From a virus (Duplodnaviria > Heunggongvirae > Uroviricota > Caudoviricetes): a stretch of DNA of 40,609 bases. How positions within the stretch are numbered: the first letter of the stretch is position 1; each line of letters begins with the position of its first letter. The translations under genes and the position numbers were made by a program. The stretch lies in IMG/VR virus record IMGVR_UViG_2778261163_000009, one strand, 5' to 3'. The notes beneath the pieces are model-generated. The model searched no databases, had not been told where the DNA came from, and saw only the letters and a program-made list of their open reading frames with translations. Positions 1 to 40,609 of the stretch are shown in pieces.

Positions 1-39
1 ATGGTGCTCATAAATCTGGTATACTTACCTTTACACATT

Positions 40-402
40 GGGGCTGATTCTGGATTCGACGGGATTTGCGAAACCCAAGGTGCATGCCGAGGGGCGGTTG
101 GCCTCGTAAAAAGCCGCAAAAAATAGTCGCAAACGACGAAAACTACGCTTTAGCAGCTTAATAACCTGCTTAGAGCCCTCTCTCCCTAGCCTCCGCTCTT
201 AGGACGGGGATCAAGAGAGGTCAAACCCAAAAGAGATCGCGTGGAAGCCCTGCCTGGGGTTGAAGCGTTAAAACTTAATCAGGCTAGTTTGTTAGTGGCG
301 TGTCCGTCCGCAGCTGGCAAGCGAATGTAAAGACTGACTAAGCATGTAGTACCGAGGATGTAGGAATTTCGGACGCGGGTTCAACTCCCGCCAGCTCCAC
401 CA
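40..402 (+). ncRNA. ssrA: tmRNA (SsrA), complete, ending in CCA
   Basis: Begins GGGGCTGATTCTGGATTCGACGGG, contains the tag-coding region and ends with the tRNA-like acceptor arm ...GGTTCAACTCCCGCCAGCTCCACCA; matches the enterobacterial ssrA sequence from memory. Confidence 0.9.
358..402 (+). repeat. Left copy of 45-bp direct repeat (ssrA 3' end); prophage attachment core (attL)
   Basis: ATGTAGGAATTTCGGACGCGGGTTCAACTCCCGCCAGCTCCACCA occurs identically at 35175..35219. Confidence 0.8.
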
Positions 403-411
403 AATAAATCA

Positions 412-445
412 AGGGGTTACGTGAAAGCGTAGCCCCTTTTTCTTT
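412..445 (+). terminator. Rho-independent terminator downstream of ssrA
   Basis: Stem AGGGGTTACG / CGTAGCCCCT followed by a TTTTTCTTT run. Confidence 0.6.
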
Positions 446-575
446 GGTAGTGGCGGCAAAATGGCGATAGCCATGGACTAGGGTTGGGTACACGCACATT
501 GCCCTCTATCCTTATGAGTGATCGCACACACGCCTCTACTTTCAAGCTATATTCTAATCTCAATATGAGGCTACT

Positions 576-1289
576 ATGGACTTCAACCTGAACAAAAAAA
601 TGCCAGTTAATAGATATCTTGTGATAATAGTTTTTGTCCTTTTCATCTTAGCCTGTATGCAGTTTATTTATCTTTGCCTTCGTTCATTAAGCATTGCCCC
701 AAACTATACGGGGACTGTAAGTGACATTATAATAGCTACAACAAATATTATTTTAGCTACCTACGCCGTTCGTGCATTCAAAAACTTATTTAAAGATAAA
801 CTATCCGATAATGCCATTAGTAAAATAGATACAGCATTGATGTCTCTCGATGATTGCATAGATAGTTTTTCAAGCTTATTTTTAAATATGACACTTATTA
901 AGATTTATAAAAACACTAATAACCCCAAGGACCCTCAGTTAGTTAAACAGCTCGATGAAGCAGCAAAAAACATTGAAAAAGCAACAAGTTCAGCCTACAA
1001 GGCAAGATCTATAATTGACTCATTAACTCGTTGGAATATAAGCTTAAACACAGAAAAAGGAATAAGACTAAACCAACTTACCACTGATGTTTTTGAGTTA
1101 GGCATGCAGGCAACAAATATGTATATCGCACTAATAAATGAAATAAACCCTAACTCCCCATACAACTCTTTAACTCATAGACCATTTGATGAGTTATTTA
1201 ACGAATTTAATGAAGAAAGGACCAGAGTTGAAGACGAAAGCAATGAATTAAAAGAGTTCTCTATTCATGAAATATTTAAAATCAAATAA
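576..1289 (+). CDS. Hypothetical membrane-anchored protein (prophage cargo, AT-rich)
   Basis: 237-aa ORF with a GAGG ribosome-binding site; hydrophobic N-terminal helix (LVIIVFVLFILACMQFIYLCL) then a charged, probably helical domain; lies between attL and ogr; no family recognised. Confidence 0.6.
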   Translation: MDFNLNKKMPVNRYLVIIVFVLFILACMQFIYLCLRSLSIAPNYTGTVSDIIIATTNIILATYAVRAFKNLFKDKLSDNAISKIDTALMSLDDCIDSFSSLFLNMTLIKIYKNTNNPKDPQLVKQLDEAAKNIEKATSSAYKARSIIDSLTRWNISLNTEKGIRLNQLTTDVFELGMQATNMYIALINEINPNSPYNSLTHRPFDELFNEFNEERTRVEDESNELKEFSIHEIFKIK

Positions 1290-1366
1290 GTTATTATAGA
1301 ATAATTTTAAAAAATCATTTGCATTCTTCTTGTGTCAAAAATCAAATAACTGTCTCGATATTATTC

Positions 1367-1388
1367 AAAACCCGCCAGCGGCGGGTTA
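1367..1388. terminator. Bidirectional hairpin terminator between the cargo ORF and ogr
   Basis: AAAACCCGCCAGCGGCGGGTT; perfect GC-rich stem with an A-run on one side and a T-run on the opposite strand. Confidence 0.6.
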
Positions 1389-1391
1389 GTA

Positions 1392-1607
1392 TCAGTAAAC
1401 TAATTGCTCCTGCATCCCTTTGGGATGCGGTGGGGCGGCACTGATTTTCTCGGGACGACAAACAGAACGAACAAAGGTTTCATGCGTTACAAACGTATGC
1501 CCACACTCAATATTAGTGCACTGATTGTAACGCTCTTTGGTTTGAGAGGAGACTTGAAAACTACTGCGAGTATGTGCGGCCTGACCACACAACGGACAAT
1601 TCATCAT
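1392..1607 (-). CDS. ogr: Late gene transcriptional activator Ogr (zinc finger)
   Basis: 71 aa, CPLCG...C..IEC four-cysteine motif, size and position as in P2 ogr, next to gene D. Confidence 0.85.
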   Translation of the reverse strand: MMNCPLCGQAAHTRSSFQVSSQTKERYNQCTNIECGHTFVTHETFVRSVCRPEKISAAPPHPKGMQEQLVY

Positions 1608-1675
1608 TTATCAACTCTCCTCATCTTTGCTATATTTACAATAATGATACACCATTATTCAATATTGAGAACCAT

Positions 1676-2776
1676 TTATTCCATCTCAAGATCACCAATC
1701 CTCACTTCAAGCTCAAGACTGGTCGTAAAACCGTTATCCGGGCTGACGGTATGTGTCAGAGTCGTAATGGTCCATTCCGCATCATCTATCGGCTGTTTAA
1801 AGCCACTGACCTTCACAGGCATTTCTGTGTAGAGGTCTGCCCGCCCTTCCGCCAGTTGTAGCGAGAATGACGCAACACCGCGTTGCAGGCGTTCCCACTG
1901 CATTTTCGCCGCTCGTTCAGCGTTGCCCCGGTTGGCATAGGTACGATTAAGTACCAGCACGTTTTCATCCGTACCCACCAGGTAATCGCCCTGCTTCGCT
2001 TCCGGCTCTTTCTTCTGCTTCTTAGTCCTGCGCTTACGCTTCACCGTGGTGCTTTCTTTCTTCGCGGGTTCGCGGGTATGCAACCAGCTGGCAATTACGC
2101 CCGTGTAGGCTCCGCGATCTGCCAGGGTAAAGCGGTGACTGTCGCCGTCCTTGCGTGTGATAGTGATCACCGGCAGTGGTTTACCGCTGGCGCTTTTACC
2201 CTGTCCCTGTCGGATAAATAACAGATTGCCATTTTTCACCGACGCAATAGCACCGTACTGGCGCGCCAACCGCATCAGAAAACTGCCGTCACTCTCATTG
2301 GTCTGGTCTATATGTTCCACGGGTTTATCTGACAGGTCTTTACCCAATGCCATCTTCAGTTTGTGCCGCGCAGCTATTTCCTTCACCACTTCCCCAACGG
2401 TGGTCTTGTGCCACGACTTTTCACGGCGGGTATTCAGCGTTTCACGAAAATCAGCACTTCGCGCCCGGATAGTCAGGCGGTCCGGTGCGCCAGTGTGTTC
2501 AATCTCGTCCACCGTGAATGCCCCTTTCGGGAAAAGCGGCTGCCCCTTCCAGCCCAGCGCCAGCGTAATGACCGCACCACGGCGCGGCAGCGCTATTTTT
2601 CCATCGGCGTCGTCCAGCTCCAGATCAAGCTGGTCCGCTTCAAAGCCCCGGTTATCCGTCAGCGTCAGCCTCATCAGGCGGTTATCCAGCACAGTGGTGA
2701 TATCCCTGCCCTCAATACTGATGCTGAATGCCGGAGTTTTGTTGCCTTTGTTAAGCAGTTCAGAGCTGAAATTCAC
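1676..2776 (-). CDS. D: Tail protein D (late control D protein)
   Basis: 366 aa; sequence and position (after U, before ogr) match P2 gpD. Confidence 0.85.
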   Translation of the reverse strand: MNFSSELLNKGNKTPAFSISIEGRDITTVLDNRLMRLTLTDNRGFEADQLDLELDDADGKIALPRRGAVITLALGWKGQPLFPKGAFTVDEIEHTGAPDRLTIRARSADFRETLNTRREKSWHKTTVGEVVKEIAARHKLKMALGKDLSDKPVEHIDQTNESDGSFLMRLARQYGAIASVKNGNLLFIRQGQGKSASGKPLPVITITRKDGDSHRFTLADRGAYTGVIASWLHTREPAKKESTTVKRKRRTKKQKKEPEAKQGDYLVGTDENVLVLNRTYANRGNAERAAKMQWERLQRGVASFSLQLAEGRADLYTEMPVKVSGFKQPIDDAEWTITTLTHTVSPDNGFTTSLELEVRIGDLEME

Positions 2777-3258
2777 GACAGCAGCCCTCCCACCGTTTTA
2801 CTGATATCACTTAAGGCAGATGTTGCCGTGTCCTGCAGATTATTCAGTTGCGTACTGAGATCACCGAACATATCGGACAGGGATTCATCCACCCGTTTGA
2901 GCGACAGGGTGAACTCAATCCGCCGCGGCATACCGTCGCGGAAAAACTCCGTTTTAGTCAGATTCAGTCCCTCAATCACATACATGCCGTAAATCGTGCC
3001 GCTGCCTTCAATCAGGGGCCATGCTTTTCCCTGTTCTGCCATCTGCTCCAGAGCCAGCAACGACAGCCTGCCGCCCGTTATCTCCGGCATAAGAACACCA
3101 GAAAGCGTCAGCATGTCGTTGTCCGGTCCCAGAAACTGCGTGGACGGACGACGGTTTACCCGGCTGTTTGCCGCATGTCGCCAGCTGCGTTGATACTGCA
3201 GTTCCTGATACGGAACGGTGCGCAGCATAAACACGTACAATCCCAGCACCATCATCAT
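2773..3258 (-). CDS. U: Tail protein U
   Basis: 161 aa; overlaps the D start by 4 nt; P2 gpU-like. Confidence 0.85.
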   Translation of the reverse strand: MMMVLGLYVFMLRTVPYQELQYQRSWRHAANSRVNRRPSTQFLGPDNDMLTLSGVLMPEITGGRLSLLALEQMAEQGKAWPLIEGSGTIYGMYVIEGLNLTKTEFFRDGMPRRIEFTLSLKRVDESLSDMFGDLSTQLNNLQDTATSALSDISKTVGGLLS

Positions 3259-6200
3259 GCGTCGTATCCCCCCTGATCGCTGTAGTTACTCCTGGCTTTT
3301 GCCTTCAGCCTGCGTTCACGTTCATCAAGCTGGCGTGCCACCTCCCGCGCAATATCCTGCGCACTTTGTCCTGGCTGCATCTGAATGATGATCTGCGTCG
3401 GTGCCTCAATCCGGTGAACGGGCGGCACAGTGGCTGCACGACTCACCATCGCTTCGCCGCCTTTCGCGGGAAGTGCCAAAGGATGCAACGGTGGAAGCTC
3501 TGCAGGCGCGGCAGCAACGCCCATCATTCCGGCAACAACGGCAGCCAGTGCAGCTGTATTTCTCCGGCTGGTCACATTTGCCGGGCCGTTAACAATTTCC
3601 GGCCCGTTTTCACCGACGATGCCAAACTGCCCGCGCGGGATATAGCCGCCGCTGTCATACATCCCCGCAAAGCCATATCCCCATGACGGAAAACCACCCG
3701 ATGGCATCATCACTTTGCCGTCTGCATTCACCGTCGCAGGTTGCTGACGCGTCACGCGTTCCGGCAGTTTTGCCTTTGCGGCCTCTTTACTGACAATGCC
3801 GAGTTTTTCCAGCAACCAGGATACGCCGGATTTCAGGGAGTCCAGCGGATGCATGACCATATTCAGCCCTTCCGCCAGTGCCTCCCCGAATCGCCGCCCC
3901 ATTGCCGCTGCACTCTGCAGTTCGGCAGAGGTCGACTTAACGGGCGTCAGCAGATCAGTAAACCAGCCCCACAACGCCTGTACTTTGTCGCCAATCCACT
4001 GGAACACGGGCTTAAGCGGTTCGAATGCTGCACTGACGGGACCTGCCGCCGCTTTGAATCCTTCCACCACGCCACCAAGAAATGCGGTGATGGGTTGCCA
4101 GTATTTCCAGACAACCAGCGCCACGCCCGCCAGTGCAGTAACCACAAGACCTATCGGACTGAGCAGAGCACCTAACAGACCAGATACGGCATACAGGGCA
4201 ACGCGCAGCATCGCCAGTGGACCAGATGCCAGTACTCGCAGCACCGTGCCTGCGGCGGCCAGTCCACCGCGTAGTGCTGCCAGTGGATTCATAAACATCA
4301 CAGCAACCGCACGTAAACCGGATAATCCAGACCGCAAAAGTGCAACCGGCGCACCTGCTACAGTTTTCAGGACATTTCCCGTCAGTGATGCCGTGCGGCG
4401 CAAAGACGACAACGGCGCAGTAAGTAAACCTGCGGCGTTGCCCGATGAAGCAAGCCCGCGTCGCAGCAGTGCCAGTGGTGCGCCAGCCAGCCAGGACAAC
4501 GCGCTGCTGGTTCGAGTTACTGCTGCCGTAACGGAAGGTAACGTTTTGATACCCAGCACAGAGAATCCCAGACGGATCACTGCCAGCGGCCCCAGAACTG
4601 CAGCCAGCGCCACCGCTAAGGTGCCGAGGCCTACGGTAACCGCAGCCACAACAGCCGCTACTTTCATCAGTGTGCCTGTCAGTTCCGGGTTAGCTTCCAC
4701 CCAGCGGCGCAACGCCCCCGTGATGCTTTTCACCGTGTACAGAATATCCATCAGCGGCTGGCGCAGCGTTTCGCCCAGGCTGCTGAAGGTGTTCTGCGCT
4801 CCGGTTTTGACCAGCAACCACTGAGCAGAAAGTGAGTCTTTGTTGATGTCGGATTCTTTCTGCATGGAACCGAGCGCATCATTGCCCGCTGTCAGCTTTA
4901 ACTGGCGCTGCAGTTCCGGCAGGTTGTTTGCCAGTTTCGCCGCGTCATCGCCAAACTCTTTACCAAACAACATGGTCATGGCAGACAGACGCTTGTCCTG
5001 CGGCAGTGCGTTCACCTTCTCCAGCACGCGCTGGATGGTTCCCATCGCATCCTTCGTCATCTGCTTTTCAATCACTTCAGGATTGAGTTTCAGCAGATTC
5101 ATCCCTTCAAAGAAACTCTTGCTTTGCATGGTGGCAATGGACAATTCACGCACCATCGCGTTTGCTGCACTGGCTGCAACCTCTGGCGCAGCGCCCAGTG
5201 TCAGAAAGGTGGAACCCAGCGCCGCCGCTTTACGATAATCCAGACGATCAGCCACACCGCCCAGGCGTTGCATGACATCAATGATGTCTGCCCCTTTCGA
5301 CATGGCGTTATCATCCAGATAGTTCAGCGCATCACCGAGCTGTTCAATATTGCGGGTAGGGATTTTGTAGAGCTGGGCGATTTTCCCCAGACTTTCTGAC
5401 AGTTCATCCGCTGGCAGCTCAAAGGCTGTTGCCGCCTTTGCTGCCGTACTGGCGAAGGCCAGCAGGTCACGTTTCTGGTCTTCCCAGCTGTCGTCAGGGT
5501 TTGCGACGTTCATGCGTGCACCACCTTCAACCAGTGCAGCGAAATCCACCGCACCGTTTTCCATCGGCAACTGTTCGCTGGCAGCCTTGATGGCATCCTG
5601 CATTTCATAAAAACGTGCAGTGCGGTTGCCATTATCGTCACGCAGACCATTGACCTGCTTTGCCACACCTTTCATGGCATCTTCTATGCTGGTATAGCTT
5701 TTTACTGCCGCCATCACTGGCGTCCCCATTGCCAACCCTGCAGCCGTGGTAGTGGCTCCGGCTCCTGCAATACGATCGCGCACCTCCAGCGAACGGGCAT
5801 AACTGGCACGCGCCGCATTCATCCTGCGCTGAGCTTCCCCCAGTCGCTTCAGCCGCGCCTCCTGTTTCGACAGTTCCTGGTTATAACGTGATGTTTCACG
5901 GGCTAAACGGGCAGTTGCTCCCGCATCATCTTTCGCAGAAATTCCCGCCCGGTACAGTTCTGCACGCACAAGCGCCGTTTGCTTCTGCAAATATTTTTGT
6001 TGTTCTTCCAGGCGTTGGACTGCCAGCGTTTGCCGACCTAAAGCCACAAGGTGCCGTTGTGATGGTTGTTCCATCGCCTCCAGCTCAGAGCTAAGCAAAT
6101 TAGCCTTCTGTCTGGCATAGTTCAGCCTGTCGCCTAACTTCTTGTTATCGGCCTGCAGCTTGCGAAATTTTTCCAGGCTGTTACCCGCCTGATTGAGTTG

Positions 6201-6332
6201 CTTTAATGCGTCACGGGAGTTTCTGATTGCGCCAGCCAGCTCTTTCGAACTGGCTTGTGCAGCACGGAATGGGCGGGTGAGTTTGTCAACCGCATTAAGA
6301 ATGACCTGCAGGCGCAGGTTGTTATCACTCAT
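3255..6332 (-). CDS. T: Tail tape measure protein T
   Basis: 1025 aa, coiled-coil N-terminus and Ala/Gly-rich hydrophobic central region; follows E/E'. Confidence 0.85.
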   Translation of the reverse strand: MSDNNLRLQVILNAVDKLTRPFRAAQASSKELAGAIRNSRDALKQLNQAGNSLEKFRKLQADNKKLGDRLNYARQKANLLSSELEAMEQPSQRHLVALGRQTLAVQRLEEQQKYLQKQTALVRAELYRAGISAKDDAGATARLARETSRYNQELSKQEARLKRLGEAQRRMNAARASYARSLEVRDRIAGAGATTTAAGLAMGTPVMAAVKSYTSIEDAMKGVAKQVNGLRDDNGNRTARFYEMQDAIKAASEQLPMENGAVDFAALVEGGARMNVANPDDSWEDQKRDLLAFASTAAKAATAFELPADELSESLGKIAQLYKIPTRNIEQLGDALNYLDDNAMSKGADIIDVMQRLGGVADRLDYRKAAALGSTFLTLGAAPEVAASAANAMVRELSIATMQSKSFFEGMNLLKLNPEVIEKQMTKDAMGTIQRVLEKVNALPQDKRLSAMTMLFGKEFGDDAAKLANNLPELQRQLKLTAGNDALGSMQKESDINKDSLSAQWLLVKTGAQNTFSSLGETLRQPLMDILYTVKSITGALRRWVEANPELTGTLMKVAAVVAAVTVGLGTLAVALAAVLGPLAVIRLGFSVLGIKTLPSVTAAVTRTSSALSWLAGAPLALLRRGLASSGNAAGLLTAPLSSLRRTASLTGNVLKTVAGAPVALLRSGLSGLRAVAVMFMNPLAALRGGLAAAGTVLRVLASGPLAMLRVALYAVSGLLGALLSPIGLVVTALAGVALVVWKYWQPITAFLGGVVEGFKAAAGPVSAAFEPLKPVFQWIGDKVQALWGWFTDLLTPVKSTSAELQSAAAMGRRFGEALAEGLNMVMHPLDSLKSGVSWLLEKLGIVSKEAAKAKLPERVTRQQPATVNADGKVMMPSGGFPSWGYGFAGMYDSGGYIPRGQFGIVGENGPEIVNGPANVTSRRNTAALAAVVAGMMGVAAAPAELPPLHPLALPAKGGEAMVSRAATVPPVHRIEAPTQIIIQMQPGQSAQDIAREVARQLDERERRLKAKARSNYSDQGGYDA

Positions 6333-6761
6333 CGTTGGCCCCGCTTCTCTGAATCGCTTTATACCGCCATTCCAGCACTTCGGTCAGCGGCATAACGTCA
6401 GTAACGGATGGCGGCCAGTGAAAAATGGTGGCGATATCTGCCACCAGATCGTCAACCGTCAGGCTGTCGGTAAACCGGCAAGCACCGACTTCTTCAACAA
6501 AAAAGTGACAACCTCAACCGACATGGCAGTGAGATCTGCCGGGTCCATCTCTGCAATTTCCTGTGCAGTCAGTGCCGGGCTGGAGATGCGGGGGATCACG
6601 GTCATCATCGCGTTCACATCCATATCCATAATGGCCTGCAGGCGTGTACCGCGCAGCGCACCGGACTGCGGTTTACGCAGCACAATTTCGGTGATTTCAG
6701 TTTTACCACGCATGATGGGAGTATCCAGTTGAATGGTCTTTTCAGTCTGCTTATCGCTCAT
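6325..6761 (-). CDS. Tail assembly chaperone E+E' made by programmed -1 frameshift
   Basis: Slippery heptamer T_TTT_TTG on the coding strand (+ coords 6498..6504) near the end of E; the -1 frame stays open to a TGA overlapping the T start codon (GATGAGTGA). Confidence 0.7.
6459..6761 (-). CDS. E: Tail assembly chaperone E
   Basis: 100-aa ORF immediately upstream of T; P2 gpE-like. Confidence 0.8.
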   Translation of the reverse strand: MSDKQTEKTIQLDTPIMRGKTEITEIVLRKPQSGALRGTRLQAIMDMDVNAMMTVIPRISSPALTAQEIAEMDPADLTAMSVEVVTFLLKKSVLAGLPTA

Positions 6762-6815
6762 TTTGCTGTCCTGTAAATTGGGTTCTGGCGCGGTATCCCG
6801 CGCCGTTCAGATAGA

Positions 6816-7331
6816 TCAGAGGCCGAGGGCGTTGCGGTGCGCTTCCATCAGGTCCACACCGTCCACAATTTCCACCATGTTGATAAGGTCCACTTCATAG
6901 AGCACCTCACCATTGATGGTCAGCTTCGCGTAGCTGTTGGTACTGGTCACTTTGGTGGTGTTGCTTTCGCCCGTCTTCCACTCGCCGGAATCCACTTCTT
7001 TGTGACGTCCACGCACCACAAGCTCCACGGCCTGCACTTCCCCGGTATCGTCACGCTGGATAGAGCCAGTAAAGCGCAGCTGGATGCCATCCACAGTGGC
7101 TTTGCCTATCTGCTTAAACAGCAGCAGTTCAGTACCACCAATGGAAAATTCTGTGTCCAGAGCACTGTCATCAAGCCCCAGATCCACATCCACCGCCCCC
7201 GGCATTCCGCCGCCGCGATACTTCTCATATTTGCGGGTGAATTTCGGCAGCGTCAGCGACTCAACGATCCCCTGCCAGTTGTTCCCGTCGTTAAACAGGT
7301 TCAGGTGTTTTAATTTGCGTGGTAAAGCCAT
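6816..7331 (-). CDS. FII: Tail tube protein FII
   Basis: 171 aa, P2 gpFII-like, downstream of the sheath gene. Confidence 0.85.
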   Translation of the reverse strand: MALPRKLKHLNLFNDGNNWQGIVESLTLPKFTRKYEKYRGGGMPGAVDVDLGLDDSALDTEFSIGGTELLLFKQIGKATVDGIQLRFTGSIQRDDTGEVQAVELVVRGRHKEVDSGEWKTGESNTTKVTSTNSYAKLTINGEVLYEVDLINMVEIVDGVDLMEAHRNALGL

Positions 7332-7340
7332 GTTGTCCCC

Positions 7341-8513
7341 TTACGCGCTGACCTGGCTGGAGAAATTCACCAGGTACTGATCGGTGATGCGCTGACGCAG
7401 CATCAGGTTTTCAAGTGGCGGCACTGGCGTGTAGTCGTAGTCGATGGTGAGCTTCCCGGCTTTCAGAGTATCTTTGTCGTTCACCGACTCATCCAGCCAG
7501 CAATCACCACCAATGAGATAGCCCTGACTGACCAGGCTGCGCATTTTGGCGCGGATACCTTCGATAATGTCGCGGGCCAACGACGGGTTCAGCGGTTTGT
7601 CCACCGCCCACATATGCGCTTCTGCCATTGTGTCCATAAGTACTTGCGCCGTGCGGGTGTAGTTTTCGAAGGCAAAGAGCGGGTCATCACTCAGGCAGCG
7701 GGAACCCCAGAAGCGGAAACCGTCTTTGCGGATAAGGGTGGTGACGTCGTTCTGGTTCAGCAGTCCCGCATCTGTTGCCGTGTCCTGCAGATCCCAGAAC
7801 ACATCAGCAGAAATTCCGGTGACACCGTTAACGCCCACGTTGGACAGGCTTTTGTGCCATCCGGTCTGCTCATCAATTTTGGCGCGCAGACCAAGCGCAC
7901 GGGCGGTGGCATAAGCCGTTGCTTCGGCATTCAGCACCGTGTCCCAGCCAGTAAAGTCGGGCCAGATCAGCATTCCTTCACGCTGACTGAAGTTTTCACG
8001 GTAAGTGATCGCCTCCTGCACTGTCTTGCAGCCATACGCTGACAGGTAAGCAAACCCACGCAGGCTTTGCGCCACGCTCAGCAACTCAGTAGCAACGGCT
8101 TTGTTATCGTGGCCTGGCACGCCGAGAATGCGCGGTTTAACGCCGAGCTGTGACTGTGCAGATAACAGAGCTTTCATGCCTGTTTTTTTACCTTCAGCAG
8201 TCACTGCGCCGATGATATTGGTCGTGGTTTCTTCTTCCGTTTCACCCTGCGGCACACGCACAACAACGGTCACGGGTTTTGCCTGGTCAGCGATGGCATC
8301 CAGCGAACGGGCCAGCGTGCCGGACTCACCCGCTTTACCGCTGGCAGTCAGCACATCAGTGATCAGCACGGGTTTATTAAGAGGAAACATTTTTGCATCG
8401 GCATCATCGCCCGTGCAGACCATACCCACGATGGCGGTGCTCACCGTGGTAATGGATCGGGTGCCTTCGTTGATTTCAACAACGCGCACCCCGTGGTGGT
8501 AATCCTGAGCCAT
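7341..8513 (-). CDS. FI: Contractile tail sheath protein FI
   Basis: 390 aa, P2 gpFI-like. Confidence 0.9.
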
Positions 8514-8589
8514 AGCGGCGAACCTCCTGATTGGATTAGGCTTCGCCCTATGTTGAAGTGATTGTGCCTGACAAACAGCTAAGCGCAGT

Positions 8590-8607
8590 TGTGTCGTTAT
8601 TCACACA
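8590..8607. promoter_or_regulatory. Ogr-type activator site (TGT-N12-ACA) of the late promoter upstream of FI
   Basis: TGTGTCGTTATTCACACA lies about 75 bp upstream of the FI start. Confidence 0.6.
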
Positions 8608-8655
8608 AAATGACGGTATTTGCCTACTTGCAGGGATAATCAAAATAATGCTGAT

Positions 8656-9225
8656 TCAGGGGGATTCATTGCTCTTATTTGCCGGAAATTTTCTATAAAT
8701 GGTAGAAACGCCTACATCAAAAATCAGTGCAATACGCTGTCTTGATTCTCCGGCCTCGAGTAAACGCCCAATCTGTGCCCACTGTTTGGTGGTCAACTTA
8801 GGACGGCGTCCACCTACTCTGCCTTTGGCACGAGCTGCAGCCAGCCCTGCCCTAGTACGTTCAACTATCAGTTCGCGTTCCATTTCAGCCAGGGCCCCCA
8901 TGACATGAAAAAAGAAACGGCCCATTGGGGTGCTGGTATCAATACTGTCAGTCAGGCTTCGGAAATTCACGCCACGCTGACGCAACTCTTCTATCAGCGT
9001 AACAAGATGCCGCATACTGCGCCCCAACCTGTCTAGCTTCCAGACAACCAGCGTGTCTCCTGCCGATAGTGTCCTGAGCAGTTTTTTCAGCCCCGGTCTG
9101 TCGGACTTAGTGCCACTGATTTTATCCTCAAAAATCCGCTCACATCCCGCGCAGTTCAGTGCATTACGTTGCAAATCGGTGTTCTGGTCATTTGTTGACA
9201 CGCGTACATAGCCAATAAGTATGAT
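8656..9225 (-). CDS. Gin/Pin/Hin-family serine DNA invertase; canonical start codon position is ATA
   Basis: Translation reads (I)LIGYVRVSTNDQNTDLQRNAL... and runs collinear with Pin/Gin through the C-terminal helix-turn-helix; the ORF track begins at GTG 9201, but homology continues 8 codons upstream to an ATA preceded by an AGGGGG ribosome-binding site. Confidence 0.8.
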   Translation of the reverse strand: MILIGYVRVSTNDQNTDLQRNALNCAGCERIFEDKISGTKSDRPGLKKLLRTLSAGDTLVVWKLDRLGRSMRHLVTLIEELRQRGVNFRSLTDSIDTSTPMGRFFFHVMGALAEMERELIVERTRAGLAAARAKGRVGGRRPKLTTKQWAQIGRLLEAGESRQRIALIFDVGVSTIYRKFPANKSNESP

Positions 9226-9249
9226 TATCCCCCTGAATAAAAACCGGGG

Positions 9250-9771
9250 ATGATGCCAGTTAGCTGTTACCTCTGCATTTTCTTAAACGTTGGTTTGGGA
9301 GAAGGCTCTGCATTACCTGTTGGTGTGCCTGTTCCATGGCCTTCAGCCACACCGCCAACAGGCTGGCTGAAATGCAACGGTGCGGCTTTTTCTGCTGAAG
9401 AATACCCGGAACTGGCAAAGGCTTATCCGACAAATAAATTGCCTGATTTACGTGGTGAGTTTATTCGTGGCTGGGATGACGGGCGCGGTATTGATGCAGG
9501 ACGTGTTTTATTGAGCATTCAGACAGGGATGCTGGAAAAGCACCGTCATCCTGTTGTCGCCAACGATGGGTATGACTCAAAAGAGGTATGGGAACTGGCG
9601 GCGATCTTCAGAAGAGCATATACACAGGGCAAGGGACTGGATGGTACCAGTGCAGGCGGAACTTTGATTCCATCACCAACGCTACATACACGAGGGAGTG
9701 TCGGTAATACTGGCGGGAGTGAAACCCGTCCACGAAATATTGCATTTAACTTTATCGTGAGGGCTGCATAA
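9250..9771 (+). CDS. Alternative tail-fibre C-terminal segment (silent copy, tail-collar-like)
   Basis: Encodes GLGEGS at the crossover site, then PVGVPVPWPSATPPTGWLKCNGAAF typical of tail-fibre receptor-binding tips; opposite strand to H. Confidence 0.7.
   Translation: MMPVSCYLCIFLNVGLGEGSALPVGVPVPWPSATPPTGWLKCNGAAFSAEEYPELAKAYPTNKLPDLRGEFIRGWDDGRGIDAGRVLLSIQTGMLEKHRHPVVANDGYDSKEVWELAAIFRRAYTQGKGLDGTSAGGTLIPSPTLHTRGSVGNTGGSETRPRNIAFNFIVRAA
9278..9303. repeat. Invertase crossover site (hix/gix-like 26 bp), left end of invertible segment
   Basis: TTTTCTTAAACG TT GGTTTGGGAGAA; the right half-site is the reverse complement of the left half-site of 11144..11169. Confidence 0.7.
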
Positions 9772-10379
9772 TGGATAACGCCGTATTAAATAGCGAGCTT
9801 ATTGCCACGAAGGCGGGGAATATTACAGTCTATAACTATGATGGTAAAACTCGGGAATATATTTCTACTTCAAATGAATATCTTGCCATTGGTGTCGGTA
9901 TCCCTGCATATTCCTGTCTGGATGAACCTGGTATACATAAGGCGGGTTATGCTATCTGCCGTTCGATGGATTTAAACTCATGGGAATATGTGCCAGACCA
10001 TCGCGGTGAAATCGTCTATAACACCGAAACGGGAGACGCCAAAGAAATCACAGCTCCGGGTGATTATCCTGAAAATACAACCACTATCGCCCCGTTAACG
10101 CCATTCGATAAATGGGATGGTAAGAAATGGGTGACCGATACTGAGGCACATCATAGCGCCGCAGTAGACGCGGCAGAAGCACAGCGTCAGTCACTGATTG
10201 ATACTGCAATGGCTTCCATCAGTCTGATTCAACTGAAATTGCAGGCCGGGCGGAAGCTGACGCAGGCAGAAACCACCCGACTTAACGCTGTGCTGGATTA
10301 CATTGACGCGGTGACGGCAACAGATACCAGCACCGCGCCGGATGTTATCTGGCCTGAACTGCCGGAGACTGCACAATAA
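9771..10379 (+). CDS. Tail fibre assembly chaperone for the alternative fibre tip
   Basis: 202 aa, start overlaps the preceding stop; a hairpin CCCTGCTG-TGTGT-CAGCAGGG follows at 10401..10424. Confidence 0.7.
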   Translation: MDNAVLNSELIATKAGNITVYNYDGKTREYISTSNEYLAIGVGIPAYSCLDEPGIHKAGYAICRSMDLNSWEYVPDHRGEIVYNTETGDAKEITAPGDYPENTTTIAPLTPFDKWDGKKWVTDTEAHHSAAVDAAEAQRQSLIDTAMASISLIQLKLQAGRKLTQAETTRLNAVLDYIDAVTATDTSTAPDVIWPELPETAQ

Positions 10380-10515
10380 ACTCACCATCAATATATAAAT
10401 CCCCCTGCTGTGTGTCAGCAGGGCATTCTTTCCATATTAATGATGGATGGAATCTTCCTTCAGGATTAATTTCCGTTATCTCTTCTACTTTATTTTCTTC
10501 AATTCTTGCCCACAT
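10345..10515 (-). CDS. Small ORF downstream of H (possible short tail-fibre assembly fragment)
   Basis: 57 codons, GGTGAGG ribosome-binding site 6 nt before ATG; overlaps the 3' end of the opposing assembly gene by 35 nt. Confidence 0.35.
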   Translation of the reverse strand: MWARIEENKVEEITEINPEGRFHPSLIWKECPADTQQGDLYIDGEFIVQSPAVQAR

Positions 10516-10522
10516 ATGAACC

Positions 10523-12205
10523 TCACCAGTAAATATAAACTGCGCCATCTGCTCCGGCACCCGACTGACCCGTTGATGAATTAGGACATAATCCAGCACC
10601 GCCACCTCCAGGCCCAACTGCTGATACCGCTTTTCCGTTAGCTGTATCTCTGAATGAACCTGCTCCTCCGGGGCCACCACCAGAACCACCATTACCAGCT
10701 CCCGATGCGGCAGAAGCAATGGAACCTGGAGAACCTGGCCCAAGCGATGTATTAATTGTTCCCCCGACACCAACTGCGCCTAACCCTCCGGAAGGCTGGC
10801 CTCCGCTATAGCCTCCGGAAGCTGACATGTAAGTCCCGAAACTGCTCGAGCCACCATTTTTACCGTTTACAGAAATACCAGACACAGGCGCACCACCGGC
10901 ACCAACCGTAATCGAAACACTGTTTATACCAGTTAAATCTACCAGCCCCTCAGCAACTCCGCCCCCACCACCTCCTCCGCCACATGTAACGGCTGAAGCG
11001 GTTGTTGAACCTATCCCTCCTGACGCACCGCCACCAATAACTTTGACGTAACATTTTCTTCCTTTGCGCAACTCTTCAGGAACAGTCCAGCTTGTTACTC
11101 CAGCCGTTGTGAAGGCAACCAGATTTCTGAACCCAAATGAACCTTCTCCCAAACCAAGGTATGTGAGAAGACCAGCTACATCCTTTCCACTCAAATTAGT
11201 CAGCGTATTGTCCAGCGGTTGTTTACCTGCCAGCGCATTAAGCATTGTCGTGGCAAAGTTCGGATCATTCCCCAGTGCCGCCGCCAGTTCGTTCAGTGTA
11301 TCCAGTGCCGCAGGTGCAGAACCCACCATTCCTGCAATCGCCGATTTCACAAAAGCCGTAGTGGCAATCTGTGTATTATTGACCGACTGCGCCGCCGTAG
11401 GGGCTGTTGGCGTTCCGGTGAGTGCCGGACTCGACAGCGGCGCTTTCAGTGCCAGCGCATTGTTAATGGTGGTACTGAATTTCGGATCATTGTTAATGGC
11501 TACGGCTATTTCTTTCAGCGTGTCCAGCGTGGCTGGCGCACCATTAATAAGAGCCGTCAGTGCCGCCTGAACAAATGCGGTGGTCGCAAGCTGCGTGGTA
11601 TTATTCCCCGCCGCTGGCGTTGGCGCTTTGGGGGTTCCGGTAAACGTTGGACTTTCTTTGGGTGCATACTGTGAATGCGGGTCCGGCGCGGCAAGATGTT
11701 TTGCCATCAGGTCATCCACGTACACCTTCAGCTCCAGAGCCTTGTCATCCACATACTTGCGGGTTGCCAGCACTACAGCAGGGTCGATTTTCAGGGTGAT
11801 ATTGTCCGTGCTGCTGGTAATCAGCACCATGCGCACGGTCTGGGTACGCCCGCTGCCTTCAGCCAGTTGCGGCTTATAGCTTTCCGGGCAGTTGCCCACG
11901 GCAATCAATGTCCCGGACTCATCAAACAGGCCCACTTCACGTATCCACCAACCGCCCTCGTTTTCAGGGATCACCTGTTCGGCAATAATCTGGCTGCTGT
12001 TCTGCGGGTCGATATAGAGCATATTCAGCGCAGCCCGGCGTTTCTCATTTACCAATGCTGTCTGCTTTGCGTCCGGCGTTGGCAATGTTCCGCCGCCATC
12101 GCCGACCGCCATATGGGTAATTTTTAAAGGCACACCGAGCGCGGCGGCGCTGGCAAGTTTCGCCGCGCCAATATCCGTCAGCAGGGTATAAAATTTTGTG
12201 CTCAT
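10523..12205 (-). CDS. H: Tail fibre protein H (constant N-terminus plus invertible glycine-rich C-terminal tip)
   Basis: 560 aa, P2 gpH-like N-terminus; crossover site encodes LTYLGLGEG about residue 345; C-terminal 200 aa is Gly-rich. Confidence 0.85.
   Translation of the reverse strand: MSTKFYTLLTDIGAAKLASAAALGVPLKITHMAVGDGGGTLPTPDAKQTALVNEKRRAALNMLYIDPQNSSQIIAEQVIPENEGGWWIREVGLFDESGTLIAVGNCPESYKPQLAEGSGRTQTVRMVLITSSTDNITLKIDPAVVLATRKYVDDKALELKVYVDDLMAKHLAAPDPHSQYAPKESPTFTGTPKAPTPAAGNNTTQLATTAFVQAALTALINGAPATLDTLKEIAVAINNDPKFSTTINNALALKAPLSSPALTGTPTAPTAAQSVNNTQIATTAFVKSAIAGMVGSAPAALDTLNELAAALGNDPNFATTMLNALAGKQPLDNTLTNLSGKDVAGLLTYLGLGEGSFGFRNLVAFTTAGVTSWTVPEELRKGRKCYVKVIGGGASGGIGSTTASAVTCGGGGGGGGVAEGLVDLTGINSVSITVGAGGAPVSGISVNGKNGGSSSFGTYMSASGGYSGGQPSGGLGAVGVGGTINTSLGPGSPGSIASAASGAGNGGSGGGPGGAGSFRDTANGKAVSAVGPGGGGAGLCPNSSTGQSGAGADGAVYIYW
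11144..11169. repeat. Invertase crossover site (hix/gix-like 26 bp) inside H, right end of invertible segment
   Basis: TTCTCCCAAACC AA GGTATGTGAGAA; left half-site TTCTCCCAAACC is the reverse complement of the right half-site of 9278..9303; resembles hixL TTCTTGAAAACCAAGGTTTTTGATAA. Confidence 0.7.
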
Positions 12206-12807
12206 GGATTCACTCTCATTGTGTCAATAACATGGACCGCCCCGCCTTCATGCGCGGTGCCACCGGAAATAATTGTTTCGTTGATATACGGATAGATCGT
12301 GATTTCTTCGCCAAGATAGCTGGCGGCTCCCACCCAATGCGGGCCGCTGGTCTGCAGATTGATGGACATGCCGATCATGTGACGGCTACATGGTTTGGCA
12401 TCGCTTATCAGTCGCTCAAGTTCCAGATAGGTATCTTCAGTGATGCCCTGGTCCTGCACGCCGATATCCAGGCGAAACGTGCCCGGTGCCTCTCCGGTCT
12501 GCCACCACTCAATAATGCGGATCAGAAAGCCGAACGGCTCCACCACCCGCCGCACGGCACTGGTGGTCCCTTTATGCTGATGAATATAAAAAGCATCCTT
12601 CACCACCTGGCGCTTGACGCTTTCTGTCCAGCCCTCGTCCCAGCGATCCACAGAGAACGCCCAGGCGAGATAAGGCAGGAAACTGACCGGACAGGTTGCC
12701 GGATTCCACAAGTCACGAAGCGGCACCTGCAGATCAGAAATCCCGCTGCAGGTTTGCGCCAGTCGGCGCTCCAGTGGTGTTGAACCCGGTGGCAGCAGAC
12801 TATTCAT
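12202..12807 (-). CDS. I: Baseplate protein I
   Basis: 201 aa, P2 gpI-like, overlaps the H start. Confidence 0.85.
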   Translation of the reverse strand: MNSLLPPGSTPLERRLAQTCSGISDLQVPLRDLWNPATCPVSFLPYLAWAFSVDRWDEGWTESVKRQVVKDAFYIHQHKGTTSAVRRVVEPFGFLIRIIEWWQTGEAPGTFRLDIGVQDQGITEDTYLELERLISDAKPCSRHMIGMSINLQTSGPHWVGAASYLGEEITIYPYINETIISGGTAHEGGAVHVIDTMRVNP

Positions 12808-13708
12808 CCGTTCCTCCGTTGGTTACGCTCCACTGCGTACATGATGCCGCCTGTGTTTTGTTCAGGACCACATCCGCCAGAGGAGAAGCCAGCTCCACAC
12901 GCTGCACACCCTCAACATGCAGGGCGGCAAAGATGGCGCTACGGCGAATATCCCGACCAAGACGCGTCTGACTGGCGATGTACTTCTGCAGGCTGGCTTT
13001 TGCCGCTGCCATTACCGGCTCTGCTTCCGGTCCCGGATAGAGAAAAATGGTGGCTTCCACGCGATACGGGATGATTTCTGCGCTGCGAACCGTAAGACGG
13101 TCAGCCACCGGGCGGACGTTCTCACTGTTCAGAGCTTTTTCCACCACGTCCAGCAGGTCTTTTTCTGCAGTTCCATCGCCTTCGCGGCTAAGGACAGTCA
13201 GTACCACCTCTGCAGGTGCCGGGCTGGTTGCACTGGCATCCGCCACCCGACCGTCGGCGCTTCGGGCATGAAATTCATAAGCTGCAGTTGGCCCCGCAAC
13301 TGAAAGCCCTTCAAAGGCTGCAGGCACACGCAGGCGTAACGCTTCATCGCTTTCCATCACAGCTGCAACGGGCGGCACAGCGTCATTATCAGCAGGCGTC
13401 ACCGTCAGGCGTTTCACGTTGTAGTTGGCAGCGAGCTGGTCAAGATCGCTGCCCATCGCGTAAGCCACCATCACAGCCTGCGCGGCTTCGTTAATGCGCT
13501 GGCGCAGAAGCAACTCACGGTAAGCGTTCTCCTGCAGCAATTTGGTGACGGGTTCAGATTCCAGTTCCAGCGTGCGGATCACTGCTTCCTGCTCATCTTT
13601 CGGATGAAGCGCAACAAATTCGGCCTTGCGTTCGGCAAGCAGCGTCTCAAAGTCCGGCACATCCACAATCTGCGGCGCAGGCAACTGCGAAAGGTCAATC
13701 ACTGCCAT
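12800..13708 (-). CDS. J: Baseplate protein J
   Basis: P2 gpJ-like; start placed at MAVIDLSQLPAPQ by alignment to the P2 N-terminus (the ORF track extends to 13747). Confidence 0.85.
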   Translation of the reverse strand: MAVIDLSQLPAPQIVDVPDFETLLAERKAEFVALHPKDEQEAVIRTLELESEPVTKLLQENAYRELLLRQRINEAAQAVMVAYAMGSDLDQLAANYNVKRLTVTPADNDAVPPVAAVMESDEALRLRVPAAFEGLSVAGPTAAYEFHARSADGRVADASATSPAPAEVVLTVLSREGDGTAEKDLLDVVEKALNSENVRPVADRLTVRSAEIIPYRVEATIFLYPGPEAEPVMAAAKASLQKYIASQTRLGRDIRRSAIFAALHVEGVQRVELASPLADVVLNKTQAASCTQWSVTNGGTDE

Positions 13709-14054
13709 TCTCTGCTCCTGTTGATACGGAAAGGGAAACAGGCACACCGTTATTACGCCGCCCGCTCAGCTCCACCACCATTGAACCGTCAAAATGGCTG
13801 TTGATGGTGATGGAATCCAGCGTCAGCCGTGGCTCCCAGCGACTCAGCGCCACATACACTGCCGACATGACCTGCAGGCGTAACGCCGGATTTTGTGGCT
13901 GGTCTATCAGTGCCGACAGCAGGGAACCATATTCACGGCGAGCAATGCGGCTACCCTGCGGCGTCAGCAGAATGTCCCGCACCGACTGGCGCAGATGGTC
14001 AATATCAGTAATGGCTTTGCCGCTGGTATTGTTCATCCCGCTATAAAGCGTCAT
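13695..14054 (-). CDS. W: Baseplate wedge protein W
   Basis: 119 aa, P2 gpW-like. Confidence 0.85.
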   Translation of the reverse strand: MTLYSGMNNTSGKAITDIDHLRQSVRDILLTPQGSRIARREYGSLLSALIDQPQNPALRLQVMSAVYVALSRWEPRLTLDSITINSHFDGSMVVELSGRRNNGVPVSLSVSTGAENGSD

Positions 14055-14629
14055 ACCGGGCCTCCGGTTGTGTCGCCGCCTTTCAGAACGCCAGTATGCT
14101 GATGCGCATCAACCACGATCCCGTTAGAACTCATCGCTCCGCCGCCCTGGGTAACGCCACCATTGATCACCACTTCGCTGTTAATACGCGTGCGGTCAGC
14201 CTCCAGTACAAACTCACTGGTTTTCATGGTGATGTTGTCAGCGGCCTCAATGACCATTGATTTGATGCCCCTGACATACCAGCGCCCGGTGGCGGGTTCG
14301 TATTCAAACCAGCCACCGTCAGGATGTTCTGTCACGCAGGCGTCCGCCGACGTCGACGGTGGTGCGAACTGATTCGAATAGACAGCGGGCAGCGCAAAGG
14401 CGGTTTCCAGATTGCCGCCCAGACTCAGCAGCACCACCTGCTCACCTTCCGATGGTCGCCACCATGTGCGGGCATTCCCGGCACGCAGCGTCAGCCAGCT
14501 AATCCAGTTGGTTTCAAGCTCGCCCGTTTTCACCCGGCAAAGCCAGTTTTCCCTGTCCACTTCGGTGACTACCCCTGTGCGAATCAGGTTGGTGATAAGG
14601 CGCATGATTTCGGTTAATTGTGCGTTCAT
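14051..14629 (-). CDS. V: Baseplate spike protein V
   Basis: 192 aa, P2 gpV-like. Confidence 0.85.
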   Translation of the reverse strand: MNAQLTEIMRLITNLIRTGVVTEVDRENWLCRVKTGELETNWISWLTLRAGNARTWWRPSEGEQVVLLSLGGNLETAFALPAVYSNQFAPPSTSADACVTEHPDGGWFEYEPATGRWYVRGIKSMVIEAADNITMKTSEFVLEADRTRINSEVVINGGVTQGGGAMSSNGIVVDAHQHTGVLKGGDTTGGPV

Positions 14630-14675
14630 AGGGAAAGGTTGCCATCAGGGGAAGAAAGGCGGCAGTGCTGCAACT

Positions 14676-14693
14676 TGTATCAGTGCTGATACA
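14676..14693. promoter_or_regulatory. Ogr-type activator site (TGT-N12-ACA) of the late promoter upstream of V
   Basis: Perfect palindrome TGTATCAGTGCTGATACA in the S-V intergenic region. Confidence 0.65.
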
Positions 14694-14697
14694 AAGA

Positions 14698-15144
14698 TCA
14701 CCCTGCCAGCCATTGCAGAATCATGTCGCGGGTCATTGCCTCAACATCATCATTTACACCCAGCAGGCGGCGCTCTGCGTAACGGACCTCCAGTCCTTTG
14801 CGACTGACGCGATCACGCAGGCCGTAATGGTGAACACGGGCAATACGCTGCACCTTACCTTCAAACTGTACGCTGGCAGAGTCGGCGCTGGCGGCAGTTT
14901 TCAGGTATTTTGTGGTGCGCAGCTTTGCAAACATCTGACGTTTGATGCGCCCCTTCTTGCTGCGTGCTGTTACCCTGCGCGGTTCATAACTACTGCCATC
15001 TGGATTGCGCTGCATCCTGATATTCTGCTGCTGTGTCCGGCGCAGTTCCTGCGCCAGCTGGCGCATCATGCGGCTTCTCGTGGCTGGTTCCAGATTCGCC
15101 AGCAAGGCACTCAGCCAGTCGTCCACCTTCTGCAGTTCAGCCAC
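14698..15144 (-). CDS. S: Tail completion protein S
   Basis: 148 aa, P2 gpS-like. Confidence 0.85.
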   Translation of the reverse strand: MAELQKVDDWLSALLANLEPATRSRMMRQLAQELRRTQQQNIRMQRNPDGSSYEPRRVTARSKKGRIKRQMFAKLRTTKYLKTAASADSASVQFEGKVQRIARVHHYGLRDRVSRKGLEVRYAERRLLGVNDDVEAMTRDMILQWLAG

Positions 15145-15589
15145 GTTTCACCGTCCACATTTCTTCAGGTGCATCAGGTTCCGCTATACCTTCAACGCTC
15201 GACACACTGCCGTCAGTGCTGACCAGCACACGCTCCGTCAGTTGCAGGTTCAGGCTGATATCACAGACATCGTTGCGCAGAATATCCACCTCAAAGGTGA
15301 ATAGCTTTTCCCGTAACGCCGGGTTATTGATGGCATCGGGCTGGTTATCCCTCAGCCACAGCAAAACCGGGGCCATCAGCAGATTCTGGTCGCCGCTGAA
15401 ATCCTCAATCACCACGTTGAGGGTGTAACGGTACTCCCATGACATGGAGCTGGCCCCCGTGGCAACCAGCGAACCGTTATCCACAAACAGATGCAGTTTG
15501 TCCGGGTTATTGCGGACATAAGGCACCGCTTTATTGAGAGCGTGGCGCAGGGATTGTGGTTTGTTCACTGTTTCGCTCCTGACACGCAA
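15137..15589 (-). CDS. R: Tail completion protein R
   Basis: P2 gpR-like; the true start may be a few codons inside the ORF. Confidence 0.8.
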   Translation of the reverse strand: MRVRSETVNKPQSLRHALNKAVPYVRNNPDKLHLFVDNGSLVATGASSMSWEYRYTLNVVIEDFSGDQNLLMAPVLLWLRDNQPDAINNPALREKLFTFEVDILRNDVCDISLNLQLTERVLVSTDGSVSSVEGIAEPDAPEEMWTVKRG

Positions 15590-15821
15590 TAATCATGTCC
15601 ACTTTGTCTGCACAGACTGCCCAGGCGGCCTCCGTTTCATCCAGCAACGCATTCAGATCACCGTTAGTGCGCGGCGCTGCCTGCTCCAGCCGACACGGCG
15701 TCACTCGCGGACAACCACTGACGGTAAGCTGCACCTCCGGTGAGTGCCGGACGTTCCCGCAGCCGGATAATGTCAGCAGGCAAAGGAGTATCAGCCCAGC
15801 GACGTAAATCCTCGTTCTCAC
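15531..15821 (-). CDS. lysC: Outer-membrane spanin lipoprotein LysC, embedded in lysB in another frame
   Basis: 96 aa; lipobox LTLSGC after a hydrophobic signal; nested within and extending past lysB as in Rz/Rz1 pairs. Confidence 0.7.
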   Translation of the reverse strand: MRTRIYVAGLILLCLLTLSGCGNVRHSPEVQLTVSGCPRVTPCRLEQAAPRTNGDLNALLDETEAAWAVCADKVDMIIACQERNSEQTTIPAPRSQ

Positions 15822-16092
15822 GTTTCAGTTCCTCAATCCGGCGTTGTCGTTGTCTCAGCAGTACACTGGTCTGTTCTGCTTCGGCATAGAGCCGCGCCTG
15901 CTCCCGGTTATTGGTTTCAGTCAGAATGGACAGGCTGATAAGCTGGCTGTTGCTCTTTGCCAGTGCCTGGCTTTTGCTCTGTAGCTCGTCTGCCTGCGTG
16001 CTGATGGTCTGGCTGGCATCAGCCAGCCGCCACGTCTGCCAGCCCAGCGCCGCCAGTAATAACGCCAGCACAACCAGCAGCAACCGGTTCAT
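15664..16092 (-). CDS. lysB: Inner-membrane spanin LysB
   Basis: 142 aa, N-terminal transmembrane helix then coiled coil. Confidence 0.8.
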   Translation of the reverse strand: MNRLLLVVLALLLAALGWQTWRLADASQTISTQADELQSKSQALAKSNSQLISLSILTETNNREQARLYAEAEQTSVLLRQRQRRIEELKRENEDLRRWADTPLPADIIRLRERPALTGGAAYRQWLSASDAVSAGAGSAAH

Positions 16093-16538
16093 GCTGCTAC
16101 CTGTTGCGCCATCTGATTACGGGTGATCCAGAAAGCAATAACGGTCAGCAGATAAAAGACCAGGGTAATAGCCCACCCCGTCCAGGCGAGACTGACGACA
16201 ATCAGCAATCGCATCACCCAGCTGATAAATACGTTTTCTTTTCGGGTAATTGTCTTCAGCAAAGATGCCCTCAACTCCTGCCAGAGCGGGCCATTCTTAA
16301 TTAACGCAGCCAGTGCTACCGGAATTACCGCCCATGTCAGCAAACAGGCTACCCAAACGCCGGACGCTGCCAGTACCGGAAAAATCCCCTGCGGATACAC
16401 CATTGCTTCGATTAACAGCGCCATCCATAACATCAGAAACAGCCCGCTGATTAATTTCTTTTTCATTTCAGTTTGCTCCCTGTAAGCACCAGGCCATCTC
16501 CCGCGCACGGCGGTTATCCAGCCCCTGATTAAACACAC
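16089..16538 (-). CDS. lysA: Lysis timing membrane protein LysA
   Basis: Multi-helix hydrophobic protein between K and lysB; the probable start is MKKKLISGLFL at 16466. Confidence 0.7.
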   Translation of the reverse strand: MCLIRGWITAVRGRWPGAYREQTEMKKKLISGLFLMLWMALLIEAMVYPQGIFPVLAASGVWVACLLTWAVIPVALAALIKNGPLWQELRASLLKTITRKENVFISWVMRLLIVVSLAWTGWAITLVFYLLTVIAFWITRNQMAQQVAA

Positions 16539-16980
16539 CTTTCACATAAACCCAGCGCGGCAACTGTCGGCACGCATCCGCCCAGCGCCGCTGATTGAGT
16601 AATTTCACCAGCGTGGAGCTGCAGGCATTACCTGTCCCCACGTTGAAGGCAAATGACACCACCGCGTCATACACTTTCTGCGGTGGCTGTTGCTTCACAC
16701 ACCTTTCCAGTGACCGCTCCACACGCAGCACGTTGGAGATAAGCCCTTCTGCTGCCTGTCGTTCCGTAATGGTTTTGCCGGGAATGACGCCCGACGTATT
16801 ACCAATGCCGTCAGTCCATACACCCGCGCTGCACTGATACGGCTGCAGACGACAGCCTTCGTAATCGGCAATCAGTTTCAGTCCCTCCACGGAGGTGTGA
16901 AGCTGCTGAAAACCCGGCAGCGTGGCAGCAATAGCCAGCACGGCCCCGACAAGACAGCGTTTAACGATTGATGGATTCAT
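16468..16980 (-). CDS. K: Endolysin K (lysozyme with N-terminal signal-anchor)
   Basis: 170 aa, P2 gpK-like. Confidence 0.85.
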   Translation of the reverse strand: MNPSIVKRCLVGAVLAIAATLPGFQQLHTSVEGLKLIADYEGCRLQPYQCSAGVWTDGIGNTSGVIPGKTITERQAAEGLISNVLRVERSLERCVKQQPPQKVYDAVVSFAFNVGTGNACSSTLVKLLNQRRWADACRQLPRWVYVKGVFNQGLDNRRAREMAWCLQGAN

Positions 16981-17176
16981 AGTCCTCCCGCGAGATCTGC
17001 CCGTCGCGCAGAAGCTGGTAGGCTTTGTGTTTGTAGTACCAGTTGATAGCCAGCATCAGCACACCAATCATCAGGCCGCCCAGCGTTGAGGCATCCTTGA
17101 TGGACAAATCGCCCAGCCAGGCCAGCACAACGGCGATGCAGTACGTGATAAAGGCGCTGATTCGCTCAAGCGTCAT
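16961..17176 (-). CDS. Y: Holin Y
   Basis: 71 aa with two hydrophobic helices, directly upstream of the endolysin. Confidence 0.8.
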   Translation of the reverse strand: MTLERISAFITYCIAVVLAWLGDLSIKDASTLGGLMIGVLMLAINWYYKHKAYQLLRDGQISREDYESINR

Positions 17177-17179
17177 AAT

Positions 17180-17383
17180 TCAGTCCCATAGCTGGACGGT
17201 CTGCACGGTGGTGGTGGTCGGAATGTCCGGCAGCTCCACCTGCAGTCCGTGAGGTAAAAAGGGGCCGTATTCGACAAGCCCCGGATTTGCCTTCAGTACC
17301 TGCTCCGTGACACCCTGCGTGCGCCCGTAATGACGCCAGCAAAGTGCATCCACCGTGTCATACTGATGCGCTCGCACTTTCAT
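17180..17383 (-). CDS. X: Tail protein X
   Basis: 67 aa, P2 gpX-like. Confidence 0.85.
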   Translation of the reverse strand: MKVRAHQYDTVDALCWRHYGRTQGVTEQVLKANPGLVEYGPFLPHGLQVELPDIPTTTTVQTVQLWD

Positions 17384-17850
17384 CAGATAAGCTCCACTGT
17401 GCAGTGCGGCGCGTCCTGCACCCGGCTGATGGCCCAGCGGGCGTCACGCCACAAATCACCGCTGGCTTCCGCCAGTTCCTCGCCTCGCTTCACACCGGAT
17501 GCCGTGGCGTCATAGTCCTGGTAACGTTCGTTGAGCATGGCGCGTGCCCAGCAGTAAACCGCGTTGAAATAGTGCTGAACGCGCTCACTTTTCCCGTCCA
17601 GCTGTTCCGCCGGAACCTCTGCCAGCGAGGCATACCCCAGCATCTGCTGGCATCTGCGAAACTCATACAGCTCTGCGTTGACCTCCGAAATTGCCGACAG
17701 CGCAACCTGCTTTAAACGCGGCTGCGTCACCGTACCGTCAGTGCGCATCACACTGCGGAACTCCGACAGGTCCACATCAGGCCAGAACGGCGTATTCCTG
17801 ATGATTTCCGCCTGTTCCGGTGCCTGTTCTGGCGCAACAAACTTCATGCT
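17383..17850 (-). CDS. L: Head completion protein L
   Basis: P2 gpL-like from MKFVAPEQAPEQAEIIRN; the ORF track extends 20 codons further upstream. Confidence 0.8.
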   Translation of the reverse strand, partial: SMKFVAPEQAPEQAEIIRNTPFWPDVDLSEFRSVMRTDGTVTQPRLKQVALSAISEVNAELYEFRRCQQMLGYASLAEVPAEQLDGKSERVQHYFNAVYCWARAMLNERYQDYDATASGVKRGEELAEASGDLWRDARWAISRVQDAPHCTVELI

Positions 17851-17942
17851 GCTTTCTCCTGAAATAGAGGGCGGTGGACGGGGTTTTGATGTGGCAGTGC
17901 CTTTCGCCACCCCGTGCCGCCCGTGCGCGGGGGCACGTTCTG

Positions 17943-18593
17943 TCAGCGGCTGTCATTGCGCAGTCTGCGCTCCAGCTGCTGTTTGTCTTTTTTCACGCCA
18001 CAGCGGGGATCGAGCTGTAACGCATGGTTGAGATGATTAAGGGCGGAAGCCGGGTTGCTTTCACTCAGGACAGCGCCAATCGCTTTATGCAGACGCGCCC
18101 GTGACTGGTCCGGCATATCCAGACCATCTGTCAGCTCCAGCGTCTGCAGCAACAGATCGGCATCAAAGCCGGTGGCGGCAAGCATTGCGCTCTGCGCCGC
18201 GTCTGCCATTTCCTCTGCCAGCACGGTCTGCACATTGCGATTACCCAGTGGCATCACCCAGCCATGACGCAGGGCATGACGCCCGATCTCCAGCGCCCCG
18301 GCATAATCTCCGGCATCAATGCGCCACAGCATCACGTACATCAGCACGTCATCCTGTTGAGCGCCTCCGGCAGCCAGGACACCCTCTGCCCAGGCGACGT
18401 ATTTCGGCAGCAGTTCCACCTTGATTTCCGCTTTTTTGACCGTGGACTGAACACCCTTGAGACGGCGGCGGTCTTCCGCCAGTTGCAGCAGCATCAGGTC
18501 ATAGCCCGACGCGTGGCGAACACTGCCGCCCTCGCGGGCGGCCTGTTCAGCCTGAACGCGCAGGCGATGCTGCCGTGCGGGACTCAGGCTCAT
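17943..18593 (-). CDS. M: Terminase small (endonuclease) subunit M
   Basis: 216 aa, P2 gpM-like. Confidence 0.85.
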   Translation of the reverse strand: MSLSPARQHRLRVQAEQAAREGGSVRHASGYDLMLLQLAEDRRRLKGVQSTVKKAEIKVELLPKYVAWAEGVLAAGGAQQDDVLMYVMLWRIDAGDYAGALEIGRHALRHGWVMPLGNRNVQTVLAEEMADAAQSAMLAATGFDADLLLQTLELTDGLDMPDQSRARLHKAIGAVLSESNPASALNHLNHALQLDPRCGVKKDKQQLERRLRNDSR

Positions 18594-18596
18594 GGA

Positions 18597-19655
18597 TTAC
18601 GCTCCGGTTTCTGCTGCGACGGCGCTGAAGTCGCCAATCTGGATGTTTTCCACCAGTGCGGCGCAGCGGTAGTCCTCAACCACATAGGCTTCGTTAACGG
18701 ATTCAAAGTTTTCAATCCGGTCACGTTTCGGGTTGTCGATAACTGAACGACGGCGAGTGTCTTCCTGCCAGTAGATGGACAGGTTATCCAGACGGGTGAT
18801 CAGCAGCGCATTCGGCGGGAAGAACGGCGCACGCACTGCCTGCAGGCCACCCATGCGTTTTTGGCTGATGATCATATCTGCAGCCAGTTTTTCACTGTTC
18901 TCCTGCTCTTTGTTGACCAGCGGGAAATACTTGTCAGACAACAGTTCACGACCGCAAATCACCACCAGATCGTCATCGTCCTGGTAAACCACGTCGATAA
19001 GCTCATTGACGGCATCCATCACCACGGCATCCAGGTTGGCATATTCGCCACCTTTGCCGACTTTCACTGCGCCCGGTGTGGTTTCAGCGCCCGTGGTGGT
19101 GCTGCCCATGACGTGATCCGGTGCATCCTCACGGATTTTCTGCAGCCAGCCTTTATTTACATCCTGCAGCAGCGGGTTTTCGCTACGGTTGGAGGTTTTC
19201 GCACGCTTCACGCCGTTAAAACCGATCATGATGCGGTCCAGTGCCTGACGTTTCACGATGGCATCACGGATGCGCACCTGGAAATCCTGAAACTTCGCCC
19301 ACAGGTCCAGCTTCGCGTAGGTCAGTACCGTGTCAAAGTTGGTCTGCTCGCATTTATATTCCACATCGACCATCAGCGTCGGATCGACAGGCTCACGCTC
19401 TTTTGCGGTGGTATCAGTGGTTCCGGCAATGGTGCTGCCAACACCCAGCCCCAGCAACTGACCAGACTGCTCAGTCACTGGCGTGACGTTAATCAGCGTC
19501 AGGAATGCGGCGGATTGCTGGATCTGGTCTTCCAGCGTCTGCTGCACGGACGGCTCCACAGTGAACTTGCTGGACAGTTCTTCAACTGCCACACCGTTCA
19601 GACGCGCCAGCTGCTGCAGGTAAGCGTTAAAAGCAAAGCGGGTATTCTTCTTCAT
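18597..19655 (-). CDS. N: Major capsid protein N
   Basis: 352 aa, P2 gpN-like. Confidence 0.9.
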   Translation of the reverse strand: MKKNTRFAFNAYLQQLARLNGVAVEELSSKFTVEPSVQQTLEDQIQQSAAFLTLINVTPVTEQSGQLLGLGVGSTIAGTTDTTAKEREPVDPTLMVDVEYKCEQTNFDTVLTYAKLDLWAKFQDFQVRIRDAIVKRQALDRIMIGFNGVKRAKTSNRSENPLLQDVNKGWLQKIREDAPDHVMGSTTTGAETTPGAVKVGKGGEYANLDAVVMDAVNELIDVVYQDDDDLVVICGRELLSDKYFPLVNKEQENSEKLAADMIISQKRMGGLQAVRAPFFPPNALLITRLDNLSIYWQEDTRRRSVIDNPKRDRIENFESVNEAYVVEDYRCAALVENIQIGDFSAVAAETGA

Positions 19656-19671
19656 CAGGTTTTGTGCTCCA

Positions 19672-20505
19672 TCAGCAATTTGTCAGAGTGTCAGCGGGGG
19701 CATTACCGCCTGTTGCACGCTGGCGGTAGTCCTGGCGGCTGTCTTCATGGCTCAGCTTGTCCACCAGTTCATTAAAGGTGGTCAGCTGTGCCTGCAGGGC
19801 TGTCTCCAGCTCAGACAGGCGTTCTTCCTGTTCAGACAGGGATTTTTCGGTGCGCGCACTCAGGTTTTGCTGCTCAGTGGCGACCAGCTCCACGGCCTTA
19901 TGCACATCAGAGAACCGGGCATCATCGGACTGCTCTTTTTTGGTGAACAGCGCCGTGACACGGGCAAACAGGGATGGTTTTTCGTCCTGGACTTCTTCCA
20001 GTTCGATCACCGTTTCCTCTGCAGCGGTAAAGAGATTGGCGGGGTTCTGCTTGCGGTTTGCCAGCGGGTTATGGGCTGCACTGGCGCTGAATGTCAGCAT
20101 TTCAGTGCCCAGACTGGCAGGGTCATCAGTGGCAGCCAGGCCAACCAGGTAGGCTTTGCCCGTATCAGCAAACTTCGGGCTGACTTCCATAGAGGTGAAT
20201 AATTTCTGGCCTTTTTTCACCAGCTCCACCAGGGACTCTGTTGGCTCAACGTCGGCATACAGCGCCATCTTGCCTGCCAGCGGACCTTCCGTGATTTCTT
20301 CAGCAAACAGCGCCGTCACCTTGCCGTAGCGGTTAAAGGTGCTGTCCGGCAGATAAGACTTGATGTGCTCAAGGTTAATCAGCGCGGTATACACCGCCGG
20401 GTTGTAGCTGGCTGCCATCTGTTCCAGCCATTCACGCTGGATTTCGCGTCCGTCGGTGGTGGCACCTTCCACCCCGATGCGAAAACGCTTTGCTTTCACT
20501 GTCAT
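19672..20505 (-). CDS. O: Capsid scaffold protein O
   Basis: 277 aa, P2 gpO-like. Confidence 0.85.
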   Translation of the reverse strand: MTVKAKRFRIGVEGATTDGREIQREWLEQMAASYNPAVYTALINLEHIKSYLPDSTFNRYGKVTALFAEEITEGPLAGKMALYADVEPTESLVELVKKGQKLFTSMEVSPKFADTGKAYLVGLAATDDPASLGTEMLTFSASAAHNPLANRKQNPANLFTAAEETVIELEEVQDEKPSLFARVTALFTKKEQSDDARFSDVHKAVELVATEQQNLSARTEKSLSEQEERLSELETALQAQLTTFNELVDKLSHEDSRQDYRQRATGGNAPADTLTNC

Positions 20506-20583
20506 GAGCCGTGCTCCGTTAGAAAAAACTTACTGGAGCCTTATGGTTGCGGTGATGGGGGCAGTGAAACAATGCGCGGTATT

Positions 20584-20601
20584 TGTACCGACAACCACAC
20601 A
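20584..20601. promoter_or_regulatory. Ogr-type activator site (TGT-N12-ACA) in the divergent O/P late promoter region
   Basis: TGTACCGACAACCACACA between the O start (20505) and the P start (20648). Confidence 0.6.
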
Positions 20602-20647
20602 AACCGCAGGCGGGGAAAGCCTTCATTCAAGGCTGTAGGTTTGTGCC

Positions 20648-22414
20648 ATGAACACCACACTGACACCCGCAGATCTCGATCCCCGTCGGCAAGCCATGCT
20701 GCTGTACTTTCAGGGATACCGCGTAGCCCGCATTGCTGAAATGCTGGGCGAGAAAGTTGCAACCGTTCACAGCTGGAAAAAACGCGACAAGTGGGGTGAC
20801 TATGGGCCGCTGGATCAGATGCAGCTCACCACCGCCGCACGTTACTGCCAGCTCATTATGAAGGAGCACAAAGAAGGGAAAGATTTCAAAGAAATTGATC
20901 TGCTGGCGCGCCAGTCGGAGCGCCACGCGCGGATCGGCAAGTTTAACAATGGCGGCAACGAAGCCGATTTAAACCCTAACGTCGCCAACCGCAACAAAGG
21001 CCCGCGCCGTCAGCCTGAAAAGAATGTTTTCACCGATGAACAGATTGAGAAGCTGGAAGAAATCTTCCATTCCTCCATGTTCAACTACCAGCGTCACTGG
21101 TGGGAAGCCGGAAAAACCAACCGCATCCGCAACCTGCTGAAGTCACGCCAGATCGGCGCAACCTTCTATTTTGCCCGTGAAGCCCTGATTGACGCCCTGC
21201 TAACCGGACGTAACCAGATTTTCCTTTCTGCCAGTAAGGCACAGGCGCACGTCTTTAAGCAGTACATCATCGACTTCGCCAAAGAAGTGGAGGTGGAGCT
21301 GAAAGGCGATCCGATGGTGCTTCCCAACGGGGCCACACTGTATTTCCTCGGCACCAATGCCCGCACTGCCCAGAGTTACCACGGTAACCTGTATCTGGAT
21401 GAATATTTCTGGATACCGAAATTCCAGGAGCTGCGCAAAGTGGCATCCGGTATGGCTATTCACAAAAAATGGCGACAAACCTATTTTTCCACGCCATCCA
21501 GCCTGACACACAGTGCTTATCCGTTCTGGTCCGGTGCGCTGTTCAACCGTGGGCGCAACAAAGCCGATAAGGTGGACATCGACCTGTCCCACAACAATCT
21601 GGCCCCCGGCCTGCTGTGCGCAGACGGGCAATACCGCCAGATAGTCACCGTGGAAGATGCGGTGCGCGGCGGATGTAACCTGTTCGATCTCGACCAGTTG
21701 CGCATGGAGTACAGCCCGGACGAATACCAGAACCTGCTGATGTGCGAGTTCGTGGACGATCTCGCGTCCGTGTTCCCGCTCAGCGAACTGCAGGCGTGCA
21801 TGGTGGACAGCTGGGAAGTCTGGACCGACTTTCATGCACTAGCCCTGCGCCCGTTTGGCTGGCGCGAAGTGTGGATCGGTTATGACCCGGCAAAAGGTAC
21901 GCAGAACGGCGACAGTGCCGGATGCGTGGTGGTGGCTCCGCCAGCCGTGCCGGGTGGTAAGTTCCGCATTCTTGAGCGTCACCAGTGGCGCGGGATGGAC
22001 TTCCGCGCCCAGGCTGACGCCATCAAAAAACTGACCGAACAGTATAACGTGACCTATATCGGTATCGACTCGACCGGCGTCGGTCACGGGGTTTACGAGA
22101 ACGTGAAAGCGTTTTTTCCTGCCGTCAGGGAGTTTGTCTATAACCCCAACGTTAAAAACGCCCTGGTACTCAAGGCCTACGACATTATCAGCCACCGCCG
22201 TCTGGAGTTTGACGCCGGGCACACCGACATTGCGCAGTCATTTATGGCAATCCGTCGCGCTACCACTGCCAGTGGCAACCGCCCGACCTATGAAGCCAGC
22301 CGCAGCGAAGAAGCCAGCCATGCCGATCTGGCCTGGGCAACAATGCACGCACTGTTTAACGAACCGCTGCAGGGCGAGTCCGCCAATACCAGCAATATTG
22401 TGGAGATTTTTTGA
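20648..22414 (+). CDS. P: Terminase large (ATPase) subunit P
   Basis: 588 aa, P2 gpP-like. Confidence 0.9.
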   Translation: MNTTLTPADLDPRRQAMLLYFQGYRVARIAEMLGEKVATVHSWKKRDKWGDYGPLDQMQLTTAARYCQLIMKEHKEGKDFKEIDLLARQSERHARIGKFNNGGNEADLNPNVANRNKGPRRQPEKNVFTDEQIEKLEEIFHSSMFNYQRHWWEAGKTNRIRNLLKSRQIGATFYFAREALIDALLTGRNQIFLSASKAQAHVFKQYIIDFAKEVEVELKGDPMVLPNGATLYFLGTNARTAQSYHGNLYLDEYFWIPKFQELRKVASGMAIHKKWRQTYFSTPSSLTHSAYPFWSGALFNRGRNKADKVDIDLSHNNLAPGLLCADGQYRQIVTVEDAVRGGCNLFDLDQLRMEYSPDEYQNLLMCEFVDDLASVFPLSELQACMVDSWEVWTDFHALALRPFGWREVWIGYDPAKGTQNGDSAGCVVVAPPAVPGGKFRILERHQWRGMDFRAQADAIKKLTEQYNVTYIGIDSTGVGHGVYENVKAFFPAVREFVYNPNVKNALVLKAYDIISHRRLEFDAGHTDIAQSFMAIRRATTASGNRPTYEASRSEEASHADLAWATMHALFNEPLQGESANTSNIVEIF

Positions 22415-23448
22415 TGGGAAAGAGTAAGAAGAACCGCGCTGCGTCGACGAAACAGATCCAGCATAAAGGCCAGACTTCAGCCGAAGCATTCAGCTTCGGT
22501 GATCCCGTTCCTGTTCTGGACCGCCGCGAACTGCTGGACTATGTGGAATGCGTACAGATGGATCGTTGGTATGAGCCGCCTGTGAGTTTCGACGGACTGG
22601 CGCGAACCTTCCGCGCCGCCGTGCATCACAGCTCACCGATTGCAGTGAAGTGCAACATTCTAACCAGCACCTACATCCCTCACCCGCTGCTCAGCCAGCA
22701 GGCTTTTTCGCGTTTTGTACAGGACTATCTGGTTTTTGGTAACGCCTACCTGGAGAAACGCACGAACCGCTTCGGTGAAGTTATCGCCCTTGAGCCTGCA
22801 CTGGCAAAATACACCCGACGCGGGTTAGACCTGGATACCTACTGGTTTGTGCAATACGGCATGACTACGCAGCCGTATCAGTTCACGAAAGGCAACATTT
22901 TTCATCTGATGGAACCGGACATCAACCAGGAGATCTACGGCCTGCCCGGTTATCTTTCTGCCATTCCGTCAGCTCTGCTCAACGAGTCCGCCACGCTGTT
23001 CCGCCGCAAGTATTACATTAACGGCAGTCATGCAGGCTTCATCATGTACATGACCGATGCAGCGCAGAACCAAGAGGATGTGAACAACCTCCGCAATGCG
23101 ATGAAAAGCGCCAAAGGTCCTGGTAACTTCCGTAACCTGTTTATGTACTCGCCTAACGGTAAAAAGGACGGGCTTCAGATTATCCCGTTGTCAGAAGTGG
23201 CGGCGAAGGATGAGTTCCTGAATATCAAGAACGTGAGCCGGGACGACATGATGGCGGCGCATCGTGTGCCGCCACAAATGATGGGGATAATGCCTAATAA
23301 TGTCGGGGGGTTTGGGGATGTGGAGAAGGCCAGTCGCGTATTTGTACGTAATGAATTAACGCCCTTGCAAAAAAGGCTACAAGAGCTGAACGACTGGCTG
23401 GGCGAAGAAGTGATTAAATTTACGCCCTATATTCTTTCAGAAGAATAA
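22411..23448 (+). CDS. Q: Portal protein Q
   Basis: 345 aa, P2 gpQ-like; start overlaps the P stop. Confidence 0.9.
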   Translation: MMGKSKKNRAASTKQIQHKGQTSAEAFSFGDPVPVLDRRELLDYVECVQMDRWYEPPVSFDGLARTFRAAVHHSSPIAVKCNILTSTYIPHPLLSQQAFSRFVQDYLVFGNAYLEKRTNRFGEVIALEPALAKYTRRGLDLDTYWFVQYGMTTQPYQFTKGNIFHLMEPDINQEIYGLPGYLSAIPSALLNESATLFRRKYYINGSHAGFIMYMTDAAQNQEDVNNLRNAMKSAKGPGNFRNLFMYSPNGKKDGLQIIPLSEVAAKDEFLNIKNVSRDDMMAAHRVPPQMMGIMPNNVGGFGDVEKASRVFVRNELTPLQKRLQELNDWLGEEVIKFTPYILSEE

Positions 23449-23456
23449 TTCCGAAC

Positions 23457-24155
23457 TTATTTGTTTCTTCTTTGTTCACGCCTTGTCTTGGCTTCGATAA
23501 GGCGTTGAGGTTCAGTGTAAAGCCGTTCTAAAAAAAGATAGGTAAAATCTTCAAGATCCTCAGCAGCAGCTTTATCCAAAATACCTTCATGCGCTCCATC
23601 ATTTCCGTCATCTTTAACGCATTCAGCTAGTTCCCTTAAAGCTTCAGGCAGTAGATGATTATCAAATAACCACTCCATTCTTAACCCTAGGCTTCTCCTT
23701 ATTTTTTGCGCAGGCCCTTGCTCCCCATCAGGAAGAAGTCCTTTTGTGGCATAATCAAGGCAAAGCCTAAACATGGTTGCTGCTGCATTATAACAACCTA
23801 TAGCCAAACATTTCGCCCCTTCCTCATATGCACTATTGATATGCTCAGGTAAGAACTCTGGTGGCTCCTCTACTGCTAAGTCTGCCGGTGATATAGGTCT
23901 AACAACCTCTGCAACTTCCTTTAAGCCGAATATTCCACTTTCCCAATTATAGTCATCTAAAGTTTTATTTTTCGTTAAAGGTCTGCAAAGAAAAATTGTC
24001 GTTTTATGACACTCTCGGCAAACACAATAGACCTCGTACTCGTATGTTTTACCCCCGCCCAATGCATTGTAAACCCTAGTGCAATTCAGCCCATTAACAT
24101 CAAACGCTATTTTTTGTGATCCACATCGTGGACAGTCATCCACTAACATAACCAT
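23457..24155 (-). CDS. Hypothetical zinc-ribbon protein (cargo between Q and cos)
   Basis: 232 aa, GGGAGGAG ribosome-binding site; N-terminal CPRCG...CVCRECH cysteine cluster; C-terminal acidic/His region (DDGNDGAHEG); AT-rich; no P2 counterpart at this position. Confidence 0.6.
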   Translation of the reverse strand: MVMLVDDCPRCGSQKIAFDVNGLNCTRVYNALGGGKTYEYEVYCVCRECHKTTIFLCRPLTKNKTLDDYNWESGIFGLKEVAEVVRPISPADLAVEEPPEFLPEHINSAYEEGAKCLAIGCYNAAATMFRLCLDYATKGLLPDGEQGPAQKIRRSLGLRMEWLFDNHLLPEALRELAECVKDDGNDGAHEGILDKAAAEDLEDFTYLFLERLYTEPQRLIEAKTRREQRRNK

Positions 24156-24265
24156 GTCAATTACTCCTCCCTATGAAAAAAATGAGTTGAAAAATTGAAT
24201 ATTCACGACTTAAAAAGCTAGCCTATTTAACACCATAATTTCATTAATTCAACCATGAGCGCGCG

Positions 24266-24284
24266 CTCGTATCCCCGCCACGCC
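24266..24284. other. cos site (19-nt cohesive end) of the prophage
   Basis: Reverse complement GGCGTGGCGGGGATACGAG resembles the P2/186 cohesive end (GGCG(A/T)GGCGGGGAAAGCA-) and lies where cos is expected next to Q. Confidence 0.6.
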
Positions 24285-24324
24285 TGCCCGCTTTATGTAG
24301 TGGTTTTCATGCGCCTGCATGACA

Positions 24325-24353
24325 TAAGCAAAAGCCCGCCACTCCTGGCGGGC
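24325..24353 (-). terminator. Rho-independent terminator after the 203-aa cargo gene
   Basis: GCCCGCCA-CTCC-TGGCGGGC stem followed by TTTTGCTT on the minus strand. Confidence 0.6.
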
Positions 24354-24444
24354 CTCAGCTAAAACGATCCTCAAACGATCATGCGGATTCATGCGGCATA
24401 GACATGCACAATCTCCAAAGCGGGCATCGAGACTTTTTGGAAAC

Positions 24445-25056
24445 CTACGTAACCACAGTTAATGTGTGCATCCTGTTTCGAATTGCATCACACGTCTCAT
24501 CAAAAAGCTTGGTGATGGTTGTACGGTTCAACTCCGCCTCTTTCCAATAATTTTGCCCGTCAAATTCTGGATCGCTATGCTGAAACGATATTGACTCTGA
24601 AAGGCATTCCTTCCGGAAACGGTCCAAGATTATATAAACCTCTGGTGAGATGAACGGTTTGTTAGATTCAACACTTGTAACAAAAGTGTTAAATGCTTCA
24701 AAAAAAACTTTCAATCTTCTAAATTTTCTCTCTTCAAATGGTTCGTTGGGGTCAACATGATCCAGCGCAGGCCTCAGCTTAAGCACGCTTTCTCTGGTTT
24801 CAAACATCGAATTCCAAATGAGACTATATGCTGATAACTCCTTATCAAAATACGCTTTCGTTACATAAACAGAATTGTCTAACTTAGCCTTTATTCTTTC
24901 ATTAGTTGCACTCAGTTGTGATTGAAATTCAGCAATATCTTTGTTTAGCCGCGACTTATATCTTTCTAAATAAACTTTCCCGATCCAAACAAATATGCCA
25001 GATGCAACAAAAGACACCCCACCCAACGAAGCCAGAACTTTAAAGACTAAATCCAT
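24445..25056 (-). CDS. Hypothetical membrane-anchored protein (cargo between cos and the SOS module)
   Basis: 203 aa; AGGTGGGGG ribosome-binding site; TATAAT-like -10 box about 30 bp upstream; N-terminal transmembrane helix (LVFKVLASLGGVSFVASGIFVWI); AT-rich. Confidence 0.6.
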   Translation of the reverse strand: MDLVFKVLASLGGVSFVASGIFVWIGKVYLERYKSRLNKDIAEFQSQLSATNERIKAKLDNSVYVTKAYFDKELSAYSLIWNSMFETRESVLKLRPALDHVDPNEPFEERKFRRLKVFFEAFNTFVTSVESNKPFISPEVYIILDRFRKECLSESISFQHSDPEFDGQNYWKEAELNRTTITKLFDETCDAIRNRMHTLTVVT

Positions 25057-25104
25057 TGCGCCCCCACCTGCAAAAATAGTATTCCATTATAAGCTAATAC
25101 ATTT

Positions 25105-25365
25105 TTAATCAAACAGGAGATAATTCGCGTCAACCTCATCACTTCTCTGCTCTACCCTAGTGACTTCCATCAAAAACCCCAGGCCGTCATATAGCGAAAC
25201 GGGGAATTCCAGCTCAAGCCAGAAGCAGTCTTCATAGATGCGGCCCAACCAAAAACCTCCGCCACACTCCTTTGGGCGTTGAAAGAAGACCCAATCGCCA
25301 AGGGTAAACCGTTCCAGCACCTGGCCCCGATAAATAATCTGGTGATTACTGTCTTTTTTATCCAT
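25105..25365 (-). CDS. Hypothetical small protein (cargo)
   Basis: The ORF track starts at a TTG (25416); ATG at 25365 (MDKKDSNHQIIY...) with a GAGG ribosome-binding site is more plausible, giving 86 aa; no family recognised. Confidence 0.45.
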   Translation of the reverse strand: MDKKDSNHQIIYRGQVLERFTLGDWVFFQRPKECGGGFWLGRIYEDCFWLELEFPVSLYDGLGFLMEVTRVEQRSDEVDANYLLFD

Positions 25366-25438
25366 GGCTAACGCCTCGCTACTCTCGTTGTTCAACCTTG
25401 CTGACGTCAGATTCAAGTTCTTACATCAGGAACGTTCC

Positions 25439-25672
25439 TTAGTGCAGCCAGCTGTCGTCTTCCCAAACCTGTTGCATAATTTCCATCACCCGCTTTTTGT
25501 CTTCATCAAGCTTTAAGCCACTCAGCTCAACGCCGTTTGCCGACCCTTTACGGATGCGGATAGCGGTCTTTGGATAGATGGGTTGCAGGTTGCGGTAAAG
25601 CTCGGACTCCAGAGCGTCCAGGGTAGACTGGCTAATCTTCTGCTCTTTATCGATCATTATTTCAATGCGCAT
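25439..25672 (-). CDS. DinI-like protein (resembles the C-terminal part of the 186 Tum antirepressor)
   Basis: From MRIEIMIDK...; pattern MRIE(V/I)...LxxELxRxxxxxxP...EDKxRxxEIxQxxWExxxW matches E. coli DinI; GAGGTG ribosome-binding site. Confidence 0.7.
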   Translation of the reverse strand: MRIEIMIDKEQKISQSTLDALESELYRNLQPIYPKTAIRIRKGSANGVELSGLKLDEDKKRVMEIMQQVWEDDSWLH

Positions 25673-25682
25673 AAAAGTCACC

Positions 25683-25871
25683 TCAGCTGATGACATCCAT
25701 TGAGCTGTTGTATTCGTGGGTTCTGATTTTTGCCATGAGTTCATCTGTCAGTTCAGAAACCCACTGCAAAGCCAGCCCCTTCTCTTCATCACTACACTCA
25801 CTAGCCGCTACAAGCTTAAGAAAAAAATCAATGCGCTGGAGCTTCAAAGACTCCAAAAAATAGTCCTGCAT
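25683..25871 (-). CDS. Small ORF immediately upstream of the DinI-like gene
   Basis: 62 aa from MQDYFLESL with a GGAGG ribosome-binding site 5 nt upstream; stop lies 10 nt before the DinI-like ATG; the longer track ORF would span the LexA box. Confidence 0.5.
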   Translation of the reverse strand: MQDYFLESLKLQRIDFFLKLVAASECSDEEKGLALQWVSELTDELMAKIRTHEYNSSMDVIS

Positions 25872-25912
25872 CTTTCCTCCTATGACACCACAAGCAATAC
25901 TGTATACATAAC

Positions 25913-25932
25913 CACTGTTTATATTTACAGTA
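25913..25932. promoter_or_regulatory. LexA (SOS) box at the promoter of the small-ORF / DinI-like operon
   Basis: CACTGTTTATATTTACAGTA fits CTGT-N8-ACAG; a half-site CTGT lies 15 bp upstream (25900..25903). Confidence 0.7.
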
Positions 25933-26024
25933 TATAATAATCTTACTGATGTAAAACGTTTTTTTACGTTCATCAGCCTGATATGCCTGGTATTATTAAG
26001 AGCACGAATTGTTAACCCGCGTAA

Positions 26025-28439
26025 TTAATACAGGTTTCGCCACTTATCATCTTCCTGCAAACGCTGGTTCCGATAGAAGATACGCAGGCCTGCTCCTGAC
26101 GGAATACTGCCGCCGCGAAGGAGTAAATCGACCTCTTTCTCGCTGCCATTAAATCCTCTGGACTTCAGTTCATAGACGAGCTGCTGTCGCTGATGGTCTG
26201 TAATTCGCTGTTTGTAGTCTTTACGCCGTTTCGGTTTCACCAGGCGTAACCTTGCAGCCAGTTCCCGGCGCTCTTTTTTGCTCATACTGTGCAGGTAACC
26301 GTGCAACTCCTTGTCATCCATGCGGGTAATGTCCGTCCTGGTATCCCCATCAGCTGATTTGTCTTTCCCTTGTTGGTTCAAATTTTCAGCAAGGGGACAG
26401 TTATTGCCACGAGTCCAAGGGGCGCAAGCGCCCTGGTCGGCTGCCGCCTCCTGAACATCAACGGCCTTACGAACCATTTTCCACTTCACGGCATGAGTGC
26501 AGATCTTGCCCTCTGCAATAGGTGACCAGATGCCATAAATACGAATGCCGTGATCGCCATAGGCGGTCGGCTCTTCGTTGATTTCATAAGCGGTTCTGAT
26601 GAGGTGATATTTGCGGGGAACCAGTACGCCGCCCTGCTTCATGATGTAGGTGGCAAAACAACCAGCATCAGCAGCAGCCAGGATGGCATCAAGGCGTGGG
26701 TTATCCAGTACCGGCGCACCTGCTTTTTTGTCCCCCTGTTGCCTTGCCGCCTGACCAGCCAGCAATCGCAGTTCACGGTAAGCCTGACGCCCCGGAATGC
26801 CAAAGAAGCGGAATTGCTGAACACGATGCAGAGACGCCCAGGCATTAACGTATTCAGCATTATCACGCAGGGATTTCCCCGTTTCCTTGCTGATCTCGCC
26901 AGCCAGACCACGCCCGTCAATGTTCTTACTGATGTATTTCGCGATGTAGCTTGTTGGCGTTCCTTTGCGCGGGTTAATCAACTCAGACTTAAAGCGCGGC
27001 CCAGTGTTATTGCCCAGCTCCTCGCGGTCTTCACGGATGGCAAACTTACGCAGTAATGCAGTGATGGCACGGCGGTCTTTTTTGCGCATGAAACACAACA
27101 GGTGCCAGTGAACTGTGCCGTCATGATGCGGCTCAGCCACCCGCACGCCATACCAGCGCAACCCGGCTTTGTGCATCGCCTTACGAAATGCAGCAAACAT
27201 GCCGACCAGATAATCGCTGCTTTGTCTTACCGTCGCGTTTGTCCAGGTCGGGTTTGGTCTGCCGTTATTGAGCGTGGAATGGAAACGTGACGGACAGGTG
27301 ATGGTGTAGAAAACGGCGCAGTCACCGCGCATTTCCGCGATAAGCTCCAGACCTTTAACACAGGCCATCATCTCATTGCGGCGATGCGCCGGGTTGCTGC
27401 TGCTGGCGTTTACCACATCCTCCATGTCCAGCGTGTCGCCGTCTTCGTTCACCAGTTCATGAGAACGGAAAAACTCCAGCGACTTACGGCGCTGCTCACG
27501 TTTATGCATCACGGCTTCATAGCTGACATAGGGAGATGCTTTTTTGCTGACCAGGCAGACAGCACGCAACTGCTCTTCCCGCCATTCGCAACGCATCTTC
27601 CATAATTTCCGATACCACCAGTCGGCGCACAACATACGCGCCAGCGAACCCGGAATGAGTTCATAGGGCACGGGTTTACGGCGGTTTCTTTTCCGACGGA
27701 GTTGCTCAAACGCAGGAGGGATTACATCCAGACGCAGGGTTTCCGCTGCCACCTTTTCCCATGTCTTGCGGATTTCTTCTGGCTTAACGTCATCGGTGGC
27801 ATACAAATCACCACAAGCTGCATCAAGGCACATGCTCATATGCGCGGCAACAAGGGTAGACAGGCGCTTCACCTGATCCTGACTCATTTCAGGCAGGATC
27901 AGCAGGCCGTCCAGCCCTTCATGGCTTGCCATAAAGCGAAAAGAAGTGGATAGCTGACTCTCGCGTACATGCTCCAGTCGTTCCAGACATGGCTTAATCG
28001 TCTCACGCAAATAGCGGGAATAAGCCTTTGGCCTGCCCAGGCTGCTGAAGTATTCAATACGTTGCATCAGCGGCTTGCTGATATGGGAAGGCTGGGCGTT
28101 GACGTCCGCCAGAATGACCATATCCGGATTAAAACGCTGCTGCTCATGCGCCAGCTTTGCCCGACTAATGAGCTTATCCTGCTCGATTTCGCGCTGGACA
28201 GGATCACGGGATTCATTAAAGAAATAACGCTCCCAGACCTGATCACTCAGCGCCTCACGGCGCAGCTGTTCCTGCTCGTTATCGGCAGCGTACAGAGTGA
28301 TCAGGTTTGAAAGCGCAGAAACCGGCGCAACTTCCGCCGGGTCCAGATAAGGGTTAATGGCCTTTTTCGGGCTGCTCCATGAGAATGCTGCTGCGACCTC
28401 GTTAAAGCCGCTGCAGTTGTTCATATCAGCATGGCTCAT
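26025..28439 (-). CDS. A: Replication initiation protein A (rolling-circle nickase)
   Basis: 804 aa, P2/186 gpA-like. Confidence 0.85.
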
Positions 28440-29293
28440 GCACGCACTCCGTACACGGCAGAACTATCCACGCCACGCGAAGGATCAAATCCCACCCAGC
28501 AGCGCGGCCCGGAAACAGCGATGATTTCTGTTGCTGATTTACACTCGCCAGCTGCCACACCGATGCTGCGTTTTACCTTGATATAGTGGTGAGTAAAATT
28601 GCGATACAGCGAACGAATCAGGGATGTGTCACTGTTAGAAACAATGACCGGATGTCCTTCAGATGATCGATGTTCAAGAACGGATGCCAGGTGATACTGG
28701 TCATCTTCAGTGAAACCATCAGTGTGATAGCCGGAAAACGTACCGTCATAAGGCGGATCGCAATACACCACATCCCCCGCCTTCAACATCGCCAGCGTTT
28801 CATCAAAGCTGGCGCAGATAAACGTTGCCCGCTGGGCTTTTTCTGCAAATGCGCGAATTTCTTTTTCAGGGAAATACGGATTTTTATAATTACCGTAGGG
28901 AATATTGAAATGCCCGCTCTTGTTATAGCGACATAAACCACGGTAACCGTGACGATTGAGATACAGGAAATATACCGCTTTCATGAAATCAGTAATTTCA
29001 GTTGAGTAATTAAACTCCTGCCTTATGTTGTAATAAGCTACCTCCCTGTTTGCGATCTCAAATAAAACTCTGGCGCGAGATATAAACGATTCACAATCAG
29101 CGGCAACCTTTTTATAGAGGTTGATTAAATCAGGATTAATATCCGCAACCAGATAGCTTGGATAATCCGTCTCCATCATCACCGCACAGGAACCCGCGAA
29201 AGGTTCAACCAGTCGCGGGCCAGCTGGAAGGTGTTTTTTCAGTTCTGGCATAATGGCGGTTTTATTTCCCGCCCATTTCAGGATGGTGCTCAT
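28436..29293 (-). CDS. dam: DNA adenine methyltransferase (Dam family)
   Basis: [12 protein letters not shown]-terminus, DPPY catalytic motif ([12 protein letters not shown]); start chosen at the ATG with a GGAGGTG ribosome-binding site. Confidence 0.8.
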
Positions 29294-29592
29294 ACAGCAC
29301 CTCCGGCAATAACATATCCTAAAGCTTCTAATGGGGTTAATGGGCGAATTGATAGCATCACCCATTGTTCTGAAACTGCCATGACGTCATTAACCGGAAG
29401 CACATGAGAGATAACAGCGGCCCATTCCCTACCCGTAAATACGCCATGCTTCCATTCGCAAAGAGAAAGAACATCACCAACTTTATAGCCACGATCGTCT
29501 TTACGAAGTTCAGCCGTCTTTTGACCTGCAACCACAGCGTTGAAATACTTAGGTGCAATTTTTAATTGATGGATACGCACTGCCCTTGTCAT
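29290..29592 (-). CDS. Small early protein, ASCH/DUF3850-like
   Basis: About 100 aa from [17 protein letters not shown]; same GGAGGTGCTGT-ATG context as dam; overlapping stop/start. Confidence 0.5.
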
Positions 29593-29816
29593 ACAGCACC
29601 TCCGTTGTAATGTTTGCCTTTCAGCTCTGCGATTTCCTGGCAAGTAATGCAAAGCTGCACACCCGGAATGGCGCGGCGTCGTGCTGGCGGAATTGGCGCT
29701 TCACACTCAATGCAAAGCACGCGAGACACACCCGGTGTTTTGGCACGGGCAGCACGGATATGGCGCTGGCGTTCTTCTTCAACGCGCTGCTGTACGAGAT
29801 CCATTGCATCAGCCAT
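29589..29816 (-). CDS. TraR/DksA-family C4 zinc-finger protein
   Basis: 75 aa with CIECEAPIP...LCITCQ, the C-x2-C-x17-C-x2-C pattern. Confidence 0.7.
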
Positions 29817-30055
29817 TAGTGGATCTCCTGCGCTTCGTTCTGGATTGCTTCAGCAGTCACACGCAGCAGTTCTGCCGCTTCCACGTGGTTTAGCTGACGG
29901 GATGAGATATGACACGCCAGGCTATCAAGGCGAGCTGCCATTGCTTCAGCCCTTGCCCGGCGTTCTTCCAGACGAGCCTCTGTCAGTAAAATATTAAGCC
30001 CTGCATCATCCGGTCCGGTTTTAGTCGTGAGGATTTCAATATTACGCATAATCAA
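29816..30055 (-). CDS. Hypothetical early protein (DUF2732-like)
   Basis: 79-aa helical protein in the early operon; assignment from recall of P2-family conserved ORFs. Confidence 0.5.
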   Translation of the reverse strand: MIMRNIEILTTKTGPDDAGLNILLTEARLEERRARAEAMAARLDSLACHISSRQLNHVEAAELLRVTAEAIQNEAQEIH

Positions 30056-30116
30056 TTCTCCTGAATTTAGATAAAGGGATGCCCGGCGGGTTTACGCCAT
30101 TAATTTCATTATTTGG

Positions 30117-30458
30117 TTAATTCGGCATGGTTAGCCGTCTGGGAAATAAGCTCACCACTGCACGAAAATGATTCATTGCTTTAATCAACTCCCGCTTTTC
30201 GTCAGTGGTCAGCTCATTAATGCTGATGCTATGACGTTCAGCTGGAATTTTTGCCATAAAGAATATGGCAGCCAGTGCCCGTTTATTTTGTTCGCTATTA
30301 ATATCCCGTGGATCACGCATATCTTTAATAAACCGTTCAAGCTCTGACTCAATATTAAGACCAAAAACTTTCGCCCTTAACTCCGCAATATGATTAAGTC
30401 CATTCAGGCGTTCACCGGGGCTTAATGGAACAGTCGCCGCAGCGCCTTCAATAGCCAT
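30117..30458 (-). CDS. Hypothetical early protein
   Basis: 113-aa ORF in the early lytic operon. Confidence 0.5.
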   Translation of the reverse strand: MAIEGAAATVPLSPGERLNGLNHIAELRAKVFGLNIESELERFIKDMRDPRDINSEQNKRALAAIFFMAKIPAERHSISINELTTDEKRELIKAMNHFRAVVSLFPRRLTMPN

Positions 30459-30652
30459 TTGTTCCCCCGTTTTTTCGTAGATAGTTCTGCCAGCAATTCA
30501 TCTTGTGAACGGCACGGATGCCAGCGTTTACCATCCTCACCCATGATCCAGCCGTGACCGTAGTGCATTGCCGGGCTTTGTTTAACCAGCAGCGATGCAA
30601 ATGATGGTTCTTTCGTAAGCATAAGCACCTCACAGCAAACCGAATGAAGCAC
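30422..30652 (-). CDS. Hypothetical small early protein (position of 186 fil-like genes)
   Basis: 76-aa ORF overlapping both neighbours; true start uncertain. Confidence 0.35.
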   Translation of the reverse strand: MLHSVCCEVLMLTKEPSFASLLVKQSPAMHYGHGWIMGEDGKRWHPCRSQDELLAELSTKKRGNKWLLKALRRLFH

Positions 30653-31139
30653 CGAGGCCAGTCACGGTATCAACTGCACTCGCCATCGCAGGGTTAGCCT
30701 GTAAACGGGCCTGCAGTGAAACAGCAGCCAGCGCCATCAGTCGTGTTACAGAGTTAATGCTGCTGATAGCATCACGACGACCTGCACTGGTTTTTACATC
30801 GCCAGATACCGCACCTGCAGCAACACGCCCGATCTCTGCGGTTGCACTCATGACGTAATGCGGCAGTTTCTCTTTTGCTACCTCATTAATCGGTACACAT
30901 GGCAGGCAGTGAATCTGTGCCAGAAAACCATCTATCAGCGTTGAATCTTCAGTCAGATCGGTAAGCAGCCAGATTTCTGGCGCATTGAGCTGATGTGGTT
31001 GATCTGGGTTGAGTTTGTTTCGCAGAGTCTGGACATTCATTCCTGCACGTTCTGCCAGCTTCGCCATATTGTGACGAAGTGCAAAAGCTCTACAGGCTTC
31101 ATCAAAATGCTGGTGTTTGGAAATCTTATAATCAAACAT
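30630..31139 (-). CDS. cII: Lysogeny establishment activator CII (186-type)
   Basis: 169 aa, near-identical in length and sequence pattern to phage 186 CII (MFD..SKH.H.DEACRAFA.RHNMAKLAE...). Confidence 0.85.
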   Translation of the reverse strand: MFDYKISKHQHFDEACRAFALRHNMAKLAERAGMNVQTLRNKLNPDQPHQLNAPEIWLLTDLTEDSTLIDGFLAQIHCLPCVPINEVAKEKLPHYVMSATAEIGRVAAGAVSGDVKTSAGRRDAISSINSVTRLMALAAVSLQARLQANPAMASAVDTVTGLGASFGLL

Positions 31140-31171
31140 GCTACCCCCTTAGAAAGTTCTCATAATTGAAC

Positions 31172-31414
31172 TCACTTACCAACAATGACGCGGAAGTTGG
31201 AATGACCGAGGGATTCACGGACCTGATCGGTTTTGTACATTAAATAACGCAGACTTACGCGGCCTTTGTTTTTTTCTTTCTTGACCATGTATTTAGCAAG
31301 CTGACCATGGTGAATTTTTTGATACACGGAGCCGCGGGAGATACCTTCCCATTCCGCGAACTCTGCAGGCGTAGCCATCTCTTTTGGTACACGAATTGAA
31401 ATATCAGTGCTCAT
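31172..31414 (-). CDS. apl: Excisionase / lytic-promoter repressor Apl (Cox-like)
   Basis: 80-aa helix-turn-helix protein, first gene of the lytic operon opposite cI. Confidence 0.75.
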   Translation of the reverse strand: MSTDISIRVPKEMATPAEFAEWEGISRGSVYQKIHHGQLAKYMVKKEKNKGRVSLRYLMYKTDQVRESLGHSNFRVIVGK

Positions 31415-31467
31415 AGTGCAGTATCTCCCGATTAAGGTTTGGTTTACGTCGTTTTATCTCGTTTTAC

Positions 31468-31522
31468 TTGATTCAATATTTGATACATCGAGATACTACG
31501 ATCCAATATTTGATACGTCAAC
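31468..31522. promoter_or_regulatory. Lysis/lysogeny switch region with direct operator-like repeats
   Basis: GAT(T/C)CAATATTTGATAC occurs at 31470..31486 and 31500..31516, 30 bp apart, in the 119-bp apl-cI intergenic region; CGTTTTA is also duplicated at 31449..31466. Confidence 0.55.
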
Positions 31523-31533
31523 AGGATTAAAAA

Positions 31534-32166
31534 ATGATACAGGTAAAGGCTGGAGAGAATACAGGGGGAAGAGAGGCTATCCATAGACTAATGGCAGCCT
31601 ATGATTTCAAGTCCAGACAGCAACTTTGCGATCACTTAGGCGCATCAAAAAGCACCATGGCAAACAGATACTTAAGAGATAGTTTTCCTGCAGAGTGGGT
31701 GATTCAGTGCGCCTTGGAAACAGGAGTTTCTTTACTGTGGCTAACCACCGGACAGGGAGAGCCAGGTCCAAACATTAAACCTAAAAAAAATATCAATTCC
31801 GTGAACTCCAGCAAGGTTGTACCTCTTTCTGAACTAGTATCTCCTGAAATTGACAAGGCGACTCTCAACGGTGGTTTATTGGTCGATGCTGGAAAAGCAA
31901 TCATTGATAGCAGCATACTCCCCTCAGACTCAAGCAACCTACTGCTGGTGACTACTTCTGGTGATTCTTATTTAATAGATCGCAACCAAACACCACCAGT
32001 AAATGGTATGTGGTTAGTCGATATCGACGGGATAAAAAGCATTGTTAAATTGACTCGGCTCCCGGGAAACAAATTAGTAGTGCATCAGGATGATTCATCG
32101 TTTGAGTGCGGTCTGGATGACATTGAGGTAGTAGGCCGCGCACTGAAAATCATTAAGAGCCTTTGA
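31534..32166 (+). CDS. cI: Immunity repressor CI (186-type)
   Basis: 210 aa; N-terminal helix-turn-helix and C-terminal region resemble 186 CI (..CALETG..L.WL.TG.GE... LPG.KL.V). Confidence 0.8.
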   Translation: MIQVKAGENTGGREAIHRLMAAYDFKSRQQLCDHLGASKSTMANRYLRDSFPAEWVIQCALETGVSLLWLTTGQGEPGPNIKPKKNINSVNSSKVVPLSELVSPEIDKATLNGGLLVDAGKAIIDSSILPSDSSNLLLVTTSGDSYLIDRNQTPPVNGMWLVDIDGIKSIVKLTRLPGNKLVVHQDDSSFECGLDDIEVVGRALKIIKSL

Positions 32167-32167
32167 T

Positions 32168-33181
32168 ATGACCATCAGAAAACAGCCGAACGGAAAATGG
32201 TTGTGTGAGTGCTATCCCAATGGACGCAATGGCAAGCGCGTGCGTAAGCAATTTGCTACGAAAGGCGAAGCCATTGCGTTTGAAAGCTTCACAATGGAAG
32301 AAGTGAATAAAAAACCGTGGTTGGGTGAAAAGGATGATCGGCGACGCCTATCAGAATTAATTGAGCTTTGGTATTCCCTGTATGGTCAAACACTCGCAGA
32401 CCCCAAGCGCCTCATGGCGAAACTTAGAATTATCTGTAATGGTCTAGGCGATCCCATCGCCTCAGAACTGACAGCTGGTGACTTTACAAAATACCGCGAA
32501 GCACGGTTAAAAGGTGAAATACGAAATGAAGATGGCACACTTATGTCGCCCGTAAAGCCCCGTACGGTAAACCTTGAACAGCGCAATCTATCATCTGTGT
32601 TCGGTACATTAAAAAAACTAGGACACTGGTCAGCACCAAACCCGCTGGCAGGACTTCCGACCTTCAAAATTGCCGAAGGTGAGCTGGCTTTTCTTTCCAC
32701 GGACGAAATCAAGCGCCTGTTGGCGGCATGTGCTGAATCTCAAAACCCTAGCTTACTAATGATTGCAAAAATATGCCTAGCTACTGGCGCACGGTGGAGT
32801 GAAGCCGAAAATCTGCAGGGCCACCAAATATCGAAATACCGAATTACTTATACAAAAACAAAAGGCAAGAAAAACAGAACAGTACCCATATCACAGGAGC
32901 TGTATGACGAACTCCCAAAGAACAGAGGGAAGTTATTCTCACCATGTAGAAAAGCCTTTGAACGAGCAGTAAAACGGGCAGGTATAGATCTACCGGATGG
33001 CCAATGCACCCACGTGCTGCGACATACGTTTGCTAGCCACTTTATGATGAATGGCGGGAACATACTTGTGCTAAGGGATATTTTGGGACATTCGGATATC
33101 AAGATGACCATGGTTTACTCACATTTCTCACCAGATCATCTTGAAGATGCCGTTACTAAGAACCCATTAAACTTGATATAA
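32168..33181 (+). CDS. int: Tyrosine integrase (P2/186 type)
   Basis: 337 aa; C-terminal catalytic region HVLRHTFAS...LGHSDIKMTMVYSHF with the R-H-R-Y tetrad; directly follows cI. Confidence 0.9.
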   Translation: MTIRKQPNGKWLCECYPNGRNGKRVRKQFATKGEAIAFESFTMEEVNKKPWLGEKDDRRRLSELIELWYSLYGQTLADPKRLMAKLRIICNGLGDPIASELTAGDFTKYREARLKGEIRNEDGTLMSPVKPRTVNLEQRNLSSVFGTLKKLGHWSAPNPLAGLPTFKIAEGELAFLSTDEIKRLLAACAESQNPSLLMIAKICLATGARWSEAENLQGHQISKYRITYTKTKGKKNRTVPISQELYDELPKNRGKLFSPCRKAFERAVKRAGIDLPDGQCTHVLRHTFASHFMMNGGNILVLRDILGHSDIKMTMVYSHFSPDHLEDAVTKNPLNLI

Positions 33182-33194
33182 AACAGCCAAAATT

Positions 33195-34952
33195 CTATTT
33201 CATCAAGTAATCCAATTCATCCTTCATAGGTATAACTTGCTCATAAAGTCTATGGTAGGATTTTCCAATTGCCCCCCTAAATTGAATAAGTTTAGGGGAA
33301 AAGCTACCGATATTAATAATATGTTCTTGCGCTATACCAGGATATGGATCGATAAAAATAATCTCTGTCATACCTAACTGATAAGCTTTTTTAGCACAAA
33401 GTTCACAAGGGCTAGCTGTAGTATATAGTTTCCCTCCATTAATACCGACCCCACCATATTTGGCCAATTGCAAAAAAGCATTCTCCTCTGCGTGCAATGC
33501 ACGGGTATGCACTTGATTCCCTTTCTTTTCATCATCAAGGCTGTTGTGAATATCTTTAAAACAATATGGCAAATTAAGTCCTTTAAAAACAGTAGAACTT
33601 GAATCACTCGCCCTTATTTTTATTAAATTTTCTTTAACTTTACTCCTAAATTTTGTATTACTTCGTTCGTACAGGCTATATGTTCCCTCATCAAAATCAT
33701 GCAATAACCCATCAAATGACCTCATAGAACAAGGAACTTGACCTTTTGCTACATCGTTCCAACCAACTGACTTGATAGAGTTATCATTATCTGTCACAAC
33801 CGCCCCTACTTGCCTAGATATACATCCAGAATTTAGTTTTACAGTATATGCAACTTGCATAACCCTTTCCATGGCGGTAGGAGATATTAATCCAGGGTGT
33901 TGCATTAATGATACATACCACGCAATTTGTGCTTTGAGAAAGTTATTATTATCAAATTCTTTTTTAGGGTTAAAAAAATGTATATCTGAAATTTCAATGC
34001 ATTTTTTTACATTAGGATTAGTAAGATGATTATACTCGCCATCTCCTTTACCAGATTCTTCATCATTAATTTTTTTTATCTGTTCCTCTGAGAACTTATG
34101 TAATTTCTTTAAATATCTGGTTCGATGTTCATCTGGTGCATTTATAGAAACCAGATGGAATGCAGCATATCTATCTTTGAAGAATTTAGCTTCATACGGG
34201 TTACGTATCGCATCAATGACTATATACGCTTTATTATTCTTTACTTTTCTAATTATTTTAATAACACGATTAATTGTTTCAGGTAAATGAAAAACAGCCT
34301 TTGGAATAAAGTCTTGATTTTCATAATCTACATCAACCTTCCCTATTCTTCTAATTGACTTTCCTGCTGACTGATATAGCTCAATATATAAACCTGGCTC
34401 TAGTTCATTTAATTCCCTTTTAAAATCCCGTGTAAATTTTCGAGTAAGAGTTAATATCCTAATAAAGGTATCTTTCCCCCTGCCTTTAAAGTCAATCTCA
34501 TCATCATGATTAAGAAGATTTTTTATCACCTTAAGATATTTTATCTTCAACAAACTTTTAGCGAACACACCATTAACAACCAGTTTCTTAGCTGCCTTAA
34601 AGGAAATCGAATTTTCTTTTTTATCGGGGATTTTACTTGCAGAAAACTGAATGAATTTAGCTAAGGCCGATGGAGATAAAAGGAGCAAATATATTGAAAT
34701 GAGATCACTGACCTTTATCGAATAGAAGTTCTTCCAATGAGTCTCTGCAAAATTTTTTACTATTTCATAACGCCGCAAATCCAATCCTTTATAATACTCA
34801 GCCAAGACGTTACTATCTGGAAAAGATATTTCTTTTTGTTCTAAAATATTTGCTGCAGTAGTACATCCTGAGCCAGTTCTCCCAGTTAAACCAATAAGAA
34901 TAAATTGACTATTTTCTAAAAAAAGCTCACTAATAAATTTGTGTTCTCTCAT
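33195..34952 (-). CDS. P-loop NTPase/kinase-like plus zinc-dependent cytidine/deoxycytidylate deaminase fusion (AvcD / dCTP-deaminase-like defence protein)
   Basis: 585 aa; N-terminal Walker-A-like ILIGLTGRTGSGCTT; C-terminal deaminase signature HTRALHAEENA ... ASPCELCAKK (H-A-E and P-C-x-x-C zinc ligands); AT-rich; sits between int and attR. Confidence 0.6.
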   Translation of the reverse strand: MREHKFISELFLENSQFILIGLTGRTGSGCTTAANILEQKEISFPDSNVLAEYYKGLDLRRYEIVKNFAETHWKNFYSIKVSDLISIYLLLLSPSALAKFIQFSASKIPDKKENSISFKAAKKLVVNGVFAKSLLKIKYLKVIKNLLNHDDEIDFKGRGKDTFIRILTLTRKFTRDFKRELNELEPGLYIELYQSAGKSIRRIGKVDVDYENQDFIPKAVFHLPETINRVIKIIRKVKNNKAYIVIDAIRNPYEAKFFKDRYAAFHLVSINAPDEHRTRYLKKLHKFSEEQIKKINDEESGKGDGEYNHLTNPNVKKCIEISDIHFFNPKKEFDNNNFLKAQIAWYVSLMQHPGLISPTAMERVMQVAYTVKLNSGCISRQVGAVVTDNDNSIKSVGWNDVAKGQVPCSMRSFDGLLHDFDEGTYSLYERSNTKFRSKVKENLIKIRASDSSSTVFKGLNLPYCFKDIHNSLDDEKKGNQVHTRALHAEENAFLQLAKYGGVGINGGKLYTTASPCELCAKKAYQLGMTEIIFIDPYPGIAQEHIINIGSFSPKLIQFRGAIGKSYHRLYEQVIPMKDELDYLMK

Positions 34953-35174
34953 TTCGCACCTGTTACGTTATAACACAAGTTTCTTCCATGTTGTATTTAT
35001 TAGTATTTATTAAAAAACAAGAAATTGCAACATAGCGGCAACAATACACACACCAAGAAAATGGCGGCAACTTGGCGGCAGAGCTTTAAAAACGTATAAA
35101 ACGGATAAACACAAAACAATACCAACCAACTGTTTTTGAAAACAAATTATTGTTTTCATTATAATATAAATGGT

Positions 35175-35219
35175 ATGTAGGAATTTCGGACGCGGGTTCA
35201 ACTCCCGCCAGCTCCACCA
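35175..35219 (+). repeat. Right copy of 45-bp direct repeat (ssrA 3' fragment); prophage attR and boundary to the next island
   Basis: Identical to 358..402. Confidence 0.8.
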
Positions 35220-35255
35220 CTTTTTAGTTGTTTGAAGTTCAATGAAGTCTACTAA

Positions 35256-35287
35256 GCCCACACAGCACAAGCTCTGCGGGCTTTTTT
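35256..35287 (+). terminator. Rho-independent terminator following the ssrA 3' fragment
   Basis: GCCCACACAGC / GCTCTGCGGGC imperfect stem followed by TTTTTT. Confidence 0.5.
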
Positions 35288-35384
35288 ACGTCTATTGTCG
35301 TCCAGTGAGAATTGCTGAGAACTACGAGTTATGGCACCCTGAATGGGACCCACTAAGAAGGGTCCAAAAACCGAGGGTCCCAAA

Positions 35385-36614
35385 ATGGCAAAAATCGCTA
35401 AGAAGCTCACTGACACTGAAATCAAAAGCACCAAGCCAGCCGATAAAGAAATCAACTTGTTTGACGGTGATGGTCTGATTCTACGAATCGCTCCTTTGGC
35501 GAAAGGAGGCAAGAAAAATTGGTATTTCAGGTATGCAGTACCAGTGAGCAAGAAAAGAACCAAAATGAGCCTTGGGACATATCCTCACCTTACCCTTGCA
35601 AGAGCCAGAGCCTTACGTGATGAATATCTCTCCTTTCTGGCAAATGGTGTTGATCCCCAAATCCATAACAACGATAAGGCGAAGGCATTAAAGAGTGCTA
35701 CTGAGCACACTCTCCAAGCCGTAGCGCGGAAATGGTTAGATGAGAAGGTAAAGACATCAGGTATCTCACAAGACCATGCAGCAGACATCTGGCGCAGCTT
35801 AGAGAGAAATGTCTTTCCCGGTCTGGGTAATGTCCCTATCAATGAGATCCGACCTAAGCTCTTAAAACAACACCTTGATCCTATTGAGCAACGAGGCGTA
35901 TTGGAAACTCTACGCCGTATCATTTCACGTCTGAATGAAATCTTCCGGTGGGCAGCTACTGAAGAACTTATTGAGTTCAACCCGGCTGACAACCTTGGTC
36001 AAAGATTCAGTAAACCAAAAAAGCAAAATATGCCTGCCCTTCCCCCAAGCGAATTGCCAAGGTTTATGGAATCTTTGACGAATGCGTCAATCCGGTTGGA
36101 AACACGTATGCTAATTGAATGGCAATTGTTGACATGGGTTCGTCCGGGTGAAGCCGTTCGCGCAAGGTGGTCTGATATTGATACAACCAACAGCATTTGG
36201 AACATTCCTGCTGATTTCATGAAAATGAAAAAGCTTCACAAAGTTCCTTTGAGTAAAGAAGCTTTGCGCATCCTTGAATTAATGAAATCAATAAGTGGGC
36301 ATAGAGAATGGGTTTTCCCCAGCATAAAAGCGCCTCTTAATCATATGCATGAACAAACAGCCAACGCAGCTATCATCCGAATGGGGTTCGGAGGCGAGCT
36401 TGTAGCTCACGGTATGCGTTCTATTGCACGAACAGCGGCAGAGGAGTCTGGTAAATTCAGAGCTGAAGTTCTTGAGGCAGCGCTTGCCCACTCGAAAAAA
36501 GATGAAATTATCGCAGCATACAATCGTGCAGAATATCTGATAGAGCGACAGAGTTTGATGCAATGGTGGAGTGATTACGTTCAAGCTCAAAGATCAAATG
36601 CTCTGGTAGCCTAA
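35385..36614 (+). CDS. P4-family tyrosine integrase (IntA/CP4-57-like)
   Basis: From MAKIAKKLTDTEIKSTKP...DGDGL.LRI... which resembles E. coli IntA; C-terminal catalytic region with HGMRS and AYNRAEY; the ORF track starts 14 codons earlier. Confidence 0.8.
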   Translation: MAKIAKKLTDTEIKSTKPADKEINLFDGDGLILRIAPLAKGGKKNWYFRYAVPVSKKRTKMSLGTYPHLTLARARALRDEYLSFLANGVDPQIHNNDKAKALKSATEHTLQAVARKWLDEKVKTSGISQDHAADIWRSLERNVFPGLGNVPINEIRPKLLKQHLDPIEQRGVLETLRRIISRLNEIFRWAATEELIEFNPADNLGQRFSKPKKQNMPALPPSELPRFMESLTNASIRLETRMLIEWQLLTWVRPGEAVRARWSDIDTTNSIWNIPADFMKMKKLHKVPLSKEALRILELMKSISGHREWVFPSIKAPLNHMHEQTANAAIIRMGFGGELVAHGMRSIARTAAEESGKFRAEVLEAALAHSKKDEIIAAYNRAEYLIERQSLMQWWSDYVQAQRSNALVA

Positions 36615-36652
36615 GTATCAGAATAGCTAATATAATCCTGAAGGTAAAGAAA

Positions 36653-37069
36653 ATGGAAACCCTATTCAAAGTTTTTGAAAAATTTAGTTCCAGACCACTT
36701 TTTTTTATTTTTTTCGGACTCTCACTTTGTGAATTTTTTCAGAAACAATCTGTTCTGATGAATCCATCAGCAGATAACATCGCGAAATTATTCGCAGCCA
36801 TGATATTAGTTGTTTTTTTTACTTGGGGATTTGAATGGCTAATCTTCAAGTTCAATGTAAACCTTGAACCTCATGATCAAGGCGATATTGGACCAACAAT
36901 TGGAACGGCTACTTTAGCTGTATACTTAGTTTATGCCTTTCACTTTCTCAGTGAAAATCCTGAAGCATTAAATTTAAAGTTATTAACTAACTCTGGCTTT
37001 ATATACAGCACAACTCTATTATTATTCTCATTAGAATGCATGAAGCTTAGAAGACTTAAACAAAAATAA
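36653..37069 (+). CDS. Hypothetical small multi-pass membrane protein
   Basis: 138 aa with three to four hydrophobic helices; 39 bp after int on the same strand; AT-rich. Confidence 0.5.
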   Translation: METLFKVFEKFSSRPLFFIFFGLSLCEFFQKQSVLMNPSADNIAKLFAAMILVVFFTWGFEWLIFKFNVNLEPHDQGDIGPTIGTATLAVYLVYAFHFLSENPEALNLKLLTNSGFIYSTTLLLFSLECMKLRRLKQK

Positions 37070-37140
37070 ACAACATCATTGTGATGATAAATATAAAATA
37101 GGCATGGCGAAAAAAAATCACCACGCCTAAAATATAATAA

Positions 37141-38907
37141 TTATGGTAGCATCATTGATACATAATCCACACCAATCCTTGAGCTATACTGAGACGCTAT
37201 AGCCTGATATCTTTCTGCATAACCAGTTCTCAGTTGAGATTTAAGTTTGAGTCGGACAGGAACATTTTGCACGTTGCCATCCATATTACTTAAAAACACG
37301 GCAGAAATAATATTTTTTTCTTCGCCATCAACTGTTGTTCCATGATTCAACACCACCATATAATCAACAACAGGAAGCGTTTTATCCCCTTCGAAAATAG
37401 AGAGATATTTTCTTTGATTTTTATGCATTACATATATATATTTCGAATGTTCAGCAAATGGCAATGCTTTACTCTGACTGGCGTTAAAAAGCTCCAGAAC
37501 TTTAATGAGCCTGTGCGGACTTAATCTTACATGGTGAGGGTCGTTACCCTGAGTAGGAACCAAATCACATGCCGCAGATACACATAAATACCATTTGTTC
37601 GACTCTGTATCAAAGAAAATAGTGCCAGTAGAAATATGACCATCTTCAAAATTCTTTGAAGACAAATTCATATTTAAAGCATGATACATTTCGTGATAAG
37701 TATCATTATTTGATGGCAGATCCATTTTTGAAGAGCAATATTGGAGCAATGCAGCAACTCCGCTGTTAGCGTATTCATTTGAATAGCTATCAAAAACACT
37801 TTTGATAAATTCATCCAGCGTATTATTATTTTTAAGTCTTTGATAAAGCTCTTCTGATAAATTACCAAATACAAAGTCAATATTTCTACATCTAATATCA
37901 GGCGAGTCTGATTTTAATATCTCATTTAACCACGCAGCTTGACCGTAATGATCGTTAGCCAAATGATTTACAAAAGATAAAGCCTCAGCTTCGATTGCAT
38001 TCTGAATTTCAGATTTTATTAACTGATAATAAGATGGTTTCCATTCAATGAGAGAATCATTGAGAGTTTGCCAAATCCTATCTCCATCGTTTTCATGATC
38101 ATCTTGAACCTTATGAAATAGGGAGACAAAGATATTACCACATTGAATCCATTTTACTCCGCTTTCATCACCCCGAATGACATTGCCAGATGTGTTGCTA
38201 GAAATAATTGCATTTCTAGACACAGCATATTCTGCAATCATTTTTGCAATGAAGTTTTTATCCTTTTGATCCTCCAACACAGCATCATCATGTATTAATC
38301 TTTTAATTCTTCTACAAGGCTTACTGTCTTTAATATAGGCTATTGTTTCATCTCTTGTGAGAGCTTTATTACCATTATCATTTAAGTTCGGTAATACAAC
38401 GTCTTCCCAATAACTTTGGACATCTTCATTATCGTAGTCAATGATCAAGCTGTTGATATCCAGAGCACCTTTGAGAGTCGATGATATCTGCATCCAAACC
38501 GTTTCTAAATTCTCTCTAGTATATATTACAATCATATTTAAATGATCGGAGTCTTTCAAATCTTGTAATAGTTTAAGTGTTTTATCAGGTGCATTATTAT
38601 CAAGATGATAATCTACAATAATAAGATCTGATTTTCTAATCCGATCCACATCGAAATTAACAGAACCATTGTCAACATCACAAATCATATTTTTAGATTG
38701 AAAAAAGCTCTCAAGAGTAGCGGCTCGTTTAGATGAGTCAATTTTGTTGTAGTCTAAATCAACTTCGTTATTCAACGCCCTGATTGATTCAGAATACGTC
38801 AGAAAATCGTCATCAATCATGACAACGGAACGAATTGCATTTTCGCAGAAAGTTTTCTGGACAAGAGAATTATAATTTGCCACTGTCATATTAGAACTCC
38901 ACTCCAT
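37141..38907 (-). CDS. Response-regulator receiver domain protein with a large uncharacterised C-terminal output domain
   Basis: 588 aa; N-terminal receiver-like motifs VVMIDDD (acidic pocket), DLIIVDYHL (phospho-acceptor Asp), MIVIYT (Thr); about 430 aa of unassigned C-terminal sequence; start overlaps the upstream kinase gene by 17 nt. Confidence 0.55.
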   Translation of the reverse strand: MEWSSNMTVANYNSLVQKTFCENAIRSVVMIDDDFLTYSESIRALNNEVDLDYNKIDSSKRAATLESFFQSKNMICDVDNGSVNFDVDRIRKSDLIIVDYHLDNNAPDKTLKLLQDLKDSDHLNMIVIYTRENLETVWMQISSTLKGALDINSLIIDYDNEDVQSYWEDVVLPNLNDNGNKALTRDETIAYIKDSKPCRRIKRLIHDDAVLEDQKDKNFIAKMIAEYAVSRNAIISSNTSGNVIRGDESGVKWIQCGNIFVSLFHKVQDDHENDGDRIWQTLNDSLIEWKPSYYQLIKSEIQNAIEAEALSFVNHLANDHYGQAAWLNEILKSDSPDIRCRNIDFVFGNLSEELYQRLKNNNTLDEFIKSVFDSYSNEYANSGVAALLQYCSSKMDLPSNNDTYHEMYHALNMNLSSKNFEDGHISTGTIFFDTESNKWYLCVSAACDLVPTQGNDPHHVRLSPHRLIKVLELFNASQSKALPFAEHSKYIYVMHKNQRKYLSIFEGDKTLPVVDYMVVLNHGTTVDGEEKNIISAVFLSNMDGNVQNVPVRLKLKSQLRTGYAERYQAIASQYSSRIGVDYVSMMLP

Positions 38908-40609
38908 TGAACTGGATCACAAAATTAGCGCCATCTTTTATTAAATAGTTATCGCCTTCATCAGGTTCTGAATACCATATTTTATGATGTGCAACAGCAA
39001 GGTTTTCTCGACATAGATACAGACCTACCCCATGTCCATTTGCTCTTTTGCTATAAAATAGTTCAAATAGTCGCGGGATATCATCGGTATCAATTGCCGG
39101 ACCAGAATTTGCTATGATAACCAAAGAATTCACAAAACCAATCTTTATGAGCCTATTATTTGACAGACTGACCCAATACATTGCATTGTTGATAATATTA
39201 GTAAAAACAGGATAGATCCTTGATGGTATATCTGTTATTGCGATTTGCTTAAACTCTTCACTAAATTCAATAGTTATTCGTTGCCGTTCGAAACGCTCCC
39301 CAAAGAACTTCAGGACATAATCCATGATATTTTTTCCAGTTATTCTCTGCCTGGATTGATAACCTGATATTTTCAAAGGTGATAAGAAACGTATTTGTTG
39401 AGTAAGCGATCTGTGAGCATTTAACGCCAATGAAAAACCAGGGTGTTCTTTTACAGAAGTAGGAAGAGAGTTTAGTCCTCTGGTTACCATAGAATCCATT
39501 TCTTCAAGTTCATGAGATATTATCTCAACACTAATACCTAACTGTGCAAGCGCGTTTAAACTTTTAGCTTTTTCTTCAAAATATGAGCGTTCTTCTTCAG
39601 ATAATGAGAATGCTGAATCTAAGTTTATACCTTCAAATAATCTATCGAGACCTTTTATTATTGATTGATATTTGAAAGTTAGGGTATCAACTGACTCAAC
39701 ATATAAACTATCGAGCAAATTAAACACATTTTCAATTTGTGAATCATTATCTATTGAATCAACAACTGATATAGTTTTAGCATAATAATCACTTCGATCA
39801 ACCTTTATTTCATCGGCCCATTTTTTTAAAAGAGAATGTATCTTCTCCTCTATCGTGTTATTAAACTTAGTTAGTTTAGAATTAATAATACCTTGATTTT
39901 TTTCAAGGTGATTTTTCGCTGACAATGAAGGCTCAAGTTTATTTAATTCAGAATCAAGTTTATTAATTGCTAACTTCATTTGTAGAATATACGCAGAGAA
40001 CTCATTAAATTTATCTCTGTAGTCTCTATATTTCTCTTCATACATTCCAAGTTTTGGAGGTTTGATAGGCGTTTTAATTTCACTGCGCAACGCATCTAAG
40101 TTTGTAAGATCACTGTCTATAATTTTAAGATAGTTTAAATCTAACGAACCATCAGTTTTATCAAGCTTAGTTTTCAGCCTTTTAACAGCCTCCAAGGAAG
40201 CATCAAGAACTGGTGTCTGATTCTTCAAAGCTTCTGAAAAACTTTTTTGTGTTGATTTTCGAGCTTGTTGTTGAGCAGATTTTCTTAACTCTTTTTCACG
40301 CTTAACTTGTTCTAAAAGCTCTTTACGGTCATCAGAACGTGAACCAAAAAATCTATCAGCAAGTTCAGTTAACAAATTAGATATAATAGTTTTCAGTTCT
40401 CTTGCAGCCTGGTTTCTTATGAATCCCTCTCTCCCCGACTTATCTTTCAGCTCTTTATTACTGGATTGAGTAATTCCAATATAACCAAAAATCCTTCTAT
40501 TAGACCAATAATATCGCCCTGCATTCCATGAACGTCTTTCTTCTATCTGGAAGAAATCATTATCTACTCGACCATAAGGTAATACTCTCAAGCTATCCCT
40601 AAAAATCAT
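38891..40609 (-). CDS. Histidine kinase (HisKA + HATPase_c), probably N-terminally truncated by the window edge
   Basis: H-box EIISHELEEMD; ATP-binding N box FTNIINNAMYW, G1 NSGPAID, G2 GHGVGL; long coiled-coil region upstream; ORF runs to the last base of the window. Confidence 0.65.
   Translation of the reverse strand: MIFRDSLRVLPYGRVDNDFFQIEERRSWNAGRYYWSNRRIFGYIGITQSSNKELKDKSGREGFIRNQAARELKTIISNLLTELADRFFGSRSDDRKELLEQVKREKELRKSAQQQARKSTQKSFSEALKNQTPVLDASLEAVKRLKTKLDKTDGSLDLNYLKIIDSDLTNLDALRSEIKTPIKPPKLGMYEEKYRDYRDKFNEFSAYILQMKLAINKLDSELNKLEPSLSAKNHLEKNQGIINSKLTKFNNTIEEKIHSLLKKWADEIKVDRSDYYAKTISVVDSIDNDSQIENVFNLLDSLYVESVDTLTFKYQSIIKGLDRLFEGINLDSAFSLSEEERSYFEEKAKSLNALAQLGISVEIISHELEEMDSMVTRGLNSLPTSVKEHPGFSLALNAHRSLTQQIRFLSPLKISGYQSRQRITGKNIMDYVLKFFGERFERQRITIEFSEEFKQIAITDIPSRIYPVFTNIINNAMYWVSLSNNRLIKIGFVNSLVIIANSGPAIDTDDIPRLFELFYSKRANGHGVGLYLCRENLAVAHHKIWYSEPDEGDNYLIKDGANFVIQFNGVEF

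Follow-up and report, generated by a model that had tools for sequence, protein, structure and literature searches.

The closest described relatives of the gene pair considered here are the two-component-like pairs from which the families PF19191 (HEF_HK) and PF19192 (Response_reg_2) were defined, and which were found linked to C5 methylases and paraMORC ATPases (Bellieny-Rabelo, Pretorius & Moleleki, 2021, Genome Biol Evol; PMC8011034). These genes were first noticed through their up-regulation in Pectobacterium during infection. The linkage between the two families is 91.6%, the C5 methylase lies upstream, and the dominant architecture of the kinase is HATPase_c_3+HEF_HK+HATPase_c (174 of 222 sequences). 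These workers proposed a regulatory role tied to restriction-modification systems, whose selfish behaviour they also discussed; the C-terminal module of the receiver protein was not analysed there, and no function was reported (PMC8011034). PF19191 has been described as being without the phosphatase residue (bioRxiv 10.64898/2026.02.27.708494). Our search of the literature found no experimental report on any member of the HEF_HK/Response_reg_2 family.

The window, by which we mean the whole 40,609-nt stretch of DNA analysed, carries such a pair (Table 1). Both proteins score above the Pfam thresholds for PF19191 and PF19192, respectively, and their genes are adjacent and co-oriented, as in the pairs of PMC8011034. 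The kinase-receiver family is already known, and the window copy is a decayed member of it. Compared with a typical pair, the window copy has neither an adjacent C5 cytosine DNA methylase nor the N-terminal HATPase_c_3 domain that 83% of members carry on the kinase, which corresponds to the minority “group 2” architecture of the 2021 study. We consider it likely that the pair is the remnant, truncated by an IS3 element, of a three-gene methylase-kinase-receiver system borne by mobile elements, and that it is now, in all probability, inert.

Table 1. Features of the island and of the kinase-receiver pair, with positions in the window.
Feature	Position	Strand	Basis and remarks
Second copy (45 bp) of the ssrA 3' end	35175..35219	+	Identical to 358-402; attachment site, which the island abuts
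P4-type tyrosine integrase of the island	35343..36614	+	NCBIfam PRK09692, 4.8e-132; intact in the window
138-aa hydrophobic hypothetical protein	36653..37069	+	ORF list and locus comparison
Terminator-like hairpin	37099..37129	-	12-bp stem, then a T run; 12 nt past the receiver-gene stop codon
Receiver-domain effector gene	37141..38907	-	588-aa ORF, intact in the window; identical to RefSeq WP_000214990.1 in E. coli locus L001
C-terminal output module, aa 291-588	37144..38037	-	Helical part 293-416; beta-rich part 417-573
Receiver (REC) fold, aa 12-290	38038..38874	-	Helix 4 and strand 5 separated by a helical insertion
5'-truncated histidine-kinase gene	38891..40609	-	572 aa; ORF list, Pfam, 99%-identical 988-aa homologs
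HATPase_c catalytic (CA) domain	38951..39226	-	PF02518, aa 462-553, 1.8e-11, 44.9 bits (cutoff 26.4)
HEF_HK (DHp) domain	39368..39544	-	Pfam PF19191, aa 356-414, 1.2e-05, 26.1 bits (cutoff 24.1)

The kinase and receiver genes have a GC content of 0.33-0.34 vs 0.52-0.59 in the neighbouring prophage. Both this departure in composition and the P4-type integrase at ssrA had been pointed out in a preliminary description of the sequence, and both are borne out; the pair lies on an AT-rich island, horizontally acquired, next to this integrase. A P2-family prophage, a later arrival, now separates the duplicated attachment site from ssrA itself. This prophage carries a bona fide anti-phage dCTP deaminase, which is the working defence gene of the neighbourhood. 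The island integrase is frameshifted in the E. coli locus L001, unlike the intact window copy. The 138-aa gene stays with the island's integrase end, both in E. coli and in the intact islands discussed below; because it is absent from distant loci, it probably stands outside the methylase-kinase-receiver system. The terminator-like hairpin beyond the receiver gene marks where the operon ends.

Intact islands, 99% identical, are found at ssrA in Salmonella, Serratia and Klebsiella, and share the integrase, the 138-aa gene and the ssrA/smpB site with the E. coli island. Their operon runs in the order C5 methylase, 988-aa paraMORC-GHKL/histidine kinase, 582-aa receiver protein, with no third small gene beyond these. 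With the methylase upstream and HATPase_c_3 at the kinase N-terminus, they match the description in PMC8011034, the data set of which includes E. coli members. The same gene order recurs in an E. coli conjugative element (73% identity), in Acidobacteria (24% identity) and in metagenomes. When one genome was taken per species, giving 36 assessable loci, a GHKL-bearing kinase lay directly upstream of the receiver gene in all 36, and a C5 methylase was adjacent in 34. One of the two methylase exceptions (L040, from a metagenome genome) has the 5' end of its kinase gene cut by a transposase and its methylase gone, and is a second case of truncation, independent of that in E. coli. Some intact systems are carried on mobilisable or conjugative elements with relaxase, TraG, VirB4 and ArdC, and the methylase-kinase-receiver cassette moves jointly between unrelated genomic contexts and mobile elements. 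Judged by this gene order, the natural unit is a set of three: a C5 DNA methylase, a paraMORC-type GHKL sensor-kinase fusion, and a receiver protein.

Set beside these relatives, the window kinase is equivalent to residues 417-988 of the 988-aa paraMORC-GHKL/HEF_HK kinase, with 416 residues of that protein (P0036) preceding the window Met1. It retains the end of the S5-like region, the long helical linker, and the DHp and CA domains; the N-terminal GHKL (HATPase_c_3) sensor module, which Pfam places at aa 28-137 (PF13589) in the 99%-identical 988-aa homologs, is absent from the 572-aa product. The preliminary description had given the kinase as “572+” residues, its N-terminus and any partner genes lying beyond the window. 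This turns out to be misleading. The window itself stops at 40609, exactly at the annotated ATG, and the junction has to be read from E. coli loci that are 99.98% identical. In L001 and the identical loci, the end of an IS3 element lies 121 nt upstream of that ATG, and the frame stays open for just 41 more codons, right up to the IS3 terminal repeat. The 121 nt before IS3 are positions 16011-16131 of L001, and the terminal repeat of that locus, given in the orientation of the window's + strand, reads ...GTGATCCTACCCACGTAATATGGACACAGG. This same junction is common to 484 of the ~561 E. coli carriers; strain 2014C-3307 and O111:H8 strains are examples of carriers. Neither the methylase nor kinase codons 1 to ~375 of the 99%-identical intact allele occur in any of 5,426 complete E. 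coli genomes, the match to the upstream part of that allele being limited to the 114 nt that reach to the junction; within the window, no methylase is present at 35000-40609 (ORF list, Pfam). The methylase and sensor module have thus, to judge from these comparisons, been deleted in the E. coli lineage carrying the island rather than left beyond the end of the window, and the group-2-like architecture seen here appears to result from an IS3-associated deletion. What the window retains is just kinase residues 417-988 and an intact receiver gene.

It had been proposed that the pair is a complete and active phosphorelay-gated anti-phage module, the missing part of the kinase simply falling outside the window. 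Both ORFs are indeed open, with catalytic His, Asp and ATP-binding motifs all preserved, and the ssrA island adjoins the dCTP deaminase. Among 58 E. coli receiver genes sampled at even spacing, about 80% are uninterrupted and full length, as judged by length and not by reading frame. The remaining copies, about 20%, have suffered IS insertions (4 genes) or length-changing indels (8 genes), such that the receiver gene itself is broken in a sizeable minority of E. coli strains. Taken with the shared IS3 junction, the absence from all 5,426 E. coli genomes of the upstream kinase codons and the methylase, the near-universal presence of sensor module and methylase in relatives from other species, and the lack of any meaningful PADLOC match, these signs of decay make a complete, active pair very improbable. 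Since an insertion sequence has removed the sensor half and the methylase, the window copy is most likely inert, and we think it very unlikely that the truncated pair is itself still active. Without sensor and methylase it could not discriminate DNA, and would most likely be silent or harmless debris at ssrA. The kinase fragment does have a plausible AGGA ribosome-binding site; in a promoter scan upstream of it, sites were no more numerous than in shuffled sequence. The receiver gene differs from the intact allele by 12 synonymous substitutions and 1 non-synonymous, and the kinase remnant by 3 and 5, respectively; the five non-synonymous kinase changes sit at positions variable across the family, and these counts therefore say nothing on relaxed selection.

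The signalling core that survives is readily recognized. The kinase motifs reported in the preliminary description are confirmed, with the HEF_HK and HATPase_c domains both above their Pfam cutoffs: the H-box SHELEEMD lies at aa 365-372, with His366 (codon 39512-39514; H782 in the numbering of the 988-aa protein) as the phospho-acceptor, and the N, F and G2 boxes are located in the CA domain. A HEF_HK DHp domain followed by HATPase_c thus adjoins the receiver gene, as is characteristic of the family, and by motifs and domains the pair combines a putative phospho-His DHp and CA kinase with an Asp-pocket receiver. The ORFs of 572 and 588 aa are present as first described, the receiver protein being 99.8% identical to those of the intact Salmonella, Serratia and Klebsiella operons. 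The overlap of 17 nt ascribed to them falls away: the receiver most likely starts at Met7 (582 aa), which at 38889 is the RefSeq start and is nearly invariant as Met among relatives, and from this start the kinase and receiver genes lie 1 nt apart. The suspected receiver-like domain is a receiver fold with an invariant Asp pocket, comprising D32/D33, the acceptor D99 (codon 38611-38613), T130 and K266. Because this fold extends to ~aa 290, the unassigned C-terminal domain, originally put at 430 aa, shrinks to ~300 aa. It was right to call it unassigned, as structure and profile searches matched it to no family.

This output module has a strongly conserved core, with P291, N412, G428, C447 and R577 invariant and C442, P445, Q558, L559, G579 and D581 nearly so. 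Sequence searches of Pfam, NCBIfam and PDB with aa 291-588 gave no match, and profile searches (Pfam, NCBIfam, PADLOC, PDB) returned only chance-level matches, the Pfam searches covering the whole protein and, in isolation, 18 beta-domains, with E up to 10. In the structural model the beta-rich part may resemble a MazF/CcdB barrel, yet at 5-12% sequence identity; when the beta-domain profile was compared by hhalign with a small MazF alignment, the probability stayed below 1%, and Foldseek found nothing. A profile search of 1.84 billion representatives yielded about 1,060 clusters, the best 150 of which were essentially all full-length receiver-plus-module proteins, with no other fusion seen among them. 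The module would appear to be found only in the HEF_HK/Response_reg_2-linked receiver family.

These results bear on the possibility that the system is an ordinary regulatory two-component system, whose C-terminal module, bound to DNA or to some other target, controls expression, for example of neighbouring restriction-modification genes. This is what the 2021 authors proposed, the Pectobacterium up-regulation being consistent with it (PMC8011034), and a small MazF/CcdB-like beta-barrel, if correctly modelled, could in principle bind nucleic acid. On the other hand, neither a helix-turn-helix nor a winged helix was found in the receiver protein, nor any other known output domain of the kind that defines a classical response regulator. 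The distribution is patchy, about 10% of complete E. coli genomes, and the movement of the cassette between unrelated contexts leaves no stable regulon to control. We regard ordinary regulation as most improbable.

The intact relatives are a candidate immune system, on grounds of genomic association. The intact kinase, soluble and of ~988 aa, comprises a MORC-like GHKL+S5 ATPase in sensor position, a coiled coil, the HEF_HK DHp domain and the CA domain, and the intact receiver, of ~582 aa, carries its fixed ~300-aa output module. The methylase would mark host DNA, and the MORC-like module would sense DNA without the methyl mark, leading to autophosphorylation of the DHp His. The T/N phosphatase residue is missing from the H-box, and the kinase is thus probably unidirectional. 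Phosphate would then pass from the DHp His to receiver Asp99, freeing the C-terminal module (the helical part together with the MazF/CcdB-like barrel and its invariant Cys, Asn and Arg), which may then turn on the invader or on the infected cell, either as a toxin or as an effector directed at nucleic acid. The phosphorelay-gated effector of the preliminary description survives in part: the genes do encode a His-Asp kinase and receiver with a non-DNA-binding output, but not a self-contained two-gene phosphorelay, the natural unit being three genes.

Might the parent three-gene system be mainly a selfish addiction module, working as type II restriction-modification systems do through post-segregational killing, rather than a defence against phage? 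Loss of the methylase would then leave DNA unmarked, the MORC-kinase would fire, the effector would kill, and the E. coli remnant would be a disarmed survivor. Carriage alongside relaxase, TraG, VirB4 and ArdC fits such behaviour, as does the selfishness of restriction-modification systems discussed in PMC8011034, and both methylase-less lineages have also lost the sensor end of the kinase, as expected if loss of the methylase alone were lethal. These are two independent cases only, and systems resembling restriction-modification may serve addiction and defence at once. A mainly selfish role is, in our estimate, unlikely. For the class as a whole, we suggest tentatively, at somewhat less than even odds, that the locus is the fossil of a methylation-keyed immune or addiction system in which a MORC-like, DNA-sensing ATPase leaves DNA itself untouched and drives a His-Asp relay onto a new type of ~300-aa effector (the MazF/CcdB-like barrel with invariant Cys, Asn and Arg), the receiver gene here being a working copy.

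The window pair itself matters little, being a disarmed leftover that about 10% of complete E. coli genomes carry. The gain lies in fixing the true unit (methylase, MORC-kinase and receiver-effector), in a confident structural model of a predicted output module without known relatives, and in pinpointing near-identical intact operons that can be tested directly. The loss of the sensor end in both methylase-less lineages, E. coli and L040, hints at an autoimmunity logic like that of restriction-modification. If the proposed mechanism is true, the intact operons would bring MORC-type DNA sensing and two-component signalling together in immunity.

Among the systems with which the locus may be compared, MADS (the methylation-associated defence system) was rejected, as its methylase is an N6 enzyme, its genes number eight and its preprint is without receiver or MORC terms. 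A restriction-modification system would pair a methylase with a recognisable endonuclease; the window has no such combination, and neither the kinase nor the receiver protein shows a PD-(D/E)xK, HNH or GIY-YIG signature or fold match. The output module is about three times larger than MazF, Kid or CcdB, with invariant Cys, Asn and Arg residues peculiar to itself.

Detocs (DtcA kinase, DtcB Hpt buffer, DtcC receiver-PNP effector) is similar in having a soluble sensor kinase that passes phosphate to a receiver, a receiver fused to a non-DNA-binding effector, and carriage in defence islands. It differs in that the window pair has no Hpt gene and no purine-nucleoside-phosphorylase effector, and in that the intact system has a MORC-like GHKL ATPase as the kinase input and is associated with a DNA methylase. 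Detocs models are included in PADLOC-DB v2; at E up to 0.1, only the unrelated models C3a59 (0.0028) and PD-T4-6 (0.026) were returned. With no meaningful PADLOC match, no Hpt and no PNP domain (Pfam), Detocs was rejected, in keeping with the distinction drawn in the preliminary description.

There is also a likeness to the paraMORC/MORC GHKL ATPases of restriction-modification systems (Iyer, Abhiman & Aravind, 2008, PMC2292703), including GHKL-Shedu (paraMORC3, VcSduA; PMC12137116). In the intact relatives, as in these proteins, the GHKL+S5 ATPase lies at the N-terminus, is genetically linked to cytosine methylases and is so positioned that it could control an effector. Described paraMORCs couple to helicases or nucleases by fusion or operon, whereas in the intact relatives the GHKL module, which the window lacks, is joined to the core of a histidine kinase and would signal through transfer of phosphate to a second protein.

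The pair belongs, judging by its Pfam matches, to the HEF_HK/Response_reg_2 family, the models for which come from Bellieny-Rabelo et al. 2021 (PMC8011034). Both ORFs are present as the preliminary description had them. The 572-aa kinase product matches HEF_HK (PF19191) at aa 356-414 and HATPase_c at aa 462-553, and its H-box SHELEEMD and its N, F, and G2 boxes can all be located, while the receiver product matches Response_reg_2 (PF19192, 3.7e-31) at aa 25-181. Across 56 relatives with only 20-36% identity, D32, D94, D99, T130, and K266 are invariant in the receiver, and in the structure model D32, D99, T130, and K266 mark the ends of strands 1, 3, 4, and 5; the phospho-acceptor pocket is complete. 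The supposed 17-nt gene overlap gives way to a 1-nt gap, the probable receiver start being Met7 (582 aa), and the supposed 430-aa unassigned domain shrinks to ~300 aa, as the receiver fold, which has a helical insertion, extends to near aa 290.

In their purely non-experimental study, to which the receiver C-terminus was external, the authors of the 2021 work found the two genes linked in 91.6% of 644 regions, with a conserved upstream C5 methylase and restriction-modification genes enriched nearby (PMC8011034). The architecture HATPase_c_3+HEF_HK+HATPase_c was dominant (174/222 sequences), a minority "group 2" (34/222) was without the N-terminal domain, and descent from paraMORC ATPases was suggested (PMC8011034). 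A literature search found no experimental work on the family later than 2021, and PADLOC-DB v2 has no model matching the kinase or receiver protein. The window pair, an already known, decayed element, is without two parts usual in the family, namely the GHKL sensor and the methylase.

Hundreds of E. coli chromosomes carry the 4-kb pair region at 100% identity, and it is matched in 586 of 5,426 complete E. coli genomes, always chromosomally. In strain 2014C-3307 (L001) the island lies between ssrA and a ygaQ-like pseudogene adjoining glaH, with an IS3 element just 5' of the "ATP-binding protein" gene; on translation, 41 extra sense codons precede the annotated kinase ATG and then run directly into the IS3 terminal repeat. 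The window end coincides with this RefSeq-annotated ATG, and an identical kinase/IS3 junction is found in 484 genomes. A protein search returned 988-aa kinase homologs of 99% identity from Salmonella, Serratia, and Klebsiella, with an extra N-terminal HATPase_c_3 domain; residue 417 of these homologs aligns with Met1 of the window kinase, and the window is 99.0% identical to the intact islands as far as the breakpoint. With the methylase and the 5' part of the kinase as query, no E. coli genome matched more than the 114 nt immediately preceding the junction. Because of this limit and the IS3 junction, the expectation that the kinase N-terminus and partner genes lie just outside the window is almost certainly wrong; on these genome comparisons they are almost certainly absent from the E. 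coli locus, the junction itself falling outside the window sequence. The GHKL sensor and methylase are missing because of an IS3-associated deletion. A 5.6-kb contig labelled as a Bacteroidales MAG (L016, DAIPZW010000118.1) matches the E. coli remnant, truncated kinase included, at 100% identity and probably comes from E. coli by mis-binning.

The intact islands share their site with the window island (smpB/ssrA, the same integrase, and the same 138-aa gene) and encode, in order, a C5 DNA methylase (PF00145, 6.6e-59), the 988-aa kinase, and a 582-aa receiver protein. After the operon, a MOB relaxase and a NikA-like partner are encoded on the intact ssrA island (L002 1-6807; also L003 and L005-L007), which looks mobilisable. 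Three further genes stand in tandem there: two encode a tyrosine-recombinase (Phage_integrase) domain, and the product of the remaining one (543-626 aa) matches nothing in Pfam, a layout that recalls a "recombinase in trio" element. The methylase-kinase-receiver order recurs on a conjugative element of E. coli (73% identity), on an integrative element from Acidobacteria (24% identity), and in a chromosomal setting of a metagenome.

Scanning one genome per species recovered 42 loci, 36 of them assessable. A kinase with an N-terminal GHKL module stands directly 5' of the receiver gene in all 36, the module being cut short in L040, and a C5 methylase is adjacent in 34, upstream or immediately downstream. 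The methylase linkage is conserved and the operon structure variable. Loci with the methylase immediately 3' of the receiver gene, mostly convergent (L023-L026, L029, L035-L037, L039, L045, L051, and L052), come from Acinetobacter, Sphingomonas, Pseudoalteromonas, and other genera. In the Gemmatimonadetes MAG locus L040 (1905-6026), a DDE transposase (DDE_5, 1.3e-87) lies directly 5' of a 5'-truncated kinase and a C5 methylase is lacking; the E. coli truncation has here been repeated independently. In Roseomonas indoligenes (L034 479-3004) the methylase position 5' of a full-length kinase is taken by an 841-aa ORF that matches no Pfam family and may serve as an alternative modification gene or as a partner gene.

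Searching 1.84 billion cluster representatives with a profile gave about 1,060 clusters, 472 at E below 1e-30. Nearly all of the best 150 measure 560-680 aa and match over their whole length, and receiver and output module therefore form a fixed architecture. Modelled separately, aa 290-588 fold confidently (pLDDT 87.6, pTM 0.81) into a helical bundle (293-416) and a beta-rich domain (417-573). Outside the receiver, P291, N412, G428, C447, and R577 are invariant and C442, P445, Q558, L559, G579, and D581 nearly so, the sharpest motifs being a C-x-x-P-A-C-D strand and an R-I-G-V-D-F tail. The HMM and structure searches proposed in the preliminary description returned no assignable family for this module: Foldseek against the PDB gave nothing at E ≤ 0.001, profile searches of Pfam, NCBIfam, and the PDB were empty, and hhalign against a small MazF alignment gave a probability below 1%. 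Since sequence, profile, and Foldseek searches and the conserved residues give no assignment, the MazF/CcdB resemblance of the predicted structure is taken as a fold-level lead only. Neither the searches nor the conserved residues fit a PD-(D/E)xK, HNH, or GIY-YIG nuclease.

Features of the window, an ssrA region of E. coli type
Feature	Position	Strand	Remarks
tmRNA gene	40-402
P2-family prophage	403 to ~33181		96% identity to P2-type phage records
Prophage integrase	32168-33181
Anti-phage dCTP deaminase, 585 aa, intact	33195-34952	-	PADLOC dCTPase 2.2e-146; NCBIfam NF041025 7.5e-126
Perfect 45-bp repeat of ssrA 3' end	358-402 and 35175-35219		brackets P2-family prophage and deaminase
P4-type integrase of island, 423 aa, intact	35343-36614
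Hydrophobic ORF, 138 aa	36653-37069
Kinase and receiver genes	37141-40609	-	part of island

The second ssrA 3'-end copy marks the beginning of the older island. Because the repeat brackets prophage and deaminase, the P2-family prophage entered ssrA later than the P4-integrase island, displacing it by 35 kb. The pair is indeed AT-rich relative to its neighbor (GC 0.33-0.34 vs 0.52-0.59 in the prophage). The dCTP deaminase, which scores 420 bits against the antiphage_deaminase (NCBIfam) cutoff of 400, directly adjoins the P2-type integrase, a known site of defence cargo in P2-like phages, and is the credible active defence gene of the neighborhood. The P4-type integrase of 2014C-3307 (L001 10787-12015) is frameshifted by a 1-nt deletion, a further sign of island decay in part of the lineage.

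Among 58 evenly spaced E. coli receiver genes, an IS3-family or ISVsa5 element interrupts four, and eight more have length changes of 2-3 nt, of which seven are out of frame. About one-fifth of sampled carriers thus have a disrupted or length-changed receiver gene (hits H91, H106, and H139-H148). The gene is annotated as a pseudogene in O103:H2 strain CEC12044 (L015 938-3999), in which the kinase remnant adjoins the amylase pseudogene with no IS3 in between. A promoter scan 5' of the truncated kinase gave no signal standing out, a strong terminator-like hairpin lies 3' of the receiver gene, and comparing substitution counts with the intact allele was uninformative. The window pair may retain residual activity, which is conceivable because both ORFs are intact. 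The observation behind the preliminary description is confirmed, and its interpretation as a phosphorelay-gated effector pair is partly supported: the kinase His and CA domain and the receiver pocket are present, but the sensor and methylase are deleted and the copy is decayed.

In the intact system, the methylase is of the C5 cytosine type; the kinase is soluble, with a GHKL+S5-type module at the usual sensor-domain position and a canonical DHp His and CA domain; and the three genes travel together on mobile elements. The methylase would mark self DNA and the MORC-like module would sense unmarked DNA, triggering His autophosphorylation. Since the H-box is without the T/N residue linked to phosphatase activity (bioRxiv 10.64898/2026.02.27.708494), the kinase is probably one-directional. 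Asp99 of the receiver would then be phosphorylated, freeing the output module as a putative toxin or nucleic-acid-directed effector. The window pair, being without sensor and methylase, is unable to run this logic, and the intact relatives are the right objects for experiments. Both methylase-less lineages, E. coli and L040, have also lost the kinase sensor end, a joint loss that fits restriction-modification-like autoimmunity, two cases being no proof. A classical regulator is rejected as the identity of the pair, and its separation from Detocs stands; the intact relatives make a reasonable candidate for a new immune or addiction system, one keyed to methylation, driven by a phosphorelay, and ending in an unclassified effector.
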